DNA of 64,000 nt. Source: Amoeboaphelidium protococcarum X5. Lineage: Eukaryota > Fungi > Aphelidiomycota. Positions within the stretch are counted from its first letter, which is position 1, and every line of letters starts with the position of its first letter. Position numbers and translations under genes: made by a program. Below, in pieces: positions 1-64,000 of the stretch. The notes under the pieces were generated by a model. That model searched no databases, had not been told where the DNA came from, and saw only the letters and a list, made by a program, of their open reading frames with translations. The DNA lies in assembly GCA_023515725.1 (NCBI GenBank), contig JALDTO010000098.1, forward strand, positions 646,164-710,163. Reading direction: 5' to 3'.

Positions 1-31
1 AATCTAATCTCAAATCATCTCACTCTTTTGC

Positions 32-417
32 TCACACTGACTTTTGCTTAGCTTCAAGCGACTATTTGTAATCGTATATTCTGTACAATTGATATAGACC
101 AGTGCCGGCTAAAAACAAATTCACAGTCATCAGGCTGTAATTGACAGGTACAATCTGAGTGGAGTATCGAGTCCAAATCAATCCAGTAGCAGCTAGCGCA
201 GATGACTGTGACACGCTCAACTTCTCTGCAGGTCTATTGTAATCAGCGAGTCCAGCAATAACAAGAGCCCATTTCATTGCCTACAATTCTATGTGTGATT
301 AAATTGATGATTAATTAGCCATTTAAAAGAGTTGGTATGAAGACTTACCGGTGCCCAAAAATGGATGTACCTCGGACCAGTCGGGCTATTCATCCATCTA
401 CCTATTGCCGAAGACAT
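32..417 (-). CDS. Mitochondrial pyruvate carrier (MPC2-like), one intron 281-348
   Basis: MSSAIGRWMNSPTGPRYIHFWAP|AMKWALVIAGLADYNRPAEKLSVSQSSALAATGLIWTRYS... matches MPC family motifs. GT...TGTAG intron. Reads through TAG (62-64) to TGA at 32-34. Confidence 0.9.
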
Positions 418-717
418 TTCGCGTATTCTGTTCAATTGGCTGATTAATTAATTTCTCAGGAAGGAATTTCAATAAAATAAGAGATTGACTAGGTATATGG
501 TAGAACTAATCACCAAAGATTCCGAGAAAGAGTTGAAAGCGATCGCTCCTTTCAGCAGTTCTTTCTCTCTGTCACATTTAGTCGACGACTGTTTCAAGAA
601 GTGATTTTTATTGTTTCAACTTCTCAGCTGTTCCTTCGCTTTACTTTTATATTGAACAAATTCACAATCTGCTGCAATAGAGTCATAGTAATTAATTCTA
701 CGTAAACAGTTTGAAGA

Positions 718-1941
718 ATGTCTAGTTTCTTGAGTAAGGTTCTTGATAAAAACAGCAAAAAGGATTTATCTAAATTACCAGCGGAATCATCTTCTCATGG
801 TGCTGGAGATGCTCACTCCTCTCCCTCTCATGGACATGGTAATGATATGAATAGCAAAGATATCGAGATGCGATCCAATCCGTCTATGGTATTGCAGCAA
901 CAAGGAAATCGTAGCGATCGGCCGTAGAAGATTAGATTTTAGCTGAAAGACTTTTCCATATAGAGAACTCTGGGTACAGGCAGTTTTGGTAGAGTCCATT
1001 TGGTGCAACGCAGAACCACTGGCGAGTATCTGGCCATGAAAGTGATGAAGAAAAGCGAAGTGATCCGTCTCAAGTAGCTGGAACATACCATGAATGAGAA
1101 GAAGATTTTGGATCAGATTGAGCATCCGTTCCTCATCAACTTGTTGGGCTCTTTCCAGGATACTTTCAACTTGTACTTCATCATGGAATATGTTGCCGGC
1201 GGTGAATTGTTCAGTCTACTGCGTCGCTCTTAGAGATTTTCTAACAATGTTGCAAAAATTTACGCTGCAGAAGTTGTGCTCGCTTTCGAGTATCTTCACT
1301 CCAAGGATATTGTATATCGTGACTTGAAACCCGAGAATCTGCTCATTGGTCATGACGGCCATTTAAAAATTACTGATTTTGGTTTCGCTAAAGCTTGTCC
1401 AGACGTTACTTGGACACTATGTGGAACTCCAGGTAAGAATGTTGCATTTAAAATGTTATTCATCATCCAACTTATTGATCAGTGTGTAGATTACCTTGCT
1501 CCGGAAATTATTCAGTCAAAAGGATATGGAAAGTCGGTGGATTGGTATGCGCTGGGAGTGCTGATCTTTGAAATGCTGGCCGGCTATCCTCCATTCTTTG
1601 ATGAAGATCATGTGAGATTGTATGAGAAGATTCTAATAGGAAAGGTGAAATATCCATCCCACTTTGATCCGGCAGCGAAAGATTTAGTGAAGCATCTGCT
1701 GACGGCTGATCTGAGTAAGCGTTTCGGCAATTTGAAGAACGGCTCCGAAGACATCAAACGTCACAAGTGGTTTGCCGATATGGACTGGAACAAGTTGCTC
1801 AGAAAGGAAATATCTGCTCCTCATATTCCGCATGTCAAGCACCCGGGTGATGCCAGCAATTTTGATGTCTATGAAGAGGATCCAGAGCCATATGGCAGAG
1901 AAGGTATCGATCCATTTGCTGATAAGTTTGCCACCTTTTGA
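718..1941 (+). CDS. cAMP-dependent protein kinase catalytic subunit (PKA-C), intron 1433-1489
   Basis: [12 protein letters not shown](TAG=Q)[26 protein letters not shown]|DYLAPE, C-terminal [10 protein letters not shown]. Continuous when TAR=Gln. Confidence 0.96.
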
Positions 1942-2153
1942 AATCGGTAAATTACCGGCAATTCAGCACGCTTCGATATTTCCGTAATTTGTCACCGCAA
2001 TAGGCTGATCCGGTGACTTGTTGAAGCTTCAATCAGGCTGAATAATTGAGAATTGTATTAAAAAGAGAAAATTTTAGTGTTTTTAGTTGATCAATTTTAA
2101 TATCTCAGCAAATTTTAATCATTGTACAGTAGGATTCACATCACGGTGCAAAT

Positions 2154-2513
<360 letters not shown>

Positions 2514-2759
2514 TATAGTAGTCGTTATTATTATAAAACCAAGGGATGTGTGTGTGTGATATTATAAATCCTTAATTGTTTAAATCAGAGCGTTGCTGTT
2601 TCAAGAGAAGAAAAAGACTCGACGCGGCGCAAGTCAGCTGAGACGCGCCTTCGTGATTCGTGACTTGGCGTTACACAGGTAAATTGAATCGAACTGATCC
2701 TTTAGATTAACTCAATTTAGAATGCGTAAAGTTAGAGAAGTAATTAGATTCGTTATTCA

Positions 2760-3838
2760 TCAGAGCCTCTATTACTTTAGGTAGCCAGCTATTGTTTCAT
2801 ATGATACAAATGTGAGACATGTACCTGGAAGTACGCGTAGGATATTCACGGACATGCCTTTATAGAATCCGCGTATACCATTCGTATTATTGATGATTTT
2901 TATTATTTCAAGTAAGCGTCTAGACCCATTCTGAGAGTGCTTTGAAGTGTCGGCTTGCAATTTGGATCTAACCACTTGATAAGGATAAGTGATCACAGTT
3001 GCAGCGGTCTTTGAACCTGCTGCCATTGCAACGTAAGCTAAAGAACTCTACACACAGCTCAAAATCAGTTACATATTCACAAATGTCAATATCTAATTTT
3101 ACAATCTCTTGGCTAGGATACAAATCGCGATGAACCTTCTTCAATTCTTCGTAGATGCTGAATTGAACAGCGCCATGACTAACACCGAATATAGACGGCA
3201 CCATTCCTTTATAGAGGCCACGAAGTCCTTCTTACTTGTATACTGTTGAGAGCCCGGCTACATATTAATAATAATTCGCATAAATTATACGCGTATAAGA
3301 TCCAACTGCTTACAAACTAAGCCTCTGTATTGGGGATTGTTGTAGTCTTGTATACATAATCGCGTCTTCATTAACCATATAGGATTGGTCATGAATGCCG
3401 TAACAAGGCCAGCTTCAAACGCAGCGATCATGTGATCAGTGGCACTTAATTGATGTGACACAGTGGAGTCATCAGCCCGCCGCTCATTGTTCCGAATCAT
3501 CTAGTTCTTAAGCATGTTGTACCATAAAAAGTAAAATCCCCATGACAGAGTACTTCCAGCCATGTTTGCACTCAGGCCATAATACAAGCCTTTGGGTCCA
3601 TTCTTTCGGTATAACGTCTTTACCATTTCCAATGAAGTTTAACGATCAAGTCCAACTACAATCATTTGATCAATCACTATAGTCTTTGCATATCATACTA
3701 CCGATCTAAGCTTTATAAAGTACCTTAGAGTCGCGTTTTAATCAAATCCATCGGGTGAAGACACAGCGTGGTGATGACTGCTGCCCCAACACCAGCAATA
3801 GCGTGATCTGTAGAGTTGAATTGTGCAGTTGAAGACAT
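2760..3838 (-). CDS. Mitochondrial carrier, FAD/folate transporter type (FLX1/SLC25A32-like), several short introns
   Basis: Three carrier signature repeats: [10 protein letters not shown](TAA=Q), [21 protein letters not shown]. Also [16 protein letters not shown] and [17 protein letters not shown]. Confidence 0.85.
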
Positions 3839-3882
3839 ACAAAGTTATATAAATTGTTATTATTATTGTTTATCTTTTACTT

Positions 3883-6712
3883 TCACGAATCAAATAGAAT
3901 GGAGCGCATTTTCTTCAAGTTGTCGCGTTGAAATTTGCCATTTACTCCATTCTCCAGTGAATCTTCGTTCAAATCATGTTTCAAATTCGTGTCTGGTACC
4001 AATGATCTTGACTGAGCACATACGAGAGATTATGGCGTACTTATTGCTCTGAAAGACAGCAGAGATACTGGATGACAACTAGAAGAAGTAGAGCTCCTAG
4101 CTATTTCAGATTTAGGTGACTATTTACCAACAAAATATCGCGATTTTTCATCCGCTGGCTTATCGCGCCTCAAAGTACTATAAGCAAGTCCTTCATACGA
4201 TCTCATCGGGGCAGTTGGTGACTCTAATGTGGACTCGCCAAATGACACTGTTGCATCAAGACCGACAAAATTCTCATTTATCACATGGAACTTAATGACT
4301 TGATTGTTCGACGATCCCTGATCCATTTCAAAAGTAAACTCCTTAGTAATTAGCTCAGATATGGATAAACGCTTATGGCACAGAATTCCAGTCTCTGACA
4401 TGATCAAACAGTGGAAATGCACGATTCCTTCTTTGGTTTTCTTTATAGTATCCTGACTATGGTTGATTAATTGTGCATTAAAACGGAGCTTGCTTGCCTG
4501 CTCATCAGATTAGCAGTTGCAGCTCACAAATGGAAGCGTATTAAGATTTTTAAGTAATGCAGTTCCAAATGGAGGATTTCTACCGCAAATTGCTTCAATA
4601 TGACTAGATGACATTTTAGGCAAATCATTCAGAGATTATATACCGCTTGATATGAATTTCGATGCAAGTACATGGCCTACACTGGAAAGCTGTCTCAGAT
4701 GATACTCCAAGTTATTCCATGACATACTTTTGATCATTTGAAGCAGCTATATCGCATTAAGCAACTGTTAACCGCAGTCTTTTAGTTTGTAGTAAGCAAT
4801 TGCACCATTGACGACACGCTTCAGGTTGCGCAAAACTTCAAACGATTGCTGGTCAAGATTGGATCCTATCTTGTAATTTGAATGCTTGAAGTACGTTCCA
4901 CTGAGCTTACTAAGAACCAGAAAGAGAATCTTATTAGATTCGATATCAAAGGTGGGCACAGCATTCTTGAGATCTTCACACAGTTGACAATCCTAATAGA
5001 ATTTGCCAAGAACGGATTTTTCTCCTTGTAAATAGCGCAGATCACCAATTATCGCGATGCGCAATAGCTCAACTAGAAGTTGCAGAGTATCAGAGCAGTG
5101 TAAAGCATCAATCTCTTTGATCATCGCATCAGTCAAACGGTACTTGGCCATTATGTTTCCTTTATGGCTATCAATAAACTTATCATTCATCTTGATGATT
5201 TGCTTCTGCTCCAGCATAGTGTCTAAGATTAAGTCAAATTATTTTTAGATTTCCTCAGGCGACTCGCATTTGCTTGCCTGTAAAAAGTACAAGGAACTCT
5301 ATAACCATTACCAGGCTTAAGCTTGGCTATAGATATTCCCACTTGCTATTTCTGACATTAAGAATACTGGGATCTCTGGCAAGAATCGACTTTAAACAGG
5401 CATCGAACCTTCAGAGAGCAACAAGAATTTCTATCGACTAGCAGCTAAAGTTTAAATCACGACAACTCCAGAACTATCCAGTCCCTATCTTCCGCTTCTG
5501 CCCATCATCTAAATGATCTCTAAATCCGAATACTCTTCCATTTAGGTACCATTGTACTTTGAAGTGCCTTTAATGATTACTAGACGTGCAGGCAAGTTAA
5601 CGCCAACGGCCAATGTGGAAGTCGAGCACAAAATCTTGATTGATCCATCCTTCAACAACTGCTCAATTATTTAGCGGTCCCAAGGGGATAGTCCAGCATG
5701 GTGATACCCAACACCACTTTTGACACAACTGGCCAGTTTCTTATCTTCTAGAGAAGCTACATCACGACAATCACTTTTCCATTTCTCACCAAAAGACTTG
5801 CTCAAATAAGACGCACAAGTAACCGAACTCTTTTACGTCGCATTAAATATCAGAACTGACTTGCCATGTGAGTACTTTTGGAGGATATTGGGCAGTTGAG
5901 AATTCAAAAAGGCATCAAACGCGTAGCTATTGCTTCCACTTTTGTAATTGTAACCGATAACGACTTTCTGCAGCGGAACCGGCCTGTATTGTGGACCAAA
6001 CTTGAGCACTTTAGCATTAATCCATTAGGCAATTTCATCAAGATTGGGAACAGTGGCACTTACGGCAATAATTCTTGGCTACAAACTGCCTAAATGCATT
6101 CTCATCACCAAAGCTTCGACATAAGCACCACGATCTTCATTCAGAATGTGGATTTCATCTAGCAGCAATAAGGACACACTATTGTCAGACTGCTTTTATC
6201 TCGTAAAACTTTCCCACTTTTCAGGTGTGGTGACAATAATTCTGCATTGTTTCAACTCTTCAGTAGCCTCTTGGTCACCTACGAACAAAAAGCATTTCAA
6301 GTCGGCAAACTTGCGCGTCCATGAGTGAAACACTTCCGAGCATAGAGCTTTAGTCGGACCAATATAAACAATACGCGCACCAGATTCAACCTTCACTGCC
6401 TTTAGAAGTGCCAACTCCATCAGTACAGTTTTACCACAACTTGTGGGTGCTACATTCTAATAAATTATAAAAAGGCTTGAATCTAACAGTGTAAAACACG
6501 TACCAGAAATCAGTAAATTGTCGTTGCTGTTATAGATAGATTCAAAGCACAATGTTTGAACTTTGTTAAAGTGAGTAAAGCTGAATCTGGAAGCGTCTTG
6601 CGAACCTACCAGTTTACAATGATTTAGCATGTTAAGAGCACGAATACTTAAGAGACTTACCAAGAACATCAGTTACTCTTAGTAACTTGGTAGTGTCATT
6701 AGATTGTGTCAT
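3883..6712 (-). CDS. MER3: Meiotic Ski2-like DNA helicase MER3/HFM1 with Sec63 domain, two 5' introns
   Basis: [22 protein letters not shown]|[79 protein letters not shown]. Single helicase cassette plus Sec63-like region. 3' end by manual read-through to TGA. Confidence 0.82.
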
Positions 6713-6800
6713 TGTGATAGTATTGATGAATATGGAGTTCAAGTGAAACAATGGAAAGATAAAAAGTGAAACGAAACCCATCTGATACCGTGAACAACTT

Positions 6801-7543
6801 TCAGCCCATCACACTGTTATCACTGTAGTAGATTCCCTCTTCGGCACGCCATAGAGTATCTTTATTTGGCGATTTAACAGCAGAAACTTCAAGCTAACCG
6901 GGTATTGGATTGCCGTACGCATATTACTTGGAAGCGTGCAGATAGCCTTAAGTTTCAACATGAACGAGGCGCACTTGGGCATCACGAAGCCAAGTATTAT
7001 TAGACTTTTACTTCTCAGTGACGCAGACCAGTTTCCATTCATCCCCCAAGTTCTACCCATCGTAACACGACACTTCCTATTAATTACTCAGCGGACTGTT
7101 GTGTAAATGACTGTGAAGATAACATTTGCTACTCAAGTGCTAGAGACGAACGCGATCCCCGCATTGCATTACCTCGCCTCTTTAACAAGTCTGATCCAAC
7201 GCCTTCTTCACTACAAAATATGAATTGGGATCACTTGCCGATGGATACCCCGTTACGCTCTACATACACATCAACAGTATATTAGACTCTTGAAATTTTC
7301 TTTATATAATCCTACCTACTATCCAGAGCCAGATCCGTATTTGACTTCATGAGAATGTAGCTTGTATCCATTTTCAACATTCGTGAGTTTTATGGCACTT
7401 CCACAAGTGACCCTGAGATGATCTACATACTGGTGCATTAGGCATCATATATATCTCAACAGGTGACACATTATTTTACCATCGCTTCGTTCGCAATAAA
7501 CTGCTACAATTACGAGAGCTATATAAACGAGAAAATTTAACAT
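6801..7543 (-). CDS. SDF2: Stromal cell-derived factor 2 (SDF2/SDF2L1), MIR-domain ER protein, two introns
   Basis: Not shown in the ORF track. Signal peptide MLNFLVYIALVIVAVYC, then VTCGSAIKL...LHSHEVKYGSGSG(TAG)(TAG)|SVTG..., LHSHLHNSPLSNQQEVSCY, YGNPIPGQLEVSA, WRAEEGIY. Confidence 0.92.
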
Positions 7544-7700
7544 ATTACAGATGTTAACTTTATTGCGTGAGCTTAAATGAGAATACACAAGAACAATATT
7601 TGGCGCAAAGACCAAGATAATAACAAAGAACATCTAGCAAACAGTGATAGTAGATACAAAATATAAATTCATACAGCAGAACAAAAACAGTAAAAAATTT

Positions 7701-8684
7701 TCATTTATAATCAGACATAACAGATGACACGCTCCCACGCCGACTGTCATTGTTTCTCTTAATTGACCATTGTTACTCAGTGCGAACCATTGTCTTAACT
7801 TTCAATCTGGCATATTCCATGAATTCAAGAGCATACTCCCTCAGCCGAGACCCTTCAGGATTGAACATTACAGCATTCAGGCACATAAGAGTGACATCAC
7901 GGAGATATTCATCAGTGCTCGTAATACTACCATCGCGCAACTTGGTCTTTATCAGTGTCAGATCGAGTGGATGTCGGACAAGGTCGCTGTACTTGTATTT
8001 AGACTTGGAGTTGGTCTTTACCGGATTCTTGAACACCTCACCATGCTTATGATTACATATGTCTTCATGCGCCATAAAAATTAACTTCTTCCACGCCTTG
8101 TAATCTCTGTCTTCCACATTGGACACCACAGACTCAGTATCAAACTACTGTGAAGCACTCATGGCATTCGACTAAGTAGCTTCAGCATTATCAACTTGCA
8201 TTCTATCATTACTAATCGCAGCCTGAGTAGACATATTGACAGGCGGTGACTGCTCTACGTTCTACTATGGTATTTGACTATTGGAAATATCTTCTGCCTT
8301 GGGAGTAGTACTAATTTAATATGGCTTTGGCTCATTAATCTATACAGAGGACATATTTTATCGCGTAATGTCATTCATCATGGACTAAATCTTCAACATT
8401 TATCTATCAATATCCTCAATCTGGCTTCTGACTCGTTTAGCCTCTCTAGTTTAAATCATACGAGCTAACTATTCAATATCAAACTAATCCATAGAACTCA
8501 AATCCTCGCCATTCTAAATGAGAGAGGGCAGTTCTTATTACAACTATCGCCAGAGATCAGCATTAGAGCCACTAGCAAGCGACATGGGATCCAAGTCTCC
8601 ATAATACATTTATTAAAGAAGTACGAGTTTTTAAACAGTTTAACTGCTTTAATAATAAGCACTATGACCACCTAGATTGTCCAT
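7701..8684 (-). CDS. Small protein with C-terminal bromodomain (BRD8-like)
   Basis: TGA-free frame of 328 codons. HKHGEVFKNPV...YSDLVRHPLDLTLIKTKL...DVTLMCLNAVMFN. Start codon uncertain. Confidence 0.75.
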
Positions 8685-8959
8685 CTTTAGCTTGCAGCTT
8701 TGTGCGATGAACCACTTACGGGATTGAAGATTAGCGAGGAAAAGGGAGTCTTTACTGGCACATTCAAAAGTCAATTTTTGTTGCGAATAACTTAGAAAAA
8801 TTACTAAGAAGCGATAAATTAGATTATGGTATTCAATTAATTTATTTTGTTATTCATTGTCATTATTAAACTACTTGGTATACTACTATTCTTACTATCA
8901 TTGACTGCGATTACTAAGTACATTGCTCGCACCATCATCCACACTCAAATGCGATTAAC

Positions 8960-10544
8960 TCAACGATATAGATAATGTAAAATTTTAGGACTCACTTTAG
9001 AGACCATTGCGGGAACTCTGAATAAACCAGTCAGCTCGGATTGAATAGCGTGTACCAACTGCTGTCTCTTGTCAGTGTCTGCACAATCCAACGCGGTAAT
9101 CAGCACATAATTGCCAAAAGTATCTCTCAACAAGTACTACACGGCAGCGATGATACAGTCCACCATGAGACTGCGCACATTAGGAGAGCTTTTACGCAGC
9201 AGCGACTCAACGACATTACTACTAAACTTCTACAGAGAGAGTTGTGAAATGGACCCCTGCAACTTGAGTGCCAACTAGTCATTAAATGCAATGTCTTGAG
9301 TGCAATCGATAGCATACTGCACAACATAATTCCCATAAGGATCAGTAGACAACTAGTAAACATAGTCGTACACTGCAGAGTTGAGTTGATGTAATTGAGC
9401 ACCGCTACTATAATCGTAGCATCTCTTGAAAACACAACAACCATGGCGGTGACACGCAACCTAAATCACATTGTCACATACAGCCTGGTAGATGAACTGC
9501 ACATACCTGAGATCAAAACAATTCAGACACTTTTAAATAACATGATTTCCGTTCACGTCCTTGATAAGAGATAGCAGCCCATACTCAACGTACCTGCACA
9601 GAGTCTAAATAGCTACGGGATCGGCCAGTCTCGTGATGAGCTTCTGAATGGATCTAGTACCATGGACGTTCATTGATATTCCAACAAGGAATGGACACAC
9701 TTGCTGTAGAATGTCCTCGATCTACTCATGGTTAGCCACTTATATAAGCTTTTAACACAAGTAGTTACCGAAAGAATCTACACTTGATACATCATGAATT
9801 ACATCGATGATAACATGAGAAAACGGTTTATACTTACCAGTCATGAGATCAGGGAGATTGGAAATGACCTCTTCGTAGATGGTCAACTTGATGGATTCAT
9901 CGCCACTCTCAAGCAGGGACTGCAAGTATCTGCACCCATACTAATCCTTACTCATTGCATACACCTTGCCTTTCAAGCGATTATCCAACAAGTCCACCTG
10001 AATAGATTTTTGACAATTACCATTAGCAGCAGGTTGACCAATCGTATCCTTCATACATGACTTACTACCAACGATAAGGTGATTGCGACCACGGCTCTTT
10101 GAATGAACATCAGGCAGATATTACTACTACTATTATGTAACTGATGTCAAAGCTGGCGGCAGTAGGTAGGAGGTAAAGTGCTCGGCATTACAAGAGGAAG
10201 CTGTTGAAAATACTGACGTAGGCGATATCAGTAGATCGCTAGAGGCACTAGACCAATTGGATGAGAAGTTGTTGCAATTCGACGATGTCTTGGGCTTTTC
10301 TTTCGCATCAGGCAGCGGATCGGCAAAATACTTGCAGATATTCATCTACACATGTAAAGATTATTAGATACTCAAGATCTGAATGAGAAATTACTTTCGC
10401 TGCATCTCCGACTTCATCTTCAAGCATCAGGCTCTCCAAACTTCTTATCACAGCATTATCGTCATCACCTAGAACATCTCCAGACTCTTGTTACTCCACC
10501 TTGAACTCGCAGCGACGATCATCGGTACTAGATTTATTGAGCAT
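8960..10544 (-). CDS. Pumilio/PUF-repeat RNA-binding protein, with introns
   Basis: Repeats SKDQYGCRYLQ, DSFGNYLCQ, NVHGTRSIQ, DVNGNHVIQ, NHGCCVFQ, DPYGNYVVQ, KFSSNVVE, DTFGNYVL. Low-complexity N-terminus with polyQ. 3' end uncertain (possible terminal intron). Confidence 0.85.
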
Positions 10545-11696
10545 ACTAAGTGAATATCACACTACAATGCAATCAGCGATGATAATATAGAAATTGATAG
10601 ACGATAGGACCAGAGAAGGTCAATCGTGGACTGTGGTGTAAGTATTCGTCATCCATAATAGAGTCAAAGAACGGTAAACGAATCTCTGACTGTTTTGTGG
10701 GCGAAAGGGCGAGCGTGAAATTTCGATCGCGTGTGGCACAGCGAATCAAAGCCGCATTTTACGCGCGCCCATTTCAAGATGTTTCGGATTCAGGTAAGTT
10801 ACGATCAATGTTGTGGATAATGCCATTTTTAGAAAAAAAATTATATTCGAACGCAGAGTGCAAATTAGGATGGATATATACTGCAAACTGTAATTTAAAG
10901 CTTATGCGTATCAGGATATTCATTTTCAGCGGCGGAGAAATTCTCTAGCCACTCCTTATCCTGAAATATACCTCATCAACGTGACAATACTTAATTACCT
11001 GCTTCTGTAGCAAAATGCCCCTTGAAACGTCCCCGTGCTACTTTGAATTTGATGGCCTGCCTGAATTCGTCTCGCAATTTGATTGTGCAGCGACATATCC
11101 TTTAATCTCTAATATTTTATCTTGCAGTCAACGATTATATTGCAGTTTTTACTTGTCAGTCACCATTTTTAGCGAACGCAAGGAGTGGTATCCTTGAGGC
11201 ATACTCAATCCTAGCACTCAAGCACGCATCAGAGAGTTCAAAGCTTTCGCTGATCCGTCCCCTATTTCAAAATAGGCACATTAAGTAGCAAACGCAGCTT
11301 AATGTCAAGCGTGTGAACCTTGAGCGTCGGTCAGAGAGAGTGTGAAGGCTCATGGACTGCAAAATGTCGCTCCCATACATGTGCACAAGAGTCACTTTAT
11401 CAATCATGAGTTGACTTCTGCCCCACATCCAACAATGGCACGTAAATACTCTTAAACCAATCCAAAGACTAATAGCAACGATGACCTGATTCTTCCAACT
11501 TAATATTCAGTAGCCATAATCGTCCTACATATAAATTGCAAGTTACAGAAGAGCGAAGCAACGCGCTAAAAACAATATATGTCCTACCTAGAAATTCGAG
11601 TCACATGCAGAAGAAGCTATATACACGAGACTTGTTAGTGTCAACTACTTAAAAGAATAAATCAATAAACTTATCTCAAAGTCAAATTGGATACTC

Positions 11697-12943
11697 ATGA
11701 ACTCGACGTAACGGAGCTTTGATGTTGCAAGGAGCAGAAACAAAGAGGCGCAGCAAAATTTCTCCTTATTAAAGGGCGACGGTTAGGGTCGGTCGGTGCC
11801 TGAAAATGAGTAAAGTGTGTCCCAATGCCGTGGAACGTAAACAACGCAAAGCCTGCCGACAATGGGCCGAAACATCGACCGGGAGATTATATCTCGTACA
11901 CAGCAATTGGATTAGTTAGATTTAATTTGTTGTGATAAAATTGAAATATTAGAACAAGATATCGCTACGAACAACTCCACTTATCGCGTAATTAGTTATG
12001 AGGGCGGATTTTACAAGGCTTGGATATGTAATGACTAATAAGCTGAGTAGCTGAGAAAGGCAGTCAGGGACTATAGCAAGATCAATTATATAAGTTCTTT
12101 GATGGTGCAACTTTACGCGTTAGCCTATCTGTCTGGTGATACTGGAATAACTAGAAGCAAGTCGTCACCTACGCCGGATCAAAAAATGCTGAGAGATACT
12201 TATCATTTGTTTTGCGTGGGGCATAATCGCAGATCAACTTTGCGTCAATCAGTTGAATTGCACTCACTCTGTACTAAGTTATTCTCAAACGATGCCATGA
12301 ATGAATCCTTGTAAGTCCAATGTAATTCCGAGGTGTTTACGTACCTTTTTTAACCAGCTGCTGATAGATTTGGCGTGGCATGTCAAAATCATATTGTAGA
12401 TAATTTCAGAAAGACATTGAGACGAGTCGTCGTGATTGATTTGAAAGATTTTGGATTGGGTACTGTTTATAAACTGTGCGATCTGGCTAATCTGGTGCTA
12501 AGACGGCTGAATTTGATTTAAAACTTTGGCGATTGCACTAATTTGAGTGATGCTCTTCGTAGTATTTCAAAAAGGGACAAGAATTTAAGCAGGAGCACGT
12601 CTCATTACTAGAATAAGTCAGGCAGGGCTACCTGGAAGAAGTAATCGATATTAAAGAGTAACTGTAACAAGATTTGACTCGTTAATAAGTTACTTATCCA
12701 CTTAATGTCAGATGTTTTAAGTCGAGCTGGTTTGTTTATTTGAGACTGTTCTTCAGATGTATCCGTAAGCTGGCAAGTATGCATTTAAAATATCCTACTC
12801 TACTGCCTCCACCTGCCAAAATAATGCTTATGGCTCATTTCTCATCCTGCGCTCTGAAGTCCATTGTAGGAAATTATACGCTGGACAAGATGTTAAAGCT
12901 ATCAAAACTTACAAAATAGTTTGATGTTGCTTTCTATAGATGA
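11697..12943 (+). pseudogene. Frameshifted, 3'-truncated ORF resembling the N-terminal half of a Fanzor1 (eukaryotic TnpB-family) protein
   Basis: Frame A (TGA-free 11490-12674, ATGs at 11697 and 11862) reads GGFYKAWICNDQQAEQLRKAVRDYSKINYISSLMVQLYALAYL...FTYLFQPAADRFGVACQNHIVDNFRKTLRRVV. After a shift between 12551 and 12674, frame B reads YPLNVRCFKSSWFVYLRLFFRCIRKLASMHLKYPTLLPPPAKIMLMAHFSSCAL to TGA 12941-43. Motif order resembles my recollection of Fanzor1 REC/WED. No RuvC motifs seen. Confidence 0.5.
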
Positions 12944-13829
12944 GTAGAACTTTCGATAAACTGTTTTCCAAGAGAATCAACAAAGGATAATGCGGTTTAA
13001 ACATGGACTGCTTTTGGATCTCACTAACTCAGAGCTGCGCAGTGGGAAGATTGAGTTTTAGCTGGATGATAGAGTCAAACCGTTTTTAGTAGGCAGGACT
13101 GTTGAGTTAACTATCAAGATTACCACCAAATAGTCCAAAACAGTTATGAAAAGCATCGCGCGATTGGTAAACTCTCTCGAGCTTAGCAAGTATAGTTCAG
13201 TCGGTATTACTTTGTTTGAATCGTCGGACTTTGGGTTGCTGAGTCGGCGTGAAGTCCGCCATTTATACGATGCTTTCTATCAGTAAAGAATTAATCTGCC
13301 CCTATTTATCTCTCCAATTGCTCCCAGCAATATTATTCGTAACATGAATCAAGAGTACCTTCGATAATAACTACTTTGGACACTTTTTTAAACATCCTTA
13401 AAGCCTGGTGTTTTGTTATCGATTAATAGTCTGGAAGTTTGTGCTGTATTGGCATCGCTCTTGCGCCATTTACCCAAGTTGCTGCTACAATATTCGCGTG
13501 ATTTTGTTTACTATAGAACTGGTGCTAAACCGATTGACTTCATTTACGATCTGGCTATTTAAGTATAGGCACGAGGACTTATTGATATTGAGTAATTCTT
13601 ATTCCTACATCTGCTTCCTGCTTTAAATTCGGTTCCGATTAAGAAGGTGTAACTGTTCATCAATGGCGTAATATCGCGACAGGCTCTGACACAAAACATA
13701 TAGCAACTGTTTCTAATCGATCCTCAGAAGACCAAAGTTGAAATTTTCTAGCGATACTAAGGTAATCGATACCTGCTGTAAGATTTCATTTTGCTGTCTG
13801 CCAACCATGACACTGTTAATGGCTTCTGA
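12858..13829 (+). pseudogene. 5'-truncated paralogue 1 of an unrecognised secreted-protein family
   Basis: TGA-free frame aligning by eye to the C-terminal ~60% of the two downstream paralogues (LLLDLTNSEL, IDFIYDLAI, HLLPALNSVPIKKVQLFI, QDFILLSAN). Lacks the signal peptide and N-terminal block. Confidence 0.75.
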
Positions 13830-14672
13830 TTGATAGCGTTTAGGTTTTGAATATGATGTTACTGCGGTTTAATGGCATTTGATATAGATAGATATACAGT
13901 ATAAAGTATATTCTTAGCGTGTCATTTGATTTACTTTATAGACAAGCTAATCAATATTCTATTATTTAACATCCTATACTGCTGCCCTGGGGTGGTACTT
14001 ATGTACTGCCTCCGTTAGTAATTACGTGACATCTTTTCAAGATAGTCAGTCATCCGCAAGGCTGTGTATTGAAACGTAGGTTGCTACACGAGTATACTAA
14101 CTGTGAGGATCGGCTACTGTGAAAACTGTTAAAAACATAAAGCCATCTGAGGTACTTAGAAACCAAATAATGATAATTTCAATCCAAAATATATCAGATT
14201 CTATCACGCCCTATCCAGCATCAGAATTGATACCGATCGTGTTAATAATCAGCATATTAATTTGAGACATGGTTTACCAGTAGTTAAGTCATAGTGCGTC
14301 ACAGGATAGGCTTCACTATCACTTTCTGTATATGGGCTGCCTGTAAGGTCATGATATCTATAGGCGCCAACCACTCGCTCAAGTATCAACAAATTTCGTT
14401 GTTAATTACTTGTCGCGGAAATCCAAGAGGAACTTGTCTAGCTATAAAAGAAACATGAGGCACAGAATTAGTCTAAACTTCATAGCAAGAGCCTCAGTGA
14501 TTGACCGCTATAAGCTGACTCTTTGTGAGTTGATAATATCTTTCAGTGCTCGGATCTAATAGATTTGCAAAGTGGCTAAGCATAAAGGGGCAAGGTGAAG
14601 AAAAGATTACTGTGAAATAAAAAAGTTTTATCTTCTTATATCAATTTAAAACCATTCGCTATATTAAAAAAT

Positions 14673-16313
14673 ATGAAAATTCTGCCTGTTATCGTTACAC
14701 TGGGTATAACAGTTCTCATTGCTGGAGCGATAGATTCACATGTAAGCCGTGATAACGCATACCGTAATGAAGGGAAAAGGTTACAAAATGCTCCATCTCT
14801 GAATGGTCTCAGTATCAGTACTATAGCTAGCAATTTTGGCCGCCCAATACCTAGATAGACTGAAAACAATGAACGATACTTGACGCGTGTTAAGAAGTAT
14901 TGTAAAGATCTATCTTACTTTTAGAGGGCTAGCAAGTATATTCGACAATCTCTCATCAATCATGATGAAGTTGACTGGTGCAAAAACTTTAGGCATAAAG
15001 CTATGCTTTTAGATAGCCTTCGTCCTGTTCTTAGGCTTGGATACGATTTCTATCTCGTGTTTGGATAGAAATTTGAGTTTGTCGAATCGCATTTGCGGGA
15101 TGATGCTCTGCTCTCATAATACCTCCGTCGCTTGGATCAATACTATCATCAGAGCAACAACAATTTTGATTTGCAAGTTACTTATCACGGCTTATGCCAA
15201 GATAATCGCATCTGATTAAAAGCATTGATCCATTAACTCCCTTACGCGCCGATTGATGTCAGCTGTCTCGATTATTTAGCTATCAATTACAGGTTTATTC
15301 TGATACATAGGCCGACTAAAGTCATCTCATAGTCTTTCTAAACATGGCAGAAGCTTGTGGTGTCATTAAGTCAAAAGCTTTCTTCGCGTCTGAATGAAAT
15401 TCTTGCGCATGAATAAGATTTAGAGCGTGATTTTAGTCAGGGCAGACATTAACTGGTTAATGTGCGCCATCAGATTTAACTGGAGCTAGATTTGACCGAT
15501 TCCAATCTATACAAGTAGAAGCGATTGACATTCGAGCTGGACCCGTCTTTGTCGTCTGTCGTATAGAATAGGGTGGTTAAGCTGAACATTTTCCTTCCTG
15601 CTACAATCTCTAATGAGTAAATGTATAATATTGCGCAGTTTGTCACATCCTGCAATTTGAAGTAAGAAAGTGTTGTCTAGTTGAGTTTAAATTAGATTGA
15701 CGGAGGTGCTGGTCTGAGTTTAGATCAGATAAATCGGCTTTATTATGCATTCTACGTCAAGATCCCCGCATCCATATTCCTAGAACTGGCAGTGGATTGG
15801 CATACATCCTCACCCAATGCTGTCAACTTTAACGCCCAACAAGAACTGACTTAAATGTTGTTTGCTTCAGCACAGGCGCCTGAAGTATGGATTCCAATCA
15901 CCTCTCGCACAGAATGTTCAAATTTTGCTGAGTTATTAAATAATCTCCCGCAGCTTTTAATATAGTTTTCATAGACTTTTGCGCGGAATTAGCTGGATGC
16001 TCGGCGCGTCGATTTCATGTATGATCTGGCGATTGAGGTGGATGAAGATTCTCGAAATTACTATCCTGAATGCCTGGTACATTCTTTGCTGCCAGCTTTG
16101 AGATCAGTCCCTATAAGGACAGTGAAGATCTTCTCTTATGATGCGCTATAACGTTTGCCGGACTTGAGTGAGATTAATCAGAGACTAAGTGAAATTGATC
16201 AAGCCATGACTGTGGTAGAACTCTATGAAAGTTAAGTGTGCCGTGATAGATCTTTGCGACGTGATTTCTCGCTAATCGCTGCCAATAATGATAACGTGAG
16301 GAGTCTGCTTTGA
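14673..16313 (+). CDS. Unrecognised secreted protein, paralogue 2 (~546 aa, intronless)
   Basis: Signal peptide MKILPVIVTLGITVLIAGA. GRPIPRQTENNERYLTRVKKYCKDLSY, HDEVDWCK, VDFMYDLAI, LLPALRSVPIRTVKIF. Ends TGA 16311-13. Confidence 0.8.
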
Positions 16314-16725
16314 TATTTAACATTGCTAAAGTGGTTAAAAATTTGATTTTGATATTATATTTGCCAACGCATTCTGTTCTGGTTGTTGTCAAGCGCTCAT
16401 CTATGTCTTTGTTAGGTTGGCCATTGAGCACAGCAGTTAGGACACCACTGGAATGGGGTACACAATCCCGATAGACATACAAGTCCTGATGAAAGACAGA
16501 GCTTTATTTGTAATGCATGCTTATTACCGGACTCTTTCAGGATAAAGACGCGCTCGGGTGATCACTCCTTGATTAACTCACTGCTGCTACGTTCGACACA
16601 TGCCATTCATTTGACTGGCACTTTCCAGGGGCCACTGAATTATGATCAAAGTTTATTTTCACCGCCATTTCACTTAAATCTGAACCAGCACTTATGATTT
16701 ACAGTTCGGTATCAGTTGACGCGTA

Positions 16726-18363
16726 ATGATTTGTTGTATTGTTTAGGTTGTTCTGTTTTGGTTTTCCGTGCTGGCTATGGGCCACGGTGGTCAAGATCAA
16801 TAGATTGATGATATGGAGGTTCCGGCTATTAGAAGTGTCGATATGCACCCGATGCTGAATGGTTTCTATGTGAATCGACTGGCAGATAACATTGGGCGTC
16901 CTTAGCCGCGTTAAACTGAAGGCGTTGATCGTTATCTGGAAAGAGTTAAGGCGTATTGCATGAGTTTATCCTATTTGTAGATGGTCCATTCATCGATTCG
17001 TCATTCTATTGAGCATCATGACGAAGTGAAGTGGTGCAAAGATATACAACATAAAGTGACTCTGCTCAAGCGTTTATGGCCTGCGCTGACTTTAGGCTAA
17101 GACGCCGAAATCCTATTTGAAAATCGCTTCTACTTCAGGTAAATACATTTGACCAATGATTAGTTATAGTCTTACATTGTGGGTCAACTATTTCAATACT
17201 ACAGAGATAAGGGCGTCTTTGACTTGACAGTGTCGTACATCGATTTGTGTGTCTCTTTTCGCGAGAAATTGACATCTCTAAGTCAGGCGTTATCTTGGAT
17301 ACCGTTTTATATTCATTGCACGGACCATTAATCATCTGTGGGCTAATTTCGGTTGAATTTCCTGAGTATTGGTAATCAGCCGAGGCAGCCGCGTAACCAT
17401 AAAGTTTACTAGCTGGTGCTTGCTGATGATCAATTGCCAAGGCTTCAATTATGGAAGACACAGGAGGAAGAGTTGGAAAATGAGATAAGCGGTGAGTAAC
17501 GTCCGCATCCAGTCACTGTCAAATTCATGTTCCAATTGGAATTAGATTTTAGCGCCGCAGATCTGTATGAAAATCTGTTTACCGTCGCCTTCAGTTCAGA
17601 GTTACGCACCATATTTTAAAGTCGATTTCTAGCCCTTTCTATTACAGTTGCATAACAAGTTAGTTTGCATTAAATGAAGATGCTGGCAGAGTTTGTAGTT
17701 TCCTCAAATTTGCTTGATGGCAGCAAAGTGAGTCTGACAATCAAAAACGGCGACTAGCACCTTCAACTGGGCTCTGACTAAATTTCGAATATTCTCCGTG
17801 CCTTTTATAGCAGGATTCCCCCTACCATTCAAGTGGCACCCGTAAGATATTACCACAGTATTCTGTTACATAACGGCCGATAGTACGAGTAGTAGATACT
17901 CACATAGTAACTGTATGCGTAATCTCAACGACCTGGTATGCACATCTCTATCACTCATTATTAGCAGTGCCAGGAGTTTTCCACTATTTTGGACAATTTA
18001 AGCAGGTTGCTTGTTTAGAACTCTCGCGATTATATATATTACGGCGTGAAAGCGAAGAAAGTTGATTCTATCCTGGACTTGACATTGTCCCTGAATGAGG
18101 TGACGTAGTTCAGTGATAAGAGCTGTCTATTGACACATCTGTTGCCTGCCTTGAAGTCGGTCCCGATAAAAAATGTGCAGATATTTATAAAATATTTCGG
18201 CTGGCAGCCTTTTCTAGAGACGATTAATGTGAAATTGGCTGCCGTAGACCCGTCGTAGACAAAAGTTGTAATATACGTTCCTGGAGCCGACAGAACTTCA
18301 TTTTTGATGTAGGACTATCAATTGGAGGCAGCAAACTACCCAATTCGTGGCCAATTGTTTTGA
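16726..18363 (+). CDS. Unrecognised secreted protein, paralogue 3 (~545 aa, intronless)
   Basis: Hydrophobic N-terminus MICCIVQVVLFWFSVLAMG. GRPQPRQTEGVDRYLERVKAYCMSLSY, HDEVKWCK, HLLPALKSVPIKNVQIFI. Ends TGA 18361-63. Confidence 0.8.
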
Positions 18364-18737
18364 AAATGGTATGTCGATTAAGGGCATTGAGAATGAAGGA
18401 AGTTGATATGCTTTGAAAAATATATACGAAGATTTAAATTGCTATTGATATAATTTTTGCTCTGCAGTCCTGCTATATTCAGTCATCCATCCCCGTGAAT
18501 GATATACGATTACTTTTAACCATGAGCTACTGAATGATATCGCCCGCCCGGTTTCACCATTTTACGCGCGACCGCCATTTCTGACCATCAATCGATCAAT
18601 CAATCAATCACTCAGCCTTAACCGACGGAAAGAACGCGCGTCCACGAAAATTGCTCAAGCGGCGCGGATTCACCCAGAAGCTTTGAGTGTAAGGGCCCGT
18701 CTAAAGGAACAGTCTCTCTAACGATAATAAGAATATT

Positions 18738-20065
18738 ATGACTATGGAAAATACAAACAAGTAAATTTTTATACACTCCTATAACTAATCAAGATTAAAC
18801 AAATTTATTGTTTTTGTGTGTAGCGATATTAAAAACGGACCTGAAGTGGTCGACTCTGTGAATGATGAGGTGGTGGACTCCTTTGAGGATCTTGGATTAA
18901 AGGAGGAATTGCTGCGTGGTATCTTCAACTATGGGTATGTCATTGGACTTTTATCATTCTCATAACATTCATGATTATCTTATAAATTAATTGTAGTTTT
19001 GAGAAGCCATCTTCCATCTAATAGCGCGCTATCAAGCCAATTATTGCCGGTAAGGAGGTGATTGCACAGGCTCAGTCCGGTACCGGTAAGACTGCCACCT
19101 TCAGTATTGGTGCTCTTTAGAATATTGATGCTAGTGTTCGCGCTTGCCAGGCTCTGATTCTGGCTCCTACTCGTGAGCTGGCATTGTAGATTCAAAAGGT
19201 TGTGCTGGCTCTGGGAGATTACATGAAGGTGGAATGTTTTGCCTGCATCGGTGGTACCAGCGTTGGCGATGATATACGCATGCTGGAGGCTGGTGTGCAC
19301 ATTGTTGTCGGTACTCCTGGCCGTGTCTTCCACATGGTGAGCGAGGGTCACTTGAAGGTGGACAAGCTGAAGATGTTCATTCTGGATGAGGCTGACGAGA
19401 TGTTGGGCCAGGGATTCAAGGCTCAGATCTATGATGTATTTTAGCATCTACCAACCACTACTCAGGTTGTACTGCTATCTGCCACCATGTCTGACCAAGT
19501 GCTTGAGGTTACTCGCAATTTCATGAAGAATCCTACTCACATTCTGGTGAAGCGCGATGAATTGACTCTGGAAGGTATTAGACAGTTTTACATCAATGTG
19601 GAGAAGGAGGAATACAAGCTGGACTGTCTGTGTGATCTTTACGAGACACTGACCGTCGCACAGGCCGTCTTCTTCTGTAACAGTAAGAATAAGGTGAACT
19701 GGCTGGCTGAGCAGCTGAATGAGCGCGACTTTACCGTGTCTTTCATGCATGGTGATATGGATCAGAAGGAGAGAAATAAGATTATGAGCGAGTTCAGAAC
19801 CGGTTCCTCCCGTATCTTGATCACCACTGATCTGCTGGCTCGTGGTATAGATGTGCAGCAAGTATCGCTGGTCATCAACTATGATCTGCCATTGGAGAAG
19901 GAGAATTACATCCACCGTATCGGTCGTAGTGGTCGTTTCGGTAGGAAGGGTGTGGCTATCAACTTTGTCACCACCAACGACATTGGCCAGATGCACGACA
20001 TTGAGAGATTCTATCACACTCAGATTGAGGAGATGCCAAGTAACATTGGCGAGCTGCTGGCCTGA
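18738..20065 (+). CDS. eIF4A: Translation initiation factor eIF4A (DEAD-box helicase), introns 18761-18823 and 18935-18996
   Basis: GFEKPSSI(TAA)(TAG)RAI Q-motif, [46 protein letters not shown]. Confidence 0.97.
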
Positions 20066-20340
20066 TTTAGCACGCTCACTTTACATGCAGAATTTGCCAT
20101 TATTTCCACAATCATTGCCATCATCGCTGTAGCTGAAAATTAAAAGAATTATTAACATTGGGTGCCTTTTTACTGAATGATATATACCCACTTTCTTTTC
20201 TGCTTTAAGTTTTGATGATGTGATTTTGATATTCAGCCGGACAAGACTGAAAAATCTTTTCCAACGCGCAGTCTACCTTCTAATAGTACTTTCGAAATAC
20301 GCACTAATTAAATAAAAAATCAACTTTATATTTAGAAAAC

Positions 20341-20865
20341 ATGCCTGCTCATTAATCGCTAGTCGGAGTCGTTACTCATGTGAAGGAATCTGCTGTTATC
20401 GCTGCTCCATATGCCCGTGTATGGGAACAGGTGCGCCCATTGACCTTCAAGTGGCTGAGTGCTGTGAAGGAAGTCAAAGTGGTGGACGGTAACGAGAGCC
20501 AGGTTGGATCTCAGCGTAAGATCACGTACGTTGATGGAACTGTGCAGACTGTGCGCGTCCTCGAGCTGAGTGATGTTGAGAACTTTGTCACGTACGAGGT
20601 GGTGTCTAGCGAGCCTGCAGTTCAGGTCAGCAGTGCTATTCACACTATCCGCTTGCGTCGTGTCACTGCTGATGACTCCACCTTCGTCGAGTGGGTGAGT
20701 GATTACTCTAGCGATGCATCCCAGGAGGTGATCTAGGATAGCAAGTACAAGAAGCATGAAGCTTTCACCGATCTGTCCAAGGCTGTATCTAAAGTTGTCG
20801 ATCAGACTGGTGGTAAGAAGCGTACTGCTCCATCATCTCCTGAGAGAAAACCTACCAAGAAGTGA
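20341..20865 (+). CDS. SRPBCC/START-like (polyketide cyclase/Bet v1 fold) protein
   Basis: ESAVIAAPYARVWEQVR...VGSQRKITY...VLELSD...VTYEVV...TIRLRRVT...TFVEWVSDYS pattern. 174 aa with TAR=Gln. Confidence 0.75.
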
Positions 20866-20985
20866 TTATTGAGTTATGGTGTGATTGCTTATCAGTAATG
20901 TGAACATCATGAGTGTTGAACTATAATCAGAAATTTAATATACTCACTTTTAAATGAATTGAATGCCATTGATTATACCAATTTA

Positions 20986-22551
20986 TCACTTTGCATTCTT
21001 AGAGTTGGAGTTGAAGATCTTGCGCAATTTTGAGTTTATGCCCAAAGATGGCGACTTATTTTATTCCAAACTGGCAGAGGACGTTGTAGAATTCTAGGGA
21101 TATTACTTGCTACCATCACTAGACTTAGAATCAGTATTACATGGTTAATTCTACTTCTTAATCACCGGTTGAGATCTTCTAAATAATCCAATAGAATTAG
21201 ACTTGGCAGTGACTTATTTTGCAGCGATATCACTCTTTTATTACTATTGAAGACTTTAACTTTTCATAGATTCACTTGAAGCCTTCTTTCTCAACTTGAA
21301 TGGCGAATTAGAGCTGAGTGGCTGTTGCTAATGTTATTAGTGCTATACTGACATCATATTGTCATAGTTGGATAAAGTCTACTTTGTCATTTATGCTCTC
21401 ATATTAGAAATTGATCTCACCGGAAGCATACTCTTCTTTCTCACCAATGTTGTCTTTGCATTCGCTGGTACTTGAGATTCATTAGACTAAGATGTAGAGG
21501 ACTCTTAATGCTTTTCTTATGTCAATAATATTTGACGCGCAGTTTGAGATCCTCCAGAAGCTATACTCCGATCACTCCTGGTCGGACTAATTCTATGGCT
21601 TTGTTTTTATTGCTATATCTACTAAGTGGACCCTACAGATGAACGATCTAATACCAACTACTTTTAATTCATCAGCGATACAAATTAAATCTAACCAGAT
21701 GATTTATGAGATGAAGAAGTCGCAGTAGAATGAGATGATGACTTGCCAGCCACACTTCGCAACTCGGTATGCTAACCGCCAGACAGAATGGTATCCATAT
21801 CAGCTAAAAGATCATTCAAATTCATCAAATTTTACTACTGTTGAGGACGCAATGATTGATTAAAATCTTTTGGTTTAGATTATAAAGTAGGAGCAACATC
21901 AATAGATTCGATGTTCGTCTTATCTAATGGAGTTGATAACTAACTCTCCTACTAGGACCGAGTTTGCTATTCATTAACCTCTTCTATTTGAACAAGGTCC
22001 ACCTATGTGACACTTTCAGCCTTCTCCAATTCCAACTTTTATACGGATTTAATCAACTCATCCTGGTCAAATAATTTAAAAACATCTTATTTAATGGTGG
22101 ACTAAGAATCAGATCTGAGTATAGATTTAGGTCTCGGAGTAGATAGTGGGGACGTATTAGGAGAATCAATGATAAAGTGTCGCAGCACTGAAGATTCAGT
22201 ATCTACCAGCAGTGACTAATCCACAAGAGTGTTATAATCTTGATCAGCAATATTCTTATCATTGCTGGTATTATTATCACATGAGAATATATTATCCAGT
22301 AGAAGAATCGATGACTCTTGGAGTTCGGTAATCTACCGCTTATCCACATTACTCACAGTTACAGTGTCAGAAGCAGTGTTGGAAGTCACCAATGAAGAGT
22401 CTGTGCTTAGATCCATCTCAAAGTACTACTCCTATTCCTATTCCTACTAATACTAAGGCTGTTACAACTTGCCAAACAGATCCTCTTGCCAATCATCCAG
22501 ATTCAAAATGTCATTGACAAAAGATTCATTAACACCATCACCCTTCTTCAT
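20986..22551 (-). CDS. Hypothetical Ser/Gln-rich low-complexity protein (~521 aa)
   Basis: ATG 22551 and TGA 20986 are in frame, and inspected parts read as S/Q/P-rich disordered sequence. No family recognised. Start uncertain. Confidence 0.6.
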
Positions 22552-23013
22552 CTCTGTTATCTTTGGAACTTGATTAAAATATAATCTATCACGGTAAGAT
22601 GACGTATACAGATGTATTAGCACTTTCTTTACCGTTTACAAGTTAACAGAAGTTTTATCAGAAATAAAGAAAGAAAGAGAATCGTTTCAGCCAAAAAGTA
22701 ACGCGAAACGAATCTTTTAAAGAACTAGTAAATAATCTACTGCCGCGTGTCTGTCTTCTATTGATCAACATGAAAGTAGAGATATTAAGCATTGGCGGTG
22801 ATAGCTCCAATTTTACATCCGAATTCAACAATTGTTCTGTCTCGTAGATCTTCGTCGATGGAAGCATGGATGGTGATGACGTGTCGACTTATAAGTAGAT
22901 GAAGATTGATAAGTTTGAACAAAACTAGCGAAAAAAAGAGATATATATTGTAGATGACAGAGATGTAAAGATATTTTAGTATAAAATAGACATGATAGAT
23001 ACAATTCATTCAT

Positions 23014-25359
23014 TCATTCATTGTCTGAGAACTGAATGAGGTTGCTGTCGGCTCTCTTCTCTTTCTAATCAGCAGAATTTGAATCTTCAGCGGACTACTA
23101 CAGTTGATTCTACTACTAGCTTTAATGTTATTCCACACTATCAGTGTTCAAAGATGCAGATTATGGCCTTGACTGTTCTTCTTCTTGAAGCGATAAACTA
23201 AGAGCCATAGCGATTTACATTTCATAATCTGTATTTTGAGGTACATAATCTTTTAAAGCACCCGCTTCACCAAATGACTGTTCGTCTAACAGAGACTATT
23301 TCTATACAGCAGGAGTAGCAACCATCTAGCCAGGATATGAAGGAGAATCAACAAAAGGCGCAACGGCTGCATCGTATAAATTCTATGTGAACGAAGCCTT
23401 CTTACCTGGAGACGTCTGCCTAAGACTACCCATAGGCTTGAAATCGGCACGGCGATGTTATTATGCCTGGGGTGAATTTCTGACACTTGACTAAGCGCTA
23501 CTATCTTGCGATGGTTAGTTGGTAGATTACATCTATTATGATGATGTTGACGATGTAGATTCAAAAATCTTGGACAGCATACCACTAAATCCTCTACTCA
23601 AAGTCTGAACTCTGTCTACCACAGGCTGAGAGTTAGTATTAGGAGTGATAAACGTGGTGCTTTTACTACCCTTGTTCAGACTTGATGAAGACAATTATCC
23701 GGCAGAACTGTTCGTAGTGAACGAGGCATTGGACATACTCTGTCGCAACTCTTTTCCACCACCATCAGAACTTTAAGTTGGCATCTTATACTGGCGAATA
23801 TCCAATTGGAATGCCTTTTGCAAATCCACATTCTCCCCTTTAACAATAAGTCTAGCTGCATCCATCTCATTCTATGACGGAATTAAACGCTCATCTTCAA
23901 TCTCGACAAGAGATTGCGCAACCTTCTCATCATACTCCCCCTGAGTCTATGTCACATTTCCACCAGACCAGGTGAAAGAGCTATACGATATACCCACAAT
24001 AAATCCAATTGCGGCATTCAAGCATGTCAAATAATAGCCAGCTTCACTTCTCAACTTGTCCTCAATCCGGAATCGACTTATAAACATAACGTGGCTGTAC
24101 AGGTGCCCAATAGACTATCCCTCTGTCAGGTGATGACTCTTTATGATGGTATAAATCAGAAGAGGCATCAAATCATCTGCAGATGCAACTGCTGACGCGG
24201 TCATTGGAGAAGTAGGAGATGCTGGTTAACTTTACTCGCTCTAGGTAGATCTAATACCATGTTATTACTATTATCGAGACGGAGACTTGTTAATCTTTTC
24301 AAGGAATCCCAATAGAATTTTGCAGCAATTTACAATACTAATCAGCTTGTCCCGCGCAGACTTGTACTCTGTAATCTTTCGCAGTTCATCCAATGCCAAC
24401 TTTATTGCGTTATTAACCTGCTATTCGACACTATTCCTAGCCAAATCTATCCTTTTACCTTATGTCTGAGCTTATGAACCTTATTCTTAATCGGATAACA
24501 AGTCAGATGATTATGTCTCAGTAGACTCTTCTACCGTCTCGTGCCACTTGTAAACATGGGCCCTGAAAGAGATATCAAAATGATCCAAGGTGATCCATTT
24601 AGAATGCAATAGGATAACATAGTGCAGGCATTTATCCACAAGAATGTCATGCGGATCATTGAGGAGATAATCATACAACTTTATACACACCAATTTCTCC
24701 AATCCCTCGCTGAAATTATCCACTAATTACGGAGACTTATCTTGACCACTTTTATACAGCTAGCACTCCAACACCTTGCCGCGATCTCGATCAGTCATAA
24801 ATAGCATGAAATCTCTAACAATCCTCTGCTTCTCATCACTTGTCCACCTGCGCCTTGTGAATTCCCTCAGAAATGACTTGAAGTATCTGGTAAGGGCAAA
24901 CGACTCTGGACTGCGCATAGTCTCCAGAAATTGTTCAAAATTTAATTGTGGGAAATCTTGAGAAGATGGATATTCCACCAATTACTGCTATTATTGTTAC
25001 TATGTACCTCCTGAGGTTAAAGGATCTTCATTGGGAACTACAACGTCCTCCCCACCTTCCTGTAATACAAGTAAAGTGGATGTCTGAGTATCAATCTGTG
25101 GATTGTGAGTCTTGGGTCTTTACTATTACTATAAATTCAACTCTTATTAATCAGAATCTTTGCGTGGTGGAAGTTGAGGTGGATATTAATCAGCATCATC
25201 TCCTTATTATTAACTATCAGGAACATCAACTTTGATAGACTCATTATTTATCACATCCTGTAACATAGTGGGTGATATTGGAGAATCGATAACACCATTA
25301 TTATCCTACTACTACTACTACTGTAATTACTACTTTTAAAGACTGTCAAAACTTTCCAT
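23014..25359 (-). CDS. VPS9: VPS9-domain Rab5 GEF (Vps9/Rabex-5-like) with C-terminal UIM
   Basis: LNFEQFLETMRSP...YFKSFLREF helical bundle, EGLEKLV, KSARDKLISIVNCCK, ADDLMPLLIY, DYEMQIAMALSLS. 782 codons in frame. Confidence 0.85.
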
Positions 25360-25561
25360 TTACTATTTAATTAAAATAAAGATTGTCAATTACTAGGTAA
25401 ATAAGACTAATAATAAAGTAAAGAAGAAGTTAAGACTTGAATTTTGGAACTGGAAAGAGAAAGAGAAATCTTTGATCGCGCTGATCTTTAATCTATCTTC
25501 CTTGACATAAAGTGCTCACTTTGTAGAGTCTCCATACTCGTAGTAGCAATACAAAGCAGCA

Positions 25562-27316
25562 ATGTAGTAAAAAGTGTGGAGAGTGTGCATTGTTGGTAGT
25601 GGACCGGCTGGATTTTATACCGCAAGTAGATTGCTCAAGTAGTCAGCGTCATCCGCGGCGTTGAAGAGTAAGAATGTGCATCTGGAGGTGGATATGCTCG
25701 AAGGTCTCCCCGTTCCGTATGGCCTTGTGAGGTACGGCATATCTCCCGATCATCCAGAGGTGAAGTCTGTCGTGAATAAGTTTAATGAGATGGCCATATA
25801 AGAAGGAACTGGACCTGGTGGTAGTGGTCGCTTTGAATTTATGGGTAATGTTAGAATTCGAACGTCATCGCAATCATCTACGTAGACATCATCACCTGTG
25901 CGCGCGACACGTTAGTCACAATAAGCTGACAGTTAATGGGCAAACAGTGGTGTTAGAGTTCAAGATTTATTGAAGCGATATCATTCTGTGGTGTTGGCGT
26001 ATGGATCATCTAAAGACAGAAGATTGAATATTGAGAATGAAGATGCTGGTGGAGTTATTAGCGCGCGTCAATTTGTAGCCTGGTACAACGGATACCCATC
26101 GCAGATTGCCACTGTTAAGAGCGATGAAGTTATTGACAAGAATAGTTAGTAATCTAATATATCTCCGGATTGTGCGAGTAATGGTAAATCGACAGATTCA
26201 ATGCAGAGTAATAAGGAACATGTGATGATGTCTAATCTATTAAAGTAAAATTCTTCTGCTGTTATAATCGGATAAGGCAATGTTGCATTGGATATTGCAA
26301 GAGTTCTTTTGATTCCTAATCCACGCGAATCTCTGGGCAAGACTGATATGCCAGATTATGCTGTCAATGCTCTTGTTGATAGCAAGGTTAGAGATGTGAC
26401 CATAGTTGGCAGACGAGGTCCTTTGAATGTATCATTTACAGCGAAAGAATTGCGGGAACTTGATGGTCTCTGTAAAGAACACGGTATATAGTGCCAGGTA
26501 TTAGACGCTGATGTTAGTGAGTAGTTGGAGAAATTGAAGCGGTAATAATCCTCTTCTAAGAGTAAATAAGAGCGTGGTCGAATTAGAGTTTTAGAACTTT
26601 TGAATAGATTCTAGAATTCTGATAAGAATGTTGATGGTAATAGCGGATCATCTGGCAGATCATTAACATTTAGATTTTTCAAGTCGCCTGTGGAGATAAA
26701 TGTATCTAAAGACAAGCAATCTAATGCTGAAGTTATCAGTGAAGTCAAGTTTGCAACCACTCGATATACAAATGAACAGGTATGCGATTAAGTGGAGCTT
26801 GTACCAGATTGTCCAGCTGAAGGTATCAAGACCAACTTCTTTATAAAATCTATTGGCTATTAGTCTGTCGGAGTTGATGGTCTACCTTTCGACAGTAAGC
26901 GAGGCATATTGCCACATACATAAGGCAGAGTTTTATCTAGTACAGTGCCTGATGATCAACCTGATAATAGTGGTAATGTAATGAACGGTGTCTATGTGGC
27001 GGGATGGCTCAAAACTGGACCTACTGGCGTGATTGCAAGTACTATGTACGATGCGTACCAGACTGCTGATTGTCTACTGCAAGACATTGAGAGTGACATT
27101 CATCTACCGAATGATCAAGTTCCTGCCAGATAAGATACTATCCAATGGTTATAGAGCTAAATTGGCAGCCGACCGGTCACCTTTGAAGACTGGAAGATTA
27201 TTGAAGATGAAGAGATTAGACGTGGTAAACTGTTGGGGAAACCGTATGAGAAGATTACTAAAACTGACGAGATTCTTCAGATACTTCACAAACACCATAA
27301 TAAAGTATAGGATTGA
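25562..27316 (+). CDS. ARH1: NADPH:adrenodoxin/ferredoxin reductase (ARH1/FDXR)
   Basis: [47 protein letters not shown](TAA=Q)[38 protein letters not shown]. Confidence 0.93.
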
Positions 27317-27383
27317 TTTAAAAGATATAGAGTAATCATTTGGATAATGTTTATCATTTATTAGAGTTGTCAATATGTGGAGA

Positions 27384-28700
27384 TCATTCAAGCGTAGTAG
27401 ATTCATCTTAATCTCTAGGTCTTTTGTCACCGGCGACAACAGACTCTGACGGTTATTGACTCGCAATTTATGATTTACCGTTCATCGTAGAACTTGAATC
27501 ATCTTCAATCAACTCCACTTTAATACCACTCAATATGAATCCACCAGATGCGTAGGTATTATTTTAAGGATGCATTCTGTCTGGATACACTTGATACTCG
27601 CGATACCATTAACTTCGCAATTACACATCTACAAACTGCGAGCTCTCACGCATAAACTCAAAGGTACTGGCCAGGGATTCTTTAGACAGACTCTGAGCAA
27701 CAACCATAGAATTTAACTTCAGGAATGGAATCAGCTGCTTGATAACTCCTTAAGCTTGATATCTTGAAGCCGTCAACAGGCCATCGAATTGAGTACTTCT
27801 AAGAGCTAACAGCGCGTTCCTAACAGACTGTGGTAGAGTATCATCATCGACAGGGGCATTGAACATTGACCAAGGAAGGTGAAGAATACATCCTCTATTC
27901 TACAATTTAGCATAGAAAGTGTATGGATAGACATAAGACGCGTCTTTACTATGCAGAGAAATAATTTAACCACGGCCTCCAACACGTTCAGCTATAGCCA
28001 AAGCGAGTACACCAGCACTATCCTCGTCCACTAGGTAACACCCACCCTGTTAGATATTCAGTGTCTAGATCATTGATGCCAGAGTATCTGGCCGTATATG
28101 ATGCACCTAGTCCGGATGCTTGACAAATGCCCACTAGCATAGATTAAATGAATTAGGCTGTACCAAGCGGATTACTTTATGAAACTTGAGCTTCTTTCGC
28201 TTAATATACTTGGCCTTACTGTACTCGGTCTTTAAATCAAATTACCGATGTGCACCAGTCAGCTAACTGATTAGATCATTAACATTCTAAGAACTTTTAG
28301 CCAATTCAGCAATCTAATCCTGTGATAACGTCTATACAGAATTACAATCATTAATTTTCTAATTATTTGCGCCTACAGTGAATGAGCTCACAGAGTCTAC
28401 TGCTTATTAAGCATCACTCTGGCTGCTACTACTCTACCTATTCATTCTACATTCATCATCATTTGCATTCTACATTGCTGGTGCAAAATCTGCATTAATC
28501 TCATCAATGTCCAATGGTCTAAGACTGGATTCATTCATTATCTCAAAAACGCGTCCATACTATTAGCCTACTATAGCAGACGCCTTCAATTTACCCAGTC
28601 TACTCAGTTATATCACAGAATCCTCCTTGATCTTTACAAATTTCTGCGCGTCTTTACCAAACTGTATGATGACATAATCGTCCAGTTATATTTCAGCCAT
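27384..28700 (-). CDS. TRM6: tRNA m1A58 methyltransferase non-catalytic subunit TRM6/GCD10
   Basis: Not shown in the ORF track. NNQKINDCNSVQTLSQDQI, FDLKTEYSKAKYIKRKKLKF, IRPDTLASM, ERVGG, REYQVYPDRMHP...GGFILSGIKV. Confidence 0.88.
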
Positions 28701-28928
28701 ATTACTTTAATAGATACAGAGTCAGTTACTAATAAAATTAAAATAAAAATATATCTGAAATAGATTATTAGTTTATGCAGACCTTACTGCAACGAGGATA
28801 CTGTTAAACCAACACCAAAGATGAGAATTGACTGAAATTTTTCAAGTTTTTCCCTGAAGAGATTCGTGTCAAAGTTTCGTCAAAGGCGCCATTAATAGCA
28901 ACTCGGTTTAAGTCCTCTACCTTGGAAA

Positions 28929-31900
28929 ATGTCTCAAATTAAAAATACTTCTAAAAAGAGAGTTAGAAATGCCAAGTCAACGTCTGATAAAAGTAAGTTA
29001 TCAGAAGACATACCTGAGTAGTTGCAGTATATCCATCAAGTGTTCACGTAACTTGCCTCCTCATACTTGATACTCTCCATGACCAGTGGCGGTGGCTTCA
29101 TTCCAGTAGATAAAATTAACTCTATATTCTAATCCACTTATGGACACGGTGTTGAAGTACGCGATATAGTCTTGATCACTATAATATGTCCTTAAATGCT
29201 CATGCTAGAGTACATAACAGAATCTGACATTATGGCATCGAATGTATCAGATTCTCATGACTTGTACTCTCCTATCACCTCTTAACAATAAGCTCAGGCT
29301 AGCGGTAATTAACGAATACTTGCTGTCAAATTTATTGATAATGGTGATAGTAAGAATAAGAAGAAGTAATAAGAGTCTCCGGCGTAGCGTAATGATGATC
29401 TACGCGTTCATAAAGTGTTCATAGAGTCCCAGGTGGAATCTTCCATATCTCAAAGTCATGATAATAAGCCACGTAAGAGAGCAGGTAAACGTATTACTAT
29501 ATCTGGTAAGAAGGCTCAAGTATTACTATAACGGAGAATTTAAACTTTCACCCAATCTGTGAATTAGTTTTGGAGTGATAACAATCAAAGCCTACCTCAA
29601 GATTTGGAGCTCCTTATAGATGCTTACTATCCTTAGTAACCTCTTGTTAATTCGGAGCCTTGTTAAGTACCAGATCCCGCTTAGCAGTCATCAGTAGATG
29701 GAAATGGCTTGGAATTGGCTCTGGGAACTCTGAACTGTTAGAGGTATTTTGATGATGATAAAAGTATTTAAACGTTCAATATTCCTGCAAAAGCACCATA
29801 TTTTATGAAAGATGACGAGATTACTCTTCACTAGAAGGCAGTTTAAGCTATATAATCCTTATATAGTTTATAAGTTGGGTAGTTGTATAGTCATCAAGTG
29901 GAAGCATTGAGAGCGGTAATGTGTGATGGAAAGAGCGTGGTGGTATCAACATCTACTAGCAGTGGAAAGTCCCTCATCTATAATCTCCCTATTGTGAATG
30001 ACCATTTGAAGCTATAAGATCTTTAATAATAATCAGTTTAAGGTGATGATCAATCATAAATATTTACTGCGCTGTATATGTTCCCTACTAAAGCACTGGC
30101 TCAGGATTAGTAGTAGAAGCTTAGATTGCTACTCGATGCTTGTGGACTCGATCATATCCGCGTGTCTAGGTATGATGGCGATACGCCGATGGAATTGAGG
30201 GAGGGAATTAGATCTTAATCGCACATAATCATCACAAATCCTGATATGCTGCATGTATCCATATTGCCTCAACATAATGGTGGATGGAAGCAATTTTTAT
30301 CGCGTATGAAGTATGTTGTTGTTGATGAATTGCATACTCTGACTGGTTATTTTGGATCTCATGTTGCGTTTATCATGAGGAGATTACAGAGAGTTTTGGC
30401 ATTATATTAGTCTCACTATAATCTGAGTAGGTTGAAATTTATCGCCTGTTCAGCCACCATTTCTAATCCCCTTGATCATACTTGTTAGTTGTTAAACTTA
30501 CCGCAAGAGCGCTGTATATCTATAACGCAAGATGGGTCTCCACATGCTGCAAAAAGCATATTGGTGATCAAGTAGAATGAGCATAGCATTTTTGATAAAG
30601 CTAGCCATTTGATTGTTCATCTTTGTAAATTTGGTTTGAGGACTATTGCATTTTGCAAATATCGCAGAATGTGCGAGTATATTCTCAGAGAGGTGTAGTC
30701 CATTATTGATAAAGATCCTAGTCTGCATCATTTGCGTGGTAAGATTAAAACTTATCGTGGTGGATATCAGCCAGAACTTCGTCGATAGATTGAATCGGAG
30801 CTTTTCACTGGTGAATTATTGTGTGTTGTGGCCACCACCGCTTTGGAATTGGGAATTGATGTGGGTGATTTAGATGTGACTGTTCACTGCGGCTTCCCAT
30901 ACACTCTAAGTGGATTTTGGTAATAGGCTGGTCGTGCTGGTCGGCGGAGATCTGCTTCTGCTGCTATTCTACTATGCGATAGAGATCCTATTGATTATTA
31001 TTACGCAGCACGTCCAGAAAAGCTGTTGGACAGGCAGTACGAAGATGCCATTCTGTCTATGCAGTCTCCTATATATGATTAACAGTTGCAATGCGCAGCT
31101 GCGGAATATCCTATTAATTTGAATTAGGATGCTTAGTATTTTGACCAATAGCTAGTGAGTATAAGTAGAAAAGCTCTCGTCTCGGTTGGCAATAACTAGT
31201 ATCTTCCCAATCTGCAATACCTACCCAGTCCAGCTGCCATGATCTCCATTAGATGTCCATAAGAGGACAGCTTCTCAGTTGTCGATATTACGCCAGGTAA
31301 TGCCGAGTAGGTGCTGGAAGAGTTGGAGGTAAGCAGAGCTTTGTCATCCCTGTATGAAGGAGCTATGTATATGCACTAGGGATAGACTTATATTGTACAA
31401 TATGCTGATTCCCACTCTCTCACAGCTGGTGTACAACTGCGGAATGTTAATTACATCACCAGACAGCGAGATTTCACAGATGTTAATCCGCAGAAGGCAT
31501 AGCTGACGTAAACACTTTCAAATGGTAATATTGTGTCGTATGGCGATGTTAGCGTTTAGAAAACCATATTCGGATACTTCAAGTATGATCCCAAGAAGAA
31601 AAAAGTGCTAGAGAATGTTGAAGTCTACTGGGAACCGGTTGTGAAATAGTGCTATGGAATATGGATTTAGCTTGCTCCTGGCGCTGTGTCTGAAATTGAA
31701 GGCACCTAGTCTTTGAGTCTCCTCGGTGGAATTCATGGTCTGGCGCATATGATTTGCTCTTAAATATCTATACTGATCATGTGCAATATAACCGATTTGG
31801 GCTGTGAACATCCAAGTCAGTATTAGACACGTTCGCGCCCAAGCGTGATTACCATCTATGACAAGACGTAGTCAGGTTTTGCTTTTCATGCATTTCAAAT

Positions 31901-32072
31901 GATGGACAAGATATTGCTGTAATGTGCTGAGGTATTGGACTTGTGTAAATGTGAAGATGGCTGCCCGTAATGTATCCACAGCGGTTACTGTACCGAATTC
32001 AATGAAGTCACTGATAAGAAAGCTGCCTAGATCCTATTGCAGTCCATGAGAAGAAATTGTTCATAACAGTGA
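28929..32072 (+). CDS. HRQ1: HRQ1/RecQ4-like (MrfA-type) DEAH helicase with C-terminal DUF1998 Zn-binding domain
   Basis: LYSHQVEAL, TSTSSGKSLIY, FPTKALAQDQ, YDGDTP, TNPDMLH, DELHT, YRGGY, ATTALELGIDVG, QQAGRAGRR, CKCEDGCPQCIHSGYC. Confidence 0.92.
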
Positions 32073-32116
32073 TATTCGTTAGCATTGTATATATTCTATT
32101 CATAACTTCTAAATTG

Positions 32117-34468
32117 TCATTTTCTTTTTAACTTCTTGAAGCGATTCTAGGAGATCTCTTCATACTTTGGAGCAGAGTCAAATTCACCCCACAACTCACG
32201 ACGTTTAGCATAACTCTGGACATTACGACTCCTCCGGTCGGCATATCTGTCCATATCATCAGCGATCTGATTTCCACGCTTATCAGAGTGTTAAGGTGAA
32301 ATATCTCCAATATCATCGTCAGCACCAGTCTGTTTACTAATTCTAAAGTTCTCTTTGCCAATTCTCAATTTAGAAGGCATCTCACGCAAACAAAACGCCT
32401 TTGCCAGATGTCCCAAATGCAAACGTTTGATATGGAATATAGCCTTGTGTTCAGCCGGATGAGTAGCATATGCCTTGACAGTTGACATGTACGCCTTCTT
32501 AGCCATAAACTTCAAATCTTGATCATTTTAGACGTTATTCTCCAACTTTAAATGAAAATGACTGATTGTCTCTTGCAGTTGATGATTGACTTTCTAATCT
32601 TTATTGTTATTGTTAGCAGACTAATGAGTTGGCTAGAAACTCTTAAACACAACCTTCATGTCTTTTGCACTCAACTAAACACCATTCTCATACAATTATG
32701 TGAGATAATCCACTTCATGAGGCATCAAAAACAGAACTCCATCTCCTGACTGACCCATACGCGCAGTTCTACCCATTCTGTGCAAATAATCCTTGATATC
32801 AGTAGGAACATCGTACTGAATGACATTTCCCACATTTGGAATGTCCAATCCTCTGGCAGAGACATCGGTAGATAAAAGAATGACATGTCTATCCTTGACA
32901 TTTTTGAACAACTTGAACGTTTTCATTCTATCCTCGTGCGATATATTACCATGCAACTTTAGGACTAATACTTTATCTGCTCTATCTCCAAATGCCGCCG
33001 AAAGAGTCCTCGATAAATCGGATTTCTTAACGTCTTTACTGATAGTTGCAGTCTGTTACTGAGCGTCACTGTCACTTGCATCACCACTACCTTCACTCAA
33101 TTCTTATTCAATGTCGTCGTCTTCGCCATCATCGGCATCATCTAATTAATCAGAATCCAACTGATCAGCCTCTACTAGTTTCTTTACAAAATCATTATTC
33201 ATAATTCCGCCTTAAGCATTACCACCTTCTTCCTCTTTGAAAGTCAATAATTCATAATGAAAATCAATCGAATCACAATTAGACATAAATATGATAGTCT
33301 TGGTGAATTGCTCCTCTGTATACTTGAACACTTTACGCGTATTGTGCATCTAGATGATGAAAGCACAAAGAGCAACCAGCCTCTACTTTACAGGTACAAC
33401 AGCATAATACTATTTCAACTGATTAGGTACCACACTAAGTTACTCCTTCTCTTATGGCGAGCCAGATCTATTGGCACTCTTGTTAGCTTTCTAAGCAGAT
33501 ATATAATGCGGATCCCTCAACTTGATACCACCAATTTCAGTCACCTGTTTAGAGACAGTGGCCGAACAGAGGATAGATTGAAAAGCTCCATCAGGACACT
33601 TTTCACCCAGCACCTTCAAAATTTTCCTAACTGCATCTTGGAATCCCATTTCGAGGAATCTATCAGCTTCATCCATGACAAACCATTGCAAATTCTCAAT
33701 CTTGAATGAATACGTAGTCTCCATATGATCCAAGAGACGACCTGGAGTAGTCACAAGAATCGATACGCCTTTACGCAGACGAGCCTTCTCAGACTTTCTG
33801 CTCTCGCCACCAGTAATGGCACCATTTACAATCCATCGGTTGAGATATTTCAAAGATAGAACCTTGTCCAATACCTCATTAACTTAATTAGCCAATTCTC
33901 GCGTAGGACACAATATCAGAGCCATTGTACCTTGATCTTGACGGTTCAGTGGGGAACTTGACTCGGTGGTCGTGGTGAGCAGTTGACTGATTATAGGCAA
34001 TAGGTACGCTAAACTCTTTCCACTGCCAGTCTAGGCTTATATGATAACATCCCGAGCCTCACACTACTCCTTCGACAACAGAACTGGTAAAGCGGCAGAT
34101 TAGATCGCGGTTGGCTGAAATAACTGCATCTTTACGCGTAAATGACTAGCCAAATCAGGATATAGACCATAATTATCAAAAGAGTCTTCACCTTACGCGT
34201 CAACACCATTAGAAACTTCAAAATTGGACTTGATAGGATGTGTGTGATATGATTCAACTTTCAATTATCCACCATCAGTATCATTCTAATAATCATTTGA
34301 TGTCTACTTTTTACTTCTAGGAAATAGGGAACTGATAACTTATTTACCACCTTATCGACTCTGCGTAGTAGTATTACCATCATTCATCTTCCCACCAGAT
34401 TTATCATCACGCGCTTATTTCACTCCAGCAACCTCATACGCCAAATTAAGCATCTAATCCTTTTCCAT
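32117..34468 (-). CDS. DBP7: DEAD-box rRNA helicase DBP7/DDX31
   Basis: [80 protein letters not shown]. Confidence 0.92.
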
Positions 34469-35114
34469 CTTTAAATTATTCGAAGCAGAGTATAATTGAA
34501 TGCTATTAACTAAACAGGGTCTTGACTAAAACTATCCAAATGCACAGCTTTTTAAACCGATCAAAGGAGAGAGATTTGACCAGTTTTCAACTTGAAGTGA
34601 AGACGCGTCTACACAACTTAAGGGACGACCCTTCATAAAGGCAAAAACTCTTTAGACTTAATCAGACATAGTAAAAATTATAAAGATACTGCAATACACT
34701 TCCAATAAGCATAAACTTTAAAAGATAGTTTGAATGAATTAATAAAGTACTGCTCAATAAGTACTGTAGTTACTCGGTCAATTGACAGAGACAACCCGCG
34801 TCCTGTTTCACCCCGACAGTCTATTACCTGCTACCATAGATTTTATCTGCCGAGCAGGAAAGAATCGCGAATGATTATTTATGTAAAAATCGGAACTTTT
34901 AACGATTAATTTCATCCACAGTGCTAATCACACATACTTGGATTCTTCTCATAAAGGGAGCGATCGTTTGTCTCTCACTCACTCGGCGTTGTTTCAACTT
35001 GTTTAAAATCGGATTTCCACAATCTTTCTGCTGCCATTTTACATTTCACTTCTTTTTTTTAGTTAAACTACTGTACTTGGAAGACTTATAATTATAATAA
35101 TAATAATAATAATA

Positions 35115-37313
35115 ATGTCTTCGGCTAATCTTCTTGTCAGATAAAATTAGAGTCAAACTTCTTTGAGGTACATTGATCCTTTGGAGCGTTACAATCTGCT
35201 GGAGAAGATTGGTAAGGGAAGTTTTGGTGAAGTGTGGAAAGCGTAAGTTGTTATTATCATCAGACTGTTAAAATATGGATGATTTACTAAAAACAAATTA
35301 CATTCTGTGTGTAGAATAGATAGAGAGACTCAGTCTGCTGTTGCTGTCAAGATTATTAATTTGGAGGATGCGGAGGACGATGTTGATGATGTGTAGTAGG
35401 AGATTAACATGTTGTCTCAGGTGAACAAGAGCGATTATATAATCAGATATTTTGGATCTTATGTGATTTAATCCAATTTATGGATAGTCATGGAGTATCT
35501 GGCTGGTGGTTCTGTCATGGACTTGGTAAGATTATATTACATGTGAATATTGTTAACCATTGTTATCTATGCTGTGCTTTGTAGTTGCTCCCAGGTCCGT
35601 TTGATGAAGCTCATACTGCGATTATTGTGCGTGAACTTCTGAAAGGCTTGGAGTATTTGCACTCTGAAAATAAGATTCATCGAGATATTAAAGCTGCCAA
35701 TGTCCTATTATCCAGTGCAGGTGATGTTAAATTGGCCGATTTTGTAAGTCTTTATTATAATGCAGCTTTTCTAATACTGTTACGTGATTATATCTAATTG
35801 TTACTTGTATTGTAGGGAGTCGCTGCTCAGTTGACGCAATAGAGAAGTAAAAGATAAACATTTGTTGGTACTCCGTTCTGGATGGCTCCGGTAAGAATAT
35901 TTACAAATGAGTTTTGATATTCATTAAGTTGTTATTAAACAAAAGTTGTAGGAAGTAATCAAGTAAACTGGGTATGACTAGAAAGCGGATATATGGTCTC
36001 TGGGGATAACGTGTATTGAAATGTGTAAAGGTGAGCCACCTTATGCTGATTGTCATCCTATGAGAGTATTATTTCTCATCCCCAAGAATGATCCACCTAC
36101 TCTGGATGGACCATTCTCAAAGCCATTTAAAGAATTTGTGGCTCTCTGTTTGAACAAAGATGCCGATGAGAGACCAAGTGCCAAAGATCTTCTCAAGCAC
36201 AAGTTCATTAAATCTGCAAAGAAGAACTCTCATCTGATAGAGCTCATTGAAAGATATCAGTAGTATAAATTGTCTCATAATTCAGATTCAGATGATGACG
36301 ATGCTCAGTAAGATTAATTATCATTCTATTAGATCACCATAATCATTACAATTACACAGTGTAGCGAGTTGAATAAGTAAATCAGCAATAATGAGACTAT
36401 AAAGTGGGATTTTGGCACTGTAAGAGAAGCGTTAAAGTAGTAGAAAGATGTCAAGACTCCAGAGAGAAAGATTACACCATTTGCCATGCAGTAAGATTCA
36501 CCGAATGTTAATGAAATTCGCTCTTCCGCCGTGTAGTAATAGTAGTAGTATCAAAATAGGTAACCATTGGCTTAATCTAGTGAGTCATCTCCTAGACTTC
36601 CTCGCCGTCCGGCTAACAATAATAATAACAGCAATAGTAATCAAGGAAGTTAATCTCCACTGGGAAGTCCACGCATTGAGCGAAGACCAATACAAAATGC
36701 ATCAGGTGCTAGAGGAAGTGATAGTAGTGTCGCAAGTCCGAATAGAACGCCCGGCAGTTCTCCTCGGCCAATGAGACGATTATCACAAGAGCCGCAGTAG
36801 TAAAAGTAGCATTCATCTGCATCTTCTTCAAATGGTAAACTGAGTGGCAAAATGACTCCATCATAAGGATCAGGTAAGTCCTCGCTTATTACAGCTACAC
36901 CATCACCGGCCATGTCAGTCACGTTTACGTAAGTAATTGCGCCATCGCTGATAAAAATCAAGTCGGATAATCAGTCGGTGGAGAGTTAATCGCTAATATC
37001 CAAGTTGTATGAAATTCTGGAAAAGATTGATCGCAATGATAGTCAATTTAGTAATCGGCTGGTGCAAGAAATCACGCTTAATTCTAACAACATCAAGGCG
37101 GAGAAGTAGCTGACATCCGGACCCTTCTCAGATTACGGTGGAACAATCAGAAAAGGTAGAAAGCTTACAAGTGGTAGTAGCATGGGTGGTGCATCTCAGA
37201 CTCCTGTCTCAAGATCAGAGCCAGCGCAAGTAGACACGCCAGGAACGGCCAGTTATCTCCTCAACCGCTGGAAGAATAAATGGTCCGATTCAACCTCCAC
37301 TCTGAAGTAATGA
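35115..37313 (+). CDS. STE20-family GCK-III kinase (MST3/MST4/STK25; Sid1/Kic1-like), five introns
   Basis: [19 protein letters not shown](TAG)(TAG)[15 protein letters not shown]|[13 protein letters not shown]|[22 protein letters not shown]. Confidence 0.92.
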
Positions 37314-37702
37314 TGCAACCCGCTAGTTGTTGTTGTTGTTAAATATATCTCTCTAAAAGTTTAAAAACTATTTCGCATCGATGTATAGATAAAAAGGCAC
37401 TTTATAATGCGTAATTTGATGATTATATTTAAAGATTTTATCATCATCGGAAACTTGATCATAATTCAACAGGAGAACATTTACGCGTTGAAGAAGTTGA
37501 AACATCAGTTTGTACTGTGACCTGTACTCTTACAGTAAGTATCAACTGAGTGCTCGCTATTAGAATCTTCTCCGACCAGTCACGCGTCGCTCTTTTGTTT
37601 CCATCTCTTCAAAAAATCTCTTCCACTCTCACCATAGTTTTTAAACCTTGAATACAGCAATTTTAGTCCAATCTTATTACAATCTATTGTTGAAAACTAA
37701 TA

Positions 37703-39757
<2,055 letters not shown>

Positions 39758-39916
39758 TTGATTTGATGGAGCAAGTTGTATAGCACTGACCAATTCATTT
39801 TGGTTTGATATACTCATTTCCCTCTTTAGCACTAAGTATGAAAGACAAAGTCAAGATCAATGATGCGTAATTAGGAAATTTCAATTAATTTTTAAATGAT
39901 CACTGTCGAAAGATGT

Positions 39917-40815
39917 TCATTCAACTTCCTTGATTCCATCCTTGGTGAACAGGTGCGCAGATTCGCCAGTGTATGGATTACGACGCTCCTTGATAAAGCG
40001 CTACTTCTCCGCTTCTTGCCACTCTGGCGTCAGATTAGGCATGTTCTTCTTGGAGCGGAAGTACTTGACCAGAGCGTAGTAAAAGATTCCAGTAGCCACC
40101 ATGAAAGCGATGCTGAGGCCAACAACTTTCGTGGTGGAGTCATCCTTGACATTTACTGGACCGAAAGCCAGGTACATGGCAGCCTTCTTCTCCTCAGGCG
40201 ACATCAACTTCCAGTCTCCACGCTGCAGCTCTTCATTCTTGGTCAGCACAGCGTCCCATGTCTTGAGATCCTTATCAAAGTACTGCTCGACATTGGCCAA
40301 GCTGAACGACTTCTTTTTATCCTGGGACCACGTGGAATAGCCATCCTTAATCAGAGTATCCAACTGGCGCAAGAATTCAGTCTACTACTCTGGCTTATAA
40401 AAGTTCCAATTGATATCCAGAGATAGGAATTGCACTACAAATGATAATCATTCGGATAACACATCCAATGTACACGCATTGACGCTTTACGTCATTCATT
40501 CGCGCATTAGCATGTATTATCATAATTACATATACTCTTTAGATATACAATCATATTAAAAAAAATCTTACTATGATTACGCTTCAGCTACTCAAAGCGC
40601 TACAGAACAGTGTTCTAGTCAGCAGTTCCCTAATAACGCTACACCAGAACATCGGCCAGCTCAACGTGAGGCTACTCATGATGATGATGATGATCGTGTC
40701 CATGAGCACCACCTTGGGTAGCATACGAGCGCCATGCCGAAGCCATACGGCCGAATCTTTGGTTACCAGTTAATTGCGCGGACTACAGTGACTTTTAAAC
40801 ACTTGAACGCAACAT
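39917..40815 (-). CDS. Cytochrome c oxidase subunit IV (COX4/yeast COX5 family) with extended N-terminus, one ~145-nt intron
   Basis: Presequence MLRSSVQKSL..., QRGDWKLMSPEEKKAAMYLAFGP, one TM helix, PNLTPEWQEA...NPYTG. Confidence 0.85.
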
Positions 40816-41806
40816 TTTACTCCCTTTTAACTAGAATAAAGACTCTTGGAAAGATGCGAGAGAGAATGGGACAAAAGAACTAGGAAAAACACGCACTGAA
40901 AGATTGACGGAAAGAACCAGCGAGAAAATTTATTTCAGCGTTTGAGCGACCAAAGCGAGAGAGAGAGACGACACTCGTTTCTTTTTCATGCCATCTTCGT
41001 GAGGTCAATTTAAATTCCTATTGAGTATTGAGCAGTCTGAATTCACGCCTCTTTCTTTGTTCATGATCGTTATCATATGTTTTACAAAAGTGCGATGTTG
41101 TTAATATCTAATGTTGATAGTCTATCTACCACTTACTTACCGCTTTTTAATATAGATTTTGCTTAGTAGGAAGACCCTCAGTCGTAATGTAATGAGCTTT
41201 CCCATTAGGTCTTCTTTTCGTTGAGGCGCGACATGGTGCACATTATTTATTACCCGAGGTATACTTCAATTTTTTATTTGATCTTGCAATAAAGCAATCT
41301 TGGTCCGATAGCTTTCAACGTTTTGAAAGCTTTCAGTTTGTAAAACTATGAATCGATCAATAGTTGTCCTGGTTAAATCGTCACCATGTTATTTTCTAGT
41401 AGCCGGTTTAGAAAGACTTTTGTGAGTGAGGCTTTGTGTTGTTCTCAACGCACCGTACATAGGTCGAAAATCAAACAACTTGATATCCTTCAAATAAATG
41501 CCTCAAAATAAATAAGCAAATTATGGTACAATACGTAAACGCCTCATGTAACAAATATAATCTCGAGCAGCTGTTTGATATATTATTAGACCGAATATAG
41601 AACATTGGTCTGGACTGCATATTACCAGCGAATCAGCGTCGCATAGCAACCAGTTGGTTACTCTTGTTTTGTTGGCCATCACTATCTGCAGTATACTTTC
41701 CACTTTCTTATCTCCAACTTTGCTTAATCAATTTGTCGATATACTACATTGATTTTAGGGATTTATATTTGTAAATAGGATTAATAATCGCTGAATTGGA
41801 ATTATA

Positions 41807-44800
41807 ATGTTACCTCGTATTGTTAATCCTCAAGGCATGAAACAATGGGTGGTGTTTAATCTACTACTTTTGTGGATTAATCTATCAACCACCATTGCGC
41901 AGGCCATGATATTAACTAATCGTGTCAACTACAGAAGCGTGTTTTACGAAGGTAATAATAGGATTTATATTTATGGTACATTTCAAGGGCAGAATAACTT
42001 GCAAAATAAAGTGACATCTCCCACCATCTACATTGGTTAGTCTGGTGGTATTGATTTGTTTATTGAAGAGTATGATATTACTGGTAATCTGATGAGCCAA
42101 GTGCTCCTTGGTGGTACGGCTAATGATATTGAGCCTGTGATGGATATTGATCGCACCACTGGCTATCTTTATCTCGGTGCTTCCAGTAAGAGTAAGTCTG
42201 CGCGTAAGAATAACAGGTCTCCTTACTTTGGTGTGAATTGTAATGGCAGAGTGAATCCTGTCATCTCCATGTTCTAATTGAGCTCAACAAGTGCTATGGA
42301 CTTTGTGGAATCTACCTGCCTAGCCACCTCTGCTGATTCTGCTATTGTCCATATTATGGGTGGTGTGTATAATGATGAGAATCAAGTCTATATTTTGTAC
42401 ATTTCCGGCACCACACGTTTAGGTGTGACAACTAATGTGGTGTTGATGACATCTTACGCAGTTACTGCCTCTGGGCTATCTGGCTCTGCTAGTATTAATG
42501 CGCTGCGTATGTAAGCTTCAACCGCATTCAAGGCTGATCAAGTCGTTGGTGGACTGGGTACGAGTCCTTTCTATGCAATGACCGATGGCAATTCTTTGCT
42601 TGTGGTACAGCCTATGACCACATGTATTTGGTCAATATGGTTTGGTTTTACGTGTAATATTAATGCTGTCGCTGGCCAAGTGTCCTCTTTGACTTCTGCT
42701 GACTGTCGTACGGGAGCATGTAAGATATTTGGTACCACGTCATAATCTGTTACTTCGAATTTTGTCGTGTCGCCATCAGTTGCCTCTCCTGTTGGAGTCG
42801 TTATCACATTGAGCACTTCTGTGTCCGTTGTTAATGTTGTTTATTTGAGAGATATTGGCACCGCTGTCGGTTTTTATGATGACGTTGCCGCTAATCAGTA
42901 CATAGCTATTGGAAGCTCTTATGCTAATCCTTCGTAGTTCTCAATAGTTATGGCAAAGTATGACTCTGGATCTGGAAATTTGGTTAGCTCTTTTGTTCCT
43001 CAGGTGGCTAATCTTTAGGAGCCTGTTGGTATTGGGGGTACTTAGGCTGCCAATAGTGTCGCGATTGGTTTGGCTTAACCGTCTAGTGGAAGTCATTTGA
43101 GAATAATTCCGTATCCTTATCCTATCACTACCACCACTACTACAACGACGACTACATCCACGACGACTACCACAACTACTACTACTACAACTACGACTAC
43201 ATCCACGACCACCACCACAACTACCTCTACTAAGACTCCAACGACAACTACAACAACGAGTACAAAGACTCCTACTACTAGCACTACCACCACTAAGAGT
43301 CCAACGACAACAACTAGTACTAAAACTTCAACCACAACAACGACGTCGACTTCCTCCAAGAGTACCACCACGTCAACTTCCACTACTACGTCGACAACCA
43401 CCTCCACTAAATAGTTGCCTACCTCTACAACCACTGTTCCTATGACAAGTACAATCACCTCCACTAGTGCTAGCACTACGTCTTCGACTGGATAAAGTAG
43501 CAGTATGTTGACTTTAATTGCGACTAGTACTTCTTCCACTGCAGTTGTTTTTACTTCGCTGGCTACATCATCTGCAACTGTGTTGATTTCATCCACGTCC
43601 TCACCTCCTACCACCACATCTATGGAATCTATCACAACTGTTACTGGAACTGATTTTACTTCCTTGTCTGCGTCTATCAGTGAAGTGGTACTAAGTTCTT
43701 CAGTCACTAGTGAGACCCCTCAGTTTAGCTCAGTTTCTACCGTTGGCGTTAGCTCTACTACTGCCTCGACGTCGACTTTATCGACTTACTCTGCAATGTA
43801 GTCCGCTAGTGTCTTGAGTTCTAATATGATCACCTCTTCCTAGTATTCTTCGCAATAGTCTTCAGATTTTGTATCTACAGCCACTACTGTAGTCACGTAG
43901 GTTTACACGTCTACCGCTTAATTGACCACTGCAGATTTGTTAACGAGTTTAATCCTTTCAGGTGGTCAGTCTGCTTCAGATGAGTCTTCCACTAGTACAT
44001 AGAGTACGTTGTCTACAGCTTACATTAGTGCAACTAACAGTGTTACGGTAGGTACTATGGAGTCTACGTAAAGCTCTCTGACCTTGGCAACTGAATAAAG
44101 TACAAGTTCCTTTGCCACTATTGCATCCGAAAGCTCTGCCTTGGTAAGTACGTCTAGTAATAGCCAATAGTCTACTTTGTCAGATATTTTGTTCACTGGT
44201 TCGGCATCTTTAGTTAGTCTTAGCACATAAAGTAGTCAATCTACGGTTTAAGCAATTAGTCCGACCACTACAGCTTTGGAGACTACTTCGGTATCATAAT
44301 TGTCTACGATGAAGACACTGAGCACTGTTGGAGTTAACTCGCAGTCTTCGTCTGTGAGCGTTGAAAGTACTACTGATGTGATTGTATCGTCGTAATCGAC
44401 TTTTATTTAAAGCGCAAGTTTTGCTGATACTACTACTGCAAGTGAAGGGTCATTTCTTAGTCAGTCAAGTTAGGCCACAACGGATACTGTTGCAAGCACT
44501 TCTACTGTGTCCCCTTTAATGTCAACGATGTCTTCACAATCGAGTAGCGCTGTGATTTTGGAAATTACTAGCTCTTCTTAGTCGACTGGGTAGTCTTCAG
44601 GATCGATTGGAACTGTTACGATATTGTCCTCAGATGCTGTCACCTAGACTTCATCCGGCCTTGCTACTACTTCTGCTGAAAGTTTAACAATCGAGGTGTC
44701 TTCAACAATTGTATAAACGACTACGGAGTTACCTGCAACTAGCTTCTTCATTGATACTGTGGTAACTTCGGCGAGCGCGGTCTCATCTTCGAGCTAATTA

Positions 44801-47800
44801 ACGTCATTGGAAGTTTCTTTAAGTACATCTGTATTGTCATTTAGTTCCACATTGAGCGCTGGATAAAGTACAAGCATTTTGGCTCAAAGCGAGTCGGTGG
44901 TTAAGACTGCAAGTTCTGTTGGTATCGTATAGAGTTCAAATTTCTCTTCCAGTACCATTTCGACTGTTTTGGCTACTGCTGTGGTTGATGACCATACTTC
45001 TACGCTTGTTTAGATCTCAAGTGCTACTCTAGACTCATTTACAACTGTTAACTCAGCTTCCACAAATGCAAATGTATATTCGTCCGACCATTTTTCTACT
45101 GTATCTGCTGCAGGGCCTTGGACCTATAGTCAGACTACTAGCTCCAACTTGCTGAGTTCTATCGCTATGTAGACATCTGTGTCTGACAGTGCTTTGACTA
45201 GTATTTCCTCACTAGAGACCTATACTTCCGAGGCTACTACTGTTGTTACCACTACCACTGTATAATCCTCCACTTATGTACCGATTTATAGTGTTTCCTC
45301 GATTGCATAGTCTACTTTATCAGAAGAGTCTGTTTTGTCAACATCGTAGTCAACATCTGTCGCAGTAAGTTCTGTTGTTGAGTTGGAAACAAGTAGTATC
45401 GTTGCAACTGTAACTGGTGTTGAAAGTTCAGCGACAATGTAATTTGGCACTAGCAGTTAGTTGGGAGAACCATCTGTAGGATAGAGCTCCACAGGTGTTA
45501 GCTAGTCTGACGCTACAGTTTCTTTGTCATCAACTTAATCTGCAACTGATATTGTGACTACTACTAGTGCTCTCGGTGTTGATGTTTAAACTACAAGCGA
45601 GTTGCTGTCTGTTCACCTGTCAAGTAGTTCTTTGGGCTTGACGACTTAATCTGATGTTAACTCTGATACAACCACATCTGGTATTTTGTAATATGCGTCA
45701 TCGTCTACTAGTCTCACGGTTGCTTTTACGTCTGAGGAAATCTACATCACTAGTATTATTTAGTTGCCATTGTCTAGTAGCTCGGAGTTTACCGAGGTGA
45801 ATTACACGTCTACATTGCTCATTGAGACAAGCTCAGCTATAGTGGAGACTATTAGTGAATCTGTTGCGCCAGTTTCAACATCGTATAGTTCCCAAAAAAC
45901 AGTGCCTGATGACGTCTCCACTTCGATTGTCGCTGTTACGGACACTTCTTTGTTTGGAAATTCTACATCTACAGTAATTGATGTAACATCCAGTGTATTT
46001 AGTTTAGTCTACACGACATCTTTAGTCGTACTGCCCGGTGTTGATTCCTCGCTGCTATTGGTTTCCGCTACCACATCTGTAGATGATATACAGTCAACTT
46101 TGACATCAAGTGACACGCTGACTTGGTCCTCATTGAGCTGGTCATCTGATAGTGCTTCTTCGAGTATTGGTATAACTTCTGCTAATTCTAGTACTGTGTA
46201 TCAGGGGACTTCCACAATATTTTTAGAAAGTATCACAGCAACTTCAGTGGAAACTACTCAGCCGTTGTTTACGACTAGCTCTGACGATTCTACATCCATC
46301 GAGATTGCTATGACCAGTTAGACAGATGAATATTCTTCACTGAGTACTTCTACTATAGGCTTCGTTAGTTCACTTGATAGTACATCGCTTGTGTCTACTG
46401 CGTTTGTATAGTCCATTACCTCGACTTCTTCGGCTTTTGCTACTGTCTCCTCCAGTGTAACATCATCTGAATAAGATAATTTCACTTCTAACTCTGTGGA
46501 AGTTGTGTTGACGACGTCTATTGTTTAGTCATCCACCGAAGCTGTCTTTGCGACATCAAGTCAAGACATTGTATCTAGTTCTAGTTCTAGTGTTAGCGAT
46601 AGTATTACTTCATCATTTTCGCTGTCGACAAGTTGGCTGGTTTCTTAAATTATAGTAGATGAAACTTCAACGCTCGGGGAAATTTATACATCGGCAGTGC
46701 TGGCTACCACTACATCATCTGAGTAGTAAGTGAGTGAAAGTGTTACTATGACTTAATAGTCGAGCATTACTGGTGTCTCTGATTAAGTAACTTTAACTGA
46801 TGTAACATCCACGGAGTTTTTGGGCGTTTATACTACATTTGGAGTAACTTCAGTTAGTGGAACAACGTTGTTGGCCTCAGAGTAGATTGTAACTAGCTCT
46901 CTGGTGTATAACAGTACTATTAGTAAAAGTATTCTGTCTAGTATCACTGTCTTACCATAATCTACTACTGGCTAGTTTAGTTCTTTCAGTACTGATTTGG
47001 TGTAATTTAGCCCGTCTTCTCCTGTTGAATCGTCATCTGTCGATGTAACTCCAGTTGTGTCTGATATACATACCGAAACATCAGTTTTGCCAGTGACATA
47101 AATGCAGACGGAAACTGTCGAGATTAAAACGCTGCCAAGTTCATTATAATCCTCGGACTTAGTGATTACGTCTCTGGTAACATCTTCTTTTGATGGAACG
47201 AGTTATGGTATTGGAAGTCGAATTAGTACTTTAAGCGTTGGTTCATCCTCTGTTATCATAACATCTACTACAGATGTGACGATTCCAGTTGATACTTTGT
47301 CATCTTCAGTTTAGGAAACAACTAGCACTGTCTCATTTACCTCGGAATCTGTGTCACCTATTACTTCGATACTTACTGATATGAGTTCCGTCACCTCTGA
47401 AGATATCGGATTAATGAGTTCATAGTCTGTGGCTGCTACAACGTTGTCAATTTAAACAACTCTGGCCGAGTAGTCAGGAAGCTCTATTTAATCTTTGTGG
47501 ACCACCAGTGTGTAGACTGCTGAGGTCAGTTCTGATCTTGGAAGTACCTCGACTGCGTCCCCTATATTTACTTCATCAATTATGTCTGATGCTTCCATTG
47601 AAGTCTCAACGGTAGGTACGGCATCTATGTACCAAGGTCCTTTGACCAATGCTATTAGTTCTGCGAGCGCCGAGTCTAGTTCTACTACCTTGTAATCCAG
47701 TGATATAGTGGACTCGTCTACTAGGTCGCTGGTTAGCACGGCTTCCTCTGTTTTAATGGATGTGTCTACTTCTATAACACAGTCTACTGAGATGACGTCC

Positions 47801-50800
47801 CAGTATTCCTCAGTTGTTACTAGCTTTGCCGTATCTGATGGCAGCAGCAGTTTGCTGATATTGTCGACTCAAATTAGTAGTACGGATTAGGTGCATTCTA
47901 CGTTGTTTCAAACTTCATATGGAGTGGGGTTTTCATCTATGGTTAGTTCAGAAATTGAATCAATGAGTGCTGCTAGTTCAATCGTTGACTTTACTGCTTC
48001 TTCAATTGAATTATCTACTGTGACTACAAATGCTGATACTTTTACCTCGACTATATTGATGGAAAGTTTGACTAGTTTGGAATCGTCATCTGCTACCATT
48101 GCTTAGCCTGAGGTTTCCTCAACGGAAATGGCAACTACGACGTCTTCAACTTAGAACGAAGTCACGTCCTACGAGTCAGCGATTGCAACGTCTGTAACTT
48201 TTGTCGTAACACCTGATAGCTCCTTCGTGTAAGATGGTGGTATGACTTGGAGCACGGCTATGACTTAGGTTCCGTCTACTGCTTTGAGCGTTTCTAGTGA
48301 TTATCCTGGCTCTACATCTTCCGAGATTATAACGTCTATTACTGCAGTCCCTACTTCTGATAGTCTGCTGATTTCTGTAACTTCTAGTACTGAAGCATTA
48401 TCTTCAAGCGAAGTTAGTGTCTATTCATCAGTGCTGGAGACCTTGACTGTATAACTATCCAGTAATCATTACGTTACTTTGACGAGTGAACCAGTGGTTT
48501 AGTCCTCCTTATCTAAGTAGGACTTTTCTACTTCTGTGGAAGAGATTACTTCGTCAACCGTGCTATAATTCGCTACTTCCAGCAGTATTATTGCATCGTC
48601 GACGTTCGATATAACAACGTCGGATGATGTGAGAACGTCATTATTAAGTGACATAGTTGGTACTATCAGCAAAGACTTTACTGTAACTTCTGCTACTTTG
48701 TAGTTGACTACAACTATTACTGCAGAACCAAGTTCAACCGTAAGCGAAATGGTAAGCTCTTCGTAGATTGATGGATAAATCAGTTCAACTTTGCTGTATG
48801 AGGCATCATTTGCGTCTTCATTGGTATCTACATGGTTGGTATCACAGTCTTAGTCAACCACTATGGACGTTACTTAATCTCTGACCGCATCTTCGATTGC
48901 TGTATCAAGTGCCTCTGAGGTGTAGACTTCCTCTGTTCTTGTTGATACGTAAGTATTGCTTACCTCTAGTTTTCTGCAAGCGGTGTCTTCTGAAGTTCCT
49001 ATTACATCAGTTACAAGTAGTATAAGCCTAAGTTCAATGGAACCAAGCTCTGCCGTCACAGAATAACCAACTTCGTCTATTACTACATCTGAATTGTCTT
49101 CATCACTGATGCTTTCTAGTACTGTGCTGGAGACCATTAACGTTGGTACAACTACATTGTATGAAAGTAGTACGTTCGCCTTTAGTTCTCTTGATGATGA
49201 GGTGACATCCACTTTGCTGTCAAGTTAGATGGTGTCCACAGCAAGTACTTTTTAATAATCAGAAAGTTTGTCAACTTCTTTGGTATCATTAACTGAGTAA
49301 TTAAGTAGCGTTGTTTCGACCATGAGCTCAACACTGGATTCCATGGCGACATCGTCTGCATCAGAATTCATAGCATCAACATTGTCCGCTGGCCTCAGTC
49401 CATCAAGTACGTCTTCTCTTGAAAGTGCGATCACTTCATCAGATGCTGTTTCTTAAGGCACGACTGCTGTAAATGACTGGGTCTCGACTTAGACTTCTAG
49501 TTAGGAGATCCTCACATCTAGTGATTTGACCAGTGGCTCATTATTCACGTCGACTTCCAACGAGCTGAGTAGTGTTTTGTAGACCTCTGAAAGTTCTTAC
49601 CTAGTCACGTAATCTATTGAGTCCTCGACGTCGTCGGTATCTGAAGATGGTCTTATCTTCAGCACCTCATCAATTGTAGATGGTACTACCTATGGTGATT
49701 AGAGCACTGCATCGGTTACCTCTTACACTGAAAATTTGTCTTCGGTCGGCTTTGTAACTGCTACTAATGGTTATTCTTCGTCTTAGGCGCTCACTGAGGT
49801 CCAAACTTCGGAGATACTCCATACTACTTCCTCTTAGGTTGTTTATACTGATGTGTTGACTAGTATTTAGACGGAATTATCCGTATTCACTACTGTGACT
49901 AGTTCAACTTAGTCCATTATGATGTCTTCATCTTCAGTGGGTACATTCGCGACTGTGTTGAGTACGTCGTCAATGATTGCATCAGAAGTATGGAGCACCA
50001 TGACAGAATCGTCAACCGCTTTGGTCCTGGAGACTAGCAGTCATTTTAGCTTGACTAAGACTGCAGTGTTATCAAGTAGTCTGATGGGATCTTAATCTAC
50101 GGCTGACTTTGTTACTTCAATGGAATCTGGTCAGCATAGCTCAAGCGTGTTTGGTGGTATGAGCATTTAAACGTCTGCCACTTCAGTAGAAAGTACTACC
50201 TTTACTTCTTTGATGAGTTCTGTGGTGGAATATGCTGCATCAGAAACTTTGTCGGATGCAATGACTACGGTTCTGTCCACTTCTTAGCTTGGAGCGTAGA
50301 CAACTGTTCTGTTGCAATCTAGTACCTTGTCTGAGTCAGTTTATTCTGAGCCTTTAACACAGACAGATATTGTATCGGTCACTACTGGATTGGGTGGTTC
50401 TACTGGTACTGTGGACGATTCTATCACGTTTTCTGTAGAAAGTTCTAGCATCGATTTGTTACCAACTACAACACAAGTTTTTACTAGTTCTGAAGTTATA
50501 ACCTCGTCAGTGACTGTAGAAAGTAATTTCGTTTCCAATGAAGAGACCTCTACTGTCATAATGGAATATACTTCTACTGTAGCCACTTATGAATCTAACA
50601 CGTCCTCTGATGTGTGGACTTCTAGTAATGCGGAGTCGTTATATGTATCAGCACACTCCGAGACGACTTCAGAATTAGTTGCTGCAACTACTACTCTGGC
50701 TACTACTCTGGCTAATCCTTCTTCTTCGATTGAAGGTGGCGTCTTGTCTACCGAGTCTGTGAACTCCGCTGTTTAGACTTAAACATCATCGTCTTTGACA

Positions 50801-52738
50801 TCTGTTTAGGAAAGTGAATCAGTTGTTACTTCAGATAACAGTGCTATGGAGACCTTATTTATGACATCCACTGAGCTTGTCACTGAGACTACACTGGAGC
50901 TGACTTCTACTTTGACTGGGTATAGTTCTACAAGTAAATCTTTGTCTGATGAAGCATCTTCCACTGAATTTATTGGCACCACACATTCTGCAACTCATGT
51001 GACAAGCACGCTGACATCTGACGTTACGTCAACTGCTTTAATCTCTGAGCTTCCAACAGTATCTGAGTTTGTCACTTCAAGCGTGGAATTATCATCTGTG
51101 CTGACTGATAGTCCTATGACAAGTTCTATGCAGGAGATTTCGACTGTGTCTCTGAGTGCCTCTTTAGAATTGCATAGTTCAATGATTTCTGATGTTACCA
51201 CTTCAGTTCTATTGACGATATCCGAATCCTCTTCCGTGGATGATGTATTCAGCTAGACATTGATTGAGACCTCTACTGCTGAGTCGACTTAGATCTTGAC
51301 AACAACTTTGTCTTCAGATTATACGTCTACATTGATCGCAGATCCTGACCATACAAGTTCGACCGTAGTGTTGGATTAGACGTCTAGTTTCGCTTAATCG
51401 ACTGAAGACGCTGCTACTACATCTGTGGACTCTAGTGAGTTGTTAACTGCCACCAGCACTGATATTCTGGTGACTACTATTGGCTAGAGCTCTGTTGAAG
51501 ACGTTTTTGCTACTTCATCTGCACTTGAGAGTGTGAGCACCAGTATTGAGACATCTGTATTGTCCGTGTCAAGTGAGTATCCGGTGTCGTCTGTTACTGG
51601 CCCAATGAGTTCAACAACTTCCGAGCTAGTCACTTCGACCCCAATAGAGACGGTTATAACGTCCTCTAATGCAGTTGATGGTGCATCGACAAGTACTATA
51701 TATGCAGAATCCACTTAAGAGATATCAAGTTCTGAAGCATATACTACTCAATTATAATCTGTGGCTGATGCCGAGTCTTCTGCTACAAAATCATCATAAG
51801 TCTATAGCTCTGAACTGACTAGTTTGACGTTGACTCAGTTTTCTGCGACATAATCCTCATTGCCTGATAGTGTGTACACGTCGTTTATGACCACAAGTGC
51901 AGCTCCGACTGAGAACACTGTGTAGTCGACAAGCGAGCCGCAGACGTATGAAGTTGTCTCTAGTTCTGAAAAGAGTGTTGAAGACTTTACCACTGCTGGC
52001 TTTGAAAGTTAGTATGTGTCATCACAGAGTTTGATTGTGGCATCCACTACTAGTAATGCTGAGGCAAATGTTTCTCCTATTGCTGTAGATACAGGAATTA
52101 ATCAATCTACAATTGGATAGCAAAGCACGCGTAGTAATTATAATGCAAACATTGCTGGTAGTGTTACCACTTCACTTTATGGAAGCTTTGGCACCGTGTC
52201 ATCTTAAATAACCTCTACAAAAAAGAACAATGATGACGATGTTATTGAGCAAGCGTTTGGCAATGGAAACAACATGCAAATGATCATCATTGCTAGCATA
52301 GTTGCGGGTACGCTGTTCTTTGCATCGGTAGGTATTGTGGCTATTAGGAGAAAGAGAGGAAAAGGTAATAAGATTAGTGCTTTCACAGTGCAGAATCTGA
52401 ATAGTGGTTTCTTCAAGTCTAGATCTGGATTCTTTGGCCGTAATCGTGTATAGCCAACTAGCTCTGCGATGATCGCTCCAAGAAGCTCTGTGAGTGTTGA
52501 TAGTCCGTACTCGATAGTGGACATAAGAGTTGATCATGAAGATCCTGGTGTGCGTGATTTCCGCTCCGGACAGCCACTAGCAGCCATTTCAGAACAGTCT
52601 GGTTTCACAATTCCAAACTCGTCTGAAGACCCAATGCCAATGTCTCGTTACACTCTCCCACTGACATCCAAGGATCTTGATGGACGGGATAGCCTTTATG
52701 ACAATAGCCCTTCTGGGAATGGTAATCAATATTTTTGA
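41807..52738 (+). CDS. Giant type-I membrane mucin/adhesin-like glycoprotein (~3,643 aa)
   Basis: All + strand ORF-track fragments from 41807 to 52738 share one frame and break at TAA/TAG. Signal peptide, ~430-aa globular N-domain, Thr-rich tract, ~3,000-aa Ser/Thr stalk, TM (IIIASIVAGTLFFASVGIVAI, ~52280-52345) followed by RRKR, ~130-aa tail. Not every codon was checked for TGA. Confidence 0.82.
43126..43410 (+). repeat. ACN-codon poly-Thr tract with TSTK(T/S)PTTTT repeats inside the mucin gene
   Basis: Direct reading: TTTTTTTTTSTTTT...TSTKTPTTTTTTSTKTPTTSTTTTKSPTTTTSTK. Confidence 0.9.
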
Positions 52739-53026
52739 TATTGGTTGATAGGTTGAAATTTAAAATGAATGAATGAAATAATGAATGAATGAGATTTAAA
52801 ATTACATCAATGTCTTGTTCGTCTTTACTTCATAGTGCCAAGTGCTGTGGCGATCGGGCAAGGGAATGAGCTTAACGACTGACCACTGGAGAGCGGGAGA
52901 GCGGGAGAGAGCGAGAGAGACAGCGCAGCAACGCGTCTTTAGTTCTTCAGCGTTAACTTTGCTCTTTCAATTCTTTGGCACTTAACGGGAACACTGATTC
53001 TATTTTGAGAGTAGTACAACAGCATA

Positions 53027-55092
53027 ATGAACAACAATACCAACACTGATAGCGTCAATGGCAGCGAACATAGTCACTAAAAGCGAAGAGTCAAATTTGG
53101 CGACTTTGGTGATTTCGATATTAGTACAAAGATTTCATATTCGGTACGTTTTCATTCACATTATTTGACTATTGACTATGTTATTAATGTGTGTAGAATC
53201 CATAATAAGCTTTCGATTATCGCAATAAAGGTTAGATTATGCTTATGAATTATTATCATATCGCGAAGTATTATGGTTCATGTATTGTAGTCGGTCATAT
53301 GAGAATATTTGGATAGGCACTCAACCCGTTCCCGCGATAAAGTGATGACGATGGAGCCAGCGGGATATTATCATAGTAGTCATAGCAGTAATAATAATAA
53401 TAGTAGTAGTAGTAATAGCAAGAACAATAGTAATAACAGCAAAGTCAACCATCGAGGTGGGCCGGTCTCTTTGGAAGTAATACTGCGTCTGCCAATGCCC
53501 CCGGTGTCGCGGTCCATGGCACGTAGAATCGATAAGTAATGACCAATGGCAGTTCAAGTGGCGGTGATAGTTAACAGCGAAGTCCGCTCTCTATATAGAC
53601 TTCTGAGGACAATACATCCTCCCTTGTTAACCCAAGTCTCCTTTAAGGGTAGTCCGTCTAGATGATTAAATTGTACGAGATTGTCAAGAATTACAAAGTT
53701 GCAATGCACAATTACATATGGCTTCCGAGGGGCCTCATAAATAGAGGTAACATGTGTTATATGAATTCAGTGCTTCAGGCGTTGCTATACTGTGCACCAA
53801 TGTATCACTTACTTGACAGTATTGCCAAATCTGTGCCACACGATTTCAAGTCCAAAACTCCACTTATCGACTCGCTGATCATGTTCATTCAAGAATTCGC
53901 TGCTGTGGATGCATCTTAGTATCAGCACTTGGAGCATGAAATGGCTGGCGCACATTATCATCAGCAATCATTTCTACCAGAGTATGTGTATGATGCTCTC
54001 AGGGCAGATAAGAGATTCAACTCATAGAAGGGATAGTAGGAAGATGCAGAAGAGTTTCTCGGATTTTTGCTTGATGGTCTACATGAAGAGTTTCTATTGG
54101 CGGCTAGTATTGGATCTTAAATGCAATAACTGGATGACACACTGGCTTCACCAACATCTTAATCATCTCGTGTGTCCAGCTCTCAATAACCGTCTGTACC
54201 ACCACCGCATGGCTCATCATCATCTCAATCTTCATCGCCCACTAGCGAGAGTGGTGGTGGTGGTGGATGGGTTGAAATAGGTGCGCGTAATAGGCCGGCC
54301 TTGAAGAGAAATGTATCAATACCATAGAGTCCGATTACCAGGATGTTTGGTGGATAGCTTCGATCGATTCTCAAGGCACCAGGATCTAAAGACTCCATAA
54401 CTATTGAGCCGTTCTATGCGCTCCAGCTGGACATTACACCTGATGGTATAACGACACTTGAAAGTGCCATCTTGAATTTGAGTAAGCCCGATCAGTTGGA
54501 AGAGTATCAGATTCCTAGTGGAAAGAAGGTTACTGCATCTAAATAGTTGTTTATTGAATAGCTACCTCCTGTGCTCATACTCCATCTTAAACGTTTTATA
54601 TTTGAAAATGGGGAGACGTAGAAGGTTAGAAAGAGTATTACTTATCCACTCAGGCTCAAAATTACACCAGCTTCATTCTCTCCAGTGACTAAGCCAACTC
54701 AATCTATACATTATCAGCTGTTTGGTGTTGTCTATCATCATGGAAAGTCTGCCACTGGTGGGCATTACACTTGCGCCGTCAAGTCTCAATTCAAAGTAAG
54801 CAGTGGTATTCAGTCACCACTAAAGCGGCCCAATGATAGTGATAAGGCAAGTGGTAGTAGTGGCGGCCGGTAGCCCTCAGATGGTTCTAATGTTGATAGT
54901 GGTAGTAACAATCTGGACGCGTAATATAAATGGCTTCATTTTGACGATACTCTCATCAGTCATGTGGATGTTAGCAAGGTACTAGAGTCGAGTGGGGATA
55001 GGAATGAGTACATTTTGTTCTATATCAGGTCTTCACTGCTGAGTCAAGTCTCAAATGAACAGGATAAGCGACAGAGTGGCCTCAAAGAATGA
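53027..55092 (+). CDS. UBP3: Ubiquitin-specific protease UBP3/USP10, two 5' introns around a ~34-nt exon
   Basis: N-terminal FGDF. PRGLINRGNMCYMNSVLQALL (Cys box), G(TAG)(TAG)EDAEEFLGFLLDGLHEE, SPITRMFGG, LHLKRF, VVYHHGKSATGGHYT, WLHFDD. Confidence 0.9.
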
Positions 55093-55207
55093 TCATGTAC
55101 TGTAGGTGTAAGAATACGCAATAGAAACTAAAAGAGTAAAAAGCACATGCATAATAAAGTTCTATTATATTCAAGTGATCCTTAACCATGGTTGGTATTA
55201 GGAACTT

Positions 55208-57169
55208 TCAAGCTTTGTTTAGAGTTAGCTTTATCAAACGCTGAGATATATCTTGGCAAAGTATCAGCCGGTTTAAATCTATCTAATCCACCTCTGTATG
55301 ATTTTAAGGCAGAAGATTGCAAAGTATCTCATTGCTAAAAGCCAATTTAAAGTATTCTATACACTTTTCCTTTTGTAGGCGCGGAGATTTTGCCACCATT
55401 TTTGCAGAGATGAAGAACTTTTATGCAGTTTCTATCAACTTTGATTGATGATGACGCTCAGTACTACCTGCCGTCATCTGATTGTGGTACATCGCCAAAG
55501 ACATAAAGGGAGGAGACGAGAGGGACTCGAATGGACCAAATCTGTACTGAAAAATACTATTCTGCCGTTATAAATACTACTTACCAGAGACTTGACTTGA
55601 CTAGCTCAGAAGATAACTATATCCTAAGCAGAGATCCTTTTTAAACATTATATCAGCATGGTTGTACAATGCATTAGTAGCAGTTGCATCTGGAGACGGA
55701 TACTTCAACTATATAGGTTTAGATACAAGATCAGCCTAGTGGTGCAACAGGACTCCAATATACCAATAGACAAATGAAAACTCATTCATCTAATACAATT
55801 CCAAATCAAATCCAAGAAATAGATATTCAATCATCAGTTCCAACTTTAACCAAAGGAGCCACTACCCAAAAAGATATTAAATAGACTGTCCGCGGAAATA
55901 CTTTTGATCTATCATTTCACCTTGGACTTACAGGGCATCAATAAGCTTAACCATCTTCGGAAGAGCTCTATGTACACGAGCTTTATTGTAAAACAAGACT
56001 CGTACAAGATCAGACACCATAAGAACAAGATGGTTCTTAAATGATTACAAGTCCGACGACTATTACAACTCTTACAACTTGATACCAGCGTTAAACATAA
56101 CGTCATTAAGAATTATCGTCTTCAAATTGACTCCAGACGGTAACGTGGCATTATCTACAAGCCATAACTTAATGAGACTTTTAGTTATCGGATCAACAGG
56201 AGAATCTCGTGCATTTCGCAGACATTAAAGGAGCTTGGCGATCACTTATTCGATCCTAGACTTCTCAGTTAACTGTTTTACAAATACAAGCCACTCCCTG
56301 GTGCATGATACAAAATATTCAATAAATGTATAAAAAATTCCAACAGCAGGTAAAATGTTAGTACGCGGCGGAAGGTTTTATAACAATTTGGCACTCCAAA
56401 TCTGATCAAAGCCCTTGACTTATTGCGGCTGAGTGACATCAGTCTGCCAATCTTTTACCGCGTTCAAATGTCGCAGCAACTTTTTGAAATCCTAATCAAA
56501 CTACTCGGCACTAGTTTGCATAAACTACTTGGAATCAATCATGTTAGAGAGTATCTGCAATAAGTGGAACCATACCGCCAAATGGTGATAAGCAATGTCA
56601 GCCTAAGAATCGGTTTAAGCTTGCAGTACACGCGTAATGTTTTAGAATCGAACCTCCAATTCCGCGATTGTATGTTGCATCAGCTTGACATTAAAGAGAT
56701 TAATAATCACATCTTCTTCATAAATGACTGCAGCGAATTAAAGTAGATCAATAGCTTGAGATATGAGTGACTCTACAACATCCAGGAACAGAGTCAGGCA
56801 AAGACAGAGCACGTCATCCTGGCATCGCAAGACTAGCGTTCTATCATGGACAAGTGTACACGTTAGAACATTCTACGGCAAGGGCTGCCCGGCAAGCCAC
56901 GACGCAAAACAGCGCTCCATTTAAACGGCGAAATCGTTAAACTCTGTCCAATTCTACGGAACCAAATCACCGCGTGCCTAGTTATTGCCGTTGTTAACAA
57001 AGTAATCAACCAGAGCCATTCCAGAATCCATACGCGGATCCATCAGTTCTATAGCACCGATAGCTTCTTTAAGCTCAAATTCTTCTGTATGCAATAATTC
57101 CCCGTCTTTAAGCAGATTACACGCCTCGGTAAGCAATTCAGTCACATCCATTTGATCTTTCACTTTCAT
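55208..57169 (-). CDS. NAA35: NatC auxiliary subunit NAA35/MAK10
   Basis: DVTELLTEACNLLKDGELLHTEEFELKEAIGAIELMDPRMDSGM, WLAGQPL.QNVLTCTL, IYEEDV, GFDLELYQMNEFSFVYWY, RFGPFESLSSPP. Confidence 0.88.
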
Positions 57170-57268
57170 TTGATGATTAAAGCCAACTCTATCGAATTGA
57201 TCAATAGAGATTAGAATTTAGGGTAAATTTTCTTTCAAAGCAATAAATAGAAAATACAAATACTAAAA

Positions 57269-57772
57269 ATGACAGAATTTAATTATGAGGAATGCGTGGA
57301 AAAGGCCAAGAGTATAGCAGAGGAGCTGAGTAAGAAATCTCCGTAAGAGTATCTGCAGGAAGCTGCTTAGAGGAACCTGGAGCGAAAGAATGCCCTGAAG
57401 GCTGGAGAGTCAATTACCACCAAGACTACGAAAGGTGTTGAGATTACGCGTCAAATGACTTATGGCGGAGTGGCATGCGATTCATTCAAGATACCACATA
57501 ATATGGTCGGATTCATCATTGGACACAAGGGCGAGGCACTGAAAAGAATCGAGATGGAGACACATACCAGGATTCATATTGAGCGAGAAGGTGGACCAGA
57601 GCGGTTAATCACCATCCAGGGAAAGCCGCACGATGTTGATGCCGCCAGAATCCGTATTGAGGAGCACATGGAAATGTCTAATGAAAGGTCACGCTAGCGC
57701 CGCCGGCTTTAAAATTAAAATCACACCTCTCACCATGGTAATAATAATAATGAACGGTAATAATAATAATGA
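57269..57772 (+). CDS. Small single-KH-domain protein (FUBP/KSRP-like N-terminus)
   Basis: YEECVEKAKSIAEEL, FKIPHNMVGFIIGHKGEALKRIE (GxxG), ERLITIQGKPHDVDAAR. Ends TAA TAA TAA TAA TGA. Confidence 0.75.
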
Positions 57773-57854
57773 ACAGAATGATGGATGAAATAATTAACGC
57801 TATCTTTTGAAAATTAAACTGTGTATGTACAAATATAATCAGTGAAATATTCAT

Positions 57855-58850
57855 TCACTCAGATGCTGCAGCTCTTTCGTCTAAAAAGTGCCTAATCTTG
57901 ATATAAATTGTCGTTATTGCTAGTACTACAGAGATGGCAATAAGTATAATCACCACCCATTCTAAAGATTCCCCATGCGATTCATTCAGAAAGTTGTTAA
58001 GCATGTCAAGCATATCACCAATGACTAATGCTCGCTAATTAAGAATAGTCACCCTATTGGAAATTTCCAAGTAAGTTTGCATCAGGTTATAGGTGGGATA
58101 GTGTGCAGGCTCAACCCAGAATATGTCAGGCGTGTCAAGAATTGGAGCAATGAGATTCACCTGTGCTCTGACGTTAAATAACGTGCCAATAGTCCTAATA
58201 CTCTCCTGCCTGCTCATCTTCACTTTGCCAGTTGTCGCCACGATTTTCGGTATATCTTCAACCATCTCCATGGTGTCCATAACCATATCTTCGAATCGAT
58301 CCAATTTCACAGATTACGCTATAGCCATTGATATCGCCAACTTGGTCATTACACTGGACGTTCCATCAAGAATAATCATATCATGAAGTATTCTAGTCGA
58401 TGACTTTGATGGATCTATAAAGTACTTGAACCGCTCCACCACCATCTACTCCTTGGTGCACTTGTCCAACTCATTATGCAACAGGAGAGGAGATTCTAGG
58501 AACGCAGCCTCTTCCAGCTCAGTAAATGCCCACAGAACAACGACTCCAAACTGCACAAAGAAGATCTCTGGGTATATATCGACATTTAAAGACTCTGAAG
58601 ATATATTGTACTACTACTATTATTACTACTTCGACTAATCATCAGACTGCAGCCTAGTGGCATACATTGCCTCGTCCCATCGTTTAATCTTCCATTGCCT
58701 CTCCTCCACCAGTTGCTATTTGAGATTTTCCATATCAATTGATTCGCATGTTGAATATGCAGTCACTCTAAATGCTTAAGATTTATGTTTATTGATGTCA
58801 TCAGAACTTTTCTAAGTAGTCAAATTAATCCTAACTCGTTTCCTATCCAT
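57855..58850 (-). CDS. DUF155 family protein (RMD1/RMD8/YagE-like)
   Basis: RVTAYSTCESID, EIFFVQFGVVVLW, KLAISMAIAQSVKLDRFE, ILDTPDIFW, YLEISNRVTILNQR, SLEWVVIILI. Confidence 0.85.
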
Positions 58851-58996
58851 TAAATGATGTGATGTTTTAGTGTGAATAAAGTATGCAGTGCGTGATACTC
58901 TTATATGGAGGAATGAAGAAAGAAACAATGGCTCAGTTGCGCAATATAGAGAGACATCCTATTAAAATCAATATAAAAAATAATAAAAAATTCAAG

Positions 58997-59947
58997 TCAT
59001 GGAGAGCGAGGACTGGGCGTGGTAAATGTCAGTACAGGATTAGAACTTGTGCGAACGGCTATTTTGTGCCGGTCGTGGGGGTGATGAAGAAGCTCCTTCG
59101 GATTCATGACGCGATTATACAACTGCTAAACTATGTCCATATGACTACCAAACTGTTTGTACTTATCTCCATATATAGCGCCATAATCACAAGGGAAGTA
59201 GTCAACATACTCATCAGAATCCAGTGATTCCGTACTATTAAATCCAGGTATTGCAGTTTATGGCTGTGACTACACGTTCAGAAATGGATTCTGATTGATA
59301 CTGCTGTTGTTGTTAATACTGTTGTTACTGATAGAGGTATCGTGTTCAAGCAGAGGCTCGCCAAATATCTGTTTCATGTCGACGGAGATTTTGAGCGTGG
59401 AGTTGCTTTTGGAATCTTGCAGCAGGTACTGGCGGGTACTGAACTTGGTGGCTGCAAACTCGGCCAGATCAATCACAACTTTACCGTATGTTTCAGCCTT
59501 CTTACTGCCAGCAATTTCCTTCTTGACGCTGATGATCATTTCGCACGGCTGCAGAGAGTTGTCGCCTCTCACAATCAGGATAACGTTGAACACATTGGTG
59601 TGGTTCCAAACTACAGCATGGTCTTTCAGAGGCATGATAGGTGTTCGGCCTTTGCTTCCAGATTATGTCATTACACTCATATCATTATTATTGATGGTCA
59701 TGGAACTTTTATCATCCGGAATAAAGGTACTATCAGATATCGAATTCACCGCGGACTGATCAACAGAGGCCGTTTCAACTGCATGCGCTCGATATGAAAT
59801 ATTTCCCTTCTTGAGCTTGAACTTGCAGAAGAAGAGTCCCTTAATGAGAGGTACGTCTGTCAAACTTTCAGTCGTTATCTTGGCCTAAAAGTGGACCTTT
59901 TATAACTTGCTACCTGAATTGTTGAATAATGTAGAGACGGAATTCAT
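58997..59947 (-). CDS. NT-C2 domain protein (EEIG1/FAM102-like)
   Basis: KVHFQAKITTESLTDVPLIKGLFFCKFK, DHAVVWN, KKEIAGSKKAETYGKVVIDLAEFA, RQYLLQDSKSNSTLKISV. Confidence 0.8.
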
Positions 59948-60353
59948 AGCGATATTCTGCAGCGATTTATAGTTGGTTTAAAACGGACAGAGAGGAAAGC
60001 TGTCTGAGACAATCAACTTCGTGGTATGTAGAGATACGCGCTCAAATTTTATAATGGTCACTTTTAAATAGTTAGATTGCGCTTTAACTTATAGCTGATT
60101 AATATATGCATATACAATTTTTTAACGTAGAGGAGAGAAAATGTGAATTGGCAGAGGAGTATATGGGACTTTGTAACCGAGAATCGGTTAACGCTGGCGT
60201 GCACGCAGGAGGACGACATGAATTTCGTTAACTTACTACCGGCCACTACATACAGTTGTACAATTGCCACGGAAATTCAACCGCTAATTCTAAAAAGTCC
60301 AATTTAAATCGCCAACAATCAAAAGCTGACATTTATTCATTGTTAACAAGTAA

Positions 60354-60478
60354 GCGTCAATGTCGAAACGAGCCCCCTGGATTTAGCAGACGACGCACAA
60401 CAGCACAACCTCGGTTGCCCTTACAGTCGTCAATGGCTTTGGAGACTTCATCCAGAACCATCAACTGGCAAATGACGC
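60354..60478 (-). ncRNA. Candidate structured non-coding RNA (unassigned)
   Basis: GC-richer 125-nt island closed by GCGTCA/TGACGC, with two internal hairpins. G-U pairs favour the minus strand. Manual folding only. Confidence 0.2.
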
Positions 60479-60673
60479 GTACTATTTTAAATCCTAGTAA
60501 TGTCCCTAAATAATTATTTCATTTCGAGAAAATACTCTAACAGCAAAATGGTCCTAATGCTAGTAGTCATGCATAGGCGTTGGAGCAATGATTGACTCTG
60601 ATCCGTCAGTCGAGCGCTCTCCCGTGCGATAATCGCGAAAATCGCCGTTAACCGAAATTCAACCTTAAAGTGA

Positions 60674-61201
<528 letters not shown>

Positions 61202-61426
61202 TCATCTTGAAAATATAAAATTTCATCTACTATATTAAATATGCGTTTATCTTTTTTTGCTTCACTTGCCCAAATAGTTTCACTACTGATCTGTAAGTCA
61301 ACAGAGATATCAATCAGCCATTTCCGGCGTTTGTTTGATCAATCTTACCTCATACGCCGTTCTCTCACTTTCTTCAACGTTTAAGTCTACGCTGAAGCAA
61401 TTAACTCTTAATAAGAGTAGATCAAG

Positions 61427-62351
61427 ATGGCATCTATCAAAGGAAGGTAAATGTTGTCATACGCAAAGTATCGTTATATATGAATAGCATTGTAGTGATG
61501 ACAAGGCAAAGTATGTGAAGCGCATCGTCCATGAGACGGAAAAGAATATGGCTGCAGTGCATCAAGAGCTGACTTCCTATCTGAGGAATGTAGAGAGTAA
61601 ATTATAGTAAATTACCATATTGAAAGTAATTACTTCCAAACTATGATGAATGTAGAATTGAGAGGAAAACGACTGAGCTTAGCTGTGGCGCTAAAGCAGT
61701 TCTCTGAAACAGAATCTCCCAATTTGGAAAGTGCACTGATGAGCACTGCTGAGGCAATGGTGGACATTGAAGAGTATCGCAAGTACATGGTAATTCTAAT
61801 ATACTTATTTTTGATCACATTGAACTTGAGTATCAAATTGTGTAGCATGATCGCATGCAAATTAAAGTTGCAGAGCCAGTGAAAATGTACAAAACAATTT
61901 GCACCACGTTGATGGAAGAAGTCAAGAATCGAGAGTAAGCCGTGTAAAAGGAACAGAGGAAGCATGCAGAGCTCGAGAAGACGGCCATAAATGACACTTT
62001 GAACAGATAGAAGATTAGTAAAACTTTTTTGGAGATTGAGACTGCCTCCTAAAATCTTGTGCACATGAATCATGCTCTGACTGATAATGTTGCCAAGTTT
62101 CATGAACGCAAGATTGCGGACATCAAATCTATTCTAAATGAAATGATATACTCTGAGATGCAGTATCACGCAAAAGGTATTTAAATTGACATCGTTTTTA
62201 AACACGATGATAATCATGAATTGATGTAGCTCTGGAGGTATTGACCAATCTGCAAGGAGAAATCGTAGCATTGGACTTTTAAAGCGACTTGGATGATATA
62301 TTTGATAGAATGCAAGTAGAACGCTCAGCGAATCTTCTAAATGAACAATGA
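61427..62351 (+). CDS. FAM92/CIBAR BAR-domain protein, four introns
   Basis: KLRGKRLSLAVALKQFSETESPNL...AMVDIEEYR, KVAEPVKMY, FHERKIADIKSILNEMIYSEMQYHAKALEVLT matches the FAM92 pattern (FE..K..D.K.I...F...EM.FH.KALE). Confidence 0.78.
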
Positions 62352-62681
62352 CCATAACATTGATGAATTATATAGCGATTGTTTTAATAGAAATCCTGAC
62401 ACTATATTACTTTGCGTATCTAACGATCAATTGTATGGCTTGTATAACGTAAGGAGCCCGACAATGAACATCTGATGTATCAAAGGCCCAGTCTATTATA
62501 GAATCTTAAAATTTGCACTTTTTGTATAACAAAATGTTTTAAATTCAGCTGCAAGTTGTACTTTGAAAATGTTGTTGAAGGAATTAATACGACAGCGCAT
62601 TAGATATAGAACACGGAGTAAGGAGCTTTAAAAAAAAATGAAATTTTTGGCAGTTTCCATTCTTTTACAACAGTTATTATC

Positions 62682-63785
62682 ATGATGATGTTGAAATATC
62701 TGTCGCTGCTGATTTTGATTTAGTTTGTATTAGCTGTTGATTAGCTTGACCAGTTTTTGGATGCTGTGGATCAAGAGCCGGCGCGCCATAATCTTTTGTT
62801 ATAACAGAACATTGGAGAGTAGCTGATTGTGCTACAGCCATAGAATGATTTTTGTATTACTAATTACTTGCTTGAATTAATCAGAAATTTACGCGTGTCC
62901 GATCAGTTATACGCGTCGTTTGTGGGACTAGTAACGTCTGATGCTGGTAGACATATTCGTGCTTTTGTCATCAACGCCATGAAATCTCTTCGCTAGACGC
63001 GTGATGTACAGTGGGCCCTACAATGTGTCTAAGGCAATACATGTCGTCTACCGTCGTTCAAGCGTTACGTTGAGCTACTGCTTGCTGCGGATTCGACAAG
63101 CTTGGCATTAATTTAGAACTAGATTTTACCTACAATATTAATCATGCTGGCTTTGTTCATAAGATATGCTAATCCTCGTTTAAATGTGGTGATTCATTTG
63201 CTAGTGACCTCTTTATATATCTCATTCATTTTGTTGACGTAATTTATCACAATGAAGATGGATTTTCTCTATCATCATAATGCATTTGTGATCCCTGTTC
63301 GTTTAATTTAAGTGTCTCTGGTGCTGAATGTAATCTAATTTTCTGAGGCAATGTTCGACGTTGGTAGACGAACGTATGACATTCGAAGAGGGCGCGCTTT
63401 AGGTATTCCGCAAGGCCTTTTCATGCGTAATAATGAGGTGAATTATGGCTGTGGTACGCAGTTAACAAGACTGTCTGTGAATGATCATTTTGTTGAATCC
63501 CATGTTTTATCCGCCGAAGATGAGTGCTTATTATGCAGGAATGAGTTTGAAGCGTCTGAGATTGCGAAACGTCCGCGATGTAGTAGAAATATCTATCTTC
63601 ACAACAAATGTCTTTGCTAGTGGTTAATCACAAATCCCAAATGCTTCATTTGTAATACAAAGGATAGGTATTCTGAAGGCCCAAGTGGTGTCAAATAATT
63701 TGTGGAAGAACAGAATGCAGGGTAAGCACAAAGATAAGAATTCGAATCTTTGAGCCGTGATGAACAGACTGAGAATACTGTTTGA
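62682..63785 (+). CDS. Signal-peptide and multi-TM protein with C-terminal atypical RING finger
   Basis: MMMLKYLSLLILIQFVLA, hydrophobic segments at ~63120-63340, then CLLC...RPRCSRNIYLHNKCLC(Q)WLITNPKCFIC. TGA 63783-85. Confidence 0.7.
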
Positions 63786-64000
63786 GTTTAGTCTTATTCG
63801 AAGCTGAGTGCCGCGCAGAACATTCATATCCTTAATGAATGGAATGAATAAAGATTTAGGTGATTACAAATGCTCTCATATTAATAAGTTCAAGAGACAG
63901 CAGATGCCAAGCTTCTCTTGTTTGCCGCGTCGATTGATAGTATTGCACTGGTTAAATAGATTATGAAGCGGCATAATCAGTCAGTCGATACTACCGCAAT

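Follow-up and report, generated by a model that had tools for sequence, protein, structure and literature searches.

Fanzor1 nucleases, among them SpuFz1 (8GKH/9CEU), GtFz1 (9CER) and PpFz1 (9CF0; Saito 2023, PMC10432273), are proteins of about 700 aa in REC-WED-RuvC-zinc-finger order, with an alternative RuvC-II Glu placed six residues ahead of the zinc finger, and they are carried by non-autonomous, multi-copy elements with broken copies and internally deleted derivatives. In Chlamydomonas, Fanzor1 genes are borne by Helitron2 elements (CRe-1/2/3; PMC3627910, PMC10530073) that are likewise non-autonomous, with hairpins at both ends, one-ended truncated copies and no transposase. A transposon family of the algal parasite Amoeboaphelidium protococcarum, which is known to read UAR as Gln (PMC5304391), resembles both systems in these features, yet departs from each in others. 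We found it through a relic in a 64-kb window (the whole stretch of DNA analysed, 64,000 nucleotides) and searched the assembly of this species (23.6 Mb, 346 contigs) for further copies, distinguishing subfamily A, to which the window copy belongs, from subfamily B, which includes intact genes. Unlike described Fanzor1 proteins, those of subfamily B are written in code 6, have DLG in place of DPG and [AV]D in place of RD, lack TDG, and carry an acidic linker of ~75 aa before RuvC-I; sequence identity between the two is very low and apparent at profile level only. The B element has no TIRs, and 2.8 kb separate the end of its ORF from the right end, so that an omegaRNA at that end would not lie directly behind the stop codon. 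In CRe copies the retained end is the one downstream of the ORF, along with the RNA, and in A/B copies it is the upstream one; and where CRe elements have 7-19 bp TSDs and introns, A/B elements lack introns and regular TSDs, and target sequence is deleted at their insertion sites (659 bp; ~26 bp). We put at roughly 85% the probability that the window stretch holds a dead, 3′-truncated copy of a non-autonomous transposon with a divergent Fanzor1-like nuclease in the TAR=Gln code. The relic itself is ordinary transposon debris, and its value is as a pointer to this subfamily of Fanzor1-like proteins.

Long TGA-free frames rich in TAA and TAG run throughout the window. The features of the relic and its surroundings, by window position, are as follows.

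11162..12933, plus strand: 3′-truncated transposon copy of subfamily A, the left 1.77 kb of the element; absent from the homeologous locus on contig C158, both junctions mapped
11162..11189, unstranded: left-terminal hairpin, with which the element begins; fold z -2.8; same end in 7 aligned insertions
11162..11457, unstranded: left module, conserved and structured, with 95-98% identity to its subfamily B counterpart; may serve as an end signal, a non-coding RNA (omegaRNA candidate 1) or both
11967..11969, plus strand: lost start codon, ACG in the window, ATG in the sister copy and in subfamily B
11967..12573, plus strand: part 1 of the Fanzor1-like ORF relic, about residues 1-202 of the intact relative; REC; code 6
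12569..12573, plus strand: frameshift site, a run of 5 A in the window and 6 A in the sister copy
12575..12931, plus strand: part 2 of the Fanzor1-like ORF relic, about residues 203-322, comprising the end of REC and the start of the second WED part; shifted frame
12929..12933, plus strand: GCTTT microhomology common to element and host at the deletion joint, from comparison of the window with the C243 sister and the C158 homeolog
12934..13829, plus strand: surviving 3′ part of a host gene; homeolog intact (~530 aa), 659 bp of the 5′ part gone

The earlier note had described a TGA-free frame with a shifted continuation and three N-terminal blocks in Fanzor1 order, and both observations held. 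The frame spans 11490-12677 (326 codons counted from the ATG at 11697) and is followed by a shifted frame that closes at TGA 12941-43; the FYKAW block begins at 12009 (with TAA TAA at 12036-41 and TAG at 12048 in the translated frame), the YLF/PAADRFGVAC block at 12342, and the YLRLFFRCIRK block at 12737 in the shifted frame. The limits it had given, 11697 and 12943, had to be moved. The homologous start is at 11967, where the 75-aa NCBI stub KAI3631897.1 of the same species also begins with its homologous Met, and in the sister copy the frame after the ATG equivalent to 11697 shifts and meets a TGA; the element itself begins upstream at 11162. At the other end, homology stops at 12933 and the final codons to 12943 are host DNA, and since the frame closes at the TGA there, an in-frame fusion with the host gene was ruled out.

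What is left of the coding region amounts to ~320 codons and would encode the N-terminus (REC/WED) of a Fanzor1-like nuclease. Part 1 is 47% identical to residues 2-207 of the intact 711-aa B ORF (E 2e-56) and part 2 is 45% identical to residues 203-323 (E 2e-33); because both parts match the same intact relative at these levels, chance resemblance is ruled out by sequence comparison. The window copy carries three lesions, namely the change of ATG to ACG at 11967, the loss of one A at 12569-73 and the deletion of the 3′ part, with everything past residue ~322 of the intact relative gone. It is a dead pseudogene incapable of making a nuclease, although its left module may still be transcribed. 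Both flanks match the homeologous C158 locus at 87-91% over kilobases, and C158 has no insert. The window allele of the interrupted host gene is a pseudogene as well. The insertion falls in the first codons of this gene (homeolog L003 807-~2400, C158), whose intact homeolog opens with a hydrophobic stretch that by eye resembles a signal peptide; paralog-like genes lie downstream, from 14616.

In a DNA search of the genome, subfamily A consisted of the window copy and a single sister on contig C243, which is 90% identical, carries TGA lesions of its own, and extends the homology to B as far as RuvC-I at 42%. The flanks of these two copies differ, so they are not homeologs. Two internally deleted derivatives of the element lie on C181 and C155. 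Subfamily B shares the left 300 nt of the window copy at 95% identity and has three full copies of ~5.7 kb (on C192 and two on C155), 95-99% alike, against the 1.77 kb of the window copy. The earlier idea of intact copies elsewhere in the genome was borne out: two of the three are intact code-6 ORFs of 706 and 711 aa with a D-E-D triad, and the third has one frameshift. Of three partial B copies, those on C244 and C214 are truncated, while that on C130 is a short match beginning at its contig edge. Three truncations that arose independently, in the window copy and on C244 and C214, lie no more than ~130 nt apart; this is compatible with premature termination of one-ended transposition or with a fragile site. 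For the full element on C192, comparison with an empty homeolog on C221 shows the left-flank match stopping at the first base of the hairpin and resuming 44 bp later, 18 bp beyond the right end of the element. One of the C155 insertions was also found in a 2013 environmental sequencing run.

Several further loci are related at a distance. C179 and C235 carry 70-82% identical fragments of a third subfamily, and C212:694981-696873 has a weak N-terminal match to A/B with a PF07282 match 1.9 kb downstream on the same strand, which is probably a further full-length related Fanzor. A Fanzor-like ORF at L033 427-1726 (C179:251068) has DLG and an acidic linker like A/B and no alternative Glu; it is possibly nuclease-dead. 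Directly behind a Fanzor of another family of the genome (family D), a B-like RuvC remnant (33% identity) lies at L026 977-1354 on the minus strand (C13) as a nested insertion, and at L023 ~2960-3850 (C155:1148 kb) a decayed integrase-like segment of LTR type splits one of the deleted derivatives, with another Fanzor adjoining.

The intact B proteins have a triad of D466, E636 and D674, with the three acidic residues at correct spacing in all three full copies and D466 also kept in subfamily A. E636 stands six residues before C643 of the C4 zinc finger, the alternative Glu position of Fanzors (PMC10711439), and the superfamily pattern D-X(125,275)-[TS][TS]-XX-C4 (PMC3627910) is present as D466, TS 639-640 and CxxC-x17-CxxC, a pattern absent from the truncated window copy. 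PF07282 matched the B copies at 26.1-26.2 bits, over the cut-off with neighbours. Other published signatures are altered. RuvC-I reads DLG in B and DMG in A; D674 is kept at RuvC-III and is preceded by V or A; and the TDG motif of the WED domain, which the earlier note had expected downstream of the relic, is absent even from the intact copies, where the aligned position reads TSDL or TSEL (STDL in A). The DPG motif is not universal among Fanzors, as family D has DVN at RuvC-I yet matches SpuFz1.

Family D and four metagenomic relatives served as the reference for membership. The family D profile had a single strong PDB match, SpuFz1 (E 2e-18), and its predicted model had SpuFz1, GtFz1 and PpFz1 as top Foldseek matches (E 3e-7 to SpuFz1 and GtFz1). 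Family D itself is Fanzor1-type and has only local similarity to B (E 2e-4), from which it differs in its canonical SDG and RD, its lack of an acidic linker, its annotation in NCBI and its use of TAR for 4 of 21 Gln codons, compared with 29 of 53 in B. Against the family D profile, two colinear domains of an intact B protein (B18) together gave 40.9 bits, where the highest of 300 shuffles reached 2.0; the relic, with X at the break, gave 10.0 bits (best shuffle 2.6). With three viral Fanzors added to the profile, the scores were 52.1 bits for B18 (shuffles 3.4) and 13.8 for the relic (shuffles 8.2, next 1.7). The N-terminal domain alone scored 24-25.5 bits (B18) and 9.6-13.5 bits (relic) on Fanzor1-like profiles that are one step removed from SpuFz1, above shuffles in both cases; hhalign gave a probability of only 38% (E 3e-4), and in the full-length alignment all three N-terminal blocks fall on conserved Fanzor1-type segments. 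Stop-free pieces from the window or from family B had no significant match in PDB, Pfam or the ESM Atlas, and a wide structural search with the model of one short piece (109 aa, pLDDT 49) gave no informative one. The earlier assignment of the relic as a Fanzor1-type N-terminus is therefore supported indirectly, by its 45-47% identity to copies with RuvC and PF07282 and their colinear Fanzor1-like alignment: evidence from the relic alone is modest, and the chain from relic to B to reference family to SpuFz1 is strong. The sequence comparisons likewise support an enlarged Fanzor1-type REC region in A/B. In a tree of 13 rows, built without named Fz1, Fz2 or TnpB references, A/B was monophyletic (99/99) on a branch of length 1.89; because B departs from the published signatures and sits on a long branch in this small tree, its sequence is best described as that of a Fanzor1-like variant and not a textbook member.

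Both ends of the element could be defined, as the earlier note had proposed to do, while the TSDs it had also proposed to look for did not appear with any regularity. The right end has a subterminal hairpin followed by 15-20 nt and terminates in TTAG, and its last ~98 nt recur at at least 25 loci. Many copies of this quasi-palindromic end (L018 8682-8779) lie at contig ends, clustered on C135, C150 and C166, and some lie ~210 bp from other PF07282 matches; they may mark a larger family or an autonomous partner. We found no TIRs and no recognisable transposase in the element, nor any autonomous partner sharing its left end in the genome search, so the partner transposase suggested earlier did not materialise. 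A 113-aa ORF near the right end was considered as a transposase and set aside, as it has no family match and occurs just in the three B copies; a 7-bp TSD at L014 was rejected too, as it overlaps microhomology and was not seen elsewhere.

In the mechanism that we propose, intact copies would bind an omegaRNA that one end of the element encodes, and the RNP would cut the matching empty site, so that repair tends to retain or copy the element, in line with proposals for TnpB and Fanzor. The window copy would owe its form to an insertion that was aborted, or to later deletion at the microhomology, with loss of the 659 bp of host gene as well, and would have decayed since. That the relic is instead an assembly chimera is barely credible: the genome is repeat-rich and the window junctions are known from assembled contigs, but both flanks are colinear with the homeolog, and the copy has private lesions and differs by 10% from the one sister it has. 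It is also very improbable that the gene is not Fanzor1 but a separately acquired, rearranged TnpB (D-phi-G with the alternative Glu) or a Fanzor2-like gene. DLG is a TnpB signature and TDG is missing, as such an origin would have it, but the B protein is 700 aa long, its N-terminal 270 aa align with the Fanzor1-type REC region at 24-25 bits on their own, and pattern scans with A/B pieces, in which TAR was disallowed for Gln, found no relatives in 185,579 prokaryote genomes or in viral and metagenome contigs. Of the same ancestry, yet different in function, would be B proteins that are nuclease-dead or weak RNA-guided DNA binders kept for regulation or as a help in transposition. Their DLG, the loss of TDG, [AV]D-QL instead of RD-xN, the acidic linker and the long branch would all suit such a role, as would the 2.8 kb between ORF and right end and the DLG relative at L033 that lacks the alternative Glu. 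The correctly spaced triad in all three full copies and the D466 shared with subfamily A count against it, as does the example of Cas12a, which has DAD at RuvC-III and is active, and we consider it unlikely. By analogy, subfamily B is probably an active nuclease.

For the carrier, the end structure and the Chlamydomonas precedent point to a rolling-circle, Helitron2-like enzyme acting in trans, which we regard as a reasonably good prospect. As in Helitron2 (PMC3627910), there is a 5′-terminal hairpin 0-2 nt from the end and a 3′ subterminal hairpin, here 15-20 nt from TTAG; the lack of TIRs and of a regular TSD, the one-ended copies and two embedded pieces of 51 and 55 nt that occur elsewhere in the genome, apparently captured, would fit as well. 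Another end-hairpin element, with a different HUH enzyme or a different transposase, is nevertheless a possibility of some weight, as the ATIR (8-15 bp) comparison matched the left end to the right hairpin arm imperfectly only, with one base gapped, none of the four Helitron_like_N loci in the genome lies near an element end match, and the insertions share no common target sequence. No single TAM emerged from the insertion flanks, with GTC three times, TTCA twice and others differing. The left hairpin comes in two loop variants, of which the short-loop form (L015, L018) follows TTCA in both cases and the long-loop form (window, L014 and L017 among five) follows GTC in three of five; this is a hint of end-encoded target choice from numbers that are too small.

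The search for a 3′ omegaRNA, also suggested earlier, located none: three candidates in A/B lacked convincing covariation and an Rfam search had no match. As candidate 2 we considered an 84-nt block that lies ~200 nt inside the right end. It shows 88% conservation in an A-derived copy, where homology then stops; its fold is no better than that of shuffles, and it doubles as the tail of a 124-codon frame. An apparent covarying stem to its right was discarded because the L022 sequence there is another repeat. Candidate 3 is the right-end hairpin pair (z -2.2). Candidate 1, the left module, is much more conserved than the ORF (95-98% identity of the left 300 nt across subfamilies whose synonymous sites are saturated), forms stacked hairpins (z -2.5) and is kept in every truncated copy with a mapped end. 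It also had the deepest contigs (440-560 compared with 0-70 over the ORF) in two uneven-depth runs of unrecorded type and strand, plausibly the dual RNA-seq PRJNA753980 of PMC8657485; one such contig continues 106 nt into the flank, and DNA runs were flat. Contig depth is a poor measure of expression, and as contigs give neither strand nor ends, we treat this as a lead only. These features would fit a divergent layout in which nuclease gene and omegaRNA point away from each other, the omegaRNA being transcribed outward on the minus strand from the left end, and truncated copies act as guide donors ("ghost" loci), and variant pairs in the module include 6 G-U on the minus strand and 3 on the plus. 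That difference is not significant, however, and there are no compensatory pairs; the 98% left-end identity may reflect a recent end swap, the 84-nt block near the right end is also conserved across subfamilies, and described Fanzor omegaRNAs all lie 3′ of the ORF. We consider this layout doubtful, and slightly more doubtful still the fuller picture of an active, code-locked, aphelid-restricted Fanzor1 offshoot whose truncated copies would supply minus-strand guides from the upstream end in trans to the few intact nucleases. If the left-module RNA did prove to be a guide, the layout would be new for TnpB/Fanzor.

Adaptation of the element to TAR=Gln, proposed from the relic, was seen directly in the intact gene. 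An intact B ORF has TAA or TAG at 29 of its 53 Gln codons, and the relic has them at 12 of 21 (9 of these 12 common to the sister copy); the share is 59-69% for the three host genes compared and 4 of 21 for family D, which is also GC-richer, so that GC may contribute to its low TAR use. Under code 6, dS between A and B is saturated with dN of 0.47-0.50, and dN/dS is 0.15 for relic part 2 against B and 0.39 between intact B copies; by these substitution rates, the ORF evolved under purifying selection in code 6.

For visibility to standard-code mining, the earlier expectation that intact copies would be missed stood for the A/B subfamily and failed for aphelid Fanzors generally. In the standard code, the longest stop-free piece of the C192 copy is 79 aa and that of C155 is 123 aa, an N-terminal piece without RuvC, leaving no RuvC-containing piece above 100 aa; the mining of Jiang 2023 took as input translated ORFs over 100 residues and annotated proteins. 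Among 1.84 billion protein representatives, the 123-aa piece found no full-length protein and just a 109-aa stub, which stops at the first TAA, and the 75-aa NCBI stub, and exact look-ups of the stub P0002 and of window 12102-12311 returned no record, so the A/B subfamily looks unrecorded as protein, although the collections searched may leave out records of this genome itself. On the other hand, the genome has 41 PF07282 matches, family D (P0010, MP228_002407; L024-L032) is annotated in NCBI with PF07282, and file 3 of the Saito 2023 supplement (PMC10432273) includes at least two Amoeboaphelidium occidentale proteins, of 1219 and 232 aa, and may list A. protococcarum as well; aphelid Fanzor-like proteins are thus already in a published table, and aphelid Fanzors as such are not hidden. 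A literature search found no paper naming Fanzor together with Amoeboaphelidium. With its departures from Fanzor-defining motifs, A/B adds to the range of sequences known for eukaryotic OMEGA nucleases and offers two intact candidates. Within this one genome, Fanzor families differ in their TAA/TAG use (19% in D, L024-L032; 55% in B, L016/L018; 59-69% in host genes), a difference that could serve as a clock of residence time, or time since arrival, and could be used to ask whether mobile elements become trapped in a recoded genome.
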